Source: an uncultured Gammaproteobacteria bacterium (GTDB taxonomy: Bacteria; Patescibacteriota; Patescibacteriia; Magasanikbacterales; GWA2-37-8). From it: a stretch of DNA of 64,000 nucleotides. Both the position numbers and the translations under genes were made by a program. Where the stretch lies: assembly GCA_964533715.1 (NCBI GenBank), contig CAZHNI010000001.1, forward strand, positions 5,514 through 69,513, in the 5' to 3' direction. Below the pieces are notes generated by a model. It was given only the letters and a program-made list of their open reading frames with translations. It was not told the origin of the DNA and made no database searches. Shown here piece by piece: positions 1-64,000 of this stretch (positions within the stretch are counted from its first letter, which is position 1; every line of letters starts with the position of its first letter).

Positions 1-28
1 TACTCAACTGTAGCAGGGGGGGCGTGCC

Positions 29-871
29 TTAGTTAACTGTTGCTCTAGGGACACCTTGAGGATTGTAATTGACGTTCAACCCAATAAGAGATCCTGAAGA
101 CCCTTGCCGCCAGAACAAGTGGATCGTGCGTTTTTTGTTTATCTCAATCCTGTGAGGTCGGTCAGCGCTTTGAAAGCCAGAACCAAACACCACAGGTTTC
201 GTCGAAAAACAGAAACCCAAAAACATGAACTCAGCAATGATGTGGTCGCGCTGGTCCGTTTCAAAATCACGCTCACACGCAACTCTGAATTGGTCAGAAG
301 CGTTTCGCTCGCCGTTTTGCCATAGAATTTTGAAATAGCCTTGTTCAACCGGTTCGGGACCAGAAAATAATATCTTCAAAAGTTCAAGTGGTATATTCAC
401 GTCAGTCAAGGTATGAGTGTTGTTCACAGAGGTTGGTACATTACGTGACGATATCATGCCAAGCAAAAGTTTTATAAGCCAACGTTCAACATCATAGCCA
501 CTAAAACCCCACAACGTTTGCTCGGTTTTATTCAAGGTGATATCTCTAATACATCCGAATAGGTTGCCGGCAACGGTGTCTAACCCGCTTAGGGCTGAGT
601 TATGTCGCTTGCAGAGCACGTTAGCAACAAAAGAATTGATACCCAAACTTATTCCTTCCACAGGCATCCAAGGTAGGCCGCGGTACGTCGCCCCATCTCC
701 AATAGCTTCTAGAACAGATCGAGAAAAATAATGTTCTCCACTAAGCGAACCTCCATCGCAATCATGAAGGGAGGATGCATAGCATCCAGGCGTCTGTAGC
801 CCTGTGCTTGGTAACGGAGGTGTAGTTATTGTCGGGGCGATAAATGAAGTCTGTTTACTTTGTGTGCTCAT
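29..871 (-). CDS. hypothetical protein (contains CYASSLHDCDGGSLSGEHY Cys/His motif); start trimmed to first Met downstream of tRNA-Pro
   Basis: Long minus-strand ORF from the six-frame track (29..1135). Its 5' part runs through the tRNA-Pro gene, so I chose the Met at 869-871 as start. No family recognised from sequence. Confidence 0.35.
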   Translation of the reverse strand: MSTQSKQTSFIAPTITTPPLPSTGLQTPGCYASSLHDCDGGSLSGEHYFSRSVLEAIGDGATYRGLPWMPVEGISLGINSFVANVLCKRHNSALSGLDTVAGNLFGCIRDITLNKTEQTLWGFSGYDVERWLIKLLLGMISSRNVPTSVNNTHTLTDVNIPLELLKILFSGPEPVEQGYFKILWQNGERNASDQFRVACERDFETDQRDHIIAEFMFLGFCFSTKPVVFGSGFQSADRPHRIEINKKRTIHLFWRQGSSGSLIGLNVNYNPQGVPRATVN

Positions 872-960
872 GAAATTTTTGATATGTGGGACTTTGATAA
901 TCCTAAGCTTGGCTGCTTCAAAATATTTTTTTGAGCCAAAAATAAGTGGACTAAAATTTG

Positions 961-1033
961 TCGGGCTAGTGGGACTTGAACCCACGGCCTCATGCACCCC
1001 ATGCATGCGCGCTACCAACTGCGCTATAGCCCG
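961..1033 (-). tRNA. tRNA-Pro (anticodon GGG)
   Basis: Reverse complement folds as a cloverleaf: acceptor CGGGCTA/TAGCCCG, D-arm GCGC-AGTTGGTA-GCGC, anticodon stem CATGC/GCATG with loop ATGGGGT (GGG plus G37), T-arm GTGGG-TTCAAGT-CCCAC. Confidence 0.75.
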
Positions 1034-1121
1034 TTTGAGCTCGTTTAGCGTATCACAGCTTCCCTCACTTTTCAAGAGTTGCTGTTTGTGGTATATTATT
1101 TGTGAATTAGCCATATTATTT

Positions 1122-2156
1122 ATGCTTACTCTCAAGAGTTTTTTTAAAGAAGCCGTTAAACAAAACGCGTCCGATATTCATTTAGTTGGATCGGAAATAC
1201 CCATGCTCCGAATACATGGGGAATTAATACAGCTTGACGATAAGCCTTTGAATAATAAAGAGCTAGAAACCGCAGTTTTAGGTCTTCTTACCAAAGATCA
1301 AGAAAAAAAATACAGTGAAGAAAAAGAACTTGATTTTGGATATGAACTGGACGGTGTTCGTTTTCGTGTTAACCTGCACCAAGAACAAGACAATATTGGT
1401 TTGGCAGCTCGTTTGATTCCATCGGAAATTCCAAGCCCTGAAGATTTGCGCTTTGAGCCAATTTTAGGTGAGATTCCCGGATTTTTAGATGGTTTAGTTC
1501 TAGTTACCGGACCTACCGGCTCTGGTAAATCTACTACCATTGCATCCCTTATTGAAGAAATTAATAAAAGCCGCAAAGCACATATTATTACTATTGAGGA
1601 TCCGATTGAGTTTTTATTTAAAGATAAACTTTCTCTTATTGAACAGCGTGAAGTAGGAACAGATACAAAATCTTTTGCCAACGCGCTCAAGTATGTGTTG
1701 CGCCAGGACCCAAACATAATTTTTGTTGGTGAGATGCGTGACCCGGAAACTATTGCAACTGTTTTAACCGCTGCGGAAACTGGCCATTTGGTTTTTTCCA
1801 CCCTCCATACCTCAAGTGCCGCTGAAGCCGTGGAGCGTATTGTTGATGTGTTTGAAGGGTCCAGGCAAAAACAGGTTTTAATTCAGCTTTCGGCGGTCCT
1901 AAGAGTGGTGGTGGCGCAGCAACTTATGCCATCAATTAAGGATGGTTTGGTGCCAGCTCGTGAAATTTTGGTGAACACTTCGGGGGTTTCCAATTTGATT
2001 CGTGAAAATGCTATTACCCAAATAAAGTCGGCCATCCAAACGGGCGCTAAAGACGGAATGGTTACTATGGAAAATTCTATTAAGCAATTGTTAAAAGATG
2101 GTTTAGTTGATGAAGATACCGCAGCGCATCGCCAGGGCAGTAGAAAAAAAGTATAA
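1122..2156 (+). CDS. pilT: type IV pilus retraction ATPase PilT (twitching-motility ATPase)
   Basis: Walker A GPTGSGKST, Asp box, His box, and overall PilT/PilU architecture. The tracked ORF (804..) is extended over the tRNA. ATG 1122 is the first start clear of the tRNA, and an extended -10 (TGgTATATT) lies upstream. Confidence 0.8.
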   Translation: MLTLKSFFKEAVKQNASDIHLVGSEIPMLRIHGELIQLDDKPLNNKELETAVLGLLTKDQEKKYSEEKELDFGYELDGVRFRVNLHQEQDNIGLAARLIPSEIPSPEDLRFEPILGEIPGFLDGLVLVTGPTGSGKSTTIASLIEEINKSRKAHIITIEDPIEFLFKDKLSLIEQREVGTDTKSFANALKYVLRQDPNIIFVGEMRDPETIATVLTAAETGHLVFSTLHTSSAAEAVERIVDVFEGSRQKQVLIQLSAVLRVVVAQQLMPSIKDGLVPAREILVNTSGVSNLIRENAITQIKSAIQTGAKDGMVTMENSIKQLLKDGLVDEDTAAHRQGSRKKV

Positions 2157-2167
2157 GATTGTAACTT

Positions 2168-3631
2168 ATGGGTTTAGAGGCGAAAGAAATTTTTAAGATT
2201 GTTTTGAATGTTTCCAAGAAAACCAAAATACCGGCATATGTCGTGGGCGGATATGTCCGCGATTTTTTATTGGAAAAAGAGAATAAAAAAGATGTGGATT
2301 TTGTGGTTGCAGGGAGTGGCATAACCTTTGCTCGTGAACTCGACGCAACTTTAAAACAAGAAGGGAGCCTCATTGTATTTGAAGATTTTGATACCGCGCG
2401 TTATGTACTTGGAGAAGGTGAAAATCAAGTAGTCTTAGAATTTGCTGGAGCGCGACAAGAGTTGTATGCTCCGCATTCTCGCAAACCAGTTGTTTCTGAG
2501 GCTTCAATTGAGCAGGATTTAATGCGTCGCGATTTTACCGTTAACGCTTTGGCAGTATTGGTTGATAATTGTGTTATTCGAGGCAAACTGGTACCCACGG
2601 CCACGTTTAAAAAACATATTATTGATCCGTTTGGTGGCCTGGCCGATTTAAAAGAAAAGATTTTAAAAACACCACTCGATCCCGATGTTACGTTTAGTGA
2701 TGATCCGCTCCGCATGCTCCGCGCAGTTCGCTTTGCCGCCCAGCTTAATTTTGCTATTCATCCCAAAACTTTTGAATCGATACACACTAATCGCGAGCGG
2801 ATTAAAATTGTCTCCGCCGAACGTGTCCAGGAAGAGCTACTAAAATTATTAGCTACCAACCAGCCTTCGGTGGGGCTTTTTTTTATGTTCCAATGTCACC
2901 TAATGGATATTATTTTACCCGAAGTATCTAGACTTAATGGTGTAGAAGACGTATTTGGTCATCAGCATAAAGATAACCTCGTCCACTCTTTTAAAGTGGT
3001 AGATAATATTGCCAATGAATCACCAAAAGTATGGCTTCGTCTTGCGGGTCTGCTTCATGATATTGGCAAGCCAGCCACAAAAAAATTTGTACCTAAAATT
3101 GGTTGGACATTTCATGCGCACGAACACATGGGGAGAAAAATGGTTTATGCATTGGCGCGTCGGCTTAAATTTTCTAAGGATTTAACCGATTATCTCGCTA
3201 AACTTGTCAGATGGCATCTTCAGCCAATTGCCCTTATGGACGATGGAATAACCGATTCGGCGGTGCGGCGTTTGGTGGTTACTATGGGGGCAGAGCTTGA
3301 CGATTTACTTATTTTGGGTAGAGGTGATATAACCACAGGGAATCCTTACAAAAAAGAGAAACGTCTTAAAAATTATGATTTGCTAAGAGCTAAGATTGCC
3401 GAACTTATTGAACGCGACAAATTGAACTCTTTTCAATCTCCGGTGCGCGGGGATGAAATTATGGCTGTGTGTAAACTTAAACCAGGACCCACAGTTGGTA
3501 AAATTAAAACGGCCATTGAGGAGGCTATTTTAGACGGAAAGATACCTAATGATCACGAACAGGCGTACGCTTTTTTTCTCAATATTAAGGATTCATTTTG
3601 TTCGGTAGCTGCTGATTGGGAGCGGGTGTAG
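2168..3631 (+). CDS. cca: CCA-adding tRNA nucleotidyltransferase (poly(A) polymerase head domain plus HD domain)
   Basis: Motifs GGYVRDFLL, DVDFVV and RDFTVNALA (pol-beta NTase head). HD phosphohydrolase motif HSFKVVD...LLHDIGK follows. Confidence 0.75.
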   Translation: MGLEAKEIFKIVLNVSKKTKIPAYVVGGYVRDFLLEKENKKDVDFVVAGSGITFARELDATLKQEGSLIVFEDFDTARYVLGEGENQVVLEFAGARQELYAPHSRKPVVSEASIEQDLMRRDFTVNALAVLVDNCVIRGKLVPTATFKKHIIDPFGGLADLKEKILKTPLDPDVTFSDDPLRMLRAVRFAAQLNFAIHPKTFESIHTNRERIKIVSAERVQEELLKLLATNQPSVGLFFMFQCHLMDIILPEVSRLNGVEDVFGHQHKDNLVHSFKVVDNIANESPKVWLRLAGLLHDIGKPATKKFVPKIGWTFHAHEHMGRKMVYALARRLKFSKDLTDYLAKLVRWHLQPIALMDDGITDSAVRRLVVTMGAELDDLLILGRGDITTGNPYKKEKRLKNYDLLRAKIAELIERDKLNSFQSPVRGDEIMAVCKLKPGPTVGKIKTAIEEAILDGKIPNDHEQAYAFFLNIKDSFCSVAADWERV

Positions 3632-3648
3632 TTGTCTCTTGAGACTAT

Positions 3649-3900
3649 GTGTGGTATGATAAATATGATAAATCATATTTATATATGCGTAATTTAGGTG
3701 GTTTTTGTAAAAATGTGTGCGGTGCAACTAGCCTTGGTGAACGCGGGCAGGTTGTTATTCCCAAGGAACTTCGAGATGAAATGAAATTAAAAACTGGCGA
3801 CAAGCTTTTTGTTATAGAACACAATGGTGCGATTGTGCTCGTTTCAAAAAAAATGATGCAAAAATTTGTTTCTGCAATTACTCGTAAATTAAATCTCTAA
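3649..3900 (+). CDS. AbrB/MazE (SpoVT-AbrB) family DNA-binding protein
   Basis: GERGQVVIPKELRDEMKLKTGDKLFV matches the swapped-hairpin AbrB fold signature. It sits directly upstream of the efflux pump genes. The true start may be an internal Met. Confidence 0.45.
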   Translation: MWYDKYDKSYLYMRNLGGFCKNVCGATSLGERGQVVIPKELRDEMKLKTGDKLFVIEHNGAIVLVSKKMMQKFVSAITRKLNL

Positions 3901-5664
3901 ATGTCTATGCCAAAAATTTTTAAGAATAAAAAATTTTTAATTGGGGTCGGCTTGATTATTCTGCTTGTTGGATATTATTCATATGGCCGTTATAAAAAAG
4001 CTCACCAGCCAGTAGCGTATGACACTGTATCAGTAAAACGTGGAGATCTGGTGCAAACTGTTGATGCCACCGGAAAATTAGAATCGGTTGACGATGTGGA
4101 TCTTCGTTTTGAAATTCCTGGTACGGTTGGCCAAGTAAATGTTGTTGAGGGTGGGACCGTAAAGGCACAGGCTATTTTAGCGACTCTCCGTTTAGGCGAA
4201 CTTAATGCGGCCGTGGCACAAGCCGCGGCACTTCTTAACCAAAAGTTAGCCGGCGCTTCAACTGAGGATGTGTCATATTATAAAGCTGCTATGGACGCAG
4301 CTCAGGCGTCTTATTTGCAGTCAAAAATTGACGCAGTGGCTTTACTATCCGGTGCTCAATCGGCTGTAGAAACCGCAAAAAATAATTTAAAGCTGGCTGA
4401 GGGCGGCGATCAGAGCCAGATTGTTATTAATGCTTATCAAAATGCAGTCGTAGCACTCCATGAGTCTGTTTCTAAATTGGATGATTCTCTAACCCAAGCG
4501 GATAATATTTTGGCGGTTGATAACGTGCTTGCGAACGATGCTTTTAAAGATTATCTTTCTCGTAATGATATTTCTAAGTTGAATATCGCTAAAGCGTTGT
4601 ATGCTGATGCTAAAATTCAAAAAAATAATTTTAGAAATGTCGCCGTTGTATTGACAACAAATAGCCCGCATGCAGATGTAGATGGCGCCTTTGGTTTGTT
4701 CGACGTGGCTTTTAACAAGATGAACCAGCTCTTAATTGCGGTGTCTGATGTTTTGACCGCGACCCCGCCAGTTTCGAACTTAACCCAGGCAGCACTTGAT
4801 GCCAAGAAAACAATAATTGAAACCGCTCGCGCCGCGCTTTCATCCGAATACGCGACTATGATTAACCAAAAACAATCATTGGCCGACGCAAAAACCAGTT
4901 TGGAAGCTTACTCCGCCGCTTACACCAAGGCCCTGCGCGATTTGGAGTCGGCTAAAGCAAACGCCTCAACTTCAGTGCAACTTAAAGAGGCTGCCTACAC
5001 TCAGGCTTTGTCAACGTATCAAACCAAAGTAAACCCACCACGCGAAGTTGATATAGCGCCTCTTCGCGCCGCTCTTTCACAAGCGGTGGCTAATCGTGAA
5101 AAAGCTATCATTCGTGCGCCATTTGACGGGCAGGTAACTAAGATATCAAAAAAAGTAGGGGAAACAGTTTCTTCGGCAGATATTATTATGAATATGTTTT
5201 CTCCACATTTTGAAATAAAAGTTGATGTTCCCGAAACCGATGTAGCCAAACTTATTGGAAATAATGGCAATGCGGTTACGTTTACCGTTGATGCGCTTGG
5301 AGAAGACCAAAAATTTAACGGTCAAGTTTTAACTATTGAGAAAAAATCAACTGAAATTCAAGATGTTGTATATTATCAAGTACGAATTGCCGTTAATAAA
5401 GGATATGAAGATAAACCGTTTAAATCTGGAATGACCGCCAATGTGGTAATTCACACAGCCGATCGGTCACAGGTTTTGTTTGTTCCACTTCGCGCCGTGC
5501 GAACTCGTACCGATGGCACTAAGTATGTTCGTATTCTTGAGAATGGGGTAGAAAAGGAAGCGACTGTTAAGCTTGGTCTTAAAGCTGATGAAAATAAGGT
5601 TGAAATAGTTGAGGGTCTTACCGAAGATCAGGTGGTTATATTAGGCGTTAAACAGGCAAGTTAA
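3901..5664 (+). CDS. HlyD-family periplasmic adaptor / membrane fusion protein (MacA-like)
   Basis: N-terminal TM segment, long Ala/Gln-rich coiled-coil, and C-terminal beta-barrel (FDGQVTKISKKVGETV...). It is followed by MacB-like ABC genes. Confidence 0.65.
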   Translation: MSMPKIFKNKKFLIGVGLIILLVGYYSYGRYKKAHQPVAYDTVSVKRGDLVQTVDATGKLESVDDVDLRFEIPGTVGQVNVVEGGTVKAQAILATLRLGELNAAVAQAAALLNQKLAGASTEDVSYYKAAMDAAQASYLQSKIDAVALLSGAQSAVETAKNNLKLAEGGDQSQIVINAYQNAVVALHESVSKLDDSLTQADNILAVDNVLANDAFKDYLSRNDISKLNIAKALYADAKIQKNNFRNVAVVLTTNSPHADVDGAFGLFDVAFNKMNQLLIAVSDVLTATPPVSNLTQAALDAKKTIIETARAALSSEYATMINQKQSLADAKTSLEAYSAAYTKALRDLESAKANASTSVQLKEAAYTQALSTYQTKVNPPREVDIAPLRAALSQAVANREKAIIRAPFDGQVTKISKKVGETVSSADIIMNMFSPHFEIKVDVPETDVAKLIGNNGNAVTFTVDALGEDQKFNGQVLTIEKKSTEIQDVVYYQVRIAVNKGYEDKPFKSGMTANVVIHTADRSQVLFVPLRAVRTRTDGTKYVRILENGVEKEATVKLGLKADENKVEIVEGLTEDQVVILGVKQAS

Positions 5665-5669
5665 TATTT

Positions 5670-6392
5670 ATGTCTCTTATACGTGTTGTTGATTTAAAAA
5701 AGGAGTACCAAACCGGCGATGTTATAACGCCGGTTTTACGAGGGCTTAATTTTTCTATTGAACGTGGAGAATTTGTATCTATTATGGGTCCAAGCGGTTC
5801 TGGCAAATCTACTCTTATGCATATTTTAGGTTTTCTCGATACGCTTTCCACAGGTCAATATTTTTTTGAAGATAGAGATGTGAGTACTCTTGGCGATGAT
5901 GAACTTGCTAAAATGAGAGGGGCCAAGGTTGGTTTTGTCTTTCAAGCATTTAACTTACTTCCACGCGCGAGTGCTTTAGAAAATGTTGTTTTGCCACTTG
6001 TGTATACTACCGTTCCTAAAGAGGAACGTATAGAGCGAGGGAAAAATTTGTTAATTTCGGTTGGCCTTGAACACAGACTAAAAAATACTCCAAATCAATT
6101 ATCTGGTGGTGAGAAACAACGAGTCGCAATTGCACGTTCACTCGTTAATAAACCAGATGTTATTTTTGCCGACGAACCAACCGGCAATTTGGACTCTAAA
6201 TCTGGTTTGCAAGTTATGAAAATTCTGCAGGATCTTAACGAAGCGGGTCATACTATTATTTTGGTAACGCATGAACGCTATACGGCTGAACACGCCAAGC
6301 GTATTTTGCAAATAAAAGATGGACAGATTATTTCGGATGGGGCAGTGACTCAACGTCAGCTTGCTGATGCAAACGGGGAGCTTAAAAAATAG
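5670..6392 (+). CDS. ABC transporter ATP-binding protein (MacB/LolD family)
   Basis: Walker [10 protein letters not shown], signature [15 protein letters not shown], Walker [13 protein letters not shown]. Confidence 0.85.
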
Positions 6393-6409
6393 TACAAAGT
6401 CCATCGTAT

Positions 6410-7660
6410 ATGTTTAAGTCAATTAATTTAACAGAAAATATCCAGGGCGCCTGGCAGATTTTAAGCCGTAATAAAGTACGGTCTTTTTTGACTATGCTTG
6501 GTATTATTATTGGTGTTATGGCGGTAGTGGTTATAATGTCTGTTGGGGCGGGGGCGCAGAGCTTGATTCTTAACCAAATTAAGGGTTTAGGGTCTAATTT
6601 GGTTGGAGTTCTTCCCGGAAAATCTGATGATAAAGGACCGCCAGCCGTGGTTTTTGGTATTGTAATAACAACTTTAACAACCGAAGACGGCCGGGCAATA
6701 ATGCAGTCGGGTGATTCGCATTTAGTTGCGCAGACCGCTTATGTGCGTGGGGTCGATACTGTAAAGGCTGGCGATATTTCTGACGACACTACGTTTGTTG
6801 GGGTTAGCGCCACATATCCGCAGGTCGAATCAATTACCGTTGCAAATGGACGCTTTTTTTCTGATGAAGAAGAACGTACCTTTGGACGAGTAGCCGTGTT
6901 AGGTAGCGAAACCGCGGATACGCTATTCCCCGATATGGATCCAATTGGTCAAATAATAAAAATAAAACAAACCAATTTTCAAGTTATTGGAGTGGTTAGC
7001 AAAAGAGGGGTGAGTGGTTTCCAAAATCAAGATAATCAAATTTTTGTTCCGGTGAGTACCGCTCAAAAATTGTTGCTTGGCATTAATTATGTTAATTTTA
7101 TTCGTGTAAAAGTTGATTCGGCAGAAAATGTTGATGCAAGTGTGGAACACATAAAAGAAATTTTACGCACACGACATGAAATTTCTAACCCAGAAAATGA
7201 TGATTTTTCCGTACGTTCTTCTAATCAGGGTCTAGATGTTTTAACGAGCGTAACGAACGCACTTCGTTTCTTTTTGGCGGCAATTGCAGCCTTGTCTTTG
7301 GTGGTTGGAGGTATTGGTATTATGAATATAATGCTCGCGGCAGTTGAAGAAAGAACTAAAGAAATTGGGCTTCGAAAAGCTGTTGGGGCAACTACTCGGC
7401 ACATTACATTACAATTTCTTATTGAGACAGTAATGATTACGTTTGTTGGAGGTATTATTGGTGTTATTCTTGGTATTCTTATTTCTATAATTGTAGCAAA
7501 AGTTGCAGTAAGTAGAGGTTATCAGTGGGATCTGGTTATTACTTTTAGTTCAATTTTTTTAGGTTGTTTTGTTTCAATCATAATTGGCTTTATTTTTGGG
7601 CTCAATCCGGCAAGACGTGCGAGCCGTCTTAGCCCTATGGAAGCATTACGTTACGAATAA
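6410..7660 (+). CDS. ABC transporter permease, FtsX/MacB-like
   Basis: N-terminal TM helix, large periplasmic domain, and three C-terminal TM helices with FtsX-like conservation (GIGIMNIMLAAVEERTKEIGLRKAVGA). Confidence 0.65.
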   Translation: MFKSINLTENIQGAWQILSRNKVRSFLTMLGIIIGVMAVVVIMSVGAGAQSLILNQIKGLGSNLVGVLPGKSDDKGPPAVVFGIVITTLTTEDGRAIMQSGDSHLVAQTAYVRGVDTVKAGDISDDTTFVGVSATYPQVESITVANGRFFSDEEERTFGRVAVLGSETADTLFPDMDPIGQIIKIKQTNFQVIGVVSKRGVSGFQNQDNQIFVPVSTAQKLLLGINYVNFIRVKVDSAENVDASVEHIKEILRTRHEISNPENDDFSVRSSNQGLDVLTSVTNALRFFLAAIAALSLVVGGIGIMNIMLAAVEERTKEIGLRKAVGATTRHITLQFLIETVMITFVGGIIGVILGILISIIVAKVAVSRGYQWDLVITFSSIFLGCFVSIIIGFIFGLNPARRASRLSPMEALRYE

Positions 7661-7667
7661 AAGACAT

Positions 7668-8903
7668 ATGAATTTTGCTCCTGTCATTCTGGCTTATCAA
7701 TCTCTCCTTCGCCAGAAACGTCGAAGTCTTTTAACCATGCTTGCTATTGCTATTGGTATTGCAGCCGTTATAACTATTATGGGCGCCGGCAAAGGAATGC
7801 AACGTTTTGTGCTTGGACAGCTTGATGTATTTGGGCCAGATACATTTAATATTGAAACACGGGTGCCAAATAGCAAAAAGAATTCTAGCGGTTTTGGATC
7901 AGTAGGCATTACCATTACTTCTCTTAAAGAGCGAGATCTTAGCGCGATATTAAAACTCCCTAATATTTTAGCAGCTTATGGCATGGTTAATGGCCAGGAA
8001 GCAGTCAGCTATCAGGGGCAAATTAAAAAAGTGGCACTCATGGGGCATGGCGCCGGTATGTTATATGTGGATACATTTACGATAGATTTAGGGCGATTTT
8101 ACACTCAAGATGAAGAAGATAGTTTGGCGCAGGTGGCGGTGCTTGGTGCCACCGCCAAAGAAAAGTTATTTGGCGATGAAGACCCAATTGACAAATTAGT
8201 TTATATTCGTGGCAAACCTTTTCGTGTTATTGGAGCGATGGGGAAGCGGGGTTCGGCATTTTTTCTTGATATGGACAACCAGATTACTTTGCCTGCGAAA
8301 ACCATGCAAAAGAAATTGCTGGGCATTGATTATTACCAGATGATTATTGGAAAAATGAGAGATGGCTCGCGAGCTGACCAAACCGCCCTAGAAGTTGCTG
8401 AAGTTATTAGAAGCAATCATTCTATAACCAATTCGGATAGAGACGATTTTGCAGTTAATACCACCGCCGATGCCAGGAAAACCTTAACTACCGTAACGGG
8501 AGGAGTTACCATGCTTTTGGTGGCGCTAGTTTGTATTTCACTTATTGTGGGCGGGGTTGGTATTATGAATATTATGTATGTTTCGGTTGCAGAACGTACT
8601 TTTGAAATTGGTCTACGTAAGTCGCTCGGGGCGCGTTCTAAAGATATCTTATTACAATTTTTGGCAGAGGCGGTTCTTATTACTTTGGGCGGCGGAGTGG
8701 TTGGGGTAGTACTTGGTACAATATTGGCCTTTATTATTTATATTGTGGCGGTTTCATTTAATTTTAAATGGGTTTTTAGTGTACCACTTTCTTCTATTGC
8801 CTTGGCCGTAGGTTTTTCGGCGACCATCGGTCTCCTGTTTGGTTTATACCCAGCTAAAAAAGCAGCGGCCTTAAGCCCAATTGATGCCTTAAGACGCGAA
8901 TAA
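7668..8903 (+). CDS. ABC transporter permease, FtsX/MacB-like (second copy)
   Basis: Paralogue of the previous gene (GVGIMNIMYVSVAERTFEIGLRKSLGA). Start moved to ATG 7668 just past the upstream stop; the tracked ORF begins inside the upstream gene. Confidence 0.65.
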   Translation: MNFAPVILAYQSLLRQKRRSLLTMLAIAIGIAAVITIMGAGKGMQRFVLGQLDVFGPDTFNIETRVPNSKKNSSGFGSVGITITSLKERDLSAILKLPNILAAYGMVNGQEAVSYQGQIKKVALMGHGAGMLYVDTFTIDLGRFYTQDEEDSLAQVAVLGATAKEKLFGDEDPIDKLVYIRGKPFRVIGAMGKRGSAFFLDMDNQITLPAKTMQKKLLGIDYYQMIIGKMRDGSRADQTALEVAEVIRSNHSITNSDRDDFAVNTTADARKTLTTVTGGVTMLLVALVCISLIVGGVGIMNIMYVSVAERTFEIGLRKSLGARSKDILLQFLAEAVLITLGGGVVGVVLGTILAFIIYIVAVSFNFKWVFSVPLSSIALAVGFSATIGLLFGLYPAKKAAALSPIDALRRE

Positions 8904-9025
8904 TTAAAAATAAAAGCTTGCACGATAAGTGAGTGTTTTATAGTTAAACTTTGTTTATTTTTAAGCTAGACGGTTGCTTTTTGTGTTTAAAAATGTTACG
9001 CTGAAACTAGCCTTAAAAGCCTGTT

Positions 9026-10825
9026 TTGGATTATATGAATGATACACAAAAAATTAAAGATCGAATTGATTTGGCACAACTTATTGGCGAATATATTCCC
9101 ATTAAAAAAGCCGGGATCAATTGGAAGGCACCATGCCCGTTTCACCATGAAAAAACCCCTTCTTTTATGGTGCATCCCGAGAAACAAATTTGGCATTGTT
9201 TTGGATGTGGCAAGGGAGGGGATGTGTTTACTTTTATACAGGAAATCGAAGGCTTTGATTTTATTGAAGCTTTAAAATTTTTAGCCAAACGAGCGGGGAT
9301 TGAACTTGATTTTAGCAAACAAAGCATGGTTGATTCGAGTTTGCGTAATCGCGTGCAGGATATTAATGTAAAGGCGGCAGCTTTTTTTAATCATATTTTA
9401 ATAAATCACCCAGCCGGAAAAATCGCGCGCGATTATCTTGCAAACCGTGGGGTTACAGCTAGCTCAATTACAAATTGGCAAATTGGTTTTGTACCTGACC
9501 AATGGAATTTGTTAACAAAATATTTTTTAAACAAAGGGGTTGGAATTGATGATTTGGTGGCATCAGGTTTAATAATTAAAAAAGAAGGAGCCGATACTAC
9601 GCGAGGCGTAGGAGTGTATGACCGATTCCGGGGGCGTATTATGTTTCCTATTTGTGATGCCCATGGATCCGTAGTGGGTTTTACCGGGCGTATTTTGGTT
9701 GAAACAGAGAATTCGGGGGGGAAATATGTGAATACACCACAAACGGTGTTGTACGATAAATCCAAAGTTTTATACGGTCTTAACAAGGCTAAAGCTGAAA
9801 TTAAGACAAAAGACTTGGTAGTGTTGGTAGAAGGTCAGATGGATGTGATAGCTTGTCATCAAGCAGGCATGACCAATGTTGTGGCCGCTTCGGGAACCGC
9901 GCTTACTTTTGAACAAGTTAAACTCCTAAAACGTTATACCAATAATGTCGCCATGGCTTTTGATGCTGACGCGGCCGGTCAAAATGCAGGTAAACGTGGA
10001 AGCGAAATTGCTCTTGAAGCCGGAATGCGAGTGCGTGTTATTGAAATCCCTAAGGGGTTTGCCAAAGATGCTGATGAATGCCTTAAAAAGGATCCAGCGG
10101 TGTGGTTTAAGGCTGTGGCGGAGGCATCAGAGCTTATGGAATGGTACTTCAGAACTGTCTGCCGAGAAAAACGAGGTACCACTCCAGTTGAAAAACAAAA
10201 GATTGTTGATGAATTAGCCCCACAAATTGCCCGTATTCCTTATGCAGTTGAACGTGAAAGTTGGCTTAAGCGTTTAGGGGATGAAATTGGAATTGGAGTA
10301 GATGTACTCCGTGCCGAGTTAAAACAAAAACATAAAATATTGCCAAAAAATAATTTTCAGAGTGTCGCGCCAAGTACTTTAGAAAAATTAGAACAGCTTG
10401 ATTCTTTGTGGCAAGAATTTTGGTCTATTTTATTTAAGTTTCCGGGCTGTTACAGGGTCGTTCGCTCTCATTTAAAGCCAATGTTTGCAGAATCGAGCAT
10501 TTTTTCGGGCCTTTACGAGATATGCGAAAAAATGTATAATACTAACCAATCGTTATCTTTAGAAGAACTACGAAATTTGCTTGCTCGTGAAGGAAAGGAA
10601 AATGAAATTGATGTTTTGTTGCTCCGCCCCTATAAAAATGTATCTGAATTAGGACAAAAAGAAGCGGAATTGGAATTAGTCCAATTGGCCGAGCGTATTC
10701 GCGGCGAGTGGCGAAAGAAAAGAGGTCAAGAAATTCAGCGTGGTATTTTAGCAGCCGAACGTTCTGGAAATAAAGACAGTGTGAGTGCACTACTTGTTGA
10801 ACTGGAAAATTTGTCTTTGCAGTAA
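9026..10825 (+). CDS. dnaG: DNA primase
   Basis: CHC2 zinc finger (CPFHHEKTPSFMVHPEKQIWHCFGCGKGGD) and Toprim domain (LVEGQMDVIA...AFDADAAG). Confidence 0.85.
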   Translation: MDYMNDTQKIKDRIDLAQLIGEYIPIKKAGINWKAPCPFHHEKTPSFMVHPEKQIWHCFGCGKGGDVFTFIQEIEGFDFIEALKFLAKRAGIELDFSKQSMVDSSLRNRVQDINVKAAAFFNHILINHPAGKIARDYLANRGVTASSITNWQIGFVPDQWNLLTKYFLNKGVGIDDLVASGLIIKKEGADTTRGVGVYDRFRGRIMFPICDAHGSVVGFTGRILVETENSGGKYVNTPQTVLYDKSKVLYGLNKAKAEIKTKDLVVLVEGQMDVIACHQAGMTNVVAASGTALTFEQVKLLKRYTNNVAMAFDADAAGQNAGKRGSEIALEAGMRVRVIEIPKGFAKDADECLKKDPAVWFKAVAEASELMEWYFRTVCREKRGTTPVEKQKIVDELAPQIARIPYAVERESWLKRLGDEIGIGVDVLRAELKQKHKILPKNNFQSVAPSTLEKLEQLDSLWQEFWSILFKFPGCYRVVRSHLKPMFAESSIFSGLYEICEKMYNTNQSLSLEELRNLLAREGKENEIDVLLLRPYKNVSELGQKEAELELVQLAERIRGEWRKKRGQEIQRGILAAERSGNKDSVSALLVELENLSLQ

Positions 10826-10855
10826 TTTTTTTAGTTACTATTCAATATTTTTTGC

Positions 10856-12151
10856 ATGCCAAAAATACATAAGCGTAAAAAAAATACTGTACATAAAAAG
10901 TCGGCTCCCAAAAAGCCTAAAAAAGCTTTTAAACCAAGCCGCAAGATAACGGCTAAAAAAAGCCATATTTCGGCCCGTCACTCTAAAGCACTCAAAAAAG
11001 CCAAGCATTTTTTTATTTCGAAAAATAAGAAAAATATTCAGCCAGTAGAGGAGGTTGAAGAGCCGACAACAGCCCAATTGTGGGAGCTTGTTAAGAAGGG
11101 GCGTAATCGCGGTTTTATTACGGAAATTGAATTATTGCAGTTTTTACCTCGACCCGAGCATTATTTGGATTTATATGAAGGATTTGTTGAACTTTTAGAA
11201 AAAAATGGTGTTACTGTTGTTGAAACTGCCCCAAGTTTACTTGGTGGAAAAATACAGAATCAAGATGTTTTAAAACAATTTCAAGGAGCACAGCCGGACA
11301 TGGATGTGCCGTTTGATCTTGGCCAAATTTCATCCGATTCAATTCAAATGTATTTGCGTGAAATTGGTAAAATTCCGCTTTTGTCTGGTGAAGAAGAAGT
11401 GGCTCTCGCTAAACGTAAAGAGCGTAACGACAAAGCCGCCGAACGCAAACTCATTGAGGCTAATCTTCGTTTGGTGGTATCAATTGCTAAAAAATTTGTA
11501 GGCAAAACACTATCGCTTCTCGACCTCATTCAAGAAGGAAATATTGGTTTATTCCGGGCGGTTAAAAAGTTTGATTATCGCAAAGGATATAAATTTTCTA
11601 CATATGCCACCTGGTGGATTCGGCAGGCGATAACTCGCGCTTTGGCCGACCAATCACGCACGATTCGTATTCCGGTCCACATGGTAGAAACGATCAATCG
11701 TTTCCAGCAAGTTCAACGTCGTCTCCAGCAAGATTTGGGACGTGACCCAACCCCAGAAGAATTGGCCGCTGAGCTTGGTGAAGAAGTGGATAAAATTTAT
11801 CACATTATTAAAATTTCCCAGGATACCATGTCCTTGGAAGTGCCAATTGGCGATGAGGACGAAGAGACACAGCTATCTGATTTTATTGAGGACGTTAAGA
11901 ATGTGTCTCCAGATCGTTCTGCCGCCCTTCAGATATTGCGAGATTATGTTCAACATGCCATTAAAGACTTAACACCACGTGAACAAAAGATTTTAGAAAT
12001 GCGCTTTGGTTTATCGGATGGAGTAACTCATACACTTGAAGAAGTGGGGCAAGAGTTTGGGGTGACGCGTGAGCGTATTCGGCAGATTGAAGCCAAAGCC
12101 CTTGAGAAAATTCAACAAACCGATATCGTTAGCAAATTGAGAGACTATTAG
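10856..12151 (+). CDS. rpoD: RNA polymerase sigma-70 factor RpoD with a Lys-rich N-terminal extension
   Basis: Regions 1.2-4 are conserved: [11 protein letters not shown], the RpoD box [37 protein letters not shown], and region 4 [21 protein letters not shown]. The first ~60 aa are a KKxxK-rich basic tail. Confidence 0.85.
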
Positions 12152-12210
12152 TAGAAGTATTTGATTTTGGACGATCTGCTTTTCCAGGTAGAAATTGCGT
12201 GGTGTGATTT

Positions 12211-13293
12211 TTGCTAAATCATATGAAAATTGTTTTTTCCGGGGGCGGAACACTGGGGCCTGTTACCCCACTTTTAGCAATTTATGAAGCATTATTAGCG
12301 GCGTATCCAGATGCACATTTTGTTTGGGTTGGAACTAAAAATGGACCAGAGAAAGAAATAGTAGAAAAAGTTGGTATATCTTTTTTTACAATTGGGGCAG
12401 GAAAATGGCGTCGCTATATTTCATTTTGGAACATCACTGACCTTATAAAAATTGGCATTGCTTTCTGGCAGTCATTTTTTTTTATTATTAAAGAGCGGCC
12501 GGATATTTTAATTTCGGCTGGTGGTTTTGTTAGCGTTCCTTTACATCTAGCGGGTGCGTGTCTGGGTGTACCTTCGTGGGTACACCAACAAGATATCTAT
12601 CCCGGTTTAGCAAACAAACTTATGTTTCCGTTTGCTAAAAGAATAACTACTGCCCTTAAAGAAACCGCCATTTTGCTCAAAAAAAAACGAGCCGAGTGGA
12701 TTGGGAACCCGTCGCGAGATCTTTCGGTTGTTTCCAGGGATGATTCAAGAAAGAGGCTCGGCATTCCGCCGGGTGTACCGGTTATTTTTGCACTGGGTGG
12801 TGGTACCGGATCTACGAGCATTAATAATATTGTTATTGAGGCGCTTCCGCATTGGCCTCGTGATTGGCATATTATTCATCTGGTGGGGAAAGAACGTCCG
12901 CAGGATTTTGCTAAACGCGCAATGGACACTTTTTCCAATTATCACGTTTATCCTTTTTTTATAGACGAGATGAAAGACGCGTACGCCGCCTCTACCGTAG
13001 TAATTTCTCGAGCAGGTTTTGGAACGTTAACCGAACTAGCGGCACTGTCAAAACCCGCAGTTATTTTGCCGATGTTTGATACGCATCAGGAAGATAATGC
13101 TAGATATTTTTTTGAGCGTGGTGGCATTGTTATGCTTGAGAAAGGCGAGAGTAACGGTTTAAAATTAGCGCATATTATTTCAGAAATTATGTATAATACA
13201 CATATGAGAGATAATTTAGGCCGAACGCTTCATGCTATTTTGCCAATTGTCTCGCGGGAAAAAATTGTGGCTATTTTTGATAGCATTGTATAG
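12211..13293 (+). CDS. murG: undecaprenyl-PP-MurNAc-pentapeptide-UDP-GlcNAc GlcNAc transferase MurG
   Basis: GT28 architecture: N-terminal GGT-loop (FSGGGTLGPVTP), HEQN-equivalent (VHQQD), and a C-terminal nucleotide-binding half (ALGGGTGS...FDTHQEDNA). Confidence 0.7.
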   Translation: MLNHMKIVFSGGGTLGPVTPLLAIYEALLAAYPDAHFVWVGTKNGPEKEIVEKVGISFFTIGAGKWRRYISFWNITDLIKIGIAFWQSFFFIIKERPDILISAGGFVSVPLHLAGACLGVPSWVHQQDIYPGLANKLMFPFAKRITTALKETAILLKKKRAEWIGNPSRDLSVVSRDDSRKRLGIPPGVPVIFALGGGTGSTSINNIVIEALPHWPRDWHIIHLVGKERPQDFAKRAMDTFSNYHVYPFFIDEMKDAYAASTVVISRAGFGTLTELAALSKPAVILPMFDTHQEDNARYFFERGGIVMLEKGESNGLKLAHIISEIMYNTHMRDNLGRTLHAILPIVSREKIVAIFDSIV

Positions 13294-13296
13294 AGT

Positions 13297-13905
13297 TTGT
13301 TTTTTATGGAAGCAACTATTTTTTCAATCTTTACTTGGATTTCTCCGTTTAAATATTTTTTATTATTTGCTCTAGCTGTTATAGAAGGCCCATTTACCAT
13401 GACCATATCTGGTTTTTTGCTCAGACTCGGTTATATTGGATTCGTTCCTACATATGCTGTTTTAGTGACCGGTGATTTATTGGGGGACACTATGTGGTAC
13501 ACATTGGGGTATTATTGGGCTCGTCCTTTTATTAATCGTTTTGGAAAATATTTTGGAATAACTGATTCTCTTATTAAAAAAACTGAAAATTTGTTTGGAA
13601 GTCATCAATCCAAGATTATTTTTTTTTCTAAAATTACCATGGGATTTGGTTTTGCTCTTTTAGTGCTTATGACCGCTGGCATGATTCGAATTAAACTTAA
13701 AAAATTTATTGCTATGAATGCTCTAGGCGAATTAATCTGGCTGTCGACTCTTCTTTCAGTTGGATATTTTTTTGGCACTATGTACATTACTGTTAATCAA
13801 GATATTCGAATTATTTCGCTTGTTGCCGGTGGGGTATTTTTTGCTTTGTGCCTTTTTCAATTTGCGCGTTATATTCGAGGTCGAGTTTTTTCTAATAAAA
13901 TATGA
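13297..13905 (+). CDS. DedA/SNARE-associated family membrane protein
   Basis: Multi-pass membrane protein with a DedA-like topology and size. Confidence 0.45.
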   Translation: MFFMEATIFSIFTWISPFKYFLLFALAVIEGPFTMTISGFLLRLGYIGFVPTYAVLVTGDLLGDTMWYTLGYYWARPFINRFGKYFGITDSLIKKTENLFGSHQSKIIFFSKITMGFGFALLVLMTAGMIRIKLKKFIAMNALGELIWLSTLLSVGYFFGTMYITVNQDIRIISLVAGGVFFALCLFQFARYIRGRVFSNKI

Positions 13906-14627
13906 TCTCTATAATTATTCCTACTCTTAATGAGGAGTCTACAATTGAGCACTTGTTGCTACAGTTGCGCCAGGGAATGGGGAATTTAGAGTATGAAATT
14001 ATTGTTTCTGATGGTAACAGCAAAGACAAAACAGTTATTAAAGCAAAGTCATTGGCCGACACTGTTCTTGTTCACACTTTGCCACATCGGCAAACTATTG
14101 CCCAAGCAAAAAATTATGGCGCCGCTCACGCTCATGGTAATTTTTTTGTTTTTATGGATGCCGATACAAGTATAGAAAATGCAAATATTTTTTTTAATAA
14201 AGCGCTTGCTGTTTTTAAAAATTTTCCAGCTATAAATGCACTCACGGCTTCCTTAAGAGTTAAACCAGAATTGGCCACGAGGCGGGACATATTTTTTTCG
14301 GCGGTAGTTAATTTTGTTCATTGGATTCTCAATAATGTTTTTGGTTTTGGTAGTGGTTCGGGCGAATTTCAAATGGTACGGGCCGAAAGTTTTAAGGCAG
14401 TTGGTGGGTATCGTGAAGATTTAGCAGTAACCGAAGACAATGACTTGTTTTGGCGTCTTGCCAAACATGGTAAAACCTATTATGATGGTTCGTTAGTAGT
14501 GTTCCACAGTGGACGACGAGCGCATAAGATGGGTTGGCTTCGGCTTTTATTTTTATGGTTTATTAATGGTTTTACCGTTCTTATTTTTAAACGATCGGTT
14601 AGCAGTGAGTGGAAACCAATTAGATAA
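13902..14627 (+). CDS. glycosyltransferase family 2
   Basis: IIIPTLNEE start, DGNSKD, and DAD (DxD) motif, typical of GT-A/GT2. Confidence 0.6.
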   Translation: MISIIIPTLNEESTIEHLLLQLRQGMGNLEYEIIVSDGNSKDKTVIKAKSLADTVLVHTLPHRQTIAQAKNYGAAHAHGNFFVFMDADTSIENANIFFNKALAVFKNFPAINALTASLRVKPELATRRDIFFSAVVNFVHWILNNVFGFGSGSGEFQMVRAESFKAVGGYREDLAVTEDNDLFWRLAKHGKTYYDGSLVVFHSGRRAHKMGWLRLLFLWFINGFTVLIFKRSVSSEWKPIR

Positions 14628-14632
14628 AAAAT

Positions 14633-15391
14633 ATGAAAGTAAGCTTTGTAATTCCAGCTTTTAATGAAGAAAAATATATTGGTAAATGTTTGGATTCAAT
14701 TACGCCTCTCCTTAATAGTAAGTCCATTGATTGTGAAGTGATTGTGGTTAACAACGCGAGTACCGACAAAACTCGCGATGTTGTGTTGCAATACCCCGTT
14801 ACATTAGTTGACGAACCTCAAAAAGGACTGGCACGAGCCCGTCAAGCTGGTTTTATGGTGGCTAAGGGCGATCTTATTGCCAATGTGGATGCTGACACTG
14901 TTTTAACGTCCGAGTGGATAAAAACAGTTTTGGAAACGTTTGATAGTAATAGAGATTTAGTGGCTTTAAGCGGACCGCAGATTTTTTATGACGTTCCAAA
15001 GAGTGTAAATTATTGGGCTTTTATTTTTTATGGTATCAGTTGGTTTACACACCTTGCTAATAGGTTTTTTTGGCACACTGGTTCAGTGTTGCAAGGTGGA
15101 AATTTTGTTGTTCGACGGTCGGCACTGGAAAAAATAGGCGGTTTTAATCCACAGTTTACTTTTTATGGAGAGGATGCCGACGTGGCGCGGCGTTTAAATA
15201 AGGTGGGGGAGGTACAATTTACTTTTAAGCTTCCAATTTATGCTTCCGGCAGGCGCGTTATGAAAGAAGGTAAATTTACCATGGCAGGCCGATATTTTGT
15301 AAATTATGTATGGACAAATTTATTTAAAAAACCATTTACTACAAAATCAGAAGATATTCGTGTAGAGACTAAAGTGGGTACGAAATTTTAA
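14633..15391 (+). CDS. glycosyltransferase family 2
   Basis: VIPAFNEE, VVNNASTD and DADT motifs of GT2; tandem with the previous GT2 gene. Confidence 0.6.
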   Translation: MKVSFVIPAFNEEKYIGKCLDSITPLLNSKSIDCEVIVVNNASTDKTRDVVLQYPVTLVDEPQKGLARARQAGFMVAKGDLIANVDADTVLTSEWIKTVLETFDSNRDLVALSGPQIFYDVPKSVNYWAFIFYGISWFTHLANRFFWHTGSVLQGGNFVVRRSALEKIGGFNPQFTFYGEDADVARRLNKVGEVQFTFKLPIYASGRRVMKEGKFTMAGRYFVNYVWTNLFKKPFTTKSEDIRVETKVGTKF

Positions 15392-15430
15392 TATATTGTA
15401 AATTTGTTTTTTTCTTCTTACTTAAAATAA

Positions 15431-15458
15431 AATGCCGCCTTACGGCGGACATTTATTG
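15431..15458 (+). terminator. rho-independent terminator-like hairpin after the GT2 genes
   Basis: GCCGCC-ttac-GGCGG stem-loop followed by a TTTATT run. Confidence 0.4.
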
Positions 15459-15649
15459 GTGGGTCGGCCGGGGATCGGCTTCACCTCTCGTTCGCTTCCG
15501 CTCACTCGGGTTAGCCACCGCCTCGCCGTCGCGCTCACCACAAAACTCGCGCGACATGGCTCCGGCGTTCGATCCCAGCATGCGACCAAAACTATTTGGT
15601 CGCTCTTCCCACAAAACAAAAAACTCCTCATCGGAGTTATTTTGTTTTG

Positions 15650-15722
15650 TGGGTCGGCCGGGGATCGAACCCGGGACCTTATCCTTAAAAGGGATCTGCT
15701 CTACCAGCTGAGCTACCGACCC
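15650..15722 (-). tRNA. tRNA-Lys (anticodon TTT)
   Basis: Reverse complement gives GGGTCGG acceptor, D-arm GCTC-AGCTGGTA-GAGC, anticodon loop CTTTTAA, T-arm CCGGG-TTCGATC-CCCGG and acceptor CCGACCC+A. There is one G-A mismatch at the top of the anticodon stem. Confidence 0.7.
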
Positions 15723-15908
15723 AAAAGTATTTGTTTTTGGGCTATCCCGATTTTGCGTCGTAGCAAAATCGAGGATCCGCGATTCAGCCGAAACTGAATC
15801 GGGACCGACCAAATTATAGACTTTTGACCATTTACATGATACACTAACTCAATAAACAAATCAAGAGGTTATTCACATTCTTGGTTATTTTGTGTTAATT
15901 TTATACTT

Positions 15909-16481
15909 ATGCTTAGCAAAAAATATTTTGCAAAACTTAGAACAGAATTGCTCAGTTACGCCGAAAAACGTCGTGAGGTGATTAAGGTGGCAGGGGACGC
16001 TCAGCATCATGCCAAACGAGCTATTTTTGCCCTCCAGCGTGGTGGAGTAAAAGACGCTAAAGAATCACTTGATGCCGCCGAAATGCTTTTACTCACTCTT
16101 CGTAAAAAATTTAATAAAGACCAAGCCTTGTTTGACGAAGGGTCATTCCGTGCGGCGCTTGAAGAATACACTGAGGCTTTTTTGTTTCGGCAGTTTTTAG
16201 ATGGTTCACAGCTTGGCGAAATTGACATTTTGCCTATTGACTCTGATATTTATATTGGTGGTTTGGCCGATGTACCTGGCGAAATTGTTCGGTATGCTAT
16301 GAAATCCGCTACCGAACGTAATTTTGCCGAGGTAAAAAGAGCATACGGGGTGGCCGAAGAAATTATTGGCGAAATGATAACAATGGATTTAACCGGTTAT
16401 AACCGTCAAAAGTTTGATCAAGCTAAACAAGCTTTAGGAAAATTACAACAAATTGTGTACGAAATAAGTTTAAAAAATTAA
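15909..16481 (+). CDS. hypothetical alpha-helical protein
   Basis: ORF with a coding-like composition; no family confidently recognised (weak translin-like impression only). Confidence 0.35.
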   Translation: MLSKKYFAKLRTELLSYAEKRREVIKVAGDAQHHAKRAIFALQRGGVKDAKESLDAAEMLLLTLRKKFNKDQALFDEGSFRAALEEYTEAFLFRQFLDGSQLGEIDILPIDSDIYIGGLADVPGEIVRYAMKSATERNFAEVKRAYGVAEEIIGEMITMDLTGYNRQKFDQAKQALGKLQQIVYEISLKN

Positions 16482-16496
16482 CATAATAACCGCTTT

Positions 16497-17816
16497 GTGT
16501 TGCTACAAAAATTAAAATCACTCCGCCATCTTTTTTTAGCATGGCTTATGTATTGGCGCTACGGGCGACCAGCGCGAAATCTTATTGTTATAGGGGTTAC
16601 GGGAACCAAAGGTAAATCAACGACCTGTCGTCTTATTGCTTCAGTTCTGGAAGCGGGAGGAAATAAAGTGGGCATGCTCACAACGGTTGAATTTCAGATT
16701 GCAGAAAAACGCTGGATGAACGATCGGAAAATGACTATGCTCGGCCGTGGTGAAATTCAAAAAATGTTACGCGATATGGTGCGCGCCGGGTGCCGCTACG
16801 CAGTTGTTGAAACTTCTTCGGAAGGTATTTTACAATATCGCCATTACGGCTTGCATTATGATGTGGCAGTTTTTACTAATCTTGGAACGGAACATTCCGA
16901 ACGGCATGGTGGTTTTGAAAATTTAAAAAAAGATAAAGGAAAATTATTTCGAGCTTTACAGTACTATCCAAAAAAACAAATTGGTGGAAAAGTAATTGAA
17001 AAAAGTATTGTCGCAAATACCGATGACCCTTCAGCAGATTATTTTTTACAATTTCCGGCCGATACAAAAATCGGTTATTGTTTAAAAAATGGGCAGGGAG
17101 TTTCTGGCGTACGGAGTGAATGTGGGAAAATTATTTCTGTTCTGGAACGACAAACCATATTTCAGTCTAATGGTGAAAATTATACTCTTAATATTCCTGG
17201 TGAATTTAATGTCTATAATGCGCTGGCTGCCATTTCCGTTGGAAAGTTATTTGGCCTTAGCCAGGAGCAAATTGGCACCGGTTTAAAAAATGTCTCAAAT
17301 GTTGCAGGAAGAATGGAATTTGTTGAAGTTGGGCAACCGTTTAAAGCAATTGTAGATTACGCGCACGAACCGCTTAGCCTAACAGCTCTTTTTACAACAC
17401 TCCGCCAAATGGTTAAACCGAACAATGGTAAAATAATTTCAGTTATTGGATCTGATGGGGGTGGAAGAGATGTTAAAAAAAGAAGTAAAATGGGGGCAAT
17501 TGCCGGGCAGCTTTGCGATTATGTTGTAATTAGTGATGTAAATTGTTTTGATGAAGATCCAAAAAATATTGCTGAGATGTTGGCGAGTGGTGCCAGAGAA
17601 TTTGGTAAAAAAGATGGTGTTAATTTGTTTGTGGTAGTTGATAGGAGGGCAGGGTTTGCTAAAGCTGTTTCTTTGGCCCGTCCGGGGGATGTTGTGGTGG
17701 TAACTGCCAAGGGCACTGAGCCGGTTTTGTGTATTGCCAATGGCGTAAAAATTCCATGGGATGATAGAAAAGTTCTTAAAGAAGAGCTTCTCAAATTGTC
17801 TAAAAGAAGTAGTTAA
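16497..17816 (+). CDS. Mur ligase family protein (MurE/MurT-like central and C-terminal domains)
   Basis: P-loop VIGVTGTKGKSTT, a TNLGTEH motif, and a C-terminal Mur ligase domain. It lacks the typical MurE N-terminal domain, so the substrate is unclear. Confidence 0.55.
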   Translation: MLLQKLKSLRHLFLAWLMYWRYGRPARNLIVIGVTGTKGKSTTCRLIASVLEAGGNKVGMLTTVEFQIAEKRWMNDRKMTMLGRGEIQKMLRDMVRAGCRYAVVETSSEGILQYRHYGLHYDVAVFTNLGTEHSERHGGFENLKKDKGKLFRALQYYPKKQIGGKVIEKSIVANTDDPSADYFLQFPADTKIGYCLKNGQGVSGVRSECGKIISVLERQTIFQSNGENYTLNIPGEFNVYNALAAISVGKLFGLSQEQIGTGLKNVSNVAGRMEFVEVGQPFKAIVDYAHEPLSLTALFTTLRQMVKPNNGKIISVIGSDGGGRDVKKRSKMGAIAGQLCDYVVISDVNCFDEDPKNIAEMLASGAREFGKKDGVNLFVVVDRRAGFAKAVSLARPGDVVVVTAKGTEPVLCIANGVKIPWDDRKVLKEELLKLSKRSS

Positions 17817-17819
17817 TAT

Positions 17820-18242
17820 ATGCGGGCTTACCCAGACCGTAATGGTAAAAGTTTTTTTGGATCGCAATTATTTGTGGTTATTGGCGCAGCCGTTTGTCTT
17901 TTATTGTTAATTGCAGTAAGTCGCACTTATTATCAAAATTATCGAATTAAGATGGAAATTGCAGATTTAAAAAGTGAAGCCGAAAAATTACAGGGCAAAC
18001 GTCTGCAAACTCTTGAAACTTTACAGTATGTTGAATCCCAAGCCTTTGTTGAAGAAAAAGCCAGAACTGAGCTGAATTTACAAAAAAATGGAGAACAAAC
18101 AGCGATTATTTCCCGCACTAATTCTTTAAATTCAGAATATTCTCATAGACAGGAAAATGTCTCTGTGGTAGAATCAGAAACGATGAGCAATATTAAAAAA
18201 TGGTGGCAATATTTTTTTAATCATCAAGTACAAAATAATTAA
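17820..18242 (+). CDS. FtsB/DivIC-like septum formation initiator (TM plus coiled coil)
   Basis: Single N-terminal TM helix followed by a heptad-repeat coiled coil (IKMEIADLKSEAEKLQGKRLQTLE). Confidence 0.4.
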   Translation: MRAYPDRNGKSFFGSQLFVVIGAAVCLLLLIAVSRTYYQNYRIKMEIADLKSEAEKLQGKRLQTLETLQYVESQAFVEEKARTELNLQKNGEQTAIISRTNSLNSEYSHRQENVSVVESETMSNIKKWWQYFFNHQVQNN

Positions 18243-18262
18243 TTTTTTAAAATTATTTTTCT

Positions 18263-19285
18263 ATGGCACAATTGGAAATGTCAGACGTGAGCGAAAAGGC
18301 TCGCCCGGCCAAAGCTAACAAAAATGTCAAATTGTTTGCTGTTGGTTTTGGTGGGTTTTTGGTAGCAGTTTTAATTTTATTTTTTGGTATTGGAATATAT
18401 AGGGCATACGCCAAAACGGCTACTGATATATGGACCGTGACTGCCGCAAAAATTTTGCGTCTTCCAGCAGCGAGTGTTAATGGGCAGCGTATTTTGTATT
18501 CGGATTACGTTGATGATTTACACGCCATTGGAGTTTTGCGAGAGTATACAAAATCTAATGGGGGCGGGGCAGCAGCCTCATTTACCGACGAGCAAATGTC
18601 CGATCAAGTTTTATTTCGTTTAGTTAATAATGTGCTTCTTCAAAATGAGGCTCGTAAATATTCCGTTACCGTTGATGATAAGGATGTTGACCAGCTTAAA
18701 ACACAAATAATGCAGCAATTTAAAACAACCGGCGATATTGACTCAGAATTGGAAAAACGCTATGGATGGAATTTTGCAACCTATGAACGTAAAGTAATGC
18801 GGCCATTTTTACTTCAATCTAAATTATCAGATAAAATTCAAACTGATGAAACTAAACGCCAGGCGATTCGTGAAAAAGCCGAAGTGGTTCTTAAACAGCT
18901 TAAAGCCGGGGCTGATTTTGCACAGTTGGCTGAGCAGTATGGTAGTGATGGCACTGCTGCCAAGGGCGGTGATTTAGGTTGGTTTAAGAAAGGGGACATG
19001 GTGCCTCAATTTGAGGCGGCAGCTTTTGCTCTTAAAAAAGGAGAATTGAGTCCGGATTTAGTAGAATCTCCTTACGGTTACCACATTATTCGAGTAGATG
19101 ACCGTCGTGTGACTACAGCAAAAGACGCGCAGGGTAAATCAACCACCCAGGAAGAGGTTAAGGCTCGTCATATATTATTCTCATTTCCTTCAGTTAATGA
19201 TGAGCTGGATACTATACTTAAACAAGCGCTTGTAAAAGTGTATCTTAAAGTCCACAATCCATTCACCAGCTTGAATACAAAATAA
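18263..19285 (+). CDS. parvulin-type peptidyl-prolyl cis-trans isomerase (PpiC/PrsA/SurA-like), membrane anchored
   Basis: N-terminal TM helix, chaperone-like domain, and a parvulin domain (GGDLGWFKKGDMVPQFEAAAFALKKGELS...SPYGYHII). Confidence 0.65.
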   Translation: MAQLEMSDVSEKARPAKANKNVKLFAVGFGGFLVAVLILFFGIGIYRAYAKTATDIWTVTAAKILRLPAASVNGQRILYSDYVDDLHAIGVLREYTKSNGGGAAASFTDEQMSDQVLFRLVNNVLLQNEARKYSVTVDDKDVDQLKTQIMQQFKTTGDIDSELEKRYGWNFATYERKVMRPFLLQSKLSDKIQTDETKRQAIREKAEVVLKQLKAGADFAQLAEQYGSDGTAAKGGDLGWFKKGDMVPQFEAAAFALKKGELSPDLVESPYGYHIIRVDDRRVTTAKDAQGKSTTQEEVKARHILFSFPSVNDELDTILKQALVKVYLKVHNPFTSLNTK

Positions 19286-19300
19286 TTTTGTGTTAGCATA

Positions 19301-19330
19301 GAACAGGCCATAAGCCTGTTCTTTTGTTTT
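19301..19330 (+). terminator. rho-independent terminator after the PPIase gene
   Basis: GAACAGGC-cataa-GCCTGTTC perfect hairpin followed by TTTTGTTTT. Confidence 0.6.
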
Positions 19331-19404
19331 GCGGGTATACTAAGTTATATCCGCGGCGTTCAGAAAAAAATGCTCGAGAGAGCTCGGCATTTTATTCTTC
19401 ACTT

Positions 19405-19475
19405 GCGGGTATAGTATAGTGGTAATATGTAACCTTCCCAAGGTTAAGCGACGGGTTCGATTCCCGTTACCCGCT
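19405..19475 (+). tRNA. tRNA-Gly (anticodon CCC)
   Basis: Acceptor GCGGGTA/TACCCGC, anticodon stem TAACC/GGTTA with loop TTCCCAA, T-arm ACGGG-TTCGATT-CCCGT, discriminator U; CCA not encoded. Confidence 0.75.
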
Positions 19476-20004
19476 CATTAAAAATCCCCCGCAGTATGAG
19501 CGAGGGATTTTAGTTGTTTATTTTTTAAGACTCTTTGGTTTCATCCAGTAATTTTTACGACGGAATTTTTTTGTTTTTCGTGCCAAGGAGTGGGCTTTTT
19601 TAGTATTTTTTTTGGCGTGTTTTAAACGAGAGCGCAAGGCTGTGTTCATAAGATGATTATTTAAAAGTTTGGGTATAATAGCAGATTATCTTTAAAAATG
19701 CAAATTTTGCTTAGTCAAGCAAAAACTTTTCATTAAATTTTAAATTATTATTCGAGTAATTTAATTACCTAACCGTTGGTTGATACTCAGAATAGTACAC
19801 CTATAAAGTACACCTATACTTGACACCTGTAACAAATTGGTGTAGGCTTGTTTTGCCAAACTCCTGGCTTTTTTTGTTACCCAATTCGCCGCACCGCGCA
19901 TGTGGTGGGTAGGGAACAGGGGAACCACGGAGTTACAACCACGGGCCGCGCACGGCTGCGCGCGCCCACATCCCGCTACGCGAAAGGCGGGAGGAGGATT
20001 GACC

Positions 20005-21513
20005 ATGTTGCATCGCTGGTTCGTCACGATCGTGGCGTTCGCCTTGGCCCTGGGCCTCGGCAGCGCCGTCAACATCAACGTCAACAGCAACCGCCCCGTC
20101 CTCGGCGCCATCGTCGGCGTACTGGGTGAGGGGGTGGCGGCCGCGCAGGTGCCGACCAACTACCGGTTCTTCAACGGCACCGGCGTGAACGGCCAGCTCG
20201 GCCAGCCCTACACGCAGGGCGCTCAGTCGGCGCTCAAGGTGCGGATCGAGAAGGTGTGGCCCACCATCGCCAAGCGGCACCAGAATGCCCTGGAGTATTA
20301 TGGGGTAATGGCCAACACCAACTGGTTCAGGAACAACTCCGGTCCGCAAGGGGAGTACTGGTTCGTGGCGGGGATCTTCCGCCAGCTCACCAAGATCCCG
20401 CTGGACGACCGAAACAAGACAAACGAGGCACTGGTGGGAAAGATCTCATCGGATCCTGACTATGTCGACTCGCTGATGATCATGAACAAGACCGGCGCGC
20501 TCATCAGCGGTGGGTACGTGGGCGAGGTGCACGTCTATTTCGGCGATGTGAAGGGTGGGTGCACGCCGAACGCCCTGGCCTACTACTTCTCTCCCCCTGA
20601 CATTTCGGGGATGAAGGTAGTCGGAGTTGTGCTCTGCGGAGACGACGGCGTCCGGGTGGCCAACTTGCCAACCGACTTCGGTGGTTTCGATACTACCCTG
20701 GAAAGCATCTTCGTCCACGAGTTCGCGCATGCCGTCGACGACGTACACAAGGCAACCACAGGCAATGAGCTGAACATCTCGGATATCATGGAGATGGATC
20801 GGTCCTGCATCCGGGTCTACGGGTTGAAGGGGATCTTGGCGTTGGTGGGGAACTCGGCCTACGATCCGCTCACGTATCTCGATCTGCGAACCATCGCGGA
20901 TTGGTACCCGATCTGGGTGTCGGTGATCAACTACAATTACGATGCTTCGAAGCAGATACTGGTCGGGATGAACGTGGCGGGCGGGTCGTGCGGAGGTGTG
21001 CAAGACGATGTCGGGACGTGCAAGAACGGGCAGACCCCCGTTGCCGCTTGCGGCGGCCTCCCCATCGGCGACGCCGGCACCCCTACCGACGGGGGCATAG
21101 CACCCCTCGACCTCGGCGGCAGCTTCAGAACCCCTTGCACCTCCGACTCGCAGTGCGCCAGCAAGGTGTGCCAAGACGGCCTTTGCCGCAGCCCGTACTG
21201 CGGCAACGGAGTTTTGAACCGCGTGGGTGTCGGAGGAGGCTCCGGTGAGTCCGACATTGACTGCGGAGGGGAGGAATGCGGCAGGTGCGCCGATGGCAAG
21301 AAGTGCTTCGCGGCCACCGACTGCAAGTCCGGCGTGTGCACCGGCGGCAAGTGCGCGGGGGGCGGTGATGTCCAGGGCGGCTGCGATGTCGGCACCGGAC
21401 GCGGTGACCGCAACTGGGGCGCCATTGTGCTCCTGCTCGCTGTGCTCCTCATCTTTTCGTCGGCCATCGCCGCTTGGCGGCAGTTCGAACGGAAGCAAGG
21501 GCGTCGCACCTAG
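20005..21513 (+). CDS. secreted, C-terminally membrane-anchored zinc metalloprotease-like protein with a Cys-rich stalk
   Basis: RBS GGAGGAGG 8 nt upstream of ATG 20005. Signal peptide MLHRWFVTIVAFALALGLGSA. HEFAHAVDDVH, an HExxH motif with a third His at metzincin spacing. Repeated CxxGxC modules (CGNGVLN, CGGEECGRC, CKSGVCTGGKC), a C-terminal TM helix and a basic tail. Confidence 0.6.
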   Translation: MLHRWFVTIVAFALALGLGSAVNINVNSNRPVLGAIVGVLGEGVAAAQVPTNYRFFNGTGVNGQLGQPYTQGAQSALKVRIEKVWPTIAKRHQNALEYYGVMANTNWFRNNSGPQGEYWFVAGIFRQLTKIPLDDRNKTNEALVGKISSDPDYVDSLMIMNKTGALISGGYVGEVHVYFGDVKGGCTPNALAYYFSPPDISGMKVVGVVLCGDDGVRVANLPTDFGGFDTTLESIFVHEFAHAVDDVHKATTGNELNISDIMEMDRSCIRVYGLKGILALVGNSAYDPLTYLDLRTIADWYPIWVSVINYNYDASKQILVGMNVAGGSCGGVQDDVGTCKNGQTPVAACGGLPIGDAGTPTDGGIAPLDLGGSFRTPCTSDSQCASKVCQDGLCRSPYCGNGVLNRVGVGGGSGESDIDCGGEECGRCADGKKCFAATDCKSGVCTGGKCAGGGDVQGGCDVGTGRGDRNWGAIVLLLAVLLIFSSAIAAWRQFERKQGRRT

Positions 21514-21543
21514 TGCCCCCCACGTGAAGTAAAATCATCCGCA

Positions 21544-21590
21544 CCCCGGCCAACCCGGCCGCGTGCGCGGACGAGGTTGGGTTGGCCGGG
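21544..21590 (+). terminator. GC-rich hairpin at the 3' end of the island gene
   Basis: Perfect 11-bp stem CCGGCCAACCC / GGGTTGGCCGG; no T-run (high-GC style). Confidence 0.4.
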
Positions 21591-21668
21591 TAGGCGAGTA
21601 AAATAAAACTAAGAAAAAATGGAGGGGGAGACCGATCGACTCCTCAAATCGATCATCTACAAAAACAA

Positions 21669-21697
21669 CCTTCTAAATTGAAGGCTGTTTTTGTTTT
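21669..21697 (+). terminator. AT-rich rho-independent terminator
   Basis: CCTTC-taaatt-GAAGG stem followed by CTGTTTTTGTTTTT. Confidence 0.45.
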
Positions 21698-21857
21698 TAA
21701 GCATGCTCGCTGTGGATAAGTGGTATAGAAGAGGATTTTTAAGCATGTTACTGTAACATACATGATTATGGTTTTACTTTAATTTATTATCGCGTCTTGT
21801 ATCCACGCGGTCTAATGGTCGATCCGTGATTTAGTAAGACGTTTTAATTATGTATAT

Positions 21858-22871
21858 ATGAGTCAAAAAATAATGGCAGAGTATATTTGGATGGACGGCC
21901 AGTCCACCGCAAAGTTGCGTTCCAAAACCAAAATTGTTGATGGGCCCATTTTGAAAATAAGCGATTTACCAGATTGGGGGTTTGATGGCTCAAGCACGTA
22001 CCAGGCAGAAGGACATTTTAGCGATTGTCAATTAAAACCAGTCAAGTATATACCCGATCCAATTAGAGGTGGTAATAATGTTTTGGTAATGTGTGAGGTT
22101 TTAAATGCAGACGGTTCTACTCATGTTAGTAATACCCGGGCACACTTACGTGAGGTATCAGAAAAATATAGATTTGAGGAAGCGTGGTTTGGTATTGAGC
22201 AAGAATATACCTTTTTTAAAGGTGCCAAGCCGCTCGGTTGGCCAGATAATGGTTTTCCGGCGCCGCAAGGCGGCTATTATTGTGGCGTTGGTTCGGATGA
22301 GGTGTTTGGCAGGCCAATTGTGGAAAAACACATGCAAATGTGTTTGAGTGCGGGGCTATCAATCTGTGGAATTAATTCGGAAGTGATGCCAGCGCAATGG
22401 GAGTGGCAAGTTGGGCCTTTAGGCCCACTCGAAGTGGCCGACGAACTGTGGTTGTCTCGCTGGCTTCTATACCGAGTAGCCGAGGATTTTGATGTTTCAG
22501 CCACCTTGTATCCTAAGCCGGTAAAGGGAGACTGGAACGGGGCTGGTGCACATACCAATTTTAGTACCAAAGCCATGCGCGCTCCAGGCGGCCTCGAGGT
22601 AGTTAAGGCAGCTTGCGAAAAATTAAAGATGAAGCACAAGGAGCATATTGCAGTTTATGGGGAACACAACGAAGAGCGTTTAACTGGCAAACACGAAACC
22701 TCAAGCATTAACGATTTTCGCTATGGAGTAAGTGACCGCGGTGCATCTATCCGAATTCCTATGGCCACTGCTAATAATGGGATGGGTTATTTAGAAGATC
22801 GTCGTCCAGCCGCTAATATGGATCCTTACAAGGTGTGTGCTCGATTGTTGGAAACGGTGTGTGGGAGTTAG
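21858..22871 (+). CDS. glnII: glutamine synthetase type II (eukaryote-like GSII)
   Basis: N-terminal EYIWMDG...LRSKTK and the FGIEQEYTFF catalytic motif. Length (~337 aa) is typical of GSII rather than dodecameric GSI. Confidence 0.7.
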   Translation: MSQKIMAEYIWMDGQSTAKLRSKTKIVDGPILKISDLPDWGFDGSSTYQAEGHFSDCQLKPVKYIPDPIRGGNNVLVMCEVLNADGSTHVSNTRAHLREVSEKYRFEEAWFGIEQEYTFFKGAKPLGWPDNGFPAPQGGYYCGVGSDEVFGRPIVEKHMQMCLSAGLSICGINSEVMPAQWEWQVGPLGPLEVADELWLSRWLLYRVAEDFDVSATLYPKPVKGDWNGAGAHTNFSTKAMRAPGGLEVVKAACEKLKMKHKEHIAVYGEHNEERLTGKHETSSINDFRYGVSDRGASIRIPMATANNGMGYLEDRRPAANMDPYKVCARLLETVCGS

Positions 22872-23083
22872 TAAAAAATTATTTCCAAAGCCAGCTGAAA
22901 GGTTGGCCTTTTGTTTGTTATTAAGGCAGTGTAATTATCTGTTATTCATTTTTCATCACATCTGTGTATGATTCTAAAGAACAGACACGGGTGCCCCCCT
23001 TGTTTTATCTCCCTGGTCAAGAATGATACTTTTTTTCATTTTTAGTGTATACTATATTAGTTATTAATTTAAATGTACTTTGT

Positions 23084-23629
23084 ATGAACAAATTATTTAT
23101 TGCGTTTTCTGGTATGGGGTTATGCCTTGTTTTGTTGGGGGCGGGTTGTAGTAAGGCTTCACCAACAACAAATACACCCCCGCTAACAAGTGAGAGTGTC
23201 TCGCAGCCGCTGCAATCGCCACAAACTGTTACGGTGCCGTATCCTACTGAGGCCCCAAGTACCCAAAGTACCCAAACTGGTGGTTCAGGTGGAACTGGCG
23301 GCTCAGGGACGGCAACAAAACCAGCCTCTAGCCCTTCACCTGTTGTGGCCGCGATGACTTATACCCAAGCGCTTAATGTATACAAAAAAACCGGTGCCTA
23401 TATTCAGTTCGCTCGTTGCCATGGTAACCCCGGCTATATTTCAATGAAGAAGGGCACAAAATTTATGTTGGATAATCGCGATAAGGCCACCCACACAATT
23501 GGCGTTGGTAAAATTGCCAGTTACAAAGTTGGTGGGTATGGCTTTGCGGTTGTTTCCGCTCCCGGAGCTGGACAATATTACCTCACCTGTGATGGTGGTG
23601 GAGCCGCGCTTCTTAATGTTGAGAGTTAA
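23084..23629 (+). CDS. lipoprotein (signal peptide plus lipobox LGAGC), Ser/Thr/Pro-rich linker
   Basis: MNKLFIAFSGMGLCLVLLGAGCSK lipobox; low-complexity TNTPPLTSESVSQPLQSPQT linker; start set at ATG 23084. Confidence 0.5.
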   Translation: MNKLFIAFSGMGLCLVLLGAGCSKASPTTNTPPLTSESVSQPLQSPQTVTVPYPTEAPSTQSTQTGGSGGTGGSGTATKPASSPSPVVAAMTYTQALNVYKKTGAYIQFARCHGNPGYISMKKGTKFMLDNRDKATHTIGVGKIASYKVGGYGFAVVSAPGAGQYYLTCDGGGAALLNVES

Positions 23630-23680
23630 AATATATTTGTTTAACTAGAAAATAGTAGAATTTCACTTATTGCTTTAGTT

Positions 23681-24181
23681 ATGCTTTCTAATTTTATTAT
23701 TTTTGGGGCGCAATACCTCGTTTTTGTTATTGCCTTGGTGGCCACAGTATATTTTTTGTTACAACCTCGTACTCAACAAAAAGAATTAGTTATTTTTGCG
23801 CTTATTACCTTGCCGCTTACTTATTTATTAGCTCGTATTGCCGGGTGGCTTTATTACAATCCGCGTCCGTTTGTAGTGGGGCATTTTGTCCCTATTATTC
23901 CGCACAAAGATGTTAATGGTTTCCCGTCCGACCATACGTTGGCGAGCGCGGCAATGGCGGTGGTAATTTTTAAATTTAACAAAAAGTTGGGCGTTGTATT
24001 GGGCGTGTTAGCGTTAGTCGTTGGTATTTCTCGGGTGGCGGCGGGCGTTCATCATGTTATTGATATAGTGGCCAGCGTTTGTATCGCGGCGGTGGTTGGT
24101 TGGTTAGTGAATAAATATATTTATTCTAAAATTTTTCATAATTCTCCCCATCAAAAATTATTTTATGAGCCAAAAAATTAA
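23681..24181 (+). CDS. PAP2-family phosphatase (undecaprenyl-diphosphatase/BcrC-like)
   Basis: PAP2 motifs PSDHT and [13 protein letters not shown] in a multi-pass membrane protein. Confidence 0.55.
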
Positions 24182-25631
24182 AGCTCGGAGTGAAGATTAT
24201 TCCGAATGGTACAACAATATTGTGGAGCAAGCCGATTTAGCCGAACATTCGGCTGTAAAAGGGTGCATGGTAATAAAACCGCACGGCTATGCCATTTGGG
24301 AAAAAATGCAACGCGCGCTCGACGATATGTTTAAAAAAACTGGTCACGTCAACGCTTATTTTCCGCTTTTTATACCCAAATCTTTTTTTAGCAAAGAAGC
24401 CAGCCATGTGGATGGTTTTGCCAAAGAGTGTGCTGTTGTTACCCACTACCGCCTTAAAACTGCCAAAGACGGCAGTATTGTAGTAGATGAAAACGCAAAA
24501 TTGGAAGAGGAATTAATTGTCCGTCCGACATCGGAAACAATTATTTGGAATACCTACAAAAATTGGATACATTCTTATAGGGATTTACCGCTTCTTATTA
24601 ACCAATGGGCAAATGTAGTAAGGTGGGAGATGCGCACAAGACTTTTTTTGCGTACGACCGAATTTTTGTGGCAAGAGGGGCACACCGCGCACGCAACGGC
24701 CGAAGAAGCAATTGAGGAAACTAAAAAAATGCTTGATGTATATGCTGATTTTGTTGAAAACTGGATGGCTATACCTGTTATAAAGGGAATAAAAACCGAA
24801 AATGAACGTTTTGCCGGCGCCATAGAAACATATTGTATTGAGGCGATGATGCAAGATGGCAAGGCTCTGCAATCCGGGACCTCTCACTTTTTAGGACAAA
24901 ATTTTGCCAAGGCATTTGACGTAAAATTTGCAGACAAAGAAGGCAAACTGGATTACGTGTGGGCCACCTCTTGGGGTGTTTCTACCCGTCTCATGGGCGC
25001 CCTTATAATGGCCCATTCCGATGACCAGGGGTTAGTTTTGCCACCACGCTTGGCGCCAATTCAGGTCGCAATTGTGCCTATTTATAAAGAAATTGAGGAA
25101 TTGGCAGATATCTCTGTGGTTGCTAACAAAATAAAAACCGAACTTGGAACCAAAGGTATTACTGTTAAATATGATGATGACGACAGTAAACGTCCGGGTT
25201 GGAAATTTAATGAGTATGAATTAAAAGGCGTGCCAATACGTTTAGCTATAGGGGCGCGCGACCTTGCTAACGGCACAATTGAATTGGTTCGTCGTGATAC
25301 CAGGCAAAAACAGGTGGTAGAAATTTCCAAAATTGCAGAAACCGTTGAAGAAACGCTTGGACTTATTCAGACTTATTTGTTTGAAAAAGCGGCAACGTTT
25401 TTGCAAGAGCATACTTATACTGTTGATGATTTTGCTGAATTTAAAGAAAAAATAGATAAAGGGTTTGTGTTGGCACATTGGGATGGGACCACCGAAACAG
25501 AATTAAAAATTAAAGAAGAAACAAAAGCTACCATTCGTTGCATTCCACTAAATTCCAAAGAAGAAAAAGGAAAGTGTATTTATACAGGCAAACCGTCTAA
25601 ACAGCGTGTCATTTTTGCCAAGGCGTATTGA
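24165..25631 (+). CDS. proS: prolyl-tRNA synthetase, archaeal/eukaryotic type
   Basis: Class II aaRS motifs; N-terminal FSEWYNNIV, a C-terminal zinc-binding-like extension, and no bacterial-type INS editing domain. Confidence 0.85.
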
Positions 25632-25646
25632 TCAAACAAGATACAC

Positions 25647-26510
25647 ATGTATACGTCCGTAACAATTAAACAGTTGCACCACGCACTCCAAGCGCTTGAC
25701 CCATCAGCGCTTGTTTTGTTAGGGGGCAGTTATTTATATGACGAAGCGGTAGAGGAAAGTGATGTTGATTTTTATTTTATAATACCTTCATGGAAGATAT
25801 TTTTTTTAAAGAAATTTAAAAAAATAATTCAGAATTTAAAACAGCGTTTTTCTGGCGTGAATTTTAGTGTTATGATTGTGCCACAATGGCTTCGACGGCA
25901 TGGATACTATATTTATGGAAAAGATGTCAGCGGTAAAATTCATACATGGGAACTCCCAATTTCAATATTAATAAGGAATTGTCTTAAGCTGGCCTATTTT
26001 AATTATTTACGGTCAATGGTGGAACCAAAAAATAAAGAGAGAAATGTTCAGAAAGTAAAAAAGCAACTTGCGGTAGCAGAACTTGCCGCGCAAGGTAAGG
26101 TAGATTTTAAAGAACCAATTTTTTCGTGGAAATATATCAAACGACATTTGGTCTCGTCTGTCATTTCGACCGTAGCGACCAAAGGGAGCGAAGTGGAGAA
26201 ATCGCTTGACTGCAGTGACTCACAGATCAAGGGATTCCTCGACTGCGGCTTCGCCTTCGCTCGGAATGACAACGCGAATGACGGTCTACGGCAAGTGCAT
26301 GGACAATTCCTCCCATATTTTAATTTTTCCTTGTCAAATTATTTGCTTTACAATATTCGTTTTTTGCTCAAAGGCAACCCCTTGTTTCTATTTAGTAATC
26401 CTGATAAAATGGTGTTAGAAAAAATGGTTATTGGAATTGAGCACGAAGAAAAACTCCCAGAATTGTATAAAGAAATAAAAAGAATTGTTTTTCCTGTTAT
26501 TATTTTTTAA
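25647..26510 (+). CDS. nucleotidyltransferase-domain protein with an in-frame palindromic-element insertion
   Basis: LLGGSYLYDEAVEESDVDFYFI matches the pol-beta superfamily GS...DxD signature. Codons ~172-209 are encoded by repeat copy 26159-26271. Confidence 0.4.
   Translation: MYTSVTIKQLHHALQALDPSALVLLGGSYLYDEAVEESDVDFYFIIPSWKIFFLKKFKKIIQNLKQRFSGVNFSVMIVPQWLRRHGYYIYGKDVSGKIHTWELPISILIRNCLKLAYFNYLRSMVEPKNKERNVQKVKKQLAVAELAAQGKVDFKEPIFSWKYIKRHLVSSVISTVATKGSEVEKSLDCSDSQIKGFLDCGFAFARNDNANDGLRQVHGQFLPYFNFSLSNYLLYNIRFLLKGNPLFLFSNPDKMVLEKMVIGIEHEEKLPELYKEIKRIVFPVIIF
26159..26271. repeat. palindromic MITE-like element copy (TIR TGTCATTTCGACCG...CGCTCGGAATGACA), in frame in the nucleotidyltransferase gene
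   Basis: Terminal inverted repeats and internal sub-palindromes are shared with the other copies. Confidence 0.7.
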
Positions 26511-26556
26511 GGCCGCGCCTCAAAGGACGTTGCGCGGCATGATTTCGTCAAATCAT

Positions 26557-27144
26557 ATGTCCAAAGAAATAGTTTTTGACATTGAAACACAAAACACCTT
26601 CGCCGATGTTAATAATGACTTTAAGAAACTTAAAATTTCTTGTGTTTCCATTTATCAATATGAAACAGATTCTTATAGCAGTTTTGAGGAGCATGAATTA
26701 AAAAATTTATGGCCGATTTTAGAAAAAGCTGATCGGCTTATTGGGTTTAATAGCGGGCATTTTGATTTGCCGGTTATGAATAACTATTATTTGGGAGATT
26801 TATTAGCGTTTCCACATTTAGATATCATGGATAGTGTTAAGGCGGCGCTCGGGTTTCGTCTTAAGTTGGATGATATTGCCAAAGCTACCCTTGATAATAT
26901 AGAAAAAAGTGCGGAAGGTCTGCAAGCTATACGTTGGTGGAAAGAAGGTAAAATTGATGAAATAAAAAAATATTGTGAGCAGGATGTGCGGGTTACCAAA
27001 GAAGTGTATGATTTTGGGAGAAAAAATAGGCAGCTATTTTATAAGTCTTTAACCGGTGAGGTATTACCCTTTAGAGTAGATTTTGCGTTATTGAAGACCC
27101 AGGCGGACAAAGGAAAAAATATTAATTTGACGTTGCCATTTTAA
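26557..27144 (+). CDS. DEDDy-type 3'-5' exonuclease (DnaQ-like fold)
   Basis: Exo I FDIET, Exo II GFNSGHFDLPVM, Exo III YCEQD (Y-x3-D). Start set at ATG 26557 (MSKEIVFDIET). Confidence 0.55.
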   Translation: MSKEIVFDIETQNTFADVNNDFKKLKISCVSIYQYETDSYSSFEEHELKNLWPILEKADRLIGFNSGHFDLPVMNNYYLGDLLAFPHLDIMDSVKAALGFRLKLDDIAKATLDNIEKSAEGLQAIRWWKEGKIDEIKKYCEQDVRVTKEVYDFGRKNRQLFYKSLTGEVLPFRVDFALLKTQADKGKNINLTLPF

Positions 27145-27150
27145 ATCAGT

Positions 27151-28326
27151 ATGGCTCAGCCTAAAAAAATTATATATCTCGATCACGCTGCAGCGACACC
27201 AATTGATCCACGCGTCAGAAAAGCCATGGAGCCATTTTTGAATTCAGAATTTGCCAATCCGTCTGCTTTGTATACGGCGGCGTTGGTAGCTCGAAAAGCT
27301 ATTGAGTTAAGCAGAAAGAAAGTGGCGAACGTACTTCATACGCAACCTGATTGTGTAGTTTTTACAAATGGGGGAACAGAATCTAACAATTTGGCTCTTT
27401 TGGGAACAGCCCGGGCACACGAAAAACAGGGAAAACATATTATTATTTCCGCGGTAGAGCATAGTGCCATGTTGGAACCAGCCAAAGCCTTAGAAAAAAA
27501 AGGCTGGAAAATTTCGGTGATTCCGGTAGATAAAAATGGTGTCGTAAATGTGAATGCGGTAGTTGGCGCAATAAGACCAGATACCGTGTTCGTGAGTATT
27601 ATATATGCCAATAATGAAATTGGCTCAATTCAGCCAATAAGTGAAATTGGTCGTGCTATTGTGCGATATCGAAAAGAGCATAAAACAAATTTCCCTTATT
27701 TTCATACCGACGCTGCTCAAGCGGCTGGATTTCTTGTTCTTGATGTAGAAAAATTACATGTGGATTTTATGTCTTTTAATGGTGGAAAAATGTATGGGCC
27801 ACGGGGGAGTGGTGTATTGTATCTCCGACGTGGAATTACCGTAGAACCACTTATGTATGGCGGATCACAAGAGCACGCTCTTCGCCCAGGAACGGAAAAT
27901 ACGGCGGCGATAGTTGGTTTTGCCACCGCTCTCCAAATTGCACAGAAAAATATGGGTAAAGAGTCGGAGAAATTGCAGGAGCTATCGAGTTTGTTGTGGA
28001 ATAAGCTAAAAAATAAAGCGCCAGGCCTACAACTGAATGGCCCGGAAATTGGGCCAAATCGTTTATCAAATAATCTTAATATATTTTTTCCCGGTGTTGA
28101 TGGTGAAACTTTTGTAATTTATCTTAGTGAAGAGGGTGTGTATGTTTCTACTGGTTCATCGTGTAATTATGAAACCGCCTCGTTGTCGCCTGTGCTCAAG
28201 GCGATTGGTCTACCAGACGCAACCATAAATGGTTCTGTTAGATTCAGTTTGGGGCGAAGCACAACCAAAAAAGATATTAATTTTGTTGTTACGACAATTA
28301 TAAACAGCATTAAAATATTGACGTAA
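27151..28326 (+). CDS. iscS: cysteine desulfurase (class V aminotransferase, NifS/IscS family)
   Basis: PLP-Lys region SFNGGKMYGPRGSGVL, active-site Cys loop STGSSC, and overall NifS length. Confidence 0.75.
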   Translation: MAQPKKIIYLDHAAATPIDPRVRKAMEPFLNSEFANPSALYTAALVARKAIELSRKKVANVLHTQPDCVVFTNGGTESNNLALLGTARAHEKQGKHIIISAVEHSAMLEPAKALEKKGWKISVIPVDKNGVVNVNAVVGAIRPDTVFVSIIYANNEIGSIQPISEIGRAIVRYRKEHKTNFPYFHTDAAQAAGFLVLDVEKLHVDFMSFNGGKMYGPRGSGVLYLRRGITVEPLMYGGSQEHALRPGTENTAAIVGFATALQIAQKNMGKESEKLQELSSLLWNKLKNKAPGLQLNGPEIGPNRLSNNLNIFFPGVDGETFVIYLSEEGVYVSTGSSCNYETASLSPVLKAIGLPDATINGSVRFSLGRSTTKKDINFVVTTIINSIKILT

Positions 28327-28379
28327 TTGATTTTTGCTTTTTTCTTATTTTTTTGTTAGTATGAAGCCATACCATTTGT

Positions 28380-29045
28380 ATGGCTTTTTTGTATATTGTT
28401 GCTACACCAATTGGCAATTTTGATGATATTACCCTTCGCGCTCTTGAAACGCTCAAAAGCGTTGATGTTGTGTTATGCGAAGATACCCGGGTAACTAAAA
28501 ATTTGCTTGACCACTATAAAATACACAAGCCGACGCTCAGCTATCACCATCATAGTGATGCCAGGAAAGTTAATGAGATTATTAGTTTATTGGAAAGTGG
28601 TAAAAATTTAGCTTTAGTGACCGACGCCGGCACACCAGGGATTTCTGACCCTGGGAATGAGCTTGTTTCACAAATAACAAATAACAAAGAACAAATAACA
28701 ATTGTTCCTATACCAGGCCCATCAGCAGTAGTTGCCGCTCTCAGTATTTCCGGCTTTCCTACCGACAAATTTTTATTTTTAGGATTTCCTCCCCATAAAA
28801 ATAAACGGCAAAAATTTTTTAAAGAAGTTGCCGCGGCCGAGCACACGGTGGTGTTTTACGAATCCGGTCATCGTATTATAAAATGTTTGGGGGAATTAAA
28901 AGAAGTGCTGGATATAAAAAGACAGATAGTTGTCTGTCGTGAACTCACCAAAAAGTTTGAGACGATTTATCGTGGGACAGTTGAAGAAATCTCTAAGCAA
29001 AATATAGATGAAAGAGGGGAGTTTGTGGTGGTTATAAATGCTTAA
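28380..29045 (+). CDS. rsmI: 16S rRNA (cytidine1402-2'-O)-methyltransferase RsmI
   Basis: Tetrapyrrole-methylase fold: LYIVATPIGN...DIT.RAL..LK.VDVVLCEDTRVT..LL, and VTDAGTPGISDPG. Confidence 0.75.
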   Translation: MAFLYIVATPIGNFDDITLRALETLKSVDVVLCEDTRVTKNLLDHYKIHKPTLSYHHHSDARKVNEIISLLESGKNLALVTDAGTPGISDPGNELVSQITNNKEQITIVPIPGPSAVVAALSISGFPTDKFLFLGFPPHKNKRQKFFKEVAAAEHTVVFYESGHRIIKCLGELKEVLDIKRQIVVCRELTKKFETIYRGTVEEISKQNIDERGEFVVVINA

Positions 29046-29103
29046 ATTGCTGTATCGTTAAATTGTTTCTTTAGTTATCCAACAATTTAGCCATTTAATA
29101 ATT

Positions 29104-30639
29104 ATGTCAAAATCAATATTTTTTATAACTACCGCTATACCATACGCCAACGCGGAACCGCACATGGGGCACGCGATTGAATTTTTGTATGCCGATATAA
29201 TGGCGCGTTATCAGCGTTTGCTTGGCAATGAGGTGTATTTTTTAAGTGGCACCGATGAACATGGCCAAAAAATGCTCAAAACTGCCAAAGAAGCCGGTAG
29301 ACCCGTGGAAGAGTTTGCTGCTGAGAAATCGGCAACTTTTAACAATCTTTTGGATCAATGGAATATTTCTAACGACGATTTTATTCGTACCACAGAAAAA
29401 CGTCATCTTGACGGCGCCAGCAAATTTTGGAGCACGGTGATGGAAAATGGACATATTTATAAAAAGAAATATACTGGTTTGTATTGTTACGGTTGTGAAT
29501 CTTTTAAAACTGAAAAAGATTTGGTGGAAGGTAAATGCCCTCTGCACAATCGTGTGCCCGATGAGGTCTCAGAAGAAAATTACTTTTTTAAGTTATCTAA
29601 CTTTCAGGAACAACTTGAATTTTTGTTTGAAAAAAATTCAGATTTTGTACACCCCAAAGGTCGCATGAACGAAATGCTAAACGTGCTTAAAGAGGGAGTG
29701 GAAGATATTAGTATTTCTCGTACTGCTTCCAAAATGCCATGGGGTATACCAGTGCCAGGTGATAATAGCCAAGTAATGTATGTGTGGTTTGATGCTCTTA
29801 CAAATTATATTACTGCTTTGGGCTATGCCAGTGATGAAAAATTATTAAAAAAGTATTGGCCCGCTACGCACGTTATTGGCAAAGATATTAATCGATTTCA
29901 TTCCCTATTATGGCCAGCCATGCTTATGGCAGCAGGCCTAGAGGTACCAAAACAAATTGCGGTGCACGGTTTTGTATATGCTGGTGATGGCCAAAAAATG
30001 AGTAAGACCTTGGGTAATGTTATTGATCCCGCGGAAATTATAAATGAGTTTCCTCTTGAGTCCGTGCGATATTTTCTCGCTCGTGAAATTCCTTTTGATG
30101 GTGATGGTAATTTTTCTCGCGAAGCATTAAGCACACGTTATAATGCGGATTTGGCCAATGGACTTGGCAACCTCACTAATCGCATTTTAACCATGGTGGA
30201 AAAATATAGCGATGGGGCTGTGCCAAAAGTCACTACGGTTGATAATGATTTTATTAAGTCGTTGGAAAAAATTTGGGTTGAGTATGACGCCGCTATAAAA
30301 GCTTGGCAATTTAACCGTGCTTTGGAAAGTGTGTGGAAATTTGTGGCTATGTGCGACCAGACAATTTCCGACAAACAACCGTGGGCGATGGTAAAGATGG
30401 GCAAGACAACGGAGGTAAACGACCTGCTCTATCATTTATGCGAGGGGTTACGCCACATCGGCATCATGATTTGGCCAGTAATGCCAGAAACAGCCGAAAA
30501 AATTATTTTGCAACTTGGTTTGTCCTTAGAAAAAGAATTTGCCAAGCCGCTTGTCGAGCTTCAACAGTGGGTAGAGCTGACTGTGGGAAACAAAATAGAT
30601 AAAGGTCAACCGCTTTTTCCGCGCTTAAGTGATAAGTAG
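29104..30639 (+). CDS. metG: methionyl-tRNA synthetase
   Basis: Class I HMGH (PHMGHAIE) and KMSKT motifs, a CxxC...CPLH zinc knuckle, and an anticodon-binding helical domain. Confidence 0.85.
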   Translation: MSKSIFFITTAIPYANAEPHMGHAIEFLYADIMARYQRLLGNEVYFLSGTDEHGQKMLKTAKEAGRPVEEFAAEKSATFNNLLDQWNISNDDFIRTTEKRHLDGASKFWSTVMENGHIYKKKYTGLYCYGCESFKTEKDLVEGKCPLHNRVPDEVSEENYFFKLSNFQEQLEFLFEKNSDFVHPKGRMNEMLNVLKEGVEDISISRTASKMPWGIPVPGDNSQVMYVWFDALTNYITALGYASDEKLLKKYWPATHVIGKDINRFHSLLWPAMLMAAGLEVPKQIAVHGFVYAGDGQKMSKTLGNVIDPAEIINEFPLESVRYFLAREIPFDGDGNFSREALSTRYNADLANGLGNLTNRILTMVEKYSDGAVPKVTTVDNDFIKSLEKIWVEYDAAIKAWQFNRALESVWKFVAMCDQTISDKQPWAMVKMGKTTEVNDLLYHLCEGLRHIGIMIWPVMPETAEKIILQLGLSLEKEFAKPLVELQQWVELTVGNKIDKGQPLFPRLSDK

Positions 30640-30674
30640 TTTATAATTATGCCTATGAATAGTATTTATTTAAT

Positions 30675-31202
30675 ATGTCATTTTTTGATGTAATTCTTAT
30701 TTGTATAATAGTTGGATTTGGTTTTTTTGGATTTTGGTTTGGCTTCGTGCATACCATCGGTTCACTTATTGGCACCGTACTCGGTGTTTATTTGGCTACG
30801 CGTTGGTACTACCCTCTATCTGGTTGGATAATACACTTTACAGGTTGGACAGGAAATTTTATAAAAGTAATTGTATTTATTTTGGTTTTTGTAATAATCA
30901 ATCGAATTGTTGGTATTATTTTCTTTTTAATTGACAAAGCGCTATCTATTTTTACTCGTCTACCTTTTATACACGCGTTTGATCGTTTTTTGGGTTTTGC
31001 GTTTGGCATTGGTGAGGGTATTATTGTAATTGGTGTAGTGTTATATTTTATAAATAAATTTCCCTTAACGCCAGCTTTTATGACCGATCTGGCTCAGTCG
31101 AGCGTCGCTTTGTTGTGCGTGCATGTTGCTTCGTTGTTTCTCCCGCTTATTCCATTAGCTTTAAAACAAATTTCTGATTCGGTAAGCAACTTTGGTTTTT
31201 AG
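30675..31202 (+). CDS. cvpA: CvpA-family membrane protein
   Basis: Four TM helices with the FFDVILICIIVGFGFFGFWFG start typical of CvpA. Confidence 0.5.
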   Translation: MSFFDVILICIIVGFGFFGFWFGFVHTIGSLIGTVLGVYLATRWYYPLSGWIIHFTGWTGNFIKVIVFILVFVIINRIVGIIFFLIDKALSIFTRLPFIHAFDRFLGFAFGIGEGIIVIGVVLYFINKFPLTPAFMTDLAQSSVALLCVHVASLFLPLIPLALKQISDSVSNFGF

Positions 31203-31214
31203 AATTTTGTAATT

Positions 31215-32165
31215 ATGATGATAGATACACACGCCCATGCGCACTTTAACGCCTATAAGGATGATATGGACGAAGTAATAGAGCGGAGCCTTGCTAGGGG
31301 TGCTGTTATTAATTTAGTTGGGACCCAAGCAGATACGAGCAAGCGGGCGGTTGAAGTCGCCGAAAAATATGACGGAGTATACGCCACAATTGGTCTTCAT
31401 CCAGAACATCTTTTTTCCAAGTGGGTTGACGAAGAAGAAACCTCTTTTCAATCGCGGGAAGAAAGTTTTGATTATGAGTACTACAAAAGTTTGGCGGTAA
31501 TGCCCAAAGTTATTGGCATAGGGGAGTGTGGGTTAGATTTTTACCGTATTCCCGAAGGTATGACCAAAGAGGCTATGCTCCCTAAACAGGCAGAAGTTTT
31601 TAGGCAGCATATTAATTTATCTCAAGAAACAAACTTGCCGCTGATAATTCATTGTCGTGAGGCGCATGAGGAGATGATTGCCATCCTGAACACGTTCGTT
31701 TCGCTCAGTGTAAACTCCGCGGAGCGTGGTGAAGGACCCCCTCAAAAGCAAGGGGATTATTCGGTCGTCCCGAGCAATTCGGGACTCCCTCAGAATGACA
31801 ATGCAAACAAAAAATTACGTGGCACGATGCACTGCTACACCAGCAGCTGGATTAATGCCCAAAAATATTTAGAAATGGGTTTTTACATTGGTTTTACCGG
31901 CGTTATTACATTTCCTCCCCAAAAAGCGAACCCGCAAGCCCAGGCGGATTTATTGGAAGTTGTTCGTAAGATGCCAGAGGACAGGATACTTTTGGAAACC
32001 GATTGCCCTTATTTATCACCAATTCCATATAGAGGAAAGCGAGGCGAGCCTTGGATGATTGAGGCAACAGCAGCAAAAATAGCGGAACTCCGCGGAATAA
32101 GTTTGGAAGAAACCCTAAGCGTAACAACAAAAAATGCGCGGAACCTTTTTCAGAAAATGGTTTAG
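31215..32165 (+). CDS. tatD: TatD-family metal-dependent hydrolase with an in-frame palindromic-element insertion
   Basis: IDTHAHAH, GECGLDFY, IIHCREAHEE, HCYTSSW and ETDCPYL motifs. About 35 extra residues (VSLSVNSAERGEGPPQKQGDYSVVPSNSGLPQNDNA) between the third and fourth metal-binding motifs are encoded by repeat copy 31697-31798. Confidence 0.7.
   Translation: MMIDTHAHAHFNAYKDDMDEVIERSLARGAVINLVGTQADTSKRAVEVAEKYDGVYATIGLHPEHLFSKWVDEEETSFQSREESFDYEYYKSLAVMPKVIGIGECGLDFYRIPEGMTKEAMLPKQAEVFRQHINLSQETNLPLIIHCREAHEEMIAILNTFVSLSVNSAERGEGPPQKQGDYSVVPSNSGLPQNDNANKKLRGTMHCYTSSWINAQKYLEMGFYIGFTGVITFPPQKANPQAQADLLEVVRKMPEDRILLETDCPYLSPIPYRGKRGEPWMIEATAAKIAELRGISLEETLSVTTKNARNLFQKMV
31697..31798. 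repeat. degenerate palindromic element copy, in frame in tatD
   Basis: Right TIR CCCTCAGAATGACA, left arm degenerate (CGTTTCGCTCAGTG), inner palindrome GTCCCGAGcaatTCGGGAC. Confidence 0.55.
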
Positions 32166-32198
32166 TTAAGTTATTCACATTTTCTATTAAAAATTCTC

Positions 32199-32227
32199 TT
32201 GACCTTTTGTGTTAATTCGTTTATACT
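32199..32227 (+). promoter_or_regulatory. sigma-70-like promoter TTGACC-N17-TATACT upstream of the atp operon
   Basis: Near-consensus -35 and -10 with 17-nt spacer, located in the tatD-atpI spacer. Confidence 0.45.
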
Positions 32228-32243
32228 AATGTCGTCCTTTTTT

Positions 32244-32501
32244 ATGGAGAATAAGCCCCAAAAGACGTCTGATCGAGAGTATTATATATTTGCACTTCGC
32301 ATCATGGGCGATTTTGGGGCCACTATTGCGGCACCAGTCATAATTTTTGTACTTATTGGGCAATATTTTGATAATCGTTACGGTCATGCACCAATTTTTA
32401 CAGTAATTGGGTTTCTGTTGGCAGCATTTGGTTCTGGTAGCATTATCTACAAAAAGGCAAAAAAATACGGAAAAGAATTTCAACAGATGAATAAAAAGTA
32501 G
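32244..32501 (+). CDS. small two-TM membrane protein (AtpI/AtpZ-like, first gene of the atp operon)
   Basis: Position immediately upstream of atpB plus two hydrophobic helices. Start set downstream of the predicted promoter (tracked ORF 32199.. overlaps the promoter). Confidence 0.35.
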   Translation: MENKPQKTSDREYYIFALRIMGDFGATIAAPVIIFVLIGQYFDNRYGHAPIFTVIGFLLAAFGSGSIIYKKAKKYGKEFQQMNKK

Positions 32502-32503
32502 TT

Positions 32504-33286
32504 ATGTCCCAATTGATTTTACCACCACTCGGCGCTGAAACCATGTTTCATATTGGTTCGATACCTGTTACCAACACCATCGTTAACACTTGGATAGCGA
32601 TGGTTATTTTTTTAATCTTTGGCTTGGCGCTTCGCAAACGCGTATCGCTCCGACCAGGAAAATTGCAAAATTATTGCGAATATTTTTTGGATATTTTACT
32701 CGGATATTTTGACCAAGTAACTGGTAGCCGAAAAAAGACAATCCAATTTCTTCCTGTTGTTGGTTCAATTTTTTTCTTTATTTTACTTTCTAACTGGCTT
32801 GGGCTTCTCCCTGGAACCGGCAGCATTCTTAAGGGCCACGAACCATTGCTGCGTCCGGCTAATACCGATTTGAATTTAACCATTGCTATGGCCGCAGTGG
32901 CGGTTATTTCATCGCATATTTTTGGTTTTTTATCGGTAGGATTTTTTACACATATTGGTAAATTTGTTCAAATCAAAAATTTTATAAAAAGTATCCCCAA
33001 AGGTCCGGTTGCAATTTTTCAAGCAATTGTGGAATTTGCAGTTGGGCTAATTGAAATTGTGAGTGAACTTGCCAAAGTAATGTCGCTTTCACTTCGTCTT
33101 TTTGGTAATATTTTTGCTGGTGAAGTTTTAATGACGGTGATGCTTAGTTTGGTAGCGGCGGTGGTTCCGGTTCCATTTATGCTTTTGGAGTTGTTGGTCG
33201 GCATTATTCAAGCTAGTGTGTTTGCCATACTTACGTTAGTATATATGTCTGTTGCCAGCGCTGAACCACACGGAGCGGAACACTAA
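32504..33286 (+). CDS. atpB: F0F1 ATP synthase subunit a
   Basis: Five-six TM helices with the conserved Arg in LSLSLRLFGNIFAGEV. Confidence 0.85.
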   Translation: MSQLILPPLGAETMFHIGSIPVTNTIVNTWIAMVIFLIFGLALRKRVSLRPGKLQNYCEYFLDILLGYFDQVTGSRKKTIQFLPVVGSIFFFILLSNWLGLLPGTGSILKGHEPLLRPANTDLNLTIAMAAVAVISSHIFGFLSVGFFTHIGKFVQIKNFIKSIPKGPVAIFQAIVEFAVGLIEIVSELAKVMSLSLRLFGNIFAGEVLMTVMLSLVAAVVPVPFMLLELLVGIIQASVFAILTLVYMSVASAEPHGAEH

Positions 33287-33323
33287 AACATAAAAACACA
33301 AGAACATTAAAACACAATAAGCC

Positions 33324-33356
33324 GTTTTAATGTTTTAATGTTTTAATGTTTTAATG
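33324..33356. repeat. tandem octamer (TTTTAATG)x4 preceded by an 11-bp perfect hairpin in the atpB-atpE spacer
   Basis: AACATTAAAAC...GTTTTAATGTT stem, then GTTTTAATG repeated four times. Confidence 0.7.
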
Positions 33357-33650
33357 ATATCTACCCTGAATCGTATAAGCCGTACATTCGGCGATTCAAC
33401 GGAGATGGATATCAAGAAAGTTAATTCTATGGATCACGAATCACTCGTGACGATTATGAAGGGTGCCACGATGGCGCTCGGCGGCGTTGTTCCCGCCATA
33501 TCAATTGGTCGTATCGTAACCAAGGCTATGGAGTCTATTGGCCGTAATCCGGAATCAGCCGGTAAATTGTTCGTTCCCATGCTTCTTGGTGCTGCTTTTG
33601 CCGAAGCTATCGCTATTTACGCTCTTGTAGTTGTATTTACTCTCAAATAG
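33354..33650 (+). CDS. atpE: F0F1 ATP synthase subunit c (probable true start near 33429, MDHESL..., giving ~73 aa)
   Basis: Two-helix hairpin with GRNPE loop and conserved carboxylate in AAFAEAIAIYALVV. Confidence 0.8.
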   Translation: MISTLNRISRTFGDSTEMDIKKVNSMDHESLVTIMKGATMALGGVVPAISIGRIVTKAMESIGRNPESAGKLFVPMLLGAAFAEAIAIYALVVVFTLK

Positions 33651-33657
33651 CTCAACT

Positions 33658-33682
33658 CACCGGGCCACTTGTTGGCCTGGTG
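33658..33682 (+). promoter_or_regulatory. stem-loop between atpE and atpF (attenuator-like)
   Basis: CACCGGGCCA-cttgt-TGGCCTGGTG hairpin with no immediate T-run. Confidence 0.3.
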
Positions 33683-33701
33683 AACTTGGATTATTTTAAA
33701 C

Positions 33702-33824
33702 TGTCATTCTGAGCCTGCCTCCTGCATGCGCAGGTATGGCGCAGACAGGTGAAATGAAGAATCTTCCTATTATGAAGATCCTTCCCCAAAGGGGTCCCTT
33801 TGGGACGCTCTGCTCAGGATGACA
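33702..33824. repeat. palindromic element copy, intergenic atpE-atpF
   Basis: TIR TGTCATTCTGAGC...GCTCAGGATGACA. Carries the CCTGCCTCCTGCATGCGCAGG and GAAGAATCTTCCTATTATGAAGATCCTTC modules. Confidence 0.75.
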
Positions 33825-33835
33825 AAATAGAATCT

Positions 33836-34381
33836 ATGCAATTTATTGACACTGTTTACGCTGCCGAAATCGCCGAGTCAGCGCAGGAAGGCCTCTTAAC
33901 CTCCCTTGGTATCAATGGGACGTTATTTATTTTTCAACTCGTCAACTTTGCTATCGTGGCAACAATTATTTGGTTTTTAATTTTAAAACCACTTACAAAA
34001 AAAATGACTGAGCGTCAAAAGATGATTGACGACAGTATCGATAATTCAAAAAAAATTCAAGAAACACTTCAGCACAGTGAACAAAAATATCAGGAACGCA
34101 TTGACCAGGCGAAAGTGGAATATAATAAAATTTTGGAAAAAGCCACTGTTGATGCGGTAGCGACAACAGATGCCATGAAAGTAAAGGCTAAGCAAGAGAT
34201 TGAAATGTTGGTAGATCAGGCAAAAAGAAATATTAAAATTGAAAAAGAAGAAATGGTATCAGCTTTAAAAAATGAAACCGCTGGATTTATTGTAATGGCA
34301 TTAGAAAAAATTCTGGGAGAAAAAGTTGATAGTAAAAAAGATAAAGAAATGATTGAGGAAATGATTAAAAAGTTAAAATAA
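33836..34381 (+). CDS. atpF: F0F1 ATP synthase subunit b
   Basis: N-terminal TM helix (LFIFQLVNFAIVATIIWFLIL) followed by a long charged helix. Start set at ATG 33836, because tracked ORF 33800.. begins inside an intergenic palindromic element. Confidence 0.75.
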   Translation: MQFIDTVYAAEIAESAQEGLLTSLGINGTLFIFQLVNFAIVATIIWFLILKPLTKKMTERQKMIDDSIDNSKKIQETLQHSEQKYQERIDQAKVEYNKILEKATVDAVATTDAMKVKAKQEIEMLVDQAKRNIKIEKEEMVSALKNETAGFIVMALEKILGEKVDSKKDKEMIEEMIKKLK

Positions 34382-34382
34382 T

Positions 34383-34775
34383 ATGCCAAAAAAGGCACAG
34401 GATATTAAAAAAATAGCAGCCGCTCTATACGAGGTTACTAAAGATTTAAGCGGTCAGGAGCTCGGCAAAGCCTTGCAAGGTTTTGTGTCTCTTTTGGTAA
34501 GAAAAAATTTGTTTGGTCAGGCTGAAAAAATAATTTCGGCATTTGTAGCCTATGCAAAAAAACAAGAATGTATTCTAGAGATTGATGTAACGACTGCTCG
34601 AGAAATTGAAACGAAATTGTTGCAGGCAATCCAGAACGCTTTTGGTAAAAATGTAGAGTCTACAACAAACGTGGATGATTCCCTTGTCGGTGGTTTTGTA
34701 GTTAAAACAAAGGATACTGTTTTTGATGCCAGCTTAAAAACACAACTACAAAAATTAAAACAAAGCTTGATTTAA
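34383..34775 (+). CDS. atpH: F0F1 ATP synthase subunit delta (short form)
   Basis: Position between atpF and atpA and an OSCP-like C-terminal part (LVGGFVVKTKDTVFDASLKTQL). Confidence 0.65.
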   Translation: MPKKAQDIKKIAAALYEVTKDLSGQELGKALQGFVSLLVRKNLFGQAEKIISAFVAYAKKQECILEIDVTTAREIETKLLQAIQNAFGKNVESTTNVDDSLVGGFVVKTKDTVFDASLKTQLQKLKQSLI

Positions 34776-34776
34776 T

Positions 34777-34884
34777 TGTCATTGCGAGGAGCAAAGCGAC
34801 GAAGCAATCCCCCTGAGTTCAGTGCTCCTGAAAACAAGGGGATCGCCACGTCAGCCGGTGCGAACCGGCTTCCTCGCGATGATA
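34777..34884. repeat. palindromic element copy, intergenic atpH-atpA
   Basis: TIR TGTCATTGCGAGG...CCTCGCGATGATA; shares the GCAATCCCCCTGA core with the rlmN copy. Confidence 0.7.
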
Positions 34885-34904
34885 GCTTTAATCTAATAAA
34901 ACCT

Positions 34905-36392
34905 ATGTCCATCAACTCAATTGTCGAAGAACTCAGAAAGAATATTAGTAAATTTGAAAAGCAGGTCGAAGTGGAAGAAATTGGAACCGTTACCGAGGTA
35001 GGGGATGGTATTGCTCGTGTGAACGGCCTTACCAATTGCCAGGCGAGCGAAATGTTGGAATTCCCGGATAACACTATCGGCGTGGCCTTAAACTTGGATG
35101 AAGATTCCGTTGGCGCGGTTGTACTTGGTGAGTTTAAACATATTAAAGAAGGAGATACCGTAAAACGTACCGGCCGTATTTTATCGGTACCGGTTGGGGA
35201 GGAGCTTATTGGCCGCGTTGTTAACCCGCTTGGTGTTCCTATTGATGGTGGGGCTAACCTTAATAGCAAAAAATTCTATCCAATTGAAAAAATTGCTCCT
35301 GGTGTTATGACTCGTGAGGGCGTCAGCCAGCCAGTGCAAACTGGTATTAAAGCCATCGATGCCATGATCCCAATTGGTCGCGGTCAACGCGAGCTTATTA
35401 TTGGTGATCGTCAAACCGGCAAAACCGCTGTGGCAATTGATACAATTATTAACCAAAAAGGTCAGAACATGATTTGTGTGTACGTGGCAGTTGGGCAAAA
35501 GGAGGCAAAAATCGCCCGTATTATGGCAAAACTTAAAGAGGCTGGTGCCATGGATTATACTATTATTGTTTCGGCCGCCGCTTCTGACCCAGCCGCTCTG
35601 CAATATATTGCCCCGTATGCTGGTGTGGCTATGGCCGAATATTTTATGGACCAAGGTAAAGATGTGCTTTGTGTTTATGATGATCTTTCTAAACAAGCCG
35701 TTGCCTACCGTGAAATTTCACTCTTGCTGCGTCGCCCACCGGGTCGTGAAGCTTATCCTGGTGATGTTTTCTATTTGCACTCACGCCTCTTGGAACGTGC
35801 TTGTAGACGTAATAAAGAAGCTGGTGGCGGGTCAATTACCGCTCTTCCAATTATAGAAACTCAGGCCGGTGACGTTACCGCCTACATTCCAACCAACGTT
35901 ATTTCCATTACTGATGGTCAAATTTTCTTAGAATCAGATTTGTTTTATCGTGGTATTCGCCCGGCGGTAAACGTTGGTATCTCTGTGTCGCGTGTTGGCT
36001 CTTCCGCTCAAATTAAACCAATGAAAAAAGTAGCCGGTAAACTTAAGTTAAGTCTAGCCCAGTTTCGTGAACTTGAAGCTTTTTCTCAGTTTTCAAGCGA
36101 TCTTGACCCGGAAACAAAAAAACAAATTGATCTTGGTGTGCGCATGGTAGAAATTCTTAAACAACCACAGTATCAACCAATGGGTGTGGCTCATCAGGTT
36201 GCTATTATTTACGCGGTATCAAACGGATACGCCAATGAAATTGAGGTGCAAAATATGAAAGAATGGGAAGATAAATTTCACATTTTCTTTGAAAAAACTC
36301 GCCAGTCACTCTTAGAAAAAATTAGCAAAGGAGAGTGGGATGAGAAAATTGAAGGTGAGTTAAAAGAAGCGATTGCCGAATACAAAAAATAA
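34905..36392 (+). CDS. atpA: F0F1 ATP synthase subunit alpha
   Basis: Walker A GDRQTGKT and alpha-subunit signature regions. Start set at ATG 34905 ([10 protein letters not shown]...). The 43 upstream codons of tracked ORF 34776.. are an intergenic palindromic element read in frame. Confidence 0.9.
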
Positions 36393-36714
36393 ATATTTTA
36401 TGAAAAAGCTCCTCAGTCTAGAGGATATCAAATTAAGAATAGATCAAATTATCGATGAGCTTAGCTCCGGGGCAATTTCGATTAGAGAAATTGAACCTAT
36501 CCATGAAAAATTGCAGCAAGCTAGGGCGGATTATTTAAGGATTGTTGAAGAAATAAAAGCAGATGATCCAGAAATTTTAAATCATAATGCTACATTGGTT
36601 AGGGTGTACATTGAGATTGGCAGGCTCTATGACGCGGCTCTTTCGTTGATAAGAAAAATTGAACGAGAGGGAATAGGTGAATTTCGGTCTGAAGGTAGGG
36701 GATCTAAAAATTAG
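36373..36714 (+). CDS. hypothetical coiled-coil protein inserted between atpA and atpG
   Basis: ORF with coding-like composition overlapping the atpA end; no recognisable family. Confidence 0.3.
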
Positions 36715-36716
36715 AT

Positions 36717-37739
36717 ATGGCAGTAAGTACCAAAACAATTAAACGCCGCATCAAATCAATTTCCAACACCAAAAAAATTACTAAGGCCATGGAGATGATT
36801 AGTGCGGTAAAAATGCGCCGAGCGGTAGCCAATGTTTTGGCTACCCGAAATTATGCTAGCCTGGCTTGGGAAATGCTTAAAGAAATTTCCGAGTACACGC
36901 ACGATGGCCACCATGCACTCTTGCAAAAAAGGCCTGTTAAAAAAATCGGTCTCATTTTAATTACCAGTAACCGAGGGTTGGCTGGCGGTTTTAGCAGCCG
37001 GTTATTGCAGGAAGTAGACAGCTACATAAAAAAAATCACTCATCAAACTGTCATTCCGACGACACGTGCGCTCCGCTCAGTGCAGGCTCCAGAGGAATCT
37101 CTGGCTCATTCGAATGACGGACAGAGATCCCTCGTCGGCGCGAGCCTCACTCGGGATGACAAAGTGCAAATTGGCATTGAAGCCGACATCATTCTTACTG
37201 GTAAGCGCGGCAAAAAAATTTATCATCGTTTTGGGCACACTGTGGTGGCCGAATTTGATAAAGTAGATCTTACCACCAGAATTGAAGAAATTTTACCCAT
37301 GGCCCAGTTGGCGGTAAAAGAATTTGTTGCCGGAACATACGACCAAATTGTAGTGGCGTACATGCATTTTAAATCCGCAATTGAACAAGTGGCCACAGTA
37401 AAACAAATTTTGCCGCTTACGAAAGATTCAATTAAAGAACTGGCCGCCAAAGAAGCTGATGACACTGAAGAAATAGAAGAGAGCACATTTTTGTTTGAGC
37501 CAAACCCGGCGCTGGTGCTTGATGTACTCTTGCCACGTTTGGTTGAAATGCAAATGTATCAGGCAATTTTGGAATCGGACGCCTCCGAGCACAGCGCTCG
37601 CATGATGGCTATGCGAAACGCCAGTGATTCGGCCAGCGATATGATTAAAGAGTTGCAAAACAGCTTTAACAAAGCACGCCAAGCAGCTATTACCCAAGAA
37701 ATTAGTGAAATTGTGGGTGGTGCAGCGGCCCTGGAGTAA
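36717..37739 (+). CDS. atpG: F0F1 ATP synthase subunit gamma with an in-frame palindromic-element insertion
   Basis: Conserved N-terminus (TKTIKRRIKSISNTKKITKAMEMISAVKMRRA) and C-terminus (MMAMRNASDSA...ITQEISEIVGGAAALE). About 38 extra residues (TVIPTTRALRSV...TRDDK) are encoded by repeat copy 37049-37161. Confidence 0.85.
   Translation: MAVSTKTIKRRIKSISNTKKITKAMEMISAVKMRRAVANVLATRNYASLAWEMLKEISEYTHDGHHALLQKRPVKKIGLILITSNRGLAGGFSSRLLQEVDSYIKKITHQTVIPTTRALRSVQAPEESLAHSNDGQRSLVGASLTRDDKVQIGIEADIILTGKRGKKIYHRFGHTVVAEFDKVDLTTRIEEILPMAQLAVKEFVAGTYDQIVVAYMHFKSAIEQVATVKQILPLTKDSIKELAAKEADDTEEIEESTFLFEPNPALVLDVLLPRLVEMQMYQAILESDASEHSARMMAMRNASDSASDMIKELQNSFNKARQAAITQEISEIVGGAAALE
37049..37161. repeat. 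palindromic element copy, in frame in atpG
   Basis: TIR TGTCATTCCGACG...CTCGGGATGACA; inner GAGGAATCTCTGG...GGACAGAGATCC module. Confidence 0.75.
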
Positions 37740-37772
37740 TTTAGTTTCTAGTAATCTAAAAAACTAAATTGT

Positions 37773-38159
37773 ATGGAGGAAAGATATCGTGATTTTACAG
37801 AGCTTGAAGTTTGGCAAAAAGCGCATGAACTAAGATTAAAAGTACGGATTCTTTGCAAATTTCTACCATCTGAAGAAAAATATGGCCTGATCTCACAAAT
37901 TTTAAGATCGTCCGCTTCAGTCGGTGCTAATATAGCTGAAGGTCATGGTAGATTTCACTATCAAGAAAATATCCAATATTGCAGACAAGCAAGAGGATCG
38001 CTAGATGAAACTCGTGATCATCTAATCTATATACGTGACGCTGATTTAATAAGAAAAGTGAGTAGTTTGGAATATTTAGTTAATCTATGTTTACAAATAA
38101 AGGCTTTGTTAAATGGTTATATCGGTTATTTAAAAAAATGTAAACAAGGGCAAGACTAA
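37773..38159 (+). CDS. four-helix-bundle protein (23S rRNA intervening-sequence protein family)
   Basis: Characteristic LEVWQKAHEL...SASVGANIAEGHGR...DETRDHL pattern of the four-helix-bundle/IVS protein family; AT-richer than its neighbours. Confidence 0.6.
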   Translation: MEERYRDFTELEVWQKAHELRLKVRILCKFLPSEEKYGLISQILRSSASVGANIAEGHGRFHYQENIQYCRQARGSLDETRDHLIYIRDADLIRKVSSLEYLVNLCLQIKALLNGYIGYLKKCKQGQD

Positions 38160-38193
38160 TTTTTACTAACTTTCGAATAAACTAATATACTAA

Positions 38194-39573
<1,380 letters not shown>

Positions 39574-39638
39574 CAACATACAAGATACATGGAATAAAAT
39601 ATAATTTGTATATTTTTCCATGTATATTGAATATTTTT

Positions 39639-40049
39639 ATGATGTTTAAAATTGTTACACCCGAACGTCAAGTCTTCACCGATGAAGTTTCCCAAGTTAC
39701 TATGATGACCACCATGGGTGAAATTAGTATTTTACCGCATCACATTCCGCTCGTGGCTAATTTGGTTCCCGGAGAAATTAGATACAAAAAAAATAACGAG
39801 GAATTATCCATTGCTGTTTCGGGAGGTTTTGCCGAAGTCCGACCAGATGGGTCGGTTGTTATTCTCGCAGATACTGCCGAGCACGCACATGAAATTGACT
39901 TGGCTCGTGCCGAAGAAGCCAAATTACGCGCGGAAAAACTTATGTCCGAAGCGCGCAATAAAGATGAAGTGGATTATACGGCCCTCGCAGTAAAACTAGA
40001 AAAAGAATTAGCAAGACTCCGAGTAGGAAAAAAGTATCGCAAAGTCTAA
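39639..40049 (+). CDS. atpC: F0F1 ATP synthase subunit epsilon
   Basis: Beta-sandwich N-terminus (KIVTPERQVF...) and a C-terminal helical hairpin. Start set at ATG 39639. Confidence 0.75.
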   Translation: MMFKIVTPERQVFTDEVSQVTMMTTMGEISILPHHIPLVANLVPGEIRYKKNNEELSIAVSGGFAEVRPDGSVVILADTAEHAHEIDLARAEEAKLRAEKLMSEARNKDEVDYTALAVKLEKELARLRVGKKYRKV

Positions 40050-40138
40050 AATAACATTAACAAAATCGATCGCCCTAAACGATCGGTTTTTGTTTAAGTG
40101 TAACATTTTGGCTAATTTTGCGTCTTCTATACAAAGCA

Positions 40139-40162
40139 CCCCTGATTCCAGGGGCATTTTTT
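40139..40162 (+). terminator. rho-independent terminator of the atp operon
   Basis: CCCCTG-attc-CAGGGG hairpin followed by CATTTTTTG. Confidence 0.6.
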
Positions 40163-40167
40163 GTCTT

Positions 40168-40224
40168 TATTCCCCCTCCTCGACTCCTCCCTTATGTTTA
40201 GGGGAGGGATGTGGGCGGGGAATA
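40168..40224. repeat. GC-rich nested palindrome (second element class) downstream of the atp terminator
   Basis: TATTCCCC-CTCCTCG-ACTCCTCCC...GGGGAGGG...GGGGAATA nested inverted repeats; related in style to the helicase insert 44899-44975. Confidence 0.45.
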
Positions 40225-40235
40225 GAGTATAAATT

Positions 40236-41999
40236 ATGAAATATAACACAAGATTAACGTTAAAAATTTATTGGAGCGAAGCACGTCGACACTGGCTTTC
40301 GATGATTATTATTGTTATCGGAGTGGTGGGCGGTTCTTTTGCTGGAATTATTATCCCCCTTTATTTTAAGGCATTTTTTGATATTCTAGCGAGCTCAAAT
40401 TCATCAGCTGCTTCGGTCTCGGCTCTTTTTGGAGTGCTTGTTGCCATTGCCATGGTTGAGGCTGCTCGTTGGCTGTGTTGGCGCACCGCTGGTTTTTTTA
40501 ATAATTATTTTCAACCAAAAGTAATGGCAGCTTTGGCTAATCGATGTTTTGCATATTTGCACAAGCACTCTTTTGGGTACTTTAACAGCAATTTTGTTGG
40601 CTCTTTGGTTAAGCGTGTTAATTGGTTTACGCGCGCCTTCGAAAGTGTCGCCGATAAAATTACCTGGACATTCATTAACTTGTTTGTAGATTTAGGCGTG
40701 GTGGTGTTTATTTTATTTCGAAAAGATTTTCGTCTAGGCCTCGGCAGTTTAGCTTGGATTATTTTATTCTTATCGGTAAACTGGATTTTTACTTCATACA
40801 AATTACGGTTTGATATTAAACGCAACGAAGCCGAAACAAAAGCCACCGGTGTTTTAGCCGATACCATTACTAATAACAGTAATGTGAAGTTGTTTGTTGG
40901 GTATGGGCGCGAACGCCAAAGGTTTGCTGAGGCTATGGAAAAGGTACGCTATCTTCGCCGTTTCACTTGGAACCTCGACAGTGTATTTGAAGCTGTGCAA
41001 GGTTTTTTGGTAGTTTTGTTTGAGCTTGGTATTTTTTACTTAGCCACTATTCTTTGGAAAGAAGGACATTTAACGGTAGGTGACTTTGTCCTGCTTCAAT
41101 CATTCCTTATAATAATTTTTGATAAGGTGTGGGATTTTGGGAAGATCGTGCGTAATTTGTATACAGATTTATCGGATGCCGAAGAGATGACTGTCATATT
41201 AAATACCCCGCACGAAATTCAGGATGCTCCGGGAGCCAAAAAACTGCGCGTAGAAGCGGGTCTTATTCAGTTCAAGAATGTCGATTTTTATTATCACGAG
41301 ACGCGCAAAATTTTCCGAAAATTAAATTTGGAAATTGCCGGCAGTGAAAAAATTGCCTTAGTTGGCCCATCGGGGGCAGGTAAATCTACCATTATCAAAT
41401 TGCTTCTTCGCATGCATGATGTTTCGGGTGGGAGTATTTATATTGATAACCAAAAAGTATCGGCTGTAACGCAAGAAAGTTTGTGGGGAGCCATTAGTAT
41501 GGTGCCGCAGGATCCAATTTTGTTTCACCGCACGCTACTAGAAAATATTCGCTACGGCAAACCAGAGGCTACGGATGAAGAGGTGATTGCGGCCGCCAAA
41601 CTCGCACATTGTCATGAATTCATTTCGGAATTTCCAGACAAATATGAAACTTATGTGGGCGAACGCGGTGTCAAATTATCTGGCGGTGAACGTCAGCGTG
41701 TAGCTATTGCCCGGGCAATTTTACGCAACGCTCCAATACTGGTACTCGATGAAGCCACCTCGAGTCTTGATTCAGAATCCGAACATCTTATTCAAGATGC
41801 GTTGGCCAAACTCATGGAGAACAAAACCGTTATTGTAATCGCTCACCGTCTGTCTACTATAATGAAAATGGACAGAATTTTAGTGGTAGACCACGGCGAG
41901 GTGGTAGAAAGCGGTACCCACCAAGAGCTTCTTAAACTCAAATCCGGCCTTTATCATCAGCTGTGGAAACGACAGGCAGGTGGGTTTATACAGGACTAG
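40236..41999 (+). CDS. ABC transporter, fused permease/ATP-binding (MsbA-like exporter)
   Basis: Six-TM N-terminal domain, Walker A GPSGAGKST, signature LSGGERQRVAIARA, Walker B ILVLDEATS. Confidence 0.75.
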   Translation: MKYNTRLTLKIYWSEARRHWLSMIIIVIGVVGGSFAGIIIPLYFKAFFDILASSNSSAASVSALFGVLVAIAMVEAARWLCWRTAGFFNNYFQPKVMAALANRCFAYLHKHSFGYFNSNFVGSLVKRVNWFTRAFESVADKITWTFINLFVDLGVVVFILFRKDFRLGLGSLAWIILFLSVNWIFTSYKLRFDIKRNEAETKATGVLADTITNNSNVKLFVGYGRERQRFAEAMEKVRYLRRFTWNLDSVFEAVQGFLVVLFELGIFYLATILWKEGHLTVGDFVLLQSFLIIIFDKVWDFGKIVRNLYTDLSDAEEMTVILNTPHEIQDAPGAKKLRVEAGLIQFKNVDFYYHETRKIFRKLNLEIAGSEKIALVGPSGAGKSTIIKLLLRMHDVSGGSIYIDNQKVSAVTQESLWGAISMVPQDPILFHRTLLENIRYGKPEATDEEVIAAAKLAHCHEFISEFPDKYETYVGERGVKLSGGERQRVAIARAILRNAPILVLDEATSSLDSESEHLIQDALAKLMENKTVIVIAHRLSTIMKMDRILVVDHGEVVESGTHQELLKLKSGLYHQLWKRQAGGFIQD

Positions 42000-42005
42000 G
42001 GTAAT

Positions 42006-42070
42006 TGTCATTCCGAGCGAGGCCAAAGGCCGGCGAGAAATCTCTGTCTCAATCAAATGGACAGAGATTT
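42006..42070. repeat. truncated palindromic element copy (left TIR plus AAATCTCTGTCtcaatcaaatgGACAGAGATTT module)
   Basis: TGTCATTCCGAGCGAGGCC left end identical to the helicase copies; right TIR missing. Confidence 0.65.
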
Positions 42071-42075
42071 TTTTC

Positions 42076-42104
42076 TGGACAAATGTTTATATTTGTGCTA
42101 AAAT
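42076..42104 (+). promoter_or_regulatory. sigma-70-like promoter TGGACA-N17-TAAAAT upstream of rlmN
   Basis: Lies between two palindromic-element copies (42006-42070 and 42123-42187). Confidence 0.4.
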
Positions 42105-42122
42105 GAGCAAAAATTATCGAAT

Positions 42123-42187
42123 TGTCATTCTGAGTGAAACGAAGAATCCTCCTATTATGAAGATCCTTCGCTCCGCTCAGGATGACA
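42123..42187. repeat. short palindromic element copy immediately upstream of, and overlapping, the rlmN start region
   Basis: TGTCATTCTGAGTG...CGCTCAGGATGACA with the GAAGAATCCTCCTATTATGAAGATCCTTC module. Confidence 0.75.
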
Positions 42188-42199
42188 GACGATTATCAC

Positions 42200-43411
42200 A
42201 TGACTAAAATTGTCAAAACAATAGAATCCATTCTAGCTAATGAACCCGCCTTCCGCATTAAGCAAATTGAAAAGGCGTGGTTTGATGTGTCCTTAAATTC
42301 GTACGATGAAATTACTACCTTGCCAAAAGAGCTTCGCGAAAAATTAAAAGATATTCCCTGGTTAAGTTTGGAAGTCCACACCGAATTAAAAAGCAAAATG
42401 GATAACACGCGCAAATACCTTTTTAAACTAGGGGATGGGAATTTGATTGAGATGGTCTTGATGGGTCGTATGTCATTGCGAGCCCCGAAGGGGCGCGGCA
42501 ATCCCCCTGATTTGATCGAGGACGTTGACGAGGAGATTGCTTCGTCAGTCGCTGCGACGCTCCTTTCTCGCAATGACACATCGGCGATTGGCCGCGACAC
42601 CAGTGGCGATCGTTACACCATCTGTATTTCATCTCAAGCCGGGTGCCCCATGCGGTGTGCGTTTTGCGCCACGAGCAAAAGCGGTTTTAAGCGTAATCTT
42701 ACCGCCGAAGAAATTATAGATCAATATCGTTTCGCCCAGCGACTACTGGCCAAAGAAAATAATCGGGTGAATAATATTGTGCTCATGGGCCAAGGGGAAC
42801 CGCTGGTAAACTATGAGAACGTAAAAAAAGCGATCAATACTATTTTAAAAAACAGCGACATCGGCTCTACCAAAATAACTCTATCCACTGTTGGTTATGT
42901 GCCCGCCATGGAAAAAATGATAACCGACACCGACTTTCCGCCGGTGCGTTTTGCCTTGTCACTTCACAGCGCTATAGAAGAATCGCGTAAAAAAATTATT
43001 CCAACGCACAAACCAGGGTTTTTGGAATGGCTCGTGAAGTGGGGGAATGCCTACCACGAAAAATTTGGCAACCGCACCCATTTTATTGGTTTTGAGTACA
43101 TTATGTTAAGTGGGGTAAATGATGATGAAGCACATTTGAAGGCACTGATAAAATTGTGCAAACGTTTTCCTATCGTTCGCGTTAACCTCATTCCGTACAA
43201 CACCACCAACGATGCCGGTGAGGTTGATGAAATTAATAAATTGGAAGAACAAATGGGCTCTAATTATCGCATTTTTACCCGCACCCCGCACGAGCTTATT
43301 GAACATTGGCACGAGAGTCTTATGGATGCGGGAATTACGTCCACTATCCGTTATTCGCAGGGGCAGGATATTGCGGCGGCGTGTGGGCAACTCCGGAATA
43401 AAGAAAAATAG
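42200..43411 (+). CDS. rlmN: radical SAM rRNA/tRNA adenosine-C2 methyltransferase RlmN with an in-frame palindromic-element insertion
   Basis: Radical SAM CxxxCxxC (CPMRCAFC), GQGEPL, and a C-terminal catalytic Cys region. About 36 extra residues (MSLRAPKGRGNPPDLIEDVDEEIASSVAATLLSRND) upstream of the cluster are encoded by repeat copy 42471-42578. Start set at ATG 42200, because tracked start 42182 lies inside a repeat. Confidence 0.75.
   Translation: MTKIVKTIESILANEPAFRIKQIEKAWFDVSLNSYDEITTLPKELREKLKDIPWLSLEVHTELKSKMDNTRKYLFKLGDGNLIEMVLMGRMSLRAPKGRGNPPDLIEDVDEEIASSVAATLLSRNDTSAIGRDTSGDRYTICISSQAGCPMRCAFCATSKSGFKRNLTAEEIIDQYRFAQRLLAKENNRVNNIVLMGQGEPLVNYENVKKAINTILKNSDIGSTKITLSTVGYVPAMEKMITDTDFPPVRFALSLHSAIEESRKKIIPTHKPGFLEWLVKWGNAYHEKFGNRTHFIGFEYIMLSGVNDDEAHLKALIKLCKRFPIVRVNLIPYNTTNDAGEVDEINKLEEQMGSNYRIFTRTPHELIEHWHESLMDAGITSTIRYSQGQDIAAACGQLRNKEK
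42471..42578. repeat. palindromic element copy, in frame in rlmN (108 bp, 36 codons)
   Basis: TIR TGTCATTGCGAGC...CTCGCAATGACA. Confidence 0.75.
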
Positions 43412-43446
43412 ATTTTAGGCACTAACTAATCTAACTTTATTATAGT

Positions 43447-43950
43447 ATGTTTGAATTAATAATAGATATAACCAACAAATTATTTCCTTTATCTGGCATC
43501 GTTGCTTTGCTCTCTACAACAGTTGGTATTTGGTTGGCGTTGGCTGAGTATAGGTTAAAATTAAGAGCAGAATCGAGAATTGCCGACAGTGCCAAAATTG
43601 AAGCTGATATCAATTTAATTAAACATTTTACTGAATTGATGAATGTTGCCCACGCTAGAAGCGGTTATTCAGTTTCTGAAACCGTGATTGAAAAAATGTT
43701 TGAAAATGGATTTTTTACTGATGATGATAAAAATAATTTGGAAATTTTAAATCAAAAACTAGAAGATGCTGCTATTTTGACATTGCCTGTAGGTCTTGCC
43801 GCACAGGATGCAGCTATGGCTGCAATTTCTGTTTTGGCAAAAAAACACGATATTTTAAAAAAACCGGCGCTTCAAGCATTAGAATCAATGAAGTTTTTTA
43901 AAAAAGAACTGTCCGAAAAATACATCACGGAGATTAATGCCAGCAACTAA
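43447..43950 (+). CDS. hypothetical protein with N-terminal TM helix
   Basis: ORF with coding-like composition; no recognised family. Confidence 0.3.
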   Translation: MFELIIDITNKLFPLSGIVALLSTTVGIWLALAEYRLKLRAESRIADSAKIEADINLIKHFTELMNVAHARSGYSVSETVIEKMFENGFFTDDDKNNLEILNQKLEDAAILTLPVGLAAQDAAMAAISVLAKKHDILKKPALQALESMKFFKKELSEKYITEINASN

Positions 43951-43996
43951 ATCAATCGCTTGACACAAATTCCGCCAAAGTTTAAACTATAGATAT

Positions 43997-44257
43997 ATGA
44001 ACGAAGATAAAATTATCATGGAAATAGTCGAACTCAAAACTGATGTAACAGAAATTAAGGAAGCAATGAAAACTACTTTAGTGACTAAAGCAGATCTCGA
44101 ACCAATTGTGCGTACCCAAGATGAAATTTTGGTTATTCTAAAACGCCTTGATAATGAACGTCTTGTTAATAATCATAGGATTACAAATCTAGAAGATAGG
44201 GACGAAAAACACAACAAGGACATAACTCAAATCAAAGTTAATCTAAAAATGGCCTAA
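43997..44257 (+). CDS. hypothetical small charged protein
   Basis: ORF only; no recognised family. Confidence 0.25.
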   Translation: MNEDKIIMEIVELKTDVTEIKEAMKTTLVTKADLEPIVRTQDEILVILKRLDNERLVNNHRITNLEDRDEKHNKDITQIKVNLKMA

Positions 44258-44306
44258 ATTATAGCGTTTTTTGCGATTTGTAAAGCTTACCAAATTACGA
44301 TATACT

Positions 44307-44331
44307 AGTACCACTAAATTGGTACTTTTTT
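44307..44331 (+). terminator. rho-independent terminator
   Basis: AGTACCA-ctaaat-TGGTACT hairpin followed by TTTTTT. Confidence 0.55.
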
Positions 44332-44340
44332 AATTGCGGA

Positions 44341-44370
44341 CAGTGATTCTTCACTGCGCTCAGAATGACA
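44341..44370. repeat. partial palindromic element (right end CGCTCAGAATGACA plus CAGTGAttcttCACTG hairpin) at the helicase start
   Basis: Right TIR matches the family consensus. Confidence 0.45.
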
Positions 44371-44376
44371 GAAAAT

Positions 44377-47300
44377 ATGGGAAAATACTCTTTAAACAAG
44401 GCGCAACGTGAAGCCGTGGAGTATACCAGCGGCCCGCTTTTGATTGTGGCTGGGGCGGGGACGGGAAAGACGACGGTGATTACAAGTAAAATTTGTCGGT
44501 TGATTGAGGAAAAACTCGCCAAACCCGAGGAAATTTTGGCATTAACGTTTACCGAAAAAGCGGCGGCGGAAATGCAGGATAGGGTAGATGAGATAACCAA
44601 TATTGGCTACGCCGATCTCCACATTTCTACCTTCCACGCCTTTTGTCAAAAAATTCTGGAGCGGCATGCCATTGATATCGGCCTCTCCAATTCGTTTAAA
44701 CTCCTCACCGACACGGCGGGCTGGGTTTTGCTCCACAAAAATTTGGATAAATTTAATTTGGATTACTACCGACCGCTCGGCAACCCTACTAAACACATTC
44801 ACGAATTTTTAAAACATTTTTCTAAGTGCAAAGATGAATTAATTACACCGCAGGAATATTTGGAGTATGCGGAAGGTTTAAAATTGAACAATGGACGAGA
44901 CCCCACCCTGCCCTCCCCTTTGCGAAGGAGAGGGGACAAAACCCCCTCCTCTGCAGAGGAGGGGGTAGGGGGAGATCTCGCGGAGGTCGAGCGGCTTACG
45001 GAAATTGCCAACGCGTATCACACGTATAATCAACTGCTTTTGGACAACGCGCTATTTGATTTTGGCGATTTGCTTTTTTATACCGTCAAATTATTTCGCG
45101 AACGGCCGAATGTGCTCAAAATGTTCCAGAATAAATATAAATATATTTTGGTGGATGAATTTCAGGATGTGAACTATTCGCAGTATGAATTAATTAAACT
45201 CCTGGCGGACGCCTCATTGTCATTTCGACCGGAGCCCCAAAGGGGCGAAGTGGAGAAATCCCTGTCTCAATCACGAACGGACAGAGATTCCCTGCCTGCA
45301 CCATGCCTGCGCATGCAGGAGGCAGGCTCGTCGGCCTCCGGCCTCGCTCGGAATGACAATATTGTTGGTCCCAACCTCACCGTGGTAGGGGATGATGACC
45401 AAAGTATTTATGCCTTTCGCGGCGCCAGTGTGGCGAATATTCTAAGGTTTAAAGATGATTATCCAACAGCCAAAGAAGTGGTGCTATCGGAAAATTTTCG
45501 TTCCGGCCAAAAGATTTTGGATGTGGCGTATGAGTCTATTCAGAACAATAACCCGGATCGGTTGGAAGTGAAGTTAAAGATAGACAAGCGACTAAAGGCC
45601 AAAAGGCCATCTGTCATTTCGACGACGAAGGAGAAATCTCTGGCTCACCAAACGATGAATAGAGATTCCCTGCCTGCACCATGCCTGCGCATGCAGGAGG
45701 CAGGCTCGTCGGCCTCCGGCCTCGCTCGGAATGACAATGGGGATGGCGTGGTGATACATTTGCACAAACCAACCGTCGAAGACGAGGTAGCGGCTGTTTT
45801 GGACGAAATTACGCGTATTAAAACGGTTACCGAAGGCGTAACCTGGGATGATTTTGCTATTTTGGTTCGTGCCAACAATCACGCGGATGCGTTTATAAAC
45901 CAACTGCAAACACGAGGCATTCCATACGAATTTTTGGCTTCTAGCGGATTGTATCGTCAACCGATTATTTTGGATTGCATAAACTTTTTTAAACTCCTGA
46001 ATAATTATCACGAATCCAGCGCAATTTATCGACTGCTCTGTTTACCTTTTTTTGAATTTAGAGAAAATGATTTACAAAAAATTACCTTTAATGCCAAGCG
46101 CAAAAGTATTTCGTATTACGAAGCACTCAAACGCGCTCCCGAATTTGATGTGTCGCAAGCAGGGATTAGCGTGTGTGCTAAATTGGTGGAAGTAATTCAT
46201 GCCGGCCTCCAGAGTATGCGTTACGAAAAGCCATCGGTGGTGCTGTATTCATTTTTGGAAAATAGTGGTTACCTCAAATACTTAACACACCAGGAAAACG
46301 AAGGTAAGGGCGATGTGATTCGCCAAATTCATTATTTAAAACAGTTTTTTGATTACATTGCGCAGTATGAATCGGTAACGCCTGAGGCGCATGTGGTCGG
46401 GTTTATAGAGCATTTTATGATGGTAGTGGACGCGGGTGATAAGGGAAGCCTCTACCAGCCGAGCGACACACCGGATTCCGTAAATATTTTGACGGTGCAC
46501 GCCTCCAAGGGCTTGGAATTTCGCTATGTGTTTGTAGTGAATTTGGTAGAAGATCGGTTTCCATCACGCAGTCGCAGTGACGCGCTGGAAATTCCGCTTG
46601 AACTCGTGAAAGAGCAATTGCCGGAAGGCGATAGCCATATTCAAGAAGAACGACGATTGTTTTATGTGGCCATGACGCGCGCCAAGGAACGTTTGTATTT
46701 TACCAGCGCGAGCGATTATGGTGGTACGCGCACAAAAAAGATTAGCCGATTTTTGGCGGAGTTAGATTTTGGTTCTGTCATTCTGAACGGAGCAAAGCGC
46801 AGTGAAGAATCCCTGTCTGCGCAGGCAGGTCTGTCTCAATCACCAACCGACGGACAGGGATCCTTCGCTTCGCTCAGGATGACAAAAAAAGTAAATGAAA
46901 TGAGTGAGCGAGTGTACGAAACGCCAAAAACTTTTTCATTCTCACAATTGCGATCGTACGAAACCTGTCCATATCAATACAAACTGGCGCATATTTTGCA
47001 TATCCCCATGAAGGGCAGTGCGAGTTTTAGTTTTGGTTCCAGCATGCACAACACACTCCAAGCGTTTTATGAACGGGTAATTGAGCTTAACAGTTCCAAA
47101 CAAGTCTCACTTTTTGACACACCCAAACCATCTGTCATCCCGAGCGTAGTCGAGGGATCCCTTTCGCCAACGTCAAGGGATTCCTCCACTCCGCTACGCT
47201 CCGGTCGGAATGACAAAGCGGTGAAAGTACCAGAATTTGAGGAGCTCTTAAAAATGTACGACGCTAAGTGGATTTCGGATTGGTTTAAGGATAAACGCCA

Positions 47301-47790
47301 GCGCGAGGACATGTACAAAAAAGGTAAGGAAATTTTGAAAATATTTTATACTTCGCAAGAAGGCAATTGGAATATTCCAATTGGTTTAGAAAGCTGGTTC
47401 AAAATCAAGGTGGGGGATTATGTGATTAACGGACGTATTGACCGTTTGGATCAGCTCCCCGATGGTACCATTGAAATTATTGACTATAAAACCGGACAGG
47501 GCAAAGATAAATTAACCAGCGACGACAAAGAGCAACTTTTGTTGTATCAAATTGCAGTAGAAGAAATTGCCGAGTTTAAAGCGTACGGCAAACCAAGCAA
47601 ACTTACTTTCTACTATCTCAACGATGATTTAAAAACATCGTTTATTGGTGAACCAAAAGATACTGAGAAATTAAAAGAAAAATTCAAAACCACCATCGAG
47701 AGTATCGTCAAGGGAGATTTTACCGCCACACCCAGTCAATTTATTTGCGGCCGATGTGATTTTAGGGATATTTGTGAGTTTAGAGTATGA
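44377..47790 (+). CDS. UvrD/PcrA-like SF1 helicase fused to a C-terminal Cas4/AddB-like PD-(D/E)xK Fe-S nuclease (AddA-like helicase-nuclease), carrying five in-frame repeat insertions
   Basis: Helicase motifs GAGTGKTTV, DEFQD, VGDDDQSIYAFRGA, TVHASKGLEFRYVF and VAMTRAKERLYF. C-terminal nuclease EIIDYKTG plus QLLLYQIAV, with four Cys (CPYQY...CGRCDFRDIC). Repeat-encoded segments lie at 44899-44975, 45218-45358, 45612-45736, 46776-46884 and 47133-47215. Start set at ATG 44377. Confidence 0.8.
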   Translation: MGKYSLNKAQREAVEYTSGPLLIVAGAGTGKTTVITSKICRLIEEKLAKPEEILALTFTEKAAAEMQDRVDEITNIGYADLHISTFHAFCQKILERHAIDIGLSNSFKLLTDTAGWVLLHKNLDKFNLDYYRPLGNPTKHIHEFLKHFSKCKDELITPQEYLEYAEGLKLNNGRDPTLPSPLRRRGDKTPSSAEEGVGGDLAEVERLTEIANAYHTYNQLLLDNALFDFGDLLFYTVKLFRERPNVLKMFQNKYKYILVDEFQDVNYSQYELIKLLADASLSFRPEPQRGEVEKSLSQSRTDRDSLPAPCLRMQEAGSSASGLARNDNIVGPNLTVVGDDDQSIYAFRGASVANILRFKDDYPTAKEVVLSENFRSGQKILDVAYESIQNNNPDRLEVKLKIDKRLKAKRPSVISTTKEKSLAHQTMNRDSLPAPCLRMQEAGSSASGLARNDNGDGVVIHLHKPTVEDEVAAVLDEITRIKTVTEGVTWDDFAILVRANNHADAFINQLQTRGIPYEFLASSGLYRQPIILDCINFFKLLNNYHESSAIYRLLCLPFFEFRENDLQKITFNAKRKSISYYEALKRAPEFDVSQAGISVCAKLVEVIHAGLQSMRYEKPSVVLYSFLENSGYLKYLTHQENEGKGDVIRQIHYLKQFFDYIAQYESVTPEAHVVGFIEHFMMVVDAGDKGSLYQPSDTPDSVNILTVHASKGLEFRYVFVVNLVEDRFPSRSRSDALEIPLELVKEQLPEGDSHIQEERRLFYVAMTRAKERLYFTSASDYGGTRTKKISRFLAELDFGSVILNGAKRSEESLSAQAGLSQSPTDGQGSFASLRMTKKVNEMSERVYETPKTFSFSQLRSYETCPYQYKLAHILHIPMKGSASFSFGSSMHNTLQAFYERVIELNSSKQVSLFDTPKPSVIPSVVEGSLSPTSRDSSTPLRSGRNDKAVKVPEFEELLKMYDAKWISDWFKDKRQREDMYKKGKEILKIFYTSQEGNWNIPIGLESWFKIKVGDYVINGRIDRLDQLPDGTIEIIDYKTGQGKDKLTSDDKEQLLLYQIAVEEIAEFKAYGKPSKLTFYYLNDDLKTSFIGEPKDTEKLKEKFKTTIESIVKGDFTATPSQFICGRCDFRDICEFRV
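44899..44975. repeat. GC-rich palindromic insert (second class) in frame in the helicase
   Basis: CTCCCCTTtgcgAAGGAGAG and perfect CCCCCTCCTCTGCAGAGGAGGGGG palindromes; encodes PTLPSPLRRRGDKTPSSAEEGVGGD. Confidence 0.5.
45218..45358. repeat. palindromic element copy (141 bp, 47 codons), in frame in the helicase
   Basis: TIR TGTCATTTCGACCGGAGCC...GGCCTCGCTCGGAATGACA. The internal 95 bp are near-identical to copy 45612-45736. Confidence 0.8.
45612..45736. repeat. palindromic element copy, in frame in the helicase
   Basis: TIR TGTCATTTCGACG...CGCTCGGAATGACA; shares ...AGAGATTCCCTGCCTGCACCATGCCTGCGCATGCAGGAGGCAGGCTCGTCGGCCTCCGGCCTCGCTCGGAATGACAAT with copy 45218. Confidence 0.8.
46776..46884. 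repeat. palindromic element copy, in frame in the helicase
   Basis: TIR TGTCATTCTGAACG...GCTCAGGATGACA. Confidence 0.75.
47133..47215. repeat. short palindromic element copy, in frame in the helicase
   Basis: TIR TGTCATCCCGAGCG...CGGTCGGAATGACA. Confidence 0.7.
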
Positions 47791-48122
47791 TGAGACCGAT
47801 TGGTGATATAATTAGCAAACACTTGTCGACAAAATCGACTGTTTTAACCGGTGCGCGAGCCGCCAATTTTGTTGAACTTGCCAATGATTGGCTTTACAAG
47901 GAATTTGGCCCGGACGTGAGAACCTTTGCCTCTGCAAAATATTTTAAGACCGGGGCTCTTTCAATCACCTGTCTCAATTCGGTAGTCGCCCAGGAAATTA
48001 GGCTACGAGAGGCCTCTTTACTCCAATTTTTAGCTCAAAAATCAGGTTCATCAATGGTCAAAAAAATACTCTATAGGCAGATTCCGGAGAGCGCCTATGA
48101 GGACTTGCCAAACGGCGATTAA
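47787..48122 (+). CDS. DUF721/DciA-like protein
   Basis: Size and pattern (IGDIISKHL...GALSITCLNSVVAQEIRLREASLLQFL) resemble the DUF721 family; weak call. Confidence 0.35.
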   Translation: MMRPIGDIISKHLSTKSTVLTGARAANFVELANDWLYKEFGPDVRTFASAKYFKTGALSITCLNSVVAQEIRLREASLLQFLAQKSGSSMVKKILYRQIPESAYEDLPNGD

Positions 48123-48139
48123 AGAATTAGAATAGGGGA

Positions 48140-48523
48140 ATGAAACCACGCTTTTTCTTGTTTACCATGCTCGGAATAAGCATCCTATGTTGGGTAGCTT
48201 TTGTTTGCATTGTATTTAATATTGACCCAACCGCGGCTTCATTTTTTGGATTCGGTGCCTTTTATACCAGTTTGTTTTTAGCCTTAGCGGGTTCTTTTTT
48301 TGTCATCGGTATTTTAATTTATTTTGCCATCAGCGATAATCAGCAACTGTTATTTCGATACTTAGGGAATATTTTTTTACATTCTTTACTTTTATCGAGC
48401 GGAATTATTGTTAGTTTAATTTTACTAGGTTTTGGTTTGCTCCGTTGGTGGAATGAGTTGTTCGTTTTGTTAATTATAATTTCTATTGAGGGTGTATTTT
48501 ATTCTTATAGAATTGAAGGTTAA
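48140..48523 (+). CDS. hypothetical membrane protein (four TM helices)
   Basis: Hydrophobic ORF upstream of mreB. Confidence 0.3.
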   Translation: MKPRFFLFTMLGISILCWVAFVCIVFNIDPTAASFFGFGAFYTSLFLALAGSFFVIGILIYFAISDNQQLLFRYLGNIFLHSLLLSSGIIVSLILLGFGLLRWWNELFVLLIIISIEGVFYSYRIEG

Positions 48524-48533
48524 AAGATTTTGT

Positions 48534-49583
48534 ATGTTTGCGAATGTATTTAAAAAATTGCGACGAGAACTGGGGATTGATCTGGGAACGGCCAATACCC
48601 TTATTTATGTAAAAGGACGTGGCATTGTAATTAACGAACCAAGCGTGGTGGCGGTAAATACTCGTACCGAACAGATTTTGGCTGTAGGGCACGAAGCCAA
48701 AGAAATGCTTGGTAAAACCCCGCCGCATATTGTAACTACGCGCCCGTTAACCGGGGGTATTATTTCGGATTTTGAAGTAGCGGAAAAAATGCTTAAATAT
48801 TTTATCGATAAGGTATACGAGGACGGCGGTTTAAATTTTCTGTCACGTCCCCGAGTTATTATTGGTGCCCCGGTAGATATTACCGAAGTGGAACGGCGCG
48901 CCATTGCTGATGCGGTAATAAGCGCGGGGGCTCGCGAAGTTTGGATTGTAGAAGAACCTATGGCTGCGGCGATAGGTTCAAGAATGCCGGTACGAGAGCC
49001 AGTTGGTAATTTGATTGTCGAAATTGGCGGGGGAACCTGTGAAATTGCAGTTATTTCCCTCAGTGGTATTACCACTCGCAAATCTATAAAAATTGCCGGT
49101 GATGAACTGAACCGTAATATTATGAATTACGCCCGTGATGTATTTGGTTTACTACTTGGCGAAAGGCAGGCCGAAGAAATAAAAATTAAAGTTGGTTCGG
49201 CAGTTGAACTAACTGAACACATTGAGTTTCCTATGCGCGGTCGAGATATTGTAAGCGGGTTACCGAAAGAAATAATGATTAACGATGGTCAAGTGCGCGA
49301 AGCAATTATAAAGTCCCTCCGTACCATTGTAGAAAATATTAAAAGTATTCTCGAAATTACTCCTCCGGAACTTGTGGCCGATATTCACGAGCGTGGCATT
49401 CTTCTCTCAGGGGGCGGAGCGCTTTTGCGAGGTATGGATCAGTTAATTCACCGCGCGCTGGAAATTCCGGTTCGCATTGCTGATGATCCGCTTACTGCAG
49501 TGGTGCGAGGTACTGGAATTTTGCTTGATGAGGATGATCTTCTTAAAGAGGTAGCTATTTATCCCGATCATTCTTCACGTTAA
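48534..49583 (+). CDS. mreB: rod-shape-determining actin homologue MreB
   Basis: Actin-fold phosphate motifs IGIDLGTANTLIYV and GGGTCEIAVISLSG; start at ATG 48534. Confidence 0.88.
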   Translation: MFANVFKKLRRELGIDLGTANTLIYVKGRGIVINEPSVVAVNTRTEQILAVGHEAKEMLGKTPPHIVTTRPLTGGIISDFEVAEKMLKYFIDKVYEDGGLNFLSRPRVIIGAPVDITEVERRAIADAVISAGAREVWIVEEPMAAAIGSRMPVREPVGNLIVEIGGGTCEIAVISLSGITTRKSIKIAGDELNRNIMNYARDVFGLLLGERQAEEIKIKVGSAVELTEHIEFPMRGRDIVSGLPKEIMINDGQVREAIIKSLRTIVENIKSILEITPPELVADIHERGILLSGGGALLRGMDQLIHRALEIPVRIADDPLTAVVRGTGILLDEDDLLKEVAIYPDHSSR

Positions 49584-49592
49584 AATACATGT

Positions 49593-50402
49593 ATGCAGAG
49601 AAGAACCGCGCACAATAGACGGGTTGGTTTGATTGTTGGCTTCATTCTTTTTGTATTAATTGGAATGCACTATATTGGCTGGCTCGGTACCATTGAAGAA
49701 CTAATCCGCACGCTCAGTTTCCCTGTTTTTAGAAGTGTTTATAATACCGGAGCTTTTATTCGTGACAAGGCTTCTTTCTGGCGCGGGCGCAGCGAGCTCG
49801 TTAGTGCTCTTCAGACCTGTCGACAAAATGCGAGCATAACCCAATTACAGGTGGCTGATGTAAAAAAGTTAAAGGATGAAAATGATGATTTACGTAAACA
49901 ACTGCACCTCTTGCTCCATTCGCAAACCCCCATGATTATAGCAGAAGTGGTAGGAAAGGATATTACTAATGAACAACAACTGCTTTTATTAAATAAAGGG
50001 GAGCGTGCTGGCATAAAAGTCGGCTACCCAGTTGTGGTTGACGAAGGTGTGTTGGTGGGAAAAGTTATTAAAGTAACGCCAGATGCCTCGTGGATTTTAC
50101 TTATTAATGATAACCAGAGTAAAGTGGCGGCCACGATTTTAAATAAGGATAAGAGTTTGGGTGTAGTTGAAGGTGGCTATGGTATTAGTCTCCAAATGAA
50201 ATTAATTCCCCGTAATGAAACCGTAGCGGTGGGGGATCAGGTGATGACCTCTGGTCTTGAAAAAAACATTCCACGCGGGCTTTTGATTGGATCGGTTTCG
50301 GTTGTAGAGAATGAAGCTTACCAGCCATTTCAACAGGCTCTTATCGATCCACCGCACGATCTCTCAAAAATTTTTATTGTAGGCGTTCTCCAAACAAATT
50401 AG
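49593..50402 (+). CDS. mreC: rod-shape-determining protein MreC
   Basis: N-terminal TM helix, coiled coil, and a beta-rich C-terminal domain (GYPVVVDEGVLVGKV...) immediately after mreB. Confidence 0.65.
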   Translation: MQRRTAHNRRVGLIVGFILFVLIGMHYIGWLGTIEELIRTLSFPVFRSVYNTGAFIRDKASFWRGRSELVSALQTCRQNASITQLQVADVKKLKDENDDLRKQLHLLLHSQTPMIIAEVVGKDITNEQQLLLLNKGERAGIKVGYPVVVDEGVLVGKVIKVTPDASWILLINDNQSKVAATILNKDKSLGVVEGGYGISLQMKLIPRNETVAVGDQVMTSGLEKNIPRGLLIGSVSVVENEAYQPFQQALIDPPHDLSKIFIVGVLQTN

Positions 50403-50406
50403 GCAT

Positions 50407-50931
50407 ATGAAATTTTTACAGACGCTGTGGCAAATTGGCGTGGCACTTTTTTTTATTTTGCTCCAAGTGAGCATTACAATTCTTTTTCCGCATTTATTGG
50501 TTAACTTTAATATTATTTTAATTGCCGCTATTTGTTGGATTCTACTCAGACAATCTTATGAGCCAATAATTTGGTCCTTATTTTTACAATTGATATTGGA
50601 AATTTTTGGAGTTTTACCATTTGGTACTAGTCTTATACCGCTTGCAGTATCTTTATTTTTAGTACACAAAATGGTTCAAACTATATTTACTAATCGTTCG
50701 CTCTACATGGTTTTTATAGCTAGTGCTATAGGAATAATGCTATTTCAAATTATTTTTATTCTTTTGCGTTGGGGAATAACCGTATGGAATGGTGGGCAAT
50801 ACTATTTTTCAATTCAATTTTTTGTGGACACTTTTAAAATGTGGTTTATTCAAACAGCTATCGTGGCAATTTTTTATTTTATTATATTTCGATTAAGCTC
50901 TGCGCGGAGTCCAAAGTTTATCCATCTATAA
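50407..50931 (+). CDS. mreD: MreD-like polytopic membrane protein
   Basis: Position after mreC and five TM helices. Confidence 0.45.
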   Translation: MKFLQTLWQIGVALFFILLQVSITILFPHLLVNFNIILIAAICWILLRQSYEPIIWSLFLQLILEIFGVLPFGTSLIPLAVSLFLVHKMVQTIFTNRSLYMVFIASAIGIMLFQIIFILLRWGITVWNGGQYYFSIQFFVDTFKMWFIQTAIVAIFYFIIFRLSSARSPKFIHL

Positions 50932-50938
50932 GCCACTT

Positions 50939-52921
50939 ATGTCCAGTAGCGATTTATTTAAAATAGGAAAAAATTTGGTAAAGAATGGCACGCTTGGTGG
51001 CAAATATCGTTATAATTGGGCGGAGGAATCATTTGATATCGAGGGTGAAAAACAGGCCCGTCTTGGAATAGGGCACACACGTCGTTTTTTAGGAGTTGGC
51101 ATATCAAAAAGAGCTTTGTTTATTTTTGCTATTTTTATTGCGTTTATTTCGCTCATTATTTTTGGGCGCATAATTTACCTCCAAGTGGGCAAGGGTTCAT
51201 TTTATCGCACATTGGCAGAAGGAAATCGTAATCGATTAGAAAGAATTACTCCAGAACGGGGCATTATCTATGATGTTTCTGGTAAACAGTTAGTCTCTAA
51301 TATTCCTAATTTTTCATTAGTTTTTGTACCACGTGATTTACCCAGAAACCAGACGGAGCGCTACTCTTTAATTGAAAAAGTTAGTTCAATGAGCGGTATC
51401 ACCGTAACTGATTTGTTGGCTTTGATTAGTGAAGCTAGCCCATACGGAAGCGAACCAATTGTTTTAAAAGAAAATATTGATTATGAATCAGCTTTGGCTC
51501 TTTATGTAGCGAATGCCGATTTGCCAGGAATAAGTATTATTAGTGGCATGCGTAGACATTACGGTTTAATAAATTCTTCCATATCCAGTAGCACTCTTAG
51601 TTTGTCTCATATTTTGGGCTATACGGGAAAACTTTCTCCACAAGAATTGAAAGATTTAAGTTCTGAAGGGTATGTACCAACCGATAAAATTGGAAAAAGC
51701 GGAATTGAGAAGATGTATGAAGATGATTTGCGTGGTGTGTATGGTAGAAAGCGTGTGGAGGTGGATGCATTTGGGAAAGAAAGAACTGTTTTGGCAGTCG
51801 ATCCACCACAGCCAGGGAAAAATGTATATCTTACCATTGATATTGAGGCACAGAGTGTGCTCGAGAGGTTAATTAAACAATCATCAGAAAAAACGGGGAG
51901 AAGAAAGTTTGCCGCTATCGCAATGAATCCTCAAAATGGTCATATTTTGGCAATGGTTAGCTGGCCAGCTTTTGATAATAATGAATTTGCCAACGGCATT
52001 CGGCAACAAACTTACTCAGCATATATTTCGGACCCAGACCAGCCACTGTTTAATCGGGTAATTGCTGGTACTTTTCCATCCGGTTCAACGGCAAAATTAG
52101 TAGTAGCGGCGGCGGCGCTGGAAGAAAAAGTAATAACACAGAATACAGTTTTTAATAGTGTTGGTGGGCTTCATGTGGGAAAATGGTACTTTAAAGATTG
52201 GAAAGCCGGAGGTCACGGTATTACTAATGTGACTAAGGCGCTGGCTTGGTCGGTGAATACTTTTTTTTATTATGTCGGCGGCGGGTACGATTCGTTTGTC
52301 GGTCTTGGGTTTGATCGTCTGAAACATTATATGTCTCTCTTTAATATTTCACAAAAAACCGGTATTGATTTGCCAGGAGAAAGTAGTGGCTTTTTACCAA
52401 CCAAAGAGTGGAAGCAAAAAACTAAAGGGGAACAATGGTATGTTGGTGATACTTACAACCTATCTATCGGGCAAGGTGATTTATTAGTTACACCACTTCA
52501 AGTGGCTATTTGGACGGCCGCCATTGCGAACGGTGGCAAGGTTATGTGGCCACATATTATTAATAAAATTGTTGATCCCACGACCCAAAAAGAAACTGTT
52601 GTATCCGATGTAACACTTCGAAAAGATTTTGTTTCACCTTCTAACATCGCGATAGTACAGCGCGGGCTTAGGGCCTGTGTTACTGATGGTAGTTGTAAGT
52701 TACTTGGGACGTTGCCATTTTTAGCAGCGGGCAAAACCGGTACAGCACAATGGAATAGTACTAAGCCAACCCATGCGTGGTTTACTTCTTTTGCCCCTTT
52801 TGATAAACCACAAATTGTGGTAACGATACTTGCCGAAGAAGGTGGTGAGGGAGCAACCGCGGCAATGCCGATTGCGCGTGATTTTTTGGCGTGGTGGGGA
52901 AAAAAGTATTTGTCTCTGTAA
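50939..52921 (+). CDS. mrdA: penicillin-binding protein 2 (elongasome transpeptidase)
   Basis: N-terminal TM helix, dimerisation domain, and transpeptidase motifs STAK (GSTAKL), SVN (SxN) and KTGTA. Confidence 0.8.
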   Translation: MSSSDLFKIGKNLVKNGTLGGKYRYNWAEESFDIEGEKQARLGIGHTRRFLGVGISKRALFIFAIFIAFISLIIFGRIIYLQVGKGSFYRTLAEGNRNRLERITPERGIIYDVSGKQLVSNIPNFSLVFVPRDLPRNQTERYSLIEKVSSMSGITVTDLLALISEASPYGSEPIVLKENIDYESALALYVANADLPGISIISGMRRHYGLINSSISSSTLSLSHILGYTGKLSPQELKDLSSEGYVPTDKIGKSGIEKMYEDDLRGVYGRKRVEVDAFGKERTVLAVDPPQPGKNVYLTIDIEAQSVLERLIKQSSEKTGRRKFAAIAMNPQNGHILAMVSWPAFDNNEFANGIRQQTYSAYISDPDQPLFNRVIAGTFPSGSTAKLVVAAAALEEKVITQNTVFNSVGGLHVGKWYFKDWKAGGHGITNVTKALAWSVNTFFYYVGGGYDSFVGLGFDRLKHYMSLFNISQKTGIDLPGESSGFLPTKEWKQKTKGEQWYVGDTYNLSIGQGDLLVTPLQVAIWTAAIANGGKVMWPHIINKIVDPTTQKETVVSDVTLRKDFVSPSNIAIVQRGLRACVTDGSCKLLGTLPFLAAGKTGTAQWNSTKPTHAWFTSFAPFDKPQIVVTILAEEGGEGATAAMPIARDFLAWWGKKYLSL

Positions 52922-52928
52922 AATTAAT

Positions 52929-52957
52929 TTGACAGAGACTTGCTATCTGTTTATACT
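52929..52957 (+). promoter_or_regulatory. sigma-70-like promoter TTGACA-N17-TATACT upstream of greA
   Basis: Perfect -35, 17-nt spacer and a near-consensus -10. Confidence 0.45.
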
Positions 52958-52987
52958 ATTTAACATACTTATTTTTATTTAATTTTT

Positions 52988-53449
52988 ATGGATGATCCTA
53001 TTCAATATCTTTCAGCGGAGAGTTTAGCAACGCTTAATAAAGAATACGAAGACTTAAAGAATATAAAAATTCCAGAAATTGCCAAGCGCATTGATGAAGC
53101 TAAACAACAAGGCGACTTGTCAGAAAATGCTGAGTACCATCAAGCACGCGAGGATATGTCGTGGGCTCAAGGTAGATTGGTTGAGCTCGAACAAATTATT
53201 AAAAATGCAAAGGTTATTGTTAAACAGTCATCGGGTGTCGTATCGGTTGGAAGCGTTTTGGTAGTAGAAACAAATAAACAGAAGAAAACCTACACCATTG
53301 TTGGCCCGCAAGAGATTAATCCGGCTAAAGGCCTTATTTCCAACGAATCACCGCTTGGCGAGGCATTTTTGGGGCATAAGGTAGGGGATAGCGTTGAAGT
53401 AACTGTCCCGTCAGGAAAGATGAAGTATACCATTCTCGAAATTAAATGA
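52988..53449 (+). CDS. greA: transcription elongation factor GreA
   Basis: N-terminal coiled coil with conserved acidic tip (DLSENAEY) and a C-terminal FKBP-like domain. Confidence 0.85.
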   Translation: MDDPIQYLSAESLATLNKEYEDLKNIKIPEIAKRIDEAKQQGDLSENAEYHQAREDMSWAQGRLVELEQIIKNAKVIVKQSSGVVSVGSVLVVETNKQKKTYTIVGPQEINPAKGLISNESPLGEAFLGHKVGDSVEVTVPSGKMKYTILEIK

Positions 53450-53494
53450 GACTTACAAAATAGCTTAAATTAGGGAAAATTTTAAAATAAACAG

Positions 53495-53523
53495 GCACAC
53501 CAAAAAGACGGTGTGTCTTTTTT
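53495..53523 (+). terminator. rho-independent terminator after greA
   Basis: GCACACC-aaaaagac-GGTGTGTC hairpin followed by TTTTTT. Confidence 0.5.
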
Positions 53524-53550
53524 GACGATTTTATTAATTTCAGGTATACT
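53522..53550 (+). promoter_or_regulatory. sigma-70-like promoter TTGACG-N17-TATACT upstream of lysS
   Basis: Same consensus as the greA and atp promoters. Confidence 0.45.
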
Positions 53551-53579
53551 TTTATGGACTTTTCTTAATTTAAATTGAT

Positions 53580-55067
53580 ATGTCAGCCCAAAACAAGCCA
53601 ACTGATGCGAGCCTTCTTAAAGAAGATGCTATTCGGCTTGAACACCTAAAGCGTTTACAAGAAAACAATATTAATCCGTACCCTACAACAGCCGAGCGTT
53701 CTCACACCCTCGAAGAAGCCCGCCTACTCCCATCTGGTACAGCGGTTACAGTGGTAGGGCGAATTATGGCGCGCCGTGAAATGGGAAAAATTACCTTTTG
53801 TCATCTCAAAGATTTTTCTGGGCGCTTGCAAATTGCTTTTTCGGAAGTTGAACTAGGTAAAGAATCATATAAATTTTTTATTAAAAATTTTGACTGCGGC
53901 GATCTGTTCCAAATAAGTGGGGAAATGTTTGTAACGCACAAGGGTGAAGTTTCGGTTTTAGTAAAAAAATACACCGTGCTCGCCAAGAGTTTGTTGCCGC
54001 TTCCAGAAAAATTTCATGGTTTAACCGATATTGAGCAACGTTATCGTAGACGTTACTTGGATTTAATTTCCAATGAGGATGCAATGCGCATCGCCAAAAT
54101 GCGCAGTGATCTTGTTAGACATATCCGAAATTATTTTGATGCCAAAGATTTTTTTGAAGTGGAAACGCCGGTATTACAAACACTTTATGGTGGTGCTTTG
54201 GCCAAACCATTTGTGACCCATCACAACGCGCTTGATATTCCTCTATATCTCCGCATTGCACCGGAACTATACCTAAAACGGCTTATTGTTGGCGGGTTTG
54301 AGGCTGTATACGAAATTGCCAAATGTTTTCGTAATGAAGGTATTGATCACAATCATAACCCGGAATTTACCCAAATTGAATTTTATTGGGCCTACAAAAA
54401 TTATCGCGATTTAATGGATTTAATGGAAGATCTACTCCCACATCTTATTAAAAAATTAGGGTTATCCCTTAAAATGAAAATTGGCAACGATGCGGTTGAT
54501 TTTACTCCTCCGTATCCACGCGTTTCCATGCGAGAACTAATACAACAATACGCAAAAATTGATATTGAAGATTTTCCTGATCGCGAGTCGCTCTTTGCAC
54601 AAGCCAAAAAATTAAAAGTAGATGACGTGGATGAAACTATGGATCGCGGAACATTAATTGATGAAATTTATAAAAAATTTGCCCGACCAAATATTATCAA
54701 CCCGGTTTTCATGATAGATCACCCGGTTGAGCTGTCACCACTTGCCAAACGAAAGCCCGAAAATCCACTCTATGTAGAACGTTTTCAACTGCTGTGCGTG
54801 GGTGGCAACGAACTCTGTAATGCATTTACCGAGTTGAATGACCCGCTCGACCAGGAGGCGCGTTTTAAAGAACAAGTACAAAATAAAGAAGCCGGGAATG
54901 ACGAAAGCATGCCCTATGATGAAGATTTTGTAACCGCGCTCAAGTATGGCATGCCGCCAACCGCTGGTCTTGGTATGGGAATTGATCGCTTGGTGAAACT
55001 ACTGACTAACGTCGACAACCTTAAAGAGGTTATTCTGTTTCCCACCATGCGGCCGGAGCAGAAATAA
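53580..55067 (+). CDS. lysS: lysyl-tRNA synthetase, class II
   Basis: OB-fold anticodon-binding N-terminus plus class II motifs 1-3 (FRNEG..., GGNELCNAFTELNDP, GMGIDRLV). Confidence 0.88.
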   Translation: MSAQNKPTDASLLKEDAIRLEHLKRLQENNINPYPTTAERSHTLEEARLLPSGTAVTVVGRIMARREMGKITFCHLKDFSGRLQIAFSEVELGKESYKFFIKNFDCGDLFQISGEMFVTHKGEVSVLVKKYTVLAKSLLPLPEKFHGLTDIEQRYRRRYLDLISNEDAMRIAKMRSDLVRHIRNYFDAKDFFEVETPVLQTLYGGALAKPFVTHHNALDIPLYLRIAPELYLKRLIVGGFEAVYEIAKCFRNEGIDHNHNPEFTQIEFYWAYKNYRDLMDLMEDLLPHLIKKLGLSLKMKIGNDAVDFTPPYPRVSMRELIQQYAKIDIEDFPDRESLFAQAKKLKVDDVDETMDRGTLIDEIYKKFARPNIINPVFMIDHPVELSPLAKRKPENPLYVERFQLLCVGGNELCNAFTELNDPLDQEARFKEQVQNKEAGNDESMPYDEDFVTALKYGMPPTAGLGMGIDRLVKLLTNVDNLKEVILFPTMRPEQK

Positions 55068-55071
55068 ATGT

Positions 55072-55467
55072 ATGAAAAAAGTAATGGTGTTTGGGACATT
55101 CGACATTTTACATCCCGGTCACACTCATATGCTTAAAGAGGCGAAAGAATATGGTGACTATTTTGTTGTTGTTGTTAGTCGTGATGAGACAGTGTGCCAA
55201 CTGAAAGGAAAACCTCCAAAAAATTCAGAAAATTTACGATTAAAGCAGGTAGAAGCCTTAGGCATAGCCGATAAAGTGAGATTAGGTTGTTTGGACGACA
55301 AACATCAGGCGGTTAAAGAGGAAGATCCTGACATTGTGGCCATAGGCTATGATCAAAAGTTTTTTTTAGATGATCTAGAAAAAAGCTTAAAAAGTTCTGC
55401 TCAGATAGTACGGCTGACCCCTTTTAAACCGGAAATTTACAAAAGCTCAAAATTACGACATGATTAA
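55072..55467 (+). CDS. cytidylyltransferase-like HxGH nucleotidyltransferase (RibL/TagD family)
   Basis: GTFDILHPGH motif and ~130 aa length. Confidence 0.5.
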   Translation: MKKVMVFGTFDILHPGHTHMLKEAKEYGDYFVVVVSRDETVCQLKGKPPKNSENLRLKQVEALGIADKVRLGCLDDKHQAVKEEDPDIVAIGYDQKFFLDDLEKSLKSSAQIVRLTPFKPEIYKSSKLRHD

Positions 55468-56485
55468 AATTCTTTTTGCCACCACCAACGAAGGAAAATT
55501 TAAAGAACTTCTTACCGAAGTAGGGGATTTACCATTTAAATTTGTAAGTCTTAAAGATGTTGGGCTTAGCGGCTATTTGGTAGACGAACCATTTGAAACT
55601 ACCTGGGAAAATGCCGTTCACAAATCACAAGAATATGGCAAGAAGAGCGGTCTCATTACATTTTCTGAGGACACTGGTTTTTTTGTTCAGGCACTCAAAG
55701 GAGCCCCAGGGGTAAAAGCGCATCGCTATGCCAACTCGCCAAACGAACGCGTAAGCAAAGTTTTGCAATCGCTTAAAAATGTACCGGAAAAAAAACGCCA
55801 GGCATATTTTGAAGCAAGCGGATGTTTGTATAATCCAAAAAACGATTCTTTTACAATTTTAAGAGGCAAAGTTAAAGGGTTCATCACAACACGGATGATT
55901 GGTCAAAACGAACTGGGAATGACCTACGATGCTATTTTTTACTATCCACCACTTAAAAAAACTTTTTCTCAAATTTCAATTCAAGACAAGAATTTAATTA
56001 GCCACCGCGGTAAAATTATTAACCAACTCCGTATTTTTTTACTCCGCAACTACGGGTTTAAACAAATTATTGTCCCCATTGCTTTTGTAGTAAAGAATCG
56101 CAAATTACTTCTTCTCAAACGCCGCGACCATCGTAAGAATCTCAACGAACGGTGGGAATTTCCGGGCGGGGGAATAGAGAATGGTGAAAGCGTAGAAAAA
56201 GCAATTGTGCGGGAAACAAAGGAAGAAAGCGGGTTTACGGTCGACATCACCAAACAACTAACGGGAATACCTACCATTGTGCGTAAAGCACAAAATGATC
56301 CATTTCAAATTTTTTTAGTGCCATTTTTGTGTTCTGTAAAAAGTGGCAAGTTAAAAATTGCTCCGCATGAAGCATCCGAAGCAGGCTGGTTTACTATTAA
56401 AGAATCTTTAGCTTTAAATCAATTTCCACTTAATAAAAAAATAATTCGTCAACATTTATCATTACTTAAAAAATATATTGATTAA
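55460..56485 (+). CDS. fusion of Ham1/RdgB-type non-canonical NTP pyrophosphatase (N-terminal) and NUDIX hydrolase (C-terminal)
   Basis: N-terminal ILFATTNEGKFKEL...SEDTGFFV Ham1 signature. C-terminal Nudix box GGGIENGESVEKAIVRETKEESGF. Confidence 0.65.
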   Translation: MIKILFATTNEGKFKELLTEVGDLPFKFVSLKDVGLSGYLVDEPFETTWENAVHKSQEYGKKSGLITFSEDTGFFVQALKGAPGVKAHRYANSPNERVSKVLQSLKNVPEKKRQAYFEASGCLYNPKNDSFTILRGKVKGFITTRMIGQNELGMTYDAIFYYPPLKKTFSQISIQDKNLISHRGKIINQLRIFLLRNYGFKQIIVPIAFVVKNRKLLLLKRRDHRKNLNERWEFPGGGIENGESVEKAIVRETKEESGFTVDITKQLTGIPTIVRKAQNDPFQIFLVPFLCSVKSGKLKIAPHEASEAGWFTIKESLALNQFPLNKKIIRQHLSLLKKYID

Positions 56486-56491
56486 TAACAT

Positions 56492-57775
56492 ATGATAGAC
56501 ATAAAATTTATTCGAGAGAGTAGGGCGCTCGTTGAAAAAAATAATACAGCCCGTCGCGTTTCCATTGACTTGGACGCTTTGTTAGCGCTTGATGCAGAAT
56601 ATCTTGATTTGCAAAAAAAGGCCGATGATTTACGCGCGAAACGAAATCAACGTTCCAAAACCAAACCAACAGATGAAGAGATAGCCCTAATGCGAAAATT
56701 AGGCGATGAAATAACGGATTTAGAGGGCCTGGCAAAAGAAAAATGGGATGATCTTAAACAACTTTTATATAAATTACCTAACTTTACGCACACTGATGTG
56801 CCTATTGGAAAGGATGATACGGAAAATAAAGTTGTGCGCAAAGTAGGGGAACCAAAAATATTTAATTTTAAACCTTTAGAACATTTCGAACTTGGTGAAA
56901 AGCTTGGGTTAATTGACCTCACAACCGCCGCTAAAGTTTCTGGTTCTCGGTTCGCATATCTTAAGGGGGCTCTAGCACTCCTCGAATTTGCTTTAGTTCA
57001 ACATGTTTTTTCCATTCTTACAAATGCAGAAATATTAGAAAAAATTATTACCGAAAATAAGCTCACTGTTTCTGCTAAACCTTTTTTACCAATTGTTCCG
57101 CCGGTAATGATTCGCCCCGATGTATTTGAAAAAATGGGCCGACTAGAACCACGTGAAGAGCGCTATCATTTGGACCAAGACGATATGTATTTGGTGGGGA
57201 GTGCGGAACACACCCTCGGCCCCATGCATATGGACAGCACTTTTACGGAAAGCGAACTGCCTGTACGCTATATTGGTTTTTCTACAGCGTTCCGTCGTGA
57301 GGCTGGTAGTTATGGTAAAGATACTAAGGGAATTTTTCGAGTTCATCAGTTTGATAAAATGGAGATGGAGTCATTTACTACTGCGGAGCAATCTGCTTCT
57401 GAGCAAGATCTTATATTGGCTATTCAAGAATATCTTATGCAATCGCTTGGTATCCCATATCAGGTATTACTTAAATGTACCGGCGACATGGGTTTGCCGG
57501 ATTACCGTGAGTATGATATTGAAGCTTGGTTGCCAGGGCAGGGAAAATATCGCGAAACACATACAGCCGATCTTATGACCGACTACCAATCGCGCCGTTT
57601 AAATATAAAGGTAAAACGATCTACCGGTAAAGCAGAGCTTGTTCACATGAATGACGCAACGGCTTTTGCCATTGGCAGGACTCTTATCGCCATCATGGAA
57701 AATTATCAGACCGAGGATGGCCATATTATTGTTCCAGAAGCTCTTAAAAAGTACGTTAGTTTTGACCGCATCTAA
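56492..57775 (+). CDS. serS: seryl-tRNA synthetase
   Basis: N-terminal coiled-coil arm plus class II core (FRREAGSYGKDTKGIFRVHQFDKME, and motif 3 GRTLIAIMENYQ). Confidence 0.88.
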   Translation: MIDIKFIRESRALVEKNNTARRVSIDLDALLALDAEYLDLQKKADDLRAKRNQRSKTKPTDEEIALMRKLGDEITDLEGLAKEKWDDLKQLLYKLPNFTHTDVPIGKDDTENKVVRKVGEPKIFNFKPLEHFELGEKLGLIDLTTAAKVSGSRFAYLKGALALLEFALVQHVFSILTNAEILEKIITENKLTVSAKPFLPIVPPVMIRPDVFEKMGRLEPREERYHLDQDDMYLVGSAEHTLGPMHMDSTFTESELPVRYIGFSTAFRREAGSYGKDTKGIFRVHQFDKMEMESFTTAEQSASEQDLILAIQEYLMQSLGIPYQVLLKCTGDMGLPDYREYDIEAWLPGQGKYRETHTADLMTDYQSRRLNIKVKRSTGKAELVHMNDATAFAIGRTLIAIMENYQTEDGHIIVPEALKKYVSFDRI

Positions 57776-57802
57776 ATAGGCATACGGTTTTGAGCTAAAA
57801 TT

Positions 57803-58933
57803 ATGAAAAACATGCAACCGCCGCTCACCTGGGTTGAAATAAGCCGTTCGGCTTTTAATTACAATATTTCAGCCTTCCGTAAACGTATTGGGAAAAAAGT
57901 GCTTCTCATGCCAGTTATAAAATCCAATGCATACGGGCATGATATTGTTTTGATTGGAAAGTTATGTGAAGCTAATGCTGATGTTGATAGAATTTGTGTG
58001 GTAAGTTTAGATGAAGCCTTGCTTTTGCGTAAAAATGGGATTACCAAACCCATTGTTATTCTAGCAATCTATTCTTTTGAAGAGCGCAAAATTGCTGAGG
58101 CAGTTCGTAAAAAAATTATTTTCCCTTTGTATACACGTGAACAAGCCAAGTTAATCCATACAGTTGCAAAGAGGCTCCACACAAAGGCCCTAGTTCATCT
58201 CAAAGTGGATATTGGGACATCCCGAATTGGCGTGCCCGTTGCAGAACTTCCTGTATTTTTAAAAGATATTAAAACATGTTCACATCTTATTTTTGATGGG
58301 GTGTTCGGGCATTTTGCCTCGAGCGAAGATGACGCCGAAAGAACAAATAAACAAAACAGCACTTTTCAAAAAGCACTCACAATTTTAAAAACAGCCGGCC
58401 TATCTGTTCCGGTACAACACGTTGCTTGTTCGGCTTCTACAACTTTACACGCAAAAACTCACTACAATGCAGTCCGTGTTGGCCTTGGAGTGTATGGTTT
58501 AGACCCTTCAGGTGCTTCCCGTAAGAAAATAGAATTAAAACCTATTCTGCAGTGGTTTACCACAATACTACAAACTAAAACCGTTCCAGCCGGCACTCAG
58601 GTGAGCTATGGCGGCACCTATACAACAAAACAAAAAACCACTCTTGCCACCCTTCCGGTAGGCTATTTTGACGGGTATGATAGGGGATTTTCTAATAATT
58701 CCGTTGTCCTAGTACGAGGAAAACGTTGCCCAGTTAGAGGGCGGGTATGCATGAATTTAAGCATAATTGACATTACTGGCGTTCCTAATGTTAAAGCAGG
58801 GGACACCGTAGTACTTCTTGGTACAAATAAAAAAGTAAATGTGAGCGCCGACGAGCTTGCCAAAAATATTAACACCATCAATTACGAGATAGTTACTCGA
58901 ATAAATCAGAACATTCCTCGGTTAGTTGTTTAA
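57803..58933 (+). CDS. alr: alanine racemase
   Basis: PLP-Lys motif VIKSNAYGHD and a C-terminal beta domain (SYGGTYT...VCMNLSIIDIT). Confidence 0.8.
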   Translation: MKNMQPPLTWVEISRSAFNYNISAFRKRIGKKVLLMPVIKSNAYGHDIVLIGKLCEANADVDRICVVSLDEALLLRKNGITKPIVILAIYSFEERKIAEAVRKKIIFPLYTREQAKLIHTVAKRLHTKALVHLKVDIGTSRIGVPVAELPVFLKDIKTCSHLIFDGVFGHFASSEDDAERTNKQNSTFQKALTILKTAGLSVPVQHVACSASTTLHAKTHYNAVRVGLGVYGLDPSGASRKKIELKPILQWFTTILQTKTVPAGTQVSYGGTYTTKQKTTLATLPVGYFDGYDRGFSNNSVVLVRGKRCPVRGRVCMNLSIIDITGVPNVKAGDTVVLLGTNKKVNVSADELAKNINTINYEIVTRINQNIPRLVV

Positions 58934-59945
58934 ATGTATGCGATACTTTCGTTCTTCACAAAGCTTTCGCAGTTATGAGCCGCGTGAAGGCTGGCTAAAG
59001 CGTTGGAAAAAGAGACGTGCACAGCGAAAATTTAAGCCCGTTTCTTTATTACCAATTCACGACTGGGGGCGCAACCCTTTTGTGAGAGAAAATAACCATA
59101 ATGGTTATTCGATACGTTTTCGTGTTCTAATTTTCTTATGTATTGTTATTAGTTGGGTAGGATTAGTTTTATTTTTACCATTCTTTAAAATCACTCAAAT
59201 TCGTTATTCGGGTCTAAAGATAATTCAACAAAATGAACTCGAAGCCGCGGTTCGAGAAAATTTTTTTACACCTCGTTTATTTATCCCTCGCGACAATTAT
59301 TTTTTAGTAAATCCAACAAAAATTGAAGCATTTTTGAAACAAAGGTACGCAGTTCGTTCAATTCATATCCAGAAAATTTTTCCGCACACTTTACAAATAA
59401 ATATTGAAGAGAGTTCGGCTACGCTGATATACGATAATGGCTCAAACTATTTTTTACTCGATGAATTTGGAACCGCTATTAAATCCCTGGGCCAAACAAG
59501 CGACAACACCTTACCCCAGCCTATTTCTGCTACCTCTATCACCAGTACCTTTTTTGTTAATTCCACAGCTAGCACAACCAATCACGCCCCAGATTTCCGC
59601 AAACTAATAAAAGAATATGGTGGTTTGTATCCAATTGTATTTGATAAACGCAAGTTAGTAATAAACGAAAAACAAACGGGGATTCTGAAACCGGATTTTA
59701 TTTCTGCGTTAATCACGCTTTCCGATCAGATTAAAAAACAAAAAATTGTGAGCATGGTTTATTACTTTACCATGGATAACCCCGAGAGTGGGGTAGGGGT
59801 GATTTCTAACCAACCCTGGCGAATTGATATTCGGCCACTTGGTGACTTAAATACGCAACTGGAAAATTTTCGGTATATTTTAAAATCAAACCATCCAACA
59901 GAATACGTTGACGTCCGTTTTGGAGACCGTGTGTACTGGAAATAG
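58926..59945 (+). CDS. ftsQ: FtsQ/DivIB-like cell division protein (TM helix plus POTRA domain)
   Basis: Single TM helix VLIFLCIVISWVGLVLFLPFF followed by a POTRA-like block (ITQIRYSGLKIIQQNELEAAV...IHIQKIFPHTLQINIEE). Confidence 0.45.
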   Translation: MFKCMRYFRSSQSFRSYEPREGWLKRWKKRRAQRKFKPVSLLPIHDWGRNPFVRENNHNGYSIRFRVLIFLCIVISWVGLVLFLPFFKITQIRYSGLKIIQQNELEAAVRENFFTPRLFIPRDNYFLVNPTKIEAFLKQRYAVRSIHIQKIFPHTLQINIEESSATLIYDNGSNYFLLDEFGTAIKSLGQTSDNTLPQPISATSITSTFFVNSTASTTNHAPDFRKLIKEYGGLYPIVFDKRKLVINEKQTGILKPDFISALITLSDQIKKQKIVSMVYYFTMDNPESGVGVISNQPWRIDIRPLGDLNTQLENFRYILKSNHPTEYVDVRFGDRVYWK

Positions 59946-60073
59946 GCGGGCCTCTTTAAAAGAGAGGGGGCCAATAGAACCAAAGGGTTCCGTGTTACTC
60001 AACGTCGTATAACATAGACAAAATGGCTAAGGTTAGTTGAAATAACGACCTAGCCAGTTATCCAAGTGACTAA

Positions 60074-60100
60074 CCAAGTTGATTAACAACTTGGTTTTTT
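60074..60100 (+). terminator. rho-independent terminator
   Basis: CCAAGTTG-attaa-CAACTTGG perfect hairpin followed by TTTTTT. It marks the boundary between the housekeeping block and the phage-like block. Confidence 0.6.
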
Positions 60101-60569
60101 GTGCTTATAAAAGGTCGAAAATATATGCACAAAATCTTCCCACATAGTATTCACTCAACTGGTAGTGTTTGCTCCATAGGCCCGGGAAGGCCTCGTGCAG
60201 AGTTTACACTACTGGTTTAGTGAATTTTTTATTATGTACGCCTTTATGAAGACCTACCGCGATTGCTTTAATTCTCATGGCATAATGTCGGGCCGAGAAA
60301 AAACTCATTACGGATTAGCAATCATGGTTACTATCCTGTTTATTTCCGCTCTTTACGGACTACGGCTCTTACAAAATTATTTAGCTTACCAAAACCTATG
60401 TCGGACACACAAACCTGCGGCCACGACGTGTCAGGTGACGATGCGCGAGTTATTGGAGATGTAGTTTGTTGCGCTGGTTGCCAAGATCGTTATTATGCCG
60501 CAAAGCAAGAAGAAGAAAATTAAAAATCCGCCTGCGTTACAGCGCGAAGCGGATTTAACCTAAAACTAT

Positions 60570-61292
60570 ATGACTACTGAATTAAGTATAGCAGACATTA
60601 AAAAAGAACTCAATGCACAGATTAAGGATCCGGAAACGCTTAAATCTTTGTTGGTTACTACCTTCAAAGGTTTAACCGCGGACACAGCCAAACAAGCCAT
60701 GTTAGAAGGGATGATGCGCGGTTTTACTTTCAAGGACTTTCTCCAGAAAAATGTTTATGCCGTGCCGTTCGGTCAATCTTACAGCCTTGTTACGTCGATT
60801 GATAATGCCAGAAGAATAGGCATGCGCAATGATGTGGTAGGCAAAACAGCCCCAATCTACGAGGAAGAGGTTATTACTACCGGCGAGAAAAAGGTAAACA
60901 AAATCGTTTCGTGCACTGTTACAGTAAAACGCAAAATTAAGGACTACATAGGTGATTTTACAGCGACGGTATTCTTTGATGAGTATAACACGGGACGCAA
61001 CCAATGGGCTTCCAAGCCGCGCACCATGATCGCTAAAGTTGCCGAGATGCACGCCCTGCGCATGGCTTGCCCGGAAGACGCCTCGCAGATGTACCTTGAG
61101 GAAGAATACGAAAAAGAAACAATCGTTGAAGAAGAGATATTTAATCTTGAGGAGCACAAATTAAAATTAGAAGCCTGTAAAAATCTTGAAGAAGTAAAAA
61201 CAGTTTGGGCCTCTTTACCGGCTAAAGCTAAAGGCGAGCTGTTTACACTCAAAGAAGAAATGAAAAAAAAATATGAAAGTCCTAAAGTTTAA
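60570..61292 (+). CDS. recT: RecT-family single-strand annealing protein
   Basis: RecT core including W..KPRTMIAKVAEMHALRMACPED, matching the RecT W-x-P-x-M-x-x-K-x-A motif. Confidence 0.65.
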   Translation: MTTELSIADIKKELNAQIKDPETLKSLLVTTFKGLTADTAKQAMLEGMMRGFTFKDFLQKNVYAVPFGQSYSLVTSIDNARRIGMRNDVVGKTAPIYEEEVITTGEKKVNKIVSCTVTVKRKIKDYIGDFTATVFFDEYNTGRNQWASKPRTMIAKVAEMHALRMACPEDASQMYLEEEYEKETIVEEEIFNLEEHKLKLEACKNLEEVKTVWASLPAKAKGELFTLKEEMKKKYESPKV

Positions 61293-61875
61293 TAACGAGG
61301 AAGCGTGGCTAGAAGCCCGCAAAACTAAAATAACCGGTTCGCGCCTCAAGGATATTGTCGTCAAACGCGGTACAGGGCAAAAAATAGGCTATTACGAGCT
61401 TATTGCCGAGCGTTTGGCGCTTCCACCTAACGGACAAGACCCAATGGACAGAGGGCACGAATTAGAGAAAGAAGCGATGGAGCGGTTTACTAAGGAAATG
61501 GGAAAAAAGGTTGATGGGAGTTTGGTAATTTGGACGCGAGAGGACAACGAAAGTATTGCAATTTCACCAGATGGTTTTATTGGTAAAACCGAGGCCGTTG
61601 AGGTGAAGTGTTTATCATCGGCCCGGCACATTGAAGCGTTTTTAACGCAACAGATACCAGACGAATATCACTTGCAAGTCATTCAATACTTCATCGTAAA
61701 CGACAAACTCAAAACTCTATATTTCTGTTTCTACGATCCGCGTTTATCGGTTAAAGATTTTTTCTATATCACAGTTGAGCGCGAACAAATTAAGGAAGAA
61801 GTTGATAATTATTTGGAGTATCAAAAAAAGATTCTGCAAGAGGTAAACGACATAGTGAACAAGTTGACGTTCTAA
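61273..61875 (+). CDS. YqaJ-like viral recombinase exonuclease (lambda Exo-like PD-(D/E)xK)
   Basis: N-terminal EAWLEARKTKITGSRLKDIV (the YqaJ QGSxEWLxxRxGxxTAS pattern) and a D...EVK catalytic core; overlaps the recT stop. Confidence 0.65.
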   Translation: MKVLKFNNEEAWLEARKTKITGSRLKDIVVKRGTGQKIGYYELIAERLALPPNGQDPMDRGHELEKEAMERFTKEMGKKVDGSLVIWTREDNESIAISPDGFIGKTEAVEVKCLSSARHIEAFLTQQIPDEYHLQVIQYFIVNDKLKTLYFCFYDPRLSVKDFFYITVEREQIKEEVDNYLEYQKKILQEVNDIVNKLTF

Positions 61876-62233
61876 TTTTCTAGCTCACTCGCGCTCCTAG
61901 TTACAAATTCTGGGGGCGCGGTGAGGCGGATAAAAACCGATTATTGTTGGTGGTGCACACACCGCGTATGGTGCTTGAATAAAGCATTGTACGAAAGGCC
62001 TGTGCCACACCAAGAGGAATAGGTTTTACCATGCTTTTTTTAACCTATGAAACGCCCAAAGTGGGAACAAAAACTCAATAATTTAGAGCAAAAATTCTTT
62101 TTGTCATCTAAGCAAAACCCACTCCCGACCGAGCGGGATATTTTGATTTTTTATTGGGAGAAATTGAAGCCATTACTGATTGAGTTTATACAGAGAAATT
62201 TTGTTTTGAGAAAGAAAATTAAAAAGTAATTAT

Positions 62234-62962
62234 ATGGCAAAAAATAGAATCGTAAATACCAAATTTTGGATGGACGATTATATTTCTAACCTTGATCCGG
62301 TTGAAAAATTGCTATTTTTGTACTTTATAACTTGTCCGGCTACGGATATTTCTGGTGTATATGAAGTTCCAATTAAAACGGTGGCGACTGATACCGGAAT
62401 TGACCACCAAACTGTTACCAGAATTATTAAGCGTTTTACCCGCGACAAGAAGATTTTTTATATCCATGGATGGGTTGGAGTGGCAAATTTTGCCAAACAC
62501 CAACTTAATAATCCAAAAGTACAGGCAGGTATTAAAAATGGCTTATCTAAGGCACCAAAAGAGATTTTAGATAGACTATCATTGTCTATGGATAGTCTAT
62601 TGCACACAGACACAGACACAGACACAGACACAGACACAGACATTGAGAGAGAGCGACCACAAGCACTTGAAAAACAAATCGAACCATTTTCCGGCCAATA
62701 CGCACCCTCAATGATCGCCAAATTCATTCTTCACTGGTCGGAACAAGACAAACGCGGTCGGGAGCGCTGGCAGAAAGAAAAAACGTGGGAAATTGGTAAG
62801 CGTCTGGCGCGCTGGAAATTACAGGATGAAGAATGGAGTCATCAGCGCGATGCGCGGCAAGAGTTAAAAAAGGTCGAAGAGATGCCAACCCACCGAGAAC
62901 CGGTAGCAGAGAGAACAGACACAGGATTTTCAAAACCAGATTTTAGTAGGTTTCAAAAATAA
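62234..62962 (+). CDS. phage replisome-organizer-like protein (N-terminal winged-helix domain) with internal (TD)7 repeat
   Basis: N-terminus NTKFWMDDYISNLDPVEKLLFLYFI resembles the phage replication-organizer N-terminal family; weak call. Confidence 0.4.
   Translation: MAKNRIVNTKFWMDDYISNLDPVEKLLFLYFITCPATDISGVYEVPIKTVATDTGIDHQTVTRIIKRFTRDKKIFYIHGWVGVANFAKHQLNNPKVQAGIKNGLSKAPKEILDRLSLSMDSLLHTDTDTDTDTDTDIERERPQALEKQIEPFSGQYAPSMIAKFILHWSEQDKRGRERWQKEKTWEIGKRLARWKLQDEEWSHQRDARQELKKVEEMPTHREPVAERTDTGFSKPDFSRFQK
62604..62643. repeat. (ACAGAC)n hexanucleotide microsatellite inside the replisome-organizer-like gene
   Basis: CACAGACACAGACACAGACACAGACACAGACACAGACA encodes TDTDTDTDTDTDTD. Confidence 0.8.
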
Positions 62963-62963
62963 T

Positions 62964-63317
62964 ATGACCAACAAATTTCAAATTGCCTCCACGATTGAAT
63001 CAATCGCCACTCGTTCTGATAACACGATTAAAGTTGTTCTCGGTACTCAAGAGCTTGAACCCGACCAAGCAACCGCGTTATTTGCCCTAAAAGGCAAATT
63101 AGGCTGGTTTCTTTTCTCGGAAACAACATTGAATGAAGCTGACATACCAAAAGAGCCTATAAACGAATTTAAACGCGATAAAAGCCCATCACAGAGGTTA
63201 AGGGATTGCTTGTATGTGTGGTGGTCTAAAAATACTAACAAAAATAAACCGTTTGATGACGTATGGAAAGAGTGGTGTAACCGAAAATGCGAGGAAATTA
63301 AGGAGACATTAAATTAG
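62964..63317 (+). CDS. hypothetical phage-region protein
   Basis: ORF only. Confidence 0.3.
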   Translation: MTNKFQIASTIESIATRSDNTIKVVLGTQELEPDQATALFALKGKLGWFLFSETTLNEADIPKEPINEFKRDKSPSQRLRDCLYVWWSKNTNKNKPFDDVWKEWCNRKCEEIKETLN

Positions 63318-63318
63318 T

Positions 63319-63684
63319 ATGAAAATTAAAATTTGGCCTGCCGATAAAATTTTTAGTCAAATTATTAGAAAAAGAGATAAAAAATGCGTGAGGTGTCAAT
63401 CTAAAGTTGAATTTAATTCTTCTGGTGAACCGATCAGTCATCAGTGTAGCCATTATTGGGGACGGGGAAACTGGGGGACACGATATGACCCCGAAAATTG
63501 TGACACCCTGTGTATGCCCTGTCATCGGATCTGGGGTGGCGATGACCGGCGAGTGTATGAAAATTTTAAACGCAAGCAACTAGGTGAACGTGGTTATAAT
63601 CTTTTGGAGATGAGAAAAAACGCTTATGCGAAAAGGGATTATAAATTAGCATTGATTTATGTTAAAGAGCTTTTGAAAAAATAA
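63319..63684 (+). CDS. Cys/His zinc-finger phage protein (NinG/Rap-like, HNH-like His-Me finger)
   Basis: CVRC...HQCSHYWGRGNWGTRYDPENCDTLCMPCH pattern. Confidence 0.4.
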   Translation: MKIKIWPADKIFSQIIRKRDKKCVRCQSKVEFNSSGEPISHQCSHYWGRGNWGTRYDPENCDTLCMPCHRIWGGDDRRVYENFKRKQLGERGYNLLEMRKNAYAKRDYKLALIYVKELLKK

Positions 63685-63688
63685 ATAT

Positions 63689-63937
63689 ATGCCCTCAGGC
63701 TATATTGAAAAACCAACACAAGAAAAACGAGTATTAGAAATTTTACGTGCCGCTCACGGGCAACCGGTAGACGGAATGGTTTTTTATAACCTAGAGCGGC
63801 CAATCACGCAGTACCATGCCAGAATATGGAGCTTGCAGAAAAAGGGTTTTAAAATTGAGCCGGTTGAGTTGGAAGGCAAAAATTGGAAGGCGTACAAACT
63901 GATTGAGGAACCAGTACAAACAAAATTGTTTAATTAA
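63689..63937 (+). CDS. hypothetical small phage-region protein
   Basis: ORF only. Confidence 0.25.
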   Translation: MPSGYIEKPTQEKRVLEILRAAHGQPVDGMVFYNLERPITQYHARIWSLQKKGFKIEPVELEGKNWKAYKLIEEPVQTKLFN

Positions 63938-64000
63938 CCCTTAATTAGATTGAGGTATGGAGAAAATAATTTTAGATTTGTGTGGCGGTACAGGGTCGTG

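Follow-up and report, generated by a model that had tools for sequence, protein, structure and literature searches.

Known members of the RdgB/Ham1/ITPA family, including the enzymes of E. coli (PDB 1k7k and 2q16) and Coxiella (3tqu) and human ITPA (2j4e), are stand-alone proteins of about 200 residues. A passage of PMC3899018 that cites Savchenko 2007 assigns triphosphate binding in E. coli RdgB to Lys13, Lys53, and Arg87 and catalysis to Asp69. MutT-like enzymes, among them MutT (1mut and 3a6t), Bartonella 3hhj, NudG/Orf135 (2rrk), and M. smegmatis MutT2 (5zrp), are free-standing proteins in which a WEFPGG motif precedes a canonical Nudix box. In MutT, Asn119 recognizes 8-oxoguanine, and the N119A substitution lowers the affinity for 8-oxo-dGMP 1650-fold (PMC4338371).

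Modules of both kinds also occur in fusions that join a pool-sanitizing domain to another enzyme: NadM-Nudix (NF003785), the MutT-type 315-aa Nudix family hydrolase PRK08999 (NF006530), the 328-aa Ham1 model PRK02491 (NF002698), and Ham1 with SpoU methylase, GrpB, or HPPK. When the NCBIfam models, as distinct from their representative proteins, were compared, none of these fusions was found to join two sanitizing pyrophosphatases of different superfamilies. Here we describe a protein that combines Ham1 and Nudix domains on one chain, encoded in a stretch of 64,000 nucleotides (the window). A structure comparison found no solved chain spanning both halves.

One reading frame with two domains

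The Ham1-Nudix fusion is genuine and, within one group of bacteria with small genomes, conserved; it recombines known parts. The earlier note on this DNA had read a single polypeptide at positions 55460 to 56485, with a Ham1 domain of 190 residues and a Nudix domain of 140 residues; the reading frame and the Pfam search agree with the coordinates and with both sizes. The features discussed below are as follows.

55072..55467, + strand: RibL-like nucleotidyltransferase (PF01467), 131 aa, directly upstream of the fusion
55460..56485, + strand: Ham1-Nudix fusion ORF, 341 aa plus stop, ATG start and TAA stop
55469..56032, + strand: Ham1/RdgB-type domain, aa 4 to 191 (Pfam; PDB sequence and fold matches 3tqu, 2q16, and 1k7k)
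56033..56086, + strand: junction, aa 192 to 209 (AlphaFold2 model; alignment)
56087..56449, + strand: MutT-like Nudix domain, aa 210 to 330 (Pfam; profile-to-PDB matches; E. coli MutT alignment)
56168..56236, + strand: Nudix box, G237-x5-E243-x7-R251-E252-T-x-E255-E256-x-G258-F259 (sequence; alignments)
56432..56434, + strand: N325, counterpart of E. coli MutT Asn119 (alignment)

The ORF contains no internal stop codon, and an identical protein (P0001) is encoded on a 137-kb NCBI contig. The Pfam search that the earlier note had proposed places Ham1p_like (PF01725) at aa 4 to 191 (E = 4.3e-38; 131.5 bits, gathering cutoff 22.5 bits; profile positions 1 to 184 of 186) and NUDIX (PF00293) at aa 210 to 330 (E = 2.6e-19; 70 bits, gathering cutoff 21.1 bits); both scores are far beyond chance. 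The motifs that had been quoted are present: the Ham1 signature ILFATTNEGKFKEL at aa 4 to 17, SEDTGFFV at aa 69 to 76, and GGGIENGESVEKAIVRETKEESGF, which spans the Nudix box, at aa 236 to 259.

AlphaFold2 models the protein as a single confident two-domain fold (pLDDT, 92.5; pTM, 0.76). The last Ham1 helix (aa 182 to 198) runs straight into the first Nudix strand (aa 201 to 212), without a flexible linker. The junction contains no indels in any of the 51 aligned rows.

A database search covering NCBI, JGI, ENA, and Logan found both domains in all of the best 120 matches (41 to 100% identity). At 50% identity, full-length proteins fall into about 20 clusters, with representatives of 342 to 351 aa. 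The available DNA pairs all share ≤45% protein identity, a distance at which synonymous sites would be saturated. The suggestion that this architecture had not been characterized holds in that full-text searches, which covered subscription journals thinly, found no paper describing a Ham1/RdgB-Nudix/MutT fusion; members were, however, already deposited in NCBI, JGI, and ENA under automatic names such as "non-canonical purine NTP pyrophosphatase," "dITP/XTP pyrophosphatase," and "NUDIX domain-containing protein."

A genome scan with the single protein gave 12 loci, of which five, all archaeal (L008 to L012), match the Ham1 half only (residues 2 to 198; 26 to 31% identity). In a metagenome scan with the alignment of close members, only L021 to L024 among the matches listed are fusions, and most are generic RdgB genes. 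One apparent distant fusion (L094), which matches residues 4 to 289, proved to encode an ordinary RdgB of 231 aa in an organism of high GC content.

Catalytic residues and likely substrates

The N-terminal half belongs to the Ham1/RdgB/ITPA family. Its fold is common to family members over the first 198 residues, at 30 to 34% identity, and Foldseek superimposes it on RdgB structures 3tqu and 2q16 with target-normalized TM scores of 0.87 to 0.91 and rmsd of 1.7 to 2.4 Å. K13, K55, and R89 correspond to the triphosphate triad of RdgB, and D71 corresponds to its catalytic Asp, as these residues are given in the passage cited above; E43 and the S181-H182-R183 motif are likewise present. Across 33 close and 18 divergent members, K13, K55, D71, and R183 do not vary, and ≥90% retain R89. 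The Ham1 half looks catalytically competent. It scores below both RdgB equivalog cutoffs of NCBIfam (TIGR00042, 120.6 versus 145.35; NF011397, 136.5 versus 234), so it is a divergent member of the family, and automatic naming as an RdgB equivalog is unwarranted.

The C-terminal half belongs to the Nudix superfamily. Its Nudix box is complete relative to the consensus GX5EX7REUXEEXGU, with T253 in the first U position, and the box residues are invariant or ≥90% conserved; G237, R251, E252, E255, E256, and G258 are invariant in close and divergent members alike. The domain aligns across the entire 129-residue length of E. coli MutT at about 25% identity, shares the WEFPGG motif ahead of the box, and keeps the counterparts of MutT R23, E34, F35, E98, W104, and N119. 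At the position of the last of these, N325, 45 of 49 family members have Asn, three have Asp, and one has Ser. MutT Lys39, which lies in the Nudix box and contacts phosphate, is replaced by G238 in the window protein and by Gly in 37 of the 49 members. In most of the fusion lineage, this Nudix domain never occurs as a separate protein, in contrast to MutT-like enzymes. The Nudix half also appears to be catalytically competent.

The best profile-to-PDB matches of the Nudix half are MutT 3hhj (E = 4e-17 for MutT), BdRppH 3ees, MutT 4v14, and NudG 2rrk, and Foldseek gives TM scores of 0.77 to 0.88 to small NTP/Ap4A-type Nudix enzymes, the matches including CT771, human Ap4A hydrolase, and BdRppH. 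In NCBIfam, MutT-type models score 47 to 56 bits on this half, and the MutT equivalog models fall short of their cutoffs (TIGR00586, 47.2 versus 97.9; NF008044, 44.4 versus 148); the fusion protein as a whole lies below every NCBIfam equivalog cutoff.

We propose that the fusion is a bifunctional house-cleaning NTP pyrophosphatase of single origin, a reading that we consider probable. Two independent Mg2+-dependent active sites would reside on one rigidly joined polypeptide. The RdgB/Ham1 domain would convert deaminated purine nucleotides, (d)ITP and XTP, to the monophosphate and pyrophosphate, and the MutT-like domain would convert aberrant NTPs of another class, with 8-oxo-(d)GTP the likeliest, to NMP and PPi. 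The two reactions would run in parallel rather than as a reaction sequence. Fusion would ensure coexpression and equal stoichiometry of the halves, and dimerization may come from the Ham1 half. Several points count against this reading: the scores below the equivalog cutoffs, the replacement of Lys39 by Gly, the Asp or Ser at the N325 position in 4 of 49 members, and the dispensability of the pairing in relatives that retain one half or have a damaged Nudix half. Many of these bacteria inhabit anoxic sites, where oxidized nucleotides should be rare, which counts against 8-oxo substrates. The substrate class of the Nudix half is not settled, because its best fold match is an Ap4A hydrolase (3i7u) and its second profile match is an RNA pyrophosphohydrolase (3ees).

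These matches lead to two other assignments for the Nudix half. By analogy with NadM-Nudix, it could act on a nucleoside-diphosphate-X made by a neighboring enzyme instead of on damaged NTPs, with the Ham1 half still an ITPase; candidate substrates would be Ap4A/Np4N, a side product of the flanking class II LysRS and SerRS, and two possible products of the RibL-like nucleotidyltransferase, FAD and a mis-made dinucleotide cofactor. The top structural match is indeed Aquifex Ap4A hydrolase 3i7u (TMt, 0.88), NF003785 matches the fusion weakly, and the first 8 nt of the fusion gene overlap the end of the nucleotidyltransferase gene. In three relatives without Ham1 (L016, L018, and L102), the Nudix half remains with the nucleotidyltransferase, and the CTP_transf_like domain is fused directly to a Nudix domain of this type in at least six clusters. 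Profiles, however, place MutT over the Ap4A hydrolases (4e-17 versus 8e-13), the base-reading Asn119 of MutT is retained, and the nucleotidyltransferase domain is also fused to TruB, VanY-like, 5-FTHF cyclo-ligase, and HD domains. On balance, we regard this assignment as unlikely. Nudix Ap(n)A hydrolases reportedly carry a conserved Tyr about 17 residues past the Nudix box; the conserved aromatic residue here is F282, Tyr in 40 of 49 members, and it lies at +23 in the window protein and at +19 to +21 in shorter members, with a loop of variable length.

An RNA 5'-pyrophosphohydrolase of the RppH/BdRppH type, which would trigger mRNA decay and be fused to an unrelated ITPase, is very improbable. 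Bdellovibrio BdRppH 3ees ranks second among the profile matches (2.5e-16) and near the top by fold, and several RppH models of NCBIfam match weakly. Yet these models reach at most 34.5 bits, less than the MutT-type models, the sequence of BdRppH is itself MutT-like, the Nudix half lacks an RNA-binding extension, and the counterpart of MutT Asn119 is in place.

If both halves are active, as in the bifunctional reading that we prefer, the fusion would be a naturally occurring enzyme that counters on one chain both deamination and oxidation, two major routes by which purine nucleotides are damaged, and the sole recognizable nucleotide-sanitation gene within the window of this reduced genome. MutT-type functions would then still be maintained in bacteria of largely anoxic habitats. 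Such an enzyme would offer a clean system for asking whether colocalized house-cleaning brings a kinetic or regulatory benefit, as well as a compact reagent with which NTP pools could be cleaned in vitro. Its importance is modest, because neither domain is new and new chemistry is not implied.

The LysRS-SerRS slot and the origin of the fusion

The fusion is embedded in a conserved housekeeping array (PBP2, GreA, LysRS ... SerRS, Alr, FtsQ). The gene order LysRS, RibL-like nucleotidyltransferase, fusion, SerRS is common to 11 intact loci, the window among them, with the nucleotidyltransferase immediately upstream of the fusion in all 11. This arrangement suggests a functional association, which may go further: the RibL-like (FAD-synthase-like) nucleotidyltransferase and the interchangeable hydrolases of the slot (Ham1, MutT-like Nudix, YfbR-like HD) could form one unit that proofreads cofactor synthesis, either by removing ITP, XTP, or oxidized NTP donors ahead of their use by a promiscuous nucleotidyltransferase or by hydrolyzing mis-made dinucleotide cofactors. 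The gene overlap, the invariant upstream position, and the fusion of the nucleotidyltransferase to Ham1, Nudix, or HD in relatives point this way. The proposal is weakened by the fusions of the same domain to unrelated enzymes, on account of which fusion of the nucleotidyltransferase need not imply a shared function, and by L013, in which Ham1 is found without a recognizable nucleotidyltransferase gene in the fetched stretch; we consider it quite unlikely. A Rosetta-stone link between the nucleotidyltransferase and Ham1 was also considered and judged weak, CTP_transf_like-Ham1 fusions being rare (three clusters) and the domain having unrelated partners.

The contents of the slot vary. In related CPR bacteria, CTP_transf_like-Nudix proteins (P0142, P0398, and P0428) and CTP_transf_like-Ham1 proteins (P0153 and P0178) occupy the same LysRS-SerRS position and consist of orthologous modules at 40 to 50% identity; in these, the upstream nucleotidyltransferase is the fused module, and they are rare, whereas Ham1-Nudix is dominant. 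Besides the three relatives that keep only the Nudix half, L013 keeps only Ham1, and L006 has lost the Nudix catalytic helix through an in-frame deletion; the Ham1-Nudix pairing is therefore dispensable. Orphan ORFs in the variant slots (120 aa in L016; 132 and 193 aa in L013) have no NCBIfam matches. Merging and loss of neighboring modules have thus been repeated in this slot, and its range of states (fusion, fission, partial loss, and partner swap) provides a natural experiment on how multidomain enzymes originate when neighbors merge in compact genomes.

We infer that the Ham1-Nudix fusion has a single origin, probably the merger of adjacent genes, in an ancestor of a lineage of Patescibacteria (CPR) related to Magasanikbacteria, and that some descendants later lost part of it. 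The earlier note had called the fusion suited to a reduced genome. This is a speculative adaptive story, and the origin is explained at least equally well by neighbors merging in a compact genome, because the modules of the slot repeatedly merge and vanish and the nucleotidyltransferase domain fuses to many unrelated partners.

Taken to its extreme, such merging would make the fusion a selectively neutral by-product, with one half being lost and the protein effectively monofunctional with a passenger domain. Single-domain descendants do nest within fusion clades in the domain trees, the L006 deletion removes a catalytic element, and the upstream gene is promiscuous in its fusions. On the other hand, the two halves are equally conserved (0.51/0.51 and 0.41/0.39), catalytic residues of both are invariant down to 32% identity, the junction is free of indels, and the fusion greatly predominates over other states, as all of the best 120 matches attest. 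We find a neutral by-product highly improbable.

A role in antiphage defense or nucleotide signaling, in which dITP-type signals would be sensed or destroyed as by the HAM1-like KomB of Kongming, or in which the protein would act as the candidate defense gene PDC-S07, is scarcely credible. The PADLOC model PDC-S07 matches the Nudix half (76 bits; E = 4e-22), and the Ham1 half shows similarity to KomB chains 8zsg and 9v0g. However, PDC-S07 is no more than a candidate model for one gene, the catalytic residues of RdgB are all intact, and the neighbors of the fusion include no SIR2, deaminase, TIR, or nuclease partner and no defense-island context. We reject this role because of the strictly conserved housekeeping context and the far stronger match to RdgB than to KomB (2e-50 versus 4e-14).

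An assembly or sequencing artifact, two genes joined because a stop or frameshift around codon 190 was missed, against which the earlier note had cautioned, has a negligible probability despite a T7 homopolymer in the junction (56033 to 56039) and one frameshifted assembly of the locus (L007), since conservation across assemblies excludes it: more than 100 independent clusters, drawn from four sources, contain the same single ORF, as do 10 other fetched loci, the frame is continuous and agrees with all homologs on either side of the homopolymer, conserved residues flank the gap-free junction, and codons 180 to 215 offer no ATG, GTG, or TTG for a separate Nudix gene.

Finally, a 364-aa protein known from a single 2.6-kb contig (P0396, locus L101) carries the same two superfamilies on one chain in the reverse order, NUDIX and then Ham1. 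Its order, the 24% identity of its Nudix half to that of the fusion, and its "WDIGGGG" motif ahead of the box mark it as an independent fusion, which shows that the Ham1/Nudix pairing recurs.

The fused reading frame and its recurrence

The earlier note had read a Ham1/RdgB ITPase joined to a NUDIX hydrolase in a single polypeptide at 55460-56485, and this reading holds: the ORF runs uninterrupted at these coordinates and contains all three motifs cited. It follows closely on a small gene of the same strand.

55072-55467, + strand: 131-aa RibL-like nucleotidyltransferase (PF01467); its stop overlaps the fusion start by 8 nt
55460-56485, + strand: Ham1-Nudix fusion ORF; ATG start, TAA stop, 341 codons, no interruption

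Both Pfam domains exceed their gathering scores, Ham1p_like (PF01725) at aa 4-191 (E=4.3e-38; 131.5 bits versus 22.5) and NUDIX (PF00293) at aa 210-330 (E=2.6e-19; 70 bits versus 21.1). In a PDB sequence search, the N-terminal half matched Coxiella and E. coli RdgB (2e-25 and 4e-23) and the C-terminal half matched MutT/Nudix proteins. The halves are alike in G+C (0.379 and 0.366).

A stop or frameshift between the domains would mean two genes, and comparative evidence speaks strongly against it. A protein search covering 5.8 billion clustered proteins gave 2300 matches; all of the best 120, at 41 to 100% identity, carry both domains in one ORF, most being 336 to 349 aa long, with NCBI, JGI, ENA, and Logan assemblies as their sources. 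When 1.84 billion representatives were scanned exhaustively with HMMER, 43 proteins reached E≤1e-30, of which ∼20 are full-length fusions (342 to 351 aa, 33 to 52% identity), with stand-alone RdgB proteins of ∼200 aa ranked below them. The one-ORF fusion is also present in 10 other loci that we fetched, and the window protein is identical to one on a 137-kb NCBI contig. The 18-residue junction (aa 192 to 209) is gap-free in 51/51 aligned rows, which combine two sets that both count the window protein and P0012, and codons 180 to 215 hold no ATG, GTG, or TTG from which a separate Nudix gene could start. Together, the homologues, the gap-free junction, and the missing internal start effectively exclude two genes wrongly joined.

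The Ham1 and Nudix families are both thoroughly studied. In the full-text papers searched, among which subscription journals are sparsely covered, a Ham1/RdgB-Nudix/MutT fusion is nowhere described. Members are already deposited under automatic names taken from one half or the other. Judged by sequence, the fusion is an uncharacterized yet conserved, putatively bifunctional architecture. The two superfamilies have been joined at least twice: P0396, a 364-aa protein known from a single short contig (L101, Logan SRR22388053, 2.6 kb; positions 1155 to 2249), has the reverse order, with NUDIX at 22-148 and Ham1 at 168-356, and its Nudix domain is of another subtype, only 24% identical to that of the window fusion. 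This order and divergence mark it as an independent fusion.

Conservation, predicted structure, and probable activity

We aligned 33 close and 18 divergent fusion members. In the Ham1 half, N10, K13, E43, K55, D71, K177, and R183 are invariant in both alignments, and R89 is present in ≥90% of members. A passage of PMC3899018, citing Savchenko 2007, places the triphosphate site of E. coli RdgB at Lys13/Lys53/Arg87 and its catalytic residue at Asp69; these correspond to K13/K55/R89 and D71. In the Nudix half, the box residues G237, R251, E252, E255, E256, and G258 are invariant, as are R221, D223, W232, and E233 outside it. Mean pairwise identities of the Ham1 and Nudix halves are alike, at 0.505 versus 0.513 among the close members and 0.412 versus 0.390 among the divergent ones. 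Neither gives the impression of a passenger domain in decay.

An AlphaFold2 model built from the 33-sequence alignment has a mean pLDDT of 92.5 and a pTM of 0.76, with no low-confidence segment. In this model, the last Ham1 helix (182-198) is predicted to lead into the first Nudix strand (201-212) without a linker. Foldseek found no PDB chain spanning both halves (top query-normalized TM-score, 0.53); the Ham1 half superimposed on RdgB structures (target-normalized TM, 0.87 to 0.91) and the Nudix half on small Nudix enzymes (TM, 0.77 to 0.88), among them Aquifex Ap4A hydrolase 3i7u, BdRppH 3ees, MutT2 5zrp, and NudG-like 3gwy/2rrk. A PDB search with a profile of the divergent fusion family gave the following Nudix matches.

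3hhj, MutT, E=4e-17
3ees, BdRppH, E=2.5e-16
4v14, MutT, E=1.8e-14
2rrk, NudG, E=4.8e-14
5x1x, MutT, E=1e-13

The top NCBIfam Nudix matches are MutT-type (PRK08999, 56 bits; TIGR00586, 47; PRK10776, 44), all scoring under the model cutoffs. E. coli MutT (129 residues, in a sequence that agrees with 1mut at every one) aligns end to end with the Nudix half of 49 family members. MutT R23 corresponds to R221 of the fusion (49/49), E34 and F35 to E233 and F234, E98 to E304 (48/49), W104 to W310, and N119 to N325 (Asn in 45/49), whereas K39 is lost, being Gly in 37/49. Asn119 of MutT recognizes 8-oxoguanine, and N119A lowers 8-oxo-dGMP affinity 1650-fold (PMC4338371). We read the Nudix half, by sequence, as a MutT-like NTP pyrophosphohydrolase, with 8-oxo-(d)GTP its most likely substrate; it may instead act on Ap4A, in an RppH-like manner, or on a cofactor. 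A defense or signaling role, suggested by similarity between the Ham1 half and KomB and by a match of the Nudix half (aa 201-332; window 55460-56482) to the PADLOC candidate model PDC-S07 (76 bits, E=4e-22) that beats every NCBIfam MutT model, is opposed by a strictly housekeeping gene context and by a far stronger RdgB than KomB match (2e-50 versus 4e-14).

Module variation between LysRS and SerRS

The window order is PBP2, GreA, LysRS, the 131-aa cytidylyltransferase-like protein, the fusion, SerRS, and then Alr and an FtsQ-like gene. The LysRS-to-SerRS order is common to the window, L001 to L005, and L021 to L024 (L024, a 1.7-kb contig, stops short of SerRS) and persists even at 34% identity between fusion proteins. 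Other relatives carry different modules in this slot.

L013 to L015 (GCA_002778465.1): 200-aa Ham1 gene alone; Nudix absent; no nucleotidyltransferase gene called
L016: nucleotidyltransferase, 143-aa Nudix gene, and 120-aa orphan (3488-3850; no Pfam match on record, no NCBIfam match)
L017: nucleotidyltransferase-Ham1 fusion; 129-aa orphan at 3115-3504 (no Pfam match on record)
L018: nucleotidyltransferase-Nudix fusion
L019/L020: nucleotidyltransferase-Ham1 fusion adjoining LysRS, then CutA1; contig stops before any SerRS
L102 (GCA_030650025.1): CTP_transf_like-Nudix fusion after LysRS (1297-3486; 729 aa with an extra HD domain, weak Pfam match); Ham1 absent
L006 (JACRPD010000029.1, Magasanikbacteria MAG): 4001-4861, 286-aa fusion that lacks the Nudix catalytic helix through an in-frame deletion

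The L006 deletion point lies between ...WEFPGGAVEYGETII and MEIKW...; either the Nudix half is truly decaying here, or the deletion is an assembly artifact. In rough neighbor-joining domain trees with midpoint rooting, the Ham1-only protein P0129 nests within the fusion clade, and the Nudix-only and nucleotidyltransferase-Nudix proteins P0222, P0177, P0139, and P0142 nest within fusion clades, suggesting that these states may be secondary losses from a fused ancestor.

The nucleotidyltransferase domains of the variant-slot fusions are 40 to 48% identical to the window 131-aa protein. The latter, named FAD synthase/synthetase or adenylyltransferase/cytidyltransferase family protein in its sources, reaches no NCBIfam equivalog cutoff; its best solved relative is a small archaeal nucleotidyltransferase (3glv, 9e-24). 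It is single-domain in 120/120 closest relatives. Fusion partners of more distant relatives include NUDIX, YfbR-like HD, TruB, 5-formyl-THF cyclo-ligase, and VanY-like domains, and the nucleotidyltransferase-Ham1 fusion forms three clusters only. Such promiscuity argues that adjacent genes are easily joined in compact genomes such as these, and it weakens any Rosetta-stone inference. Hydrolase modules (Ham1, Nudix, HD) nonetheless recur beside the nucleotidyltransferase gene, but we consider it improbable that they form one functional unit with it, proofreading cofactor synthesis.

Hosts and flanking genes

Named sources of the fusion are mostly "Candidatus Magasanikbacteria"; a "Parcubacteria group bacterium" accounts for one protein. 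TPA bins carry a single "Udaeobacter" label and several labels reading "uncultured Gammaproteobacteria," the latter on L001 to L003 and L007 among others; because these share the fusion and the full Magasanikbacteria-type synteny, the labels are probably misassignments or placeholders. L007, with frameshifts in LysRS, fusion, and SerRS, is simply a poor assembly.

The window is tightly packed, with almost all genes on one strand (gene-like ORFs of ≥100 aa across 1-64000 are nearly all +), and holds three tRNAs only: Pro-GGG (-), Lys-TTT (-), and Gly-CCC (+). Two further features were noted.

50407-50931, + strand: 174-aa ORF between MreC and PBP2; no Pfam match
60570-61292, + strand: RecT-family protein (PF03837, 59 bits), just downstream of the FtsQ-like gene

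Judged by position, the former could be a divergent MreD. Several small ORFs follow the latter, up to 63684, and this stretch could be what remains of a prophage or mobile element.

Follow-up and report, generated by a model that had tools for sequence, protein, structure and literature searches.

The lambda Red and Rap genes (exo, bet and ninG/rap) are the first point of comparison for the DNA analyzed here, a stretch of 64,000 nucleotides that we call the window. Like lambda, the window is predicted to encode a Bet-family annealing protein (SSAP), a homologue of lambda Exo and a NinG/Rap-like nuclease, and in lambda, as in the window, the SSAP gene is transcribed ahead of the exonuclease gene. 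Unlike in lambda, no recognisable Gam is encoded in the window, and the window genes lie in one rightward operon beside a replication gene, whereas in lambda some belong to pL and others to the nin region. The window SSAP is also at most 31% identical to its matches in GenBank phages, and its NinG has no match in GenBank phage records.

The early region of the Bacillus phage SPP1 encodes the exonuclease G34.1P, the RecT-like SSAP G35P and the replisome organizer G38P, and the skin element of B. subtilis carries a yqaJ-yqaK pair. SPP1 and the window have in common an early operon in which a two-component recombinase, a YqaJ-type nuclease with a RecT-family partner, neighbours a DnaD-like replisome organizer. 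They differ in that no gene for an SSB, a helicase loader or a helicase is found among or after these genes within the window, in that the window organizer does not match Pfam Phage_rep_org_N, and in that the host belongs to the Patescibacteria and not to the Firmicutes.

Prophages and temperate phages of Patescibacteria have already been reported, including prophages of about 44 kb in Paceibacteria (PMC12455944) and those of a groundwater survey (PMC12911398), so that the remark of the first-pass annotation that prophages are rarely documented in such bacteria is out of date. The present case resembles the reported ones in its host phylum, in the genome size of its relatives (38-45 kb), in its integration into a small genome and in the similar groundwater and sediment metagenomes from which relatives come. 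What sets it apart is that comparison with relatives defines both the integration site (3' of ftsQ) and the end on the phage side.

The 3' end of the window is a foreign insertion, whose phage-side end is defined and whose genes are intact and tightly packed. We think it likely that a prophage, lying just 3' of ftsQ in a Patescibacteria chromosome, has its left (early) arm at 60.05-64.0 kb, and that its lineage consists of tailed phages of about 38-42 kb known only from metagenomes. The nearest named relatives of the host are Candidatus Magasanikbacteria. The operon encodes, in this order and all on the + strand, the SSAP, the exonuclease, a DnaD-like replisome organizer, a conserved hypothetical protein, a NinG/Rap-like HNH nuclease and a small winged-helix protein. 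The ORFs that the first-pass annotation had named as co-oriented were all recovered where it had placed them, on this strand.

Upstream of the switch in gene content, Pfam identified the genes for alanine racemase (alr) and FtsQ. The window is collinear with a contig of a related Patescibacterium (L048) from a UvrD-type helicase through MreB, PBP2, LysRS, SerRS and alr to ftsQ. After ftsQ, both L046 (alr 62% identical) and L048/L049 (53%) continue with an Xer-like recombinase, an M23 peptidase, gltX and clpB, and no phage genes follow ftsQ in these two relatives. In the window, a foreign block after ftsQ interrupts this conserved host synteny. The switch in gene content after alr-ftsQ, judged by the family matches of the genes, is real and far beyond chance.

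A third relative, L056, whose host genes are collinear with positions 15.6-19.3 kb of the window at 50-64% amino acid identity, carries the same phage lineage at another site, after ftsEX-tRNA-Gln, with the same left-end blocks and the same phage-side end point as in the window. The SSAP and the exonuclease of L056 are 70% and 75% identical to those of the window, which exceeds the identity of the flanking host genes. The block is thus absent from this site in two relatives and present elsewhere in the third with an identity above that of host genes, which argues for recent mobility and not for an old domestication. Conservation of the genes in synteny across relatives, which had been named beforehand as a sign of a domesticated or ancient remnant, was not found.

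The host-side intergenic DNA after ftsQ (59946..60020, +) includes the motif AACGTCGTATAA at 60001-60012. This motif, of 12-20 nt, keeps its position just 3' of ftsQ in L046 and L048/L049, and no other copy of it was found in the window or among 82 loci. The host/prophage junction (attL) lies in the interval 60020..60072, of which the left bound is this host-conserved motif and the right bound is the first block common to L056. Right of this interval lies a hairpin with a T-run, resembling an intrinsic terminator (60072..60102, +; the hairpin and T-run themselves at 60072-60096). L056 has a hairpin at the equivalent place, with another stem in the same AACC...GGTTTTTTGT frame and beside a different host gene. 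The strong terminator that had been described before the switch in gene content is present as a hairpin and T-run; from this comparison it probably belongs to the phage, as its first feature, and is not the terminator of ftsQ. There follows an inverted repeat, TTTTGTGCTTATA-N12-TATATGCACAAAA, centred on AAAGGTCGAAAA (60097..60134), which belongs to the conserved left-end block and is a candidate operator or recombinase-binding site. The left-end block from AAAGGTCGAAAA to TATATGC is common to the window and L056, where the chance expectation is zero matches in the window.

Across the junction the G+C content is continuous with that of the host (0.39-0.43). No tRNA, no credible Rfam match to a known RNA and no repeat spanning the junction were found there. 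A search for attP in free phages by the left-end motif gave ten viral matches, which have no genes in common and are due to chance. Integration of the XerCD/dif type was also considered, and the idea was dropped for lack of support, no dif-like site being present in the window or the loci. Outside the source assembly, this DNA is represented by a single internal Logan fragment of 1433 bp (L050, identical). Run SRR11567528 contains identical DNA.

In the visible 3.9 kb of the element, searches (Pfam, PHROG, NCBIfam) showed neither an integrase or a cI-like repressor nor any att direct repeat, and no gene for structural or lysis proteins. The integrase, if any, and the terminase, structural and lysis genes would be expected past position 64000. 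In close relatives, neither a tyrosine nor a serine recombinase lies within 10 kb of the SSAP gene. The tyrosine recombinases recovered by a jackhmmer search seeded with the host Xer came from just two distant relatives and an unrelated locus, and a scan for serine-recombinase motifs found none.

The phage part of the window has eight ORFs, all intact, with minimal spacers or overlaps. Two putative ORFs of uncertain coding status precede the SSAP gene. One (60195..60464, +) would encode 89 aa from a GTG start, with a hydrophobic segment, and has no family match in Pfam, PHROG or NCBIfam and no homologue in any locus. The other (60398..60523, +) would encode a small Cys-rich product of 41 aa ending in EEEN, and L056 has a small acidic ORF ending in EEN at the same position. 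A stem-loop lies directly 5' of the SSAP gene (60524..60556, +; -16.2 kcal/mol, z = -3.4); it differs by 1 nt from positions 9956-9989 of L056, although the coding DNA on its flanks is only about 70% identical, and is absent from metagenome contigs.

The SSAP (60570..61292, +; 240 aa) belongs to the RecT/Red-beta (Bet-like) family, as the first reading of the sequence had proposed under the name of RecT. Its residues 58-184 match Pfam RecT PF03837 with 59 bits (cutoff 24; E 6e-16), and it also matches PHROG 10056/252. Against the NCBIfam model bet_lambda (TIGR01913) its E value was 5.2e-16, and its score of 59.1 bits is below the equivalog cutoff of 76.95. By these profile matches the protein is closer to lambda Bet than to RecT proper, and although Bet-like it is no equivalog. 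Neither its sequence nor a profile of 29 sequences gave a match in the PDB. The start of the next gene (61273..61875, +; 200 aa) overlaps the SSAP gene by 20 nt, and its product is a predicted 5'-3' exonuclease of the lambda-Exo/YqaJ type, which also agrees with the earlier assignment. It matches Pfam YqaJ PF09588 with 64.6 bits (cutoff 22; E 1.6e-17), and its residues 8-173 match the solved structures 1avq, which is lambda exonuclease (E 7.7e-11), and 3syy (6.3e-13). The PD-(D/E)XK triad, read off the translation, is D100...E110-V-K112, with the spacing of D119/E129/K131 in lambda Exo. A small ORF of 60 aa follows (62047..62229, +), which has no family match and is present in the identical contig L050.

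The DnaD-like replisome organizer or replication initiator (62234..62962, +; 242 aa) is predicted to consist of an N-terminal winged helix, a (TD)6 linker and a basic C-terminal part. The assignment of a replisome-organizer-like protein is sustained by PHROG 1701 'DnaD-like helicase loader' (4.5e-18, positions 1-156) and PHROG 6251 'replisome organizer' (3.8e-14), but not by Pfam: neither the whole protein nor its N-terminal 120 aa matched Phage_rep_org_N (PF09681) or DnaD domains at E <= 0.1, and only weak HTH matches were obtained. Homologues occur in L044 (64%), L019, L018 and L055, and that of L055 reaches Phage_rep_org_N below threshold (0.0062; 17 bits vs 23.3). A link to Lin1244_N-type initiators was rejected, the profile comparison giving a probability of 14%. 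The single-sequence fold model of the organizer (pLDDT 46.7) was too poor to use. The TD repeat is encoded by an (ACACAG)6.5 microsatellite (62604..62642, +), at which the independent Logan assembly breaks; of possible origin repeats in or near the gene, this coding microsatellite was the only one found, and there are no iterons. No helicase gene accompanies the organizer in the window, and DnaB-type genes are close by in the relatives L056 and L001.

The next gene (62964..63317, +) encodes a conserved hypothetical protein of 117 aa (o117), which has no family match (Pfam, PHROG, NCBIfam), travels with NinG and is 64% identical to a protein at the same position in the phage contig L055. The following product (63319..63684, +; 121 aa) is a predicted NinG/Rap-like HNH (beta-beta-alpha-metal) nuclease. 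Its designation as NinG-like holds by PHROG 5034 'NinG/Rap' (2.2e-13), by homologues and by fold prediction, but the window protein itself does not match Pfam NinG PF05766 and shows in Pfam only HNH at 0.0085; PF05766 is present in 25 of the 70 homologues, which are 38-61% identical. The residues C23, C26, H45, C65 and H69 are invariant. The AF2 model has a pLDDT of 95.8, and the best Foldseek matches are the HNH nucleases McrA, Cap5 and GVE2, with probabilities up to 0.99 and an E value of only 7.8e-3. The model thus predicts an HNH / beta-beta-alpha-metal fold with Cys/His ligands. Finally, a small winged-helix protein of 82 aa (63689..63937, +), with a weak match to Pfam HTH_39 (0.0073) and homologues of 53-61% identity in four viral contigs, is a possible regulator.

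By analogy with the families of lambda Red, of Rap and of DnaD/SPP1 G38P, these proteins may act as follows. On induction, transcription of the operon would start at the left end and run rightwards. The lambda-Exo-type nuclease would resect double-strand ends in the 5'-3' direction, and the Bet/RecT-type protein, translationally coupled to it, would anneal the 3' tails. The DnaD-like organizer would bind the phage origin and recruit a helicase, and the NinG/Rap-like HNH nuclease would cut branched recombination intermediates. Together, these steps would give recombination-dependent replication and concatemers for terminase.

Relatives of the SSAP were found in 43 IMG/VR viral contigs, mostly of 30-45 kb, and in 12 genomic loci. 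The exonuclease gene lies directly 3' of the SSAP gene in 33 of the 43 viral loci and in most genomic ones. Homologous modules occur on metagenomic phage contigs of 38-42 kb, in which the genes for terminase, portal and capsid lie 7-9 kb beyond NinG. L055/L078 have the order organizer-o117-NinG in common with the window (48%, 64% and 68% identity), and TerS, TerL, portal and capsid genes lie 9 kb downstream; in L045, NinG is 73% identical to that of the window and TerL lies 7 kb downstream. A lysin gene is located upstream of the SSAP gene in 14 loci, and attP is thereby placed between the lysis and the early genes. For the closest free phage, the far end was sought by way of a terminal repeat, of which there is no second copy. 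These viral relatives, the gene order of the free phages and the related hosts lacking the block at this site bear out the earlier claim of a phage-derived module, and the phage origin of the block after ftsQ is well supported by such comparisons. All four functional assignments of the first-pass annotation hold as family resemblances. The element is of an ordinary kind, with a standard phage early module.

Prophages in genomes are often defective, and the block might be a cryptic remnant, like Rac in E. coli, in which the early recombination and replication module alone survives, perhaps kept for host recombination or repair, and the late genes are lost. The view ends at position 64000, the left end has no integrase or repressor, and the source contig (137,070 bp) was not among the best 120 of 3267 matches in a TerL profile search, although the family is so large that this absence carries no weight. 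Against this reading, which we regard as unlikely, stand the intactness and tight or overlapping spacing of the eight ORFs, the conserved catalytic and metal-binding residues and the mobility seen among the three relatives; we lean towards a full-length element. The lack of an integrase or structural gene in the visible part would also suit a non-viral integrative element or a phage satellite that had borrowed the module and had no virion genes of its own, and a distant SSAP-exonuclease pair (55-59%) on a contig of 110 kb (L057) adjoins VirD4/TraD-like ATPases; this is very unlikely, however, as the contigs that carry the nearest homologues of four window genes also have genes for terminase, portal and capsid, and the window agrees with these phages in gene order. 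That the assembly misjoined a free phage contig to a host contig is hardly credible. The source was assembled from a metagenome, and no independent reads support the junction. But in L056, an independent assembly, host DNA meets this phage lineage at an identical phage-side end point (hairpin and AAAGGTCGAAAA block), which a random mis-join would not reproduce; the G+C content, moreover, is continuous, and no repeat spans the junction.

Returning to the prophage, we can extend the reading, though we consider this extension distinctly unlikely to hold in full. The element would be a temperate phage, complete and inducible, whose host is a CPR bacterium resembling Magasanikbacteria, and it would insert between genes at sites unrelated to each other (3' of ftsQ here and of tRNA-Gln in L056). 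It would have no integrase near the early end, and a far-end recombinase or the host Xer-like recombinase, which in relatives lies next to this site, would perhaps be used. Bet and Exo would then form a CPR-native, lambda-Red-like system usable for recombineering.

The prophage arm leaves knowledge of phage recombination and of CPR biology unchanged. It adds one well-delimited lysogen among the Patescibacteria, with the integration point placed to about 50 bp. The relative in L056, independently integrated at another site, shows the lineage to be mobile among related hosts with small genomes. The Bet/Exo/Rap-like set is intact and remote from the phage records searched in GenBank, and could plausibly supply recombineering proteins adapted to CPR hosts, and if the element is indeed a complete phage, it would offer a lambda-Red-like pair for bacteria that are hard to manipulate.

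The last 4 kb of the window carries a series of ORFs that all lie on the + strand and are nearly spacer-free, and those listed in the first-pass annotation were found exactly where it had placed them. The ORF of the single-strand annealing protein (SSAP; 60570-61292, 240 aa) overlaps by 20 nt that of the exonuclease (61273-61875, 200 aa). These are followed by a small ORF (62047-62229, 60 aa), the replisome organizer (62234-62962, 242 aa), a 117-aa protein (62964-63317), the NinG-like protein (63319-63684, 121 aa) and an 82-aa protein (63689-63937). The small ORFs received no family assignment, but phage homologues exist for the 117-aa and 82-aa proteins. The genes for alanine racemase (alr, 57803-58933) and an FtsQ-type POTRA protein (58926-59945) lie upstream of the block. 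At 0.39-0.43, the G+C content of these 4 kb is no different from that of the remainder of the window.

The proposed RecT identity of the SSAP was borne out by Pfam RecT (59 bits against a cutoff of 24). The PHROGs that it matched are RecT-like and Bet-like annealing proteins, and its sole NCBIfam match was lambda Bet, with a score below the equivalog cutoff. The SSAP had no sequence match in the PDB, including in a search with a 29-sequence profile. The exonuclease passed Pfam YqaJ, as had been predicted, and almost all of its sequence could be aligned to lambda exonuclease (1avq, E 7.7e-11) and to 3syy. Its D100 and E110-x-K112 are spaced as in the lambda enzyme. Large proteobacterial contigs, including one from an isolate, contain relatives of the SSAP as well (48-55% identity), so the recombinase pair is not specific to Patescibacteria (CPR).

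The replisome-organizer-like N-terminus was upheld by PHROG profiles but not by Pfam. That is, the N-terminal 110-155 residues matched PHROG 1701 (DnaD-like helicase loader, 4.5e-18) and PHROG 6251 (replisome organizer, 3.8e-14), whereas Pfam Phage_rep_org_N was not matched; one homologue showed a sub-threshold match to it. When the organizer profile was compared with those of Lin1244_N-type initiators from related phages, no significant similarity emerged. Midway along the gene, an (ACACAG)6.5 microsatellite (62604-62642) encodes a (TD)6 linker. An independent Logan assembly of the same DNA stops at this microsatellite, so its copy number may vary within the population. Identical DNA is present in sequencing run SRR11567528.

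The NinG-like Cys/His protein matched a NinG/Rap profile (PHROG 5034, 2.2e-13), with C23, C26, H45, C65 and H69 invariant across the family, and Pfam NinG was present in 25 of its 70 database homologues. The best structural neighbours of its confident predicted model (pLDDT 95.8) were HNH nucleases only, with high probability and weak E-values.

Exact copies of the proteins are recorded from a single NCBI contig, of 137,070 bp. The closest alanine-racemase relatives bear the names Candidatus Magasanikbacteria, Parcubacteria or Patescibacteria group, and the earlier guess of a small-genome CPR host is therefore right. The window is collinear with L048, a 779-kb Patescibacteria contig, through UvrD/PD-(D/E)XK helicase, MreB, MreC, PBP2, GreA, LysRS, SerRS, alr and ftsQ. 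A second Patescibacteria genome, L046, is a closer relative (alr 62% identical). In both, ftsQ is followed by one or two small genes and then by a Xer-type tyrosine recombinase, an M23 peptidase, gltX, wecG and clpB, and neither L048 nor L046 has phage genes there. The block in the window is an insertion.

A motif of 12-20 nt, AACGTCGTATAA..., lies directly 3' of ftsQ in the window, L046 and L048 and is absent elsewhere in the data; host DNA therefore extends to at least about 60020. The fuller form AACGTCGTATAA[C/G]ATA (window 60001-60018, L046 3645-3656, L048 12162-12179) is unique in each sequence. It is conserved as DNA though the FtsQ proteins of the three Patescibacteria are only 31-40% identical, and it might act as a promoter or as some small regulatory element. 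In both L046 (4355-5323) and L048 (13650-14615), the Xer-type gene is separated from ftsQ by no more than a few genes (position one to three) and is followed by a strand switch; thus the prophage in the window may adjoin the host Xer gene, near a change of gene orientation.

Elsewhere in the window, a 537-aa ORF (19900-21513, + strand) directly after tRNA-Gly(ccc) has about 60% G+C against about 40% for the genome, within a high-GC stretch at 20-22 kb. It had no Pfam match. In its translation, an N-terminal hydrophobic segment and a HEFAH motif like that of zinc proteases are accompanied by a C-terminal part rich in Cys and Gly and by a membrane anchor at the C-terminus; overall, it resembles a surface protein gained by horizontal transfer.

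The same phage lineage was found at another site in L056 (CAZPCV010000009.1). This contig belongs to a MAG labelled Gammaproteobacteria but is probably mis-binned, since both its host genes and its tRNAs show collinearity with window 15.6-19.3 kb (50-64% amino acid identity). Its SSAP and exonuclease, 70% and 75% identical to those of the window, come directly after ftsE-ftsX-tRNA-Gln. That is, the phage genes are more similar than the host genes, although the chromosomal site is different. Conserved synteny across relatives, which the first-pass annotation would have taken, together with a lack of structural or integration genes downstream, as a sign of a domesticated or ancient remnant, was not observed, since the block is absent after ftsQ in L046 and L048 and lies elsewhere in L056.

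The window and L056 share three features at the left end. The first is a hairpin with a T-run (60072-60096), equal in position and different in stem sequence. The second is the block AAAGGTCGAAAA..TATATGC, on which a 13-nt inverted repeat (60097-60134) is centred in the window. The third is a stem-loop directly 5' of the SSAP gene (window 60524-60556, L056 9956-9989) with a 1-nt difference. This puts the phage-side end at about 60072 and, given the extent of the host DNA, the junction within 60020-60072. A chimeric join of phage and host contigs is argued against by the identical phage end coordinate in two independent assemblies. The "strong terminator" described earlier does exist as a hairpin with a T-run; judging from these two sequences only, it probably belongs to the element, as its first feature, and is not the terminator of ftsQ.

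The 1-nt difference in the stem-loop before the SSAP gene contrasts with about 70% identity in the flanking coding DNA, and other relatives have different hairpins at this position; the stem-loop may function as an attenuator or in processing, as a signal. The left-end motif AAAAGGTCGAA (60105-60124) has one more copy, identical at 17 of 20 bases, within the 3' end of the organizer gene (62864-62883); this match may have arisen by chance or may mark a second binding site.

A search with the SSAP matched 43 IMG/VR contigs, mostly of 30-45 kb, at 28-63% identity, and in 33 of them the exonuclease is directly downstream. In these contigs a lysin (C1-like peptidase with peptidoglycan-binding repeats) usually precedes the SSAP, with a few small genes in between; therefore, a circular phage opened between its lysis and early genes would yield the order seen in the window. 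Among deposited GenBank phages none is close (SSAP at most 31% identical, NinG without a match).

A 38-kb contig of a related phage (L055/L078) keeps the window order (organizer 48%, 117-aa protein 64%, NinG 68%). Its NinG is followed by about 9 kb of small genes, tRNAs, RNA ligase and kinase-phosphatase, and then by TerS, TerL, portal, scaffold and major capsid genes. In the Logan contig L045 (38.8 kb), NinG is 73% identical, TerL lies 7 kb downstream and is 61% identical to that of L055/L078, and the annealing protein is of ERF type in place of RecT type. A third type of related locus has NinG with ERF and ParB. The relatives of the block are tailed phages, and the group is mosaic, with NinG travelling with the late region, as the similarity of the two TerL proteins indicates. 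Five clustered tRNA genes, RNA ligase and polynucleotide kinase-phosphatase occur in related phages (L055 6760-7201 and 7231-9705) and look like a tRNA-repair set. Five other loci encode a chaperonin-like protein of about 500 aa (e.g. L027 5367-6881).

Neither an integrase nor a repressor is encoded in the visible 3.9 kb of the element, which likewise has no att repeat and no structural or lysis genes. In close relatives, no recombinase of the tyrosine or serine type was found less than 10 kb from the SSAP gene, and a dif-like site was looked for in the window and the compared loci and not found. From the named families, we infer that the exonuclease would form a lambda-Red-like two-component recombinase with the annealing protein, to which it is translationally coupled, that the DnaD-like protein would initiate phage replication, and that the NinG/Rap-like nuclease would trim branched intermediates. 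Together they may supply concatemeric DNA to packaging machinery encoded further right.

The first-pass annotation described prophages as rarely documented in small-genome episymbionts. This is contradicted by the Patescibacteria prophages and mostly temperate phages already described, including Paceibacteria prophages of about 44 kb (PMC12455944; PMC12911398). In conclusion, our findings show an insertion that derives from a phage, is mobile and has intact genes. Its value is modest and consists of a mapped integration point, evidence for recent mobility between related hosts, and an intact, highly divergent set of Red-like genes that might be suitable for recombineering in CPR bacteria.
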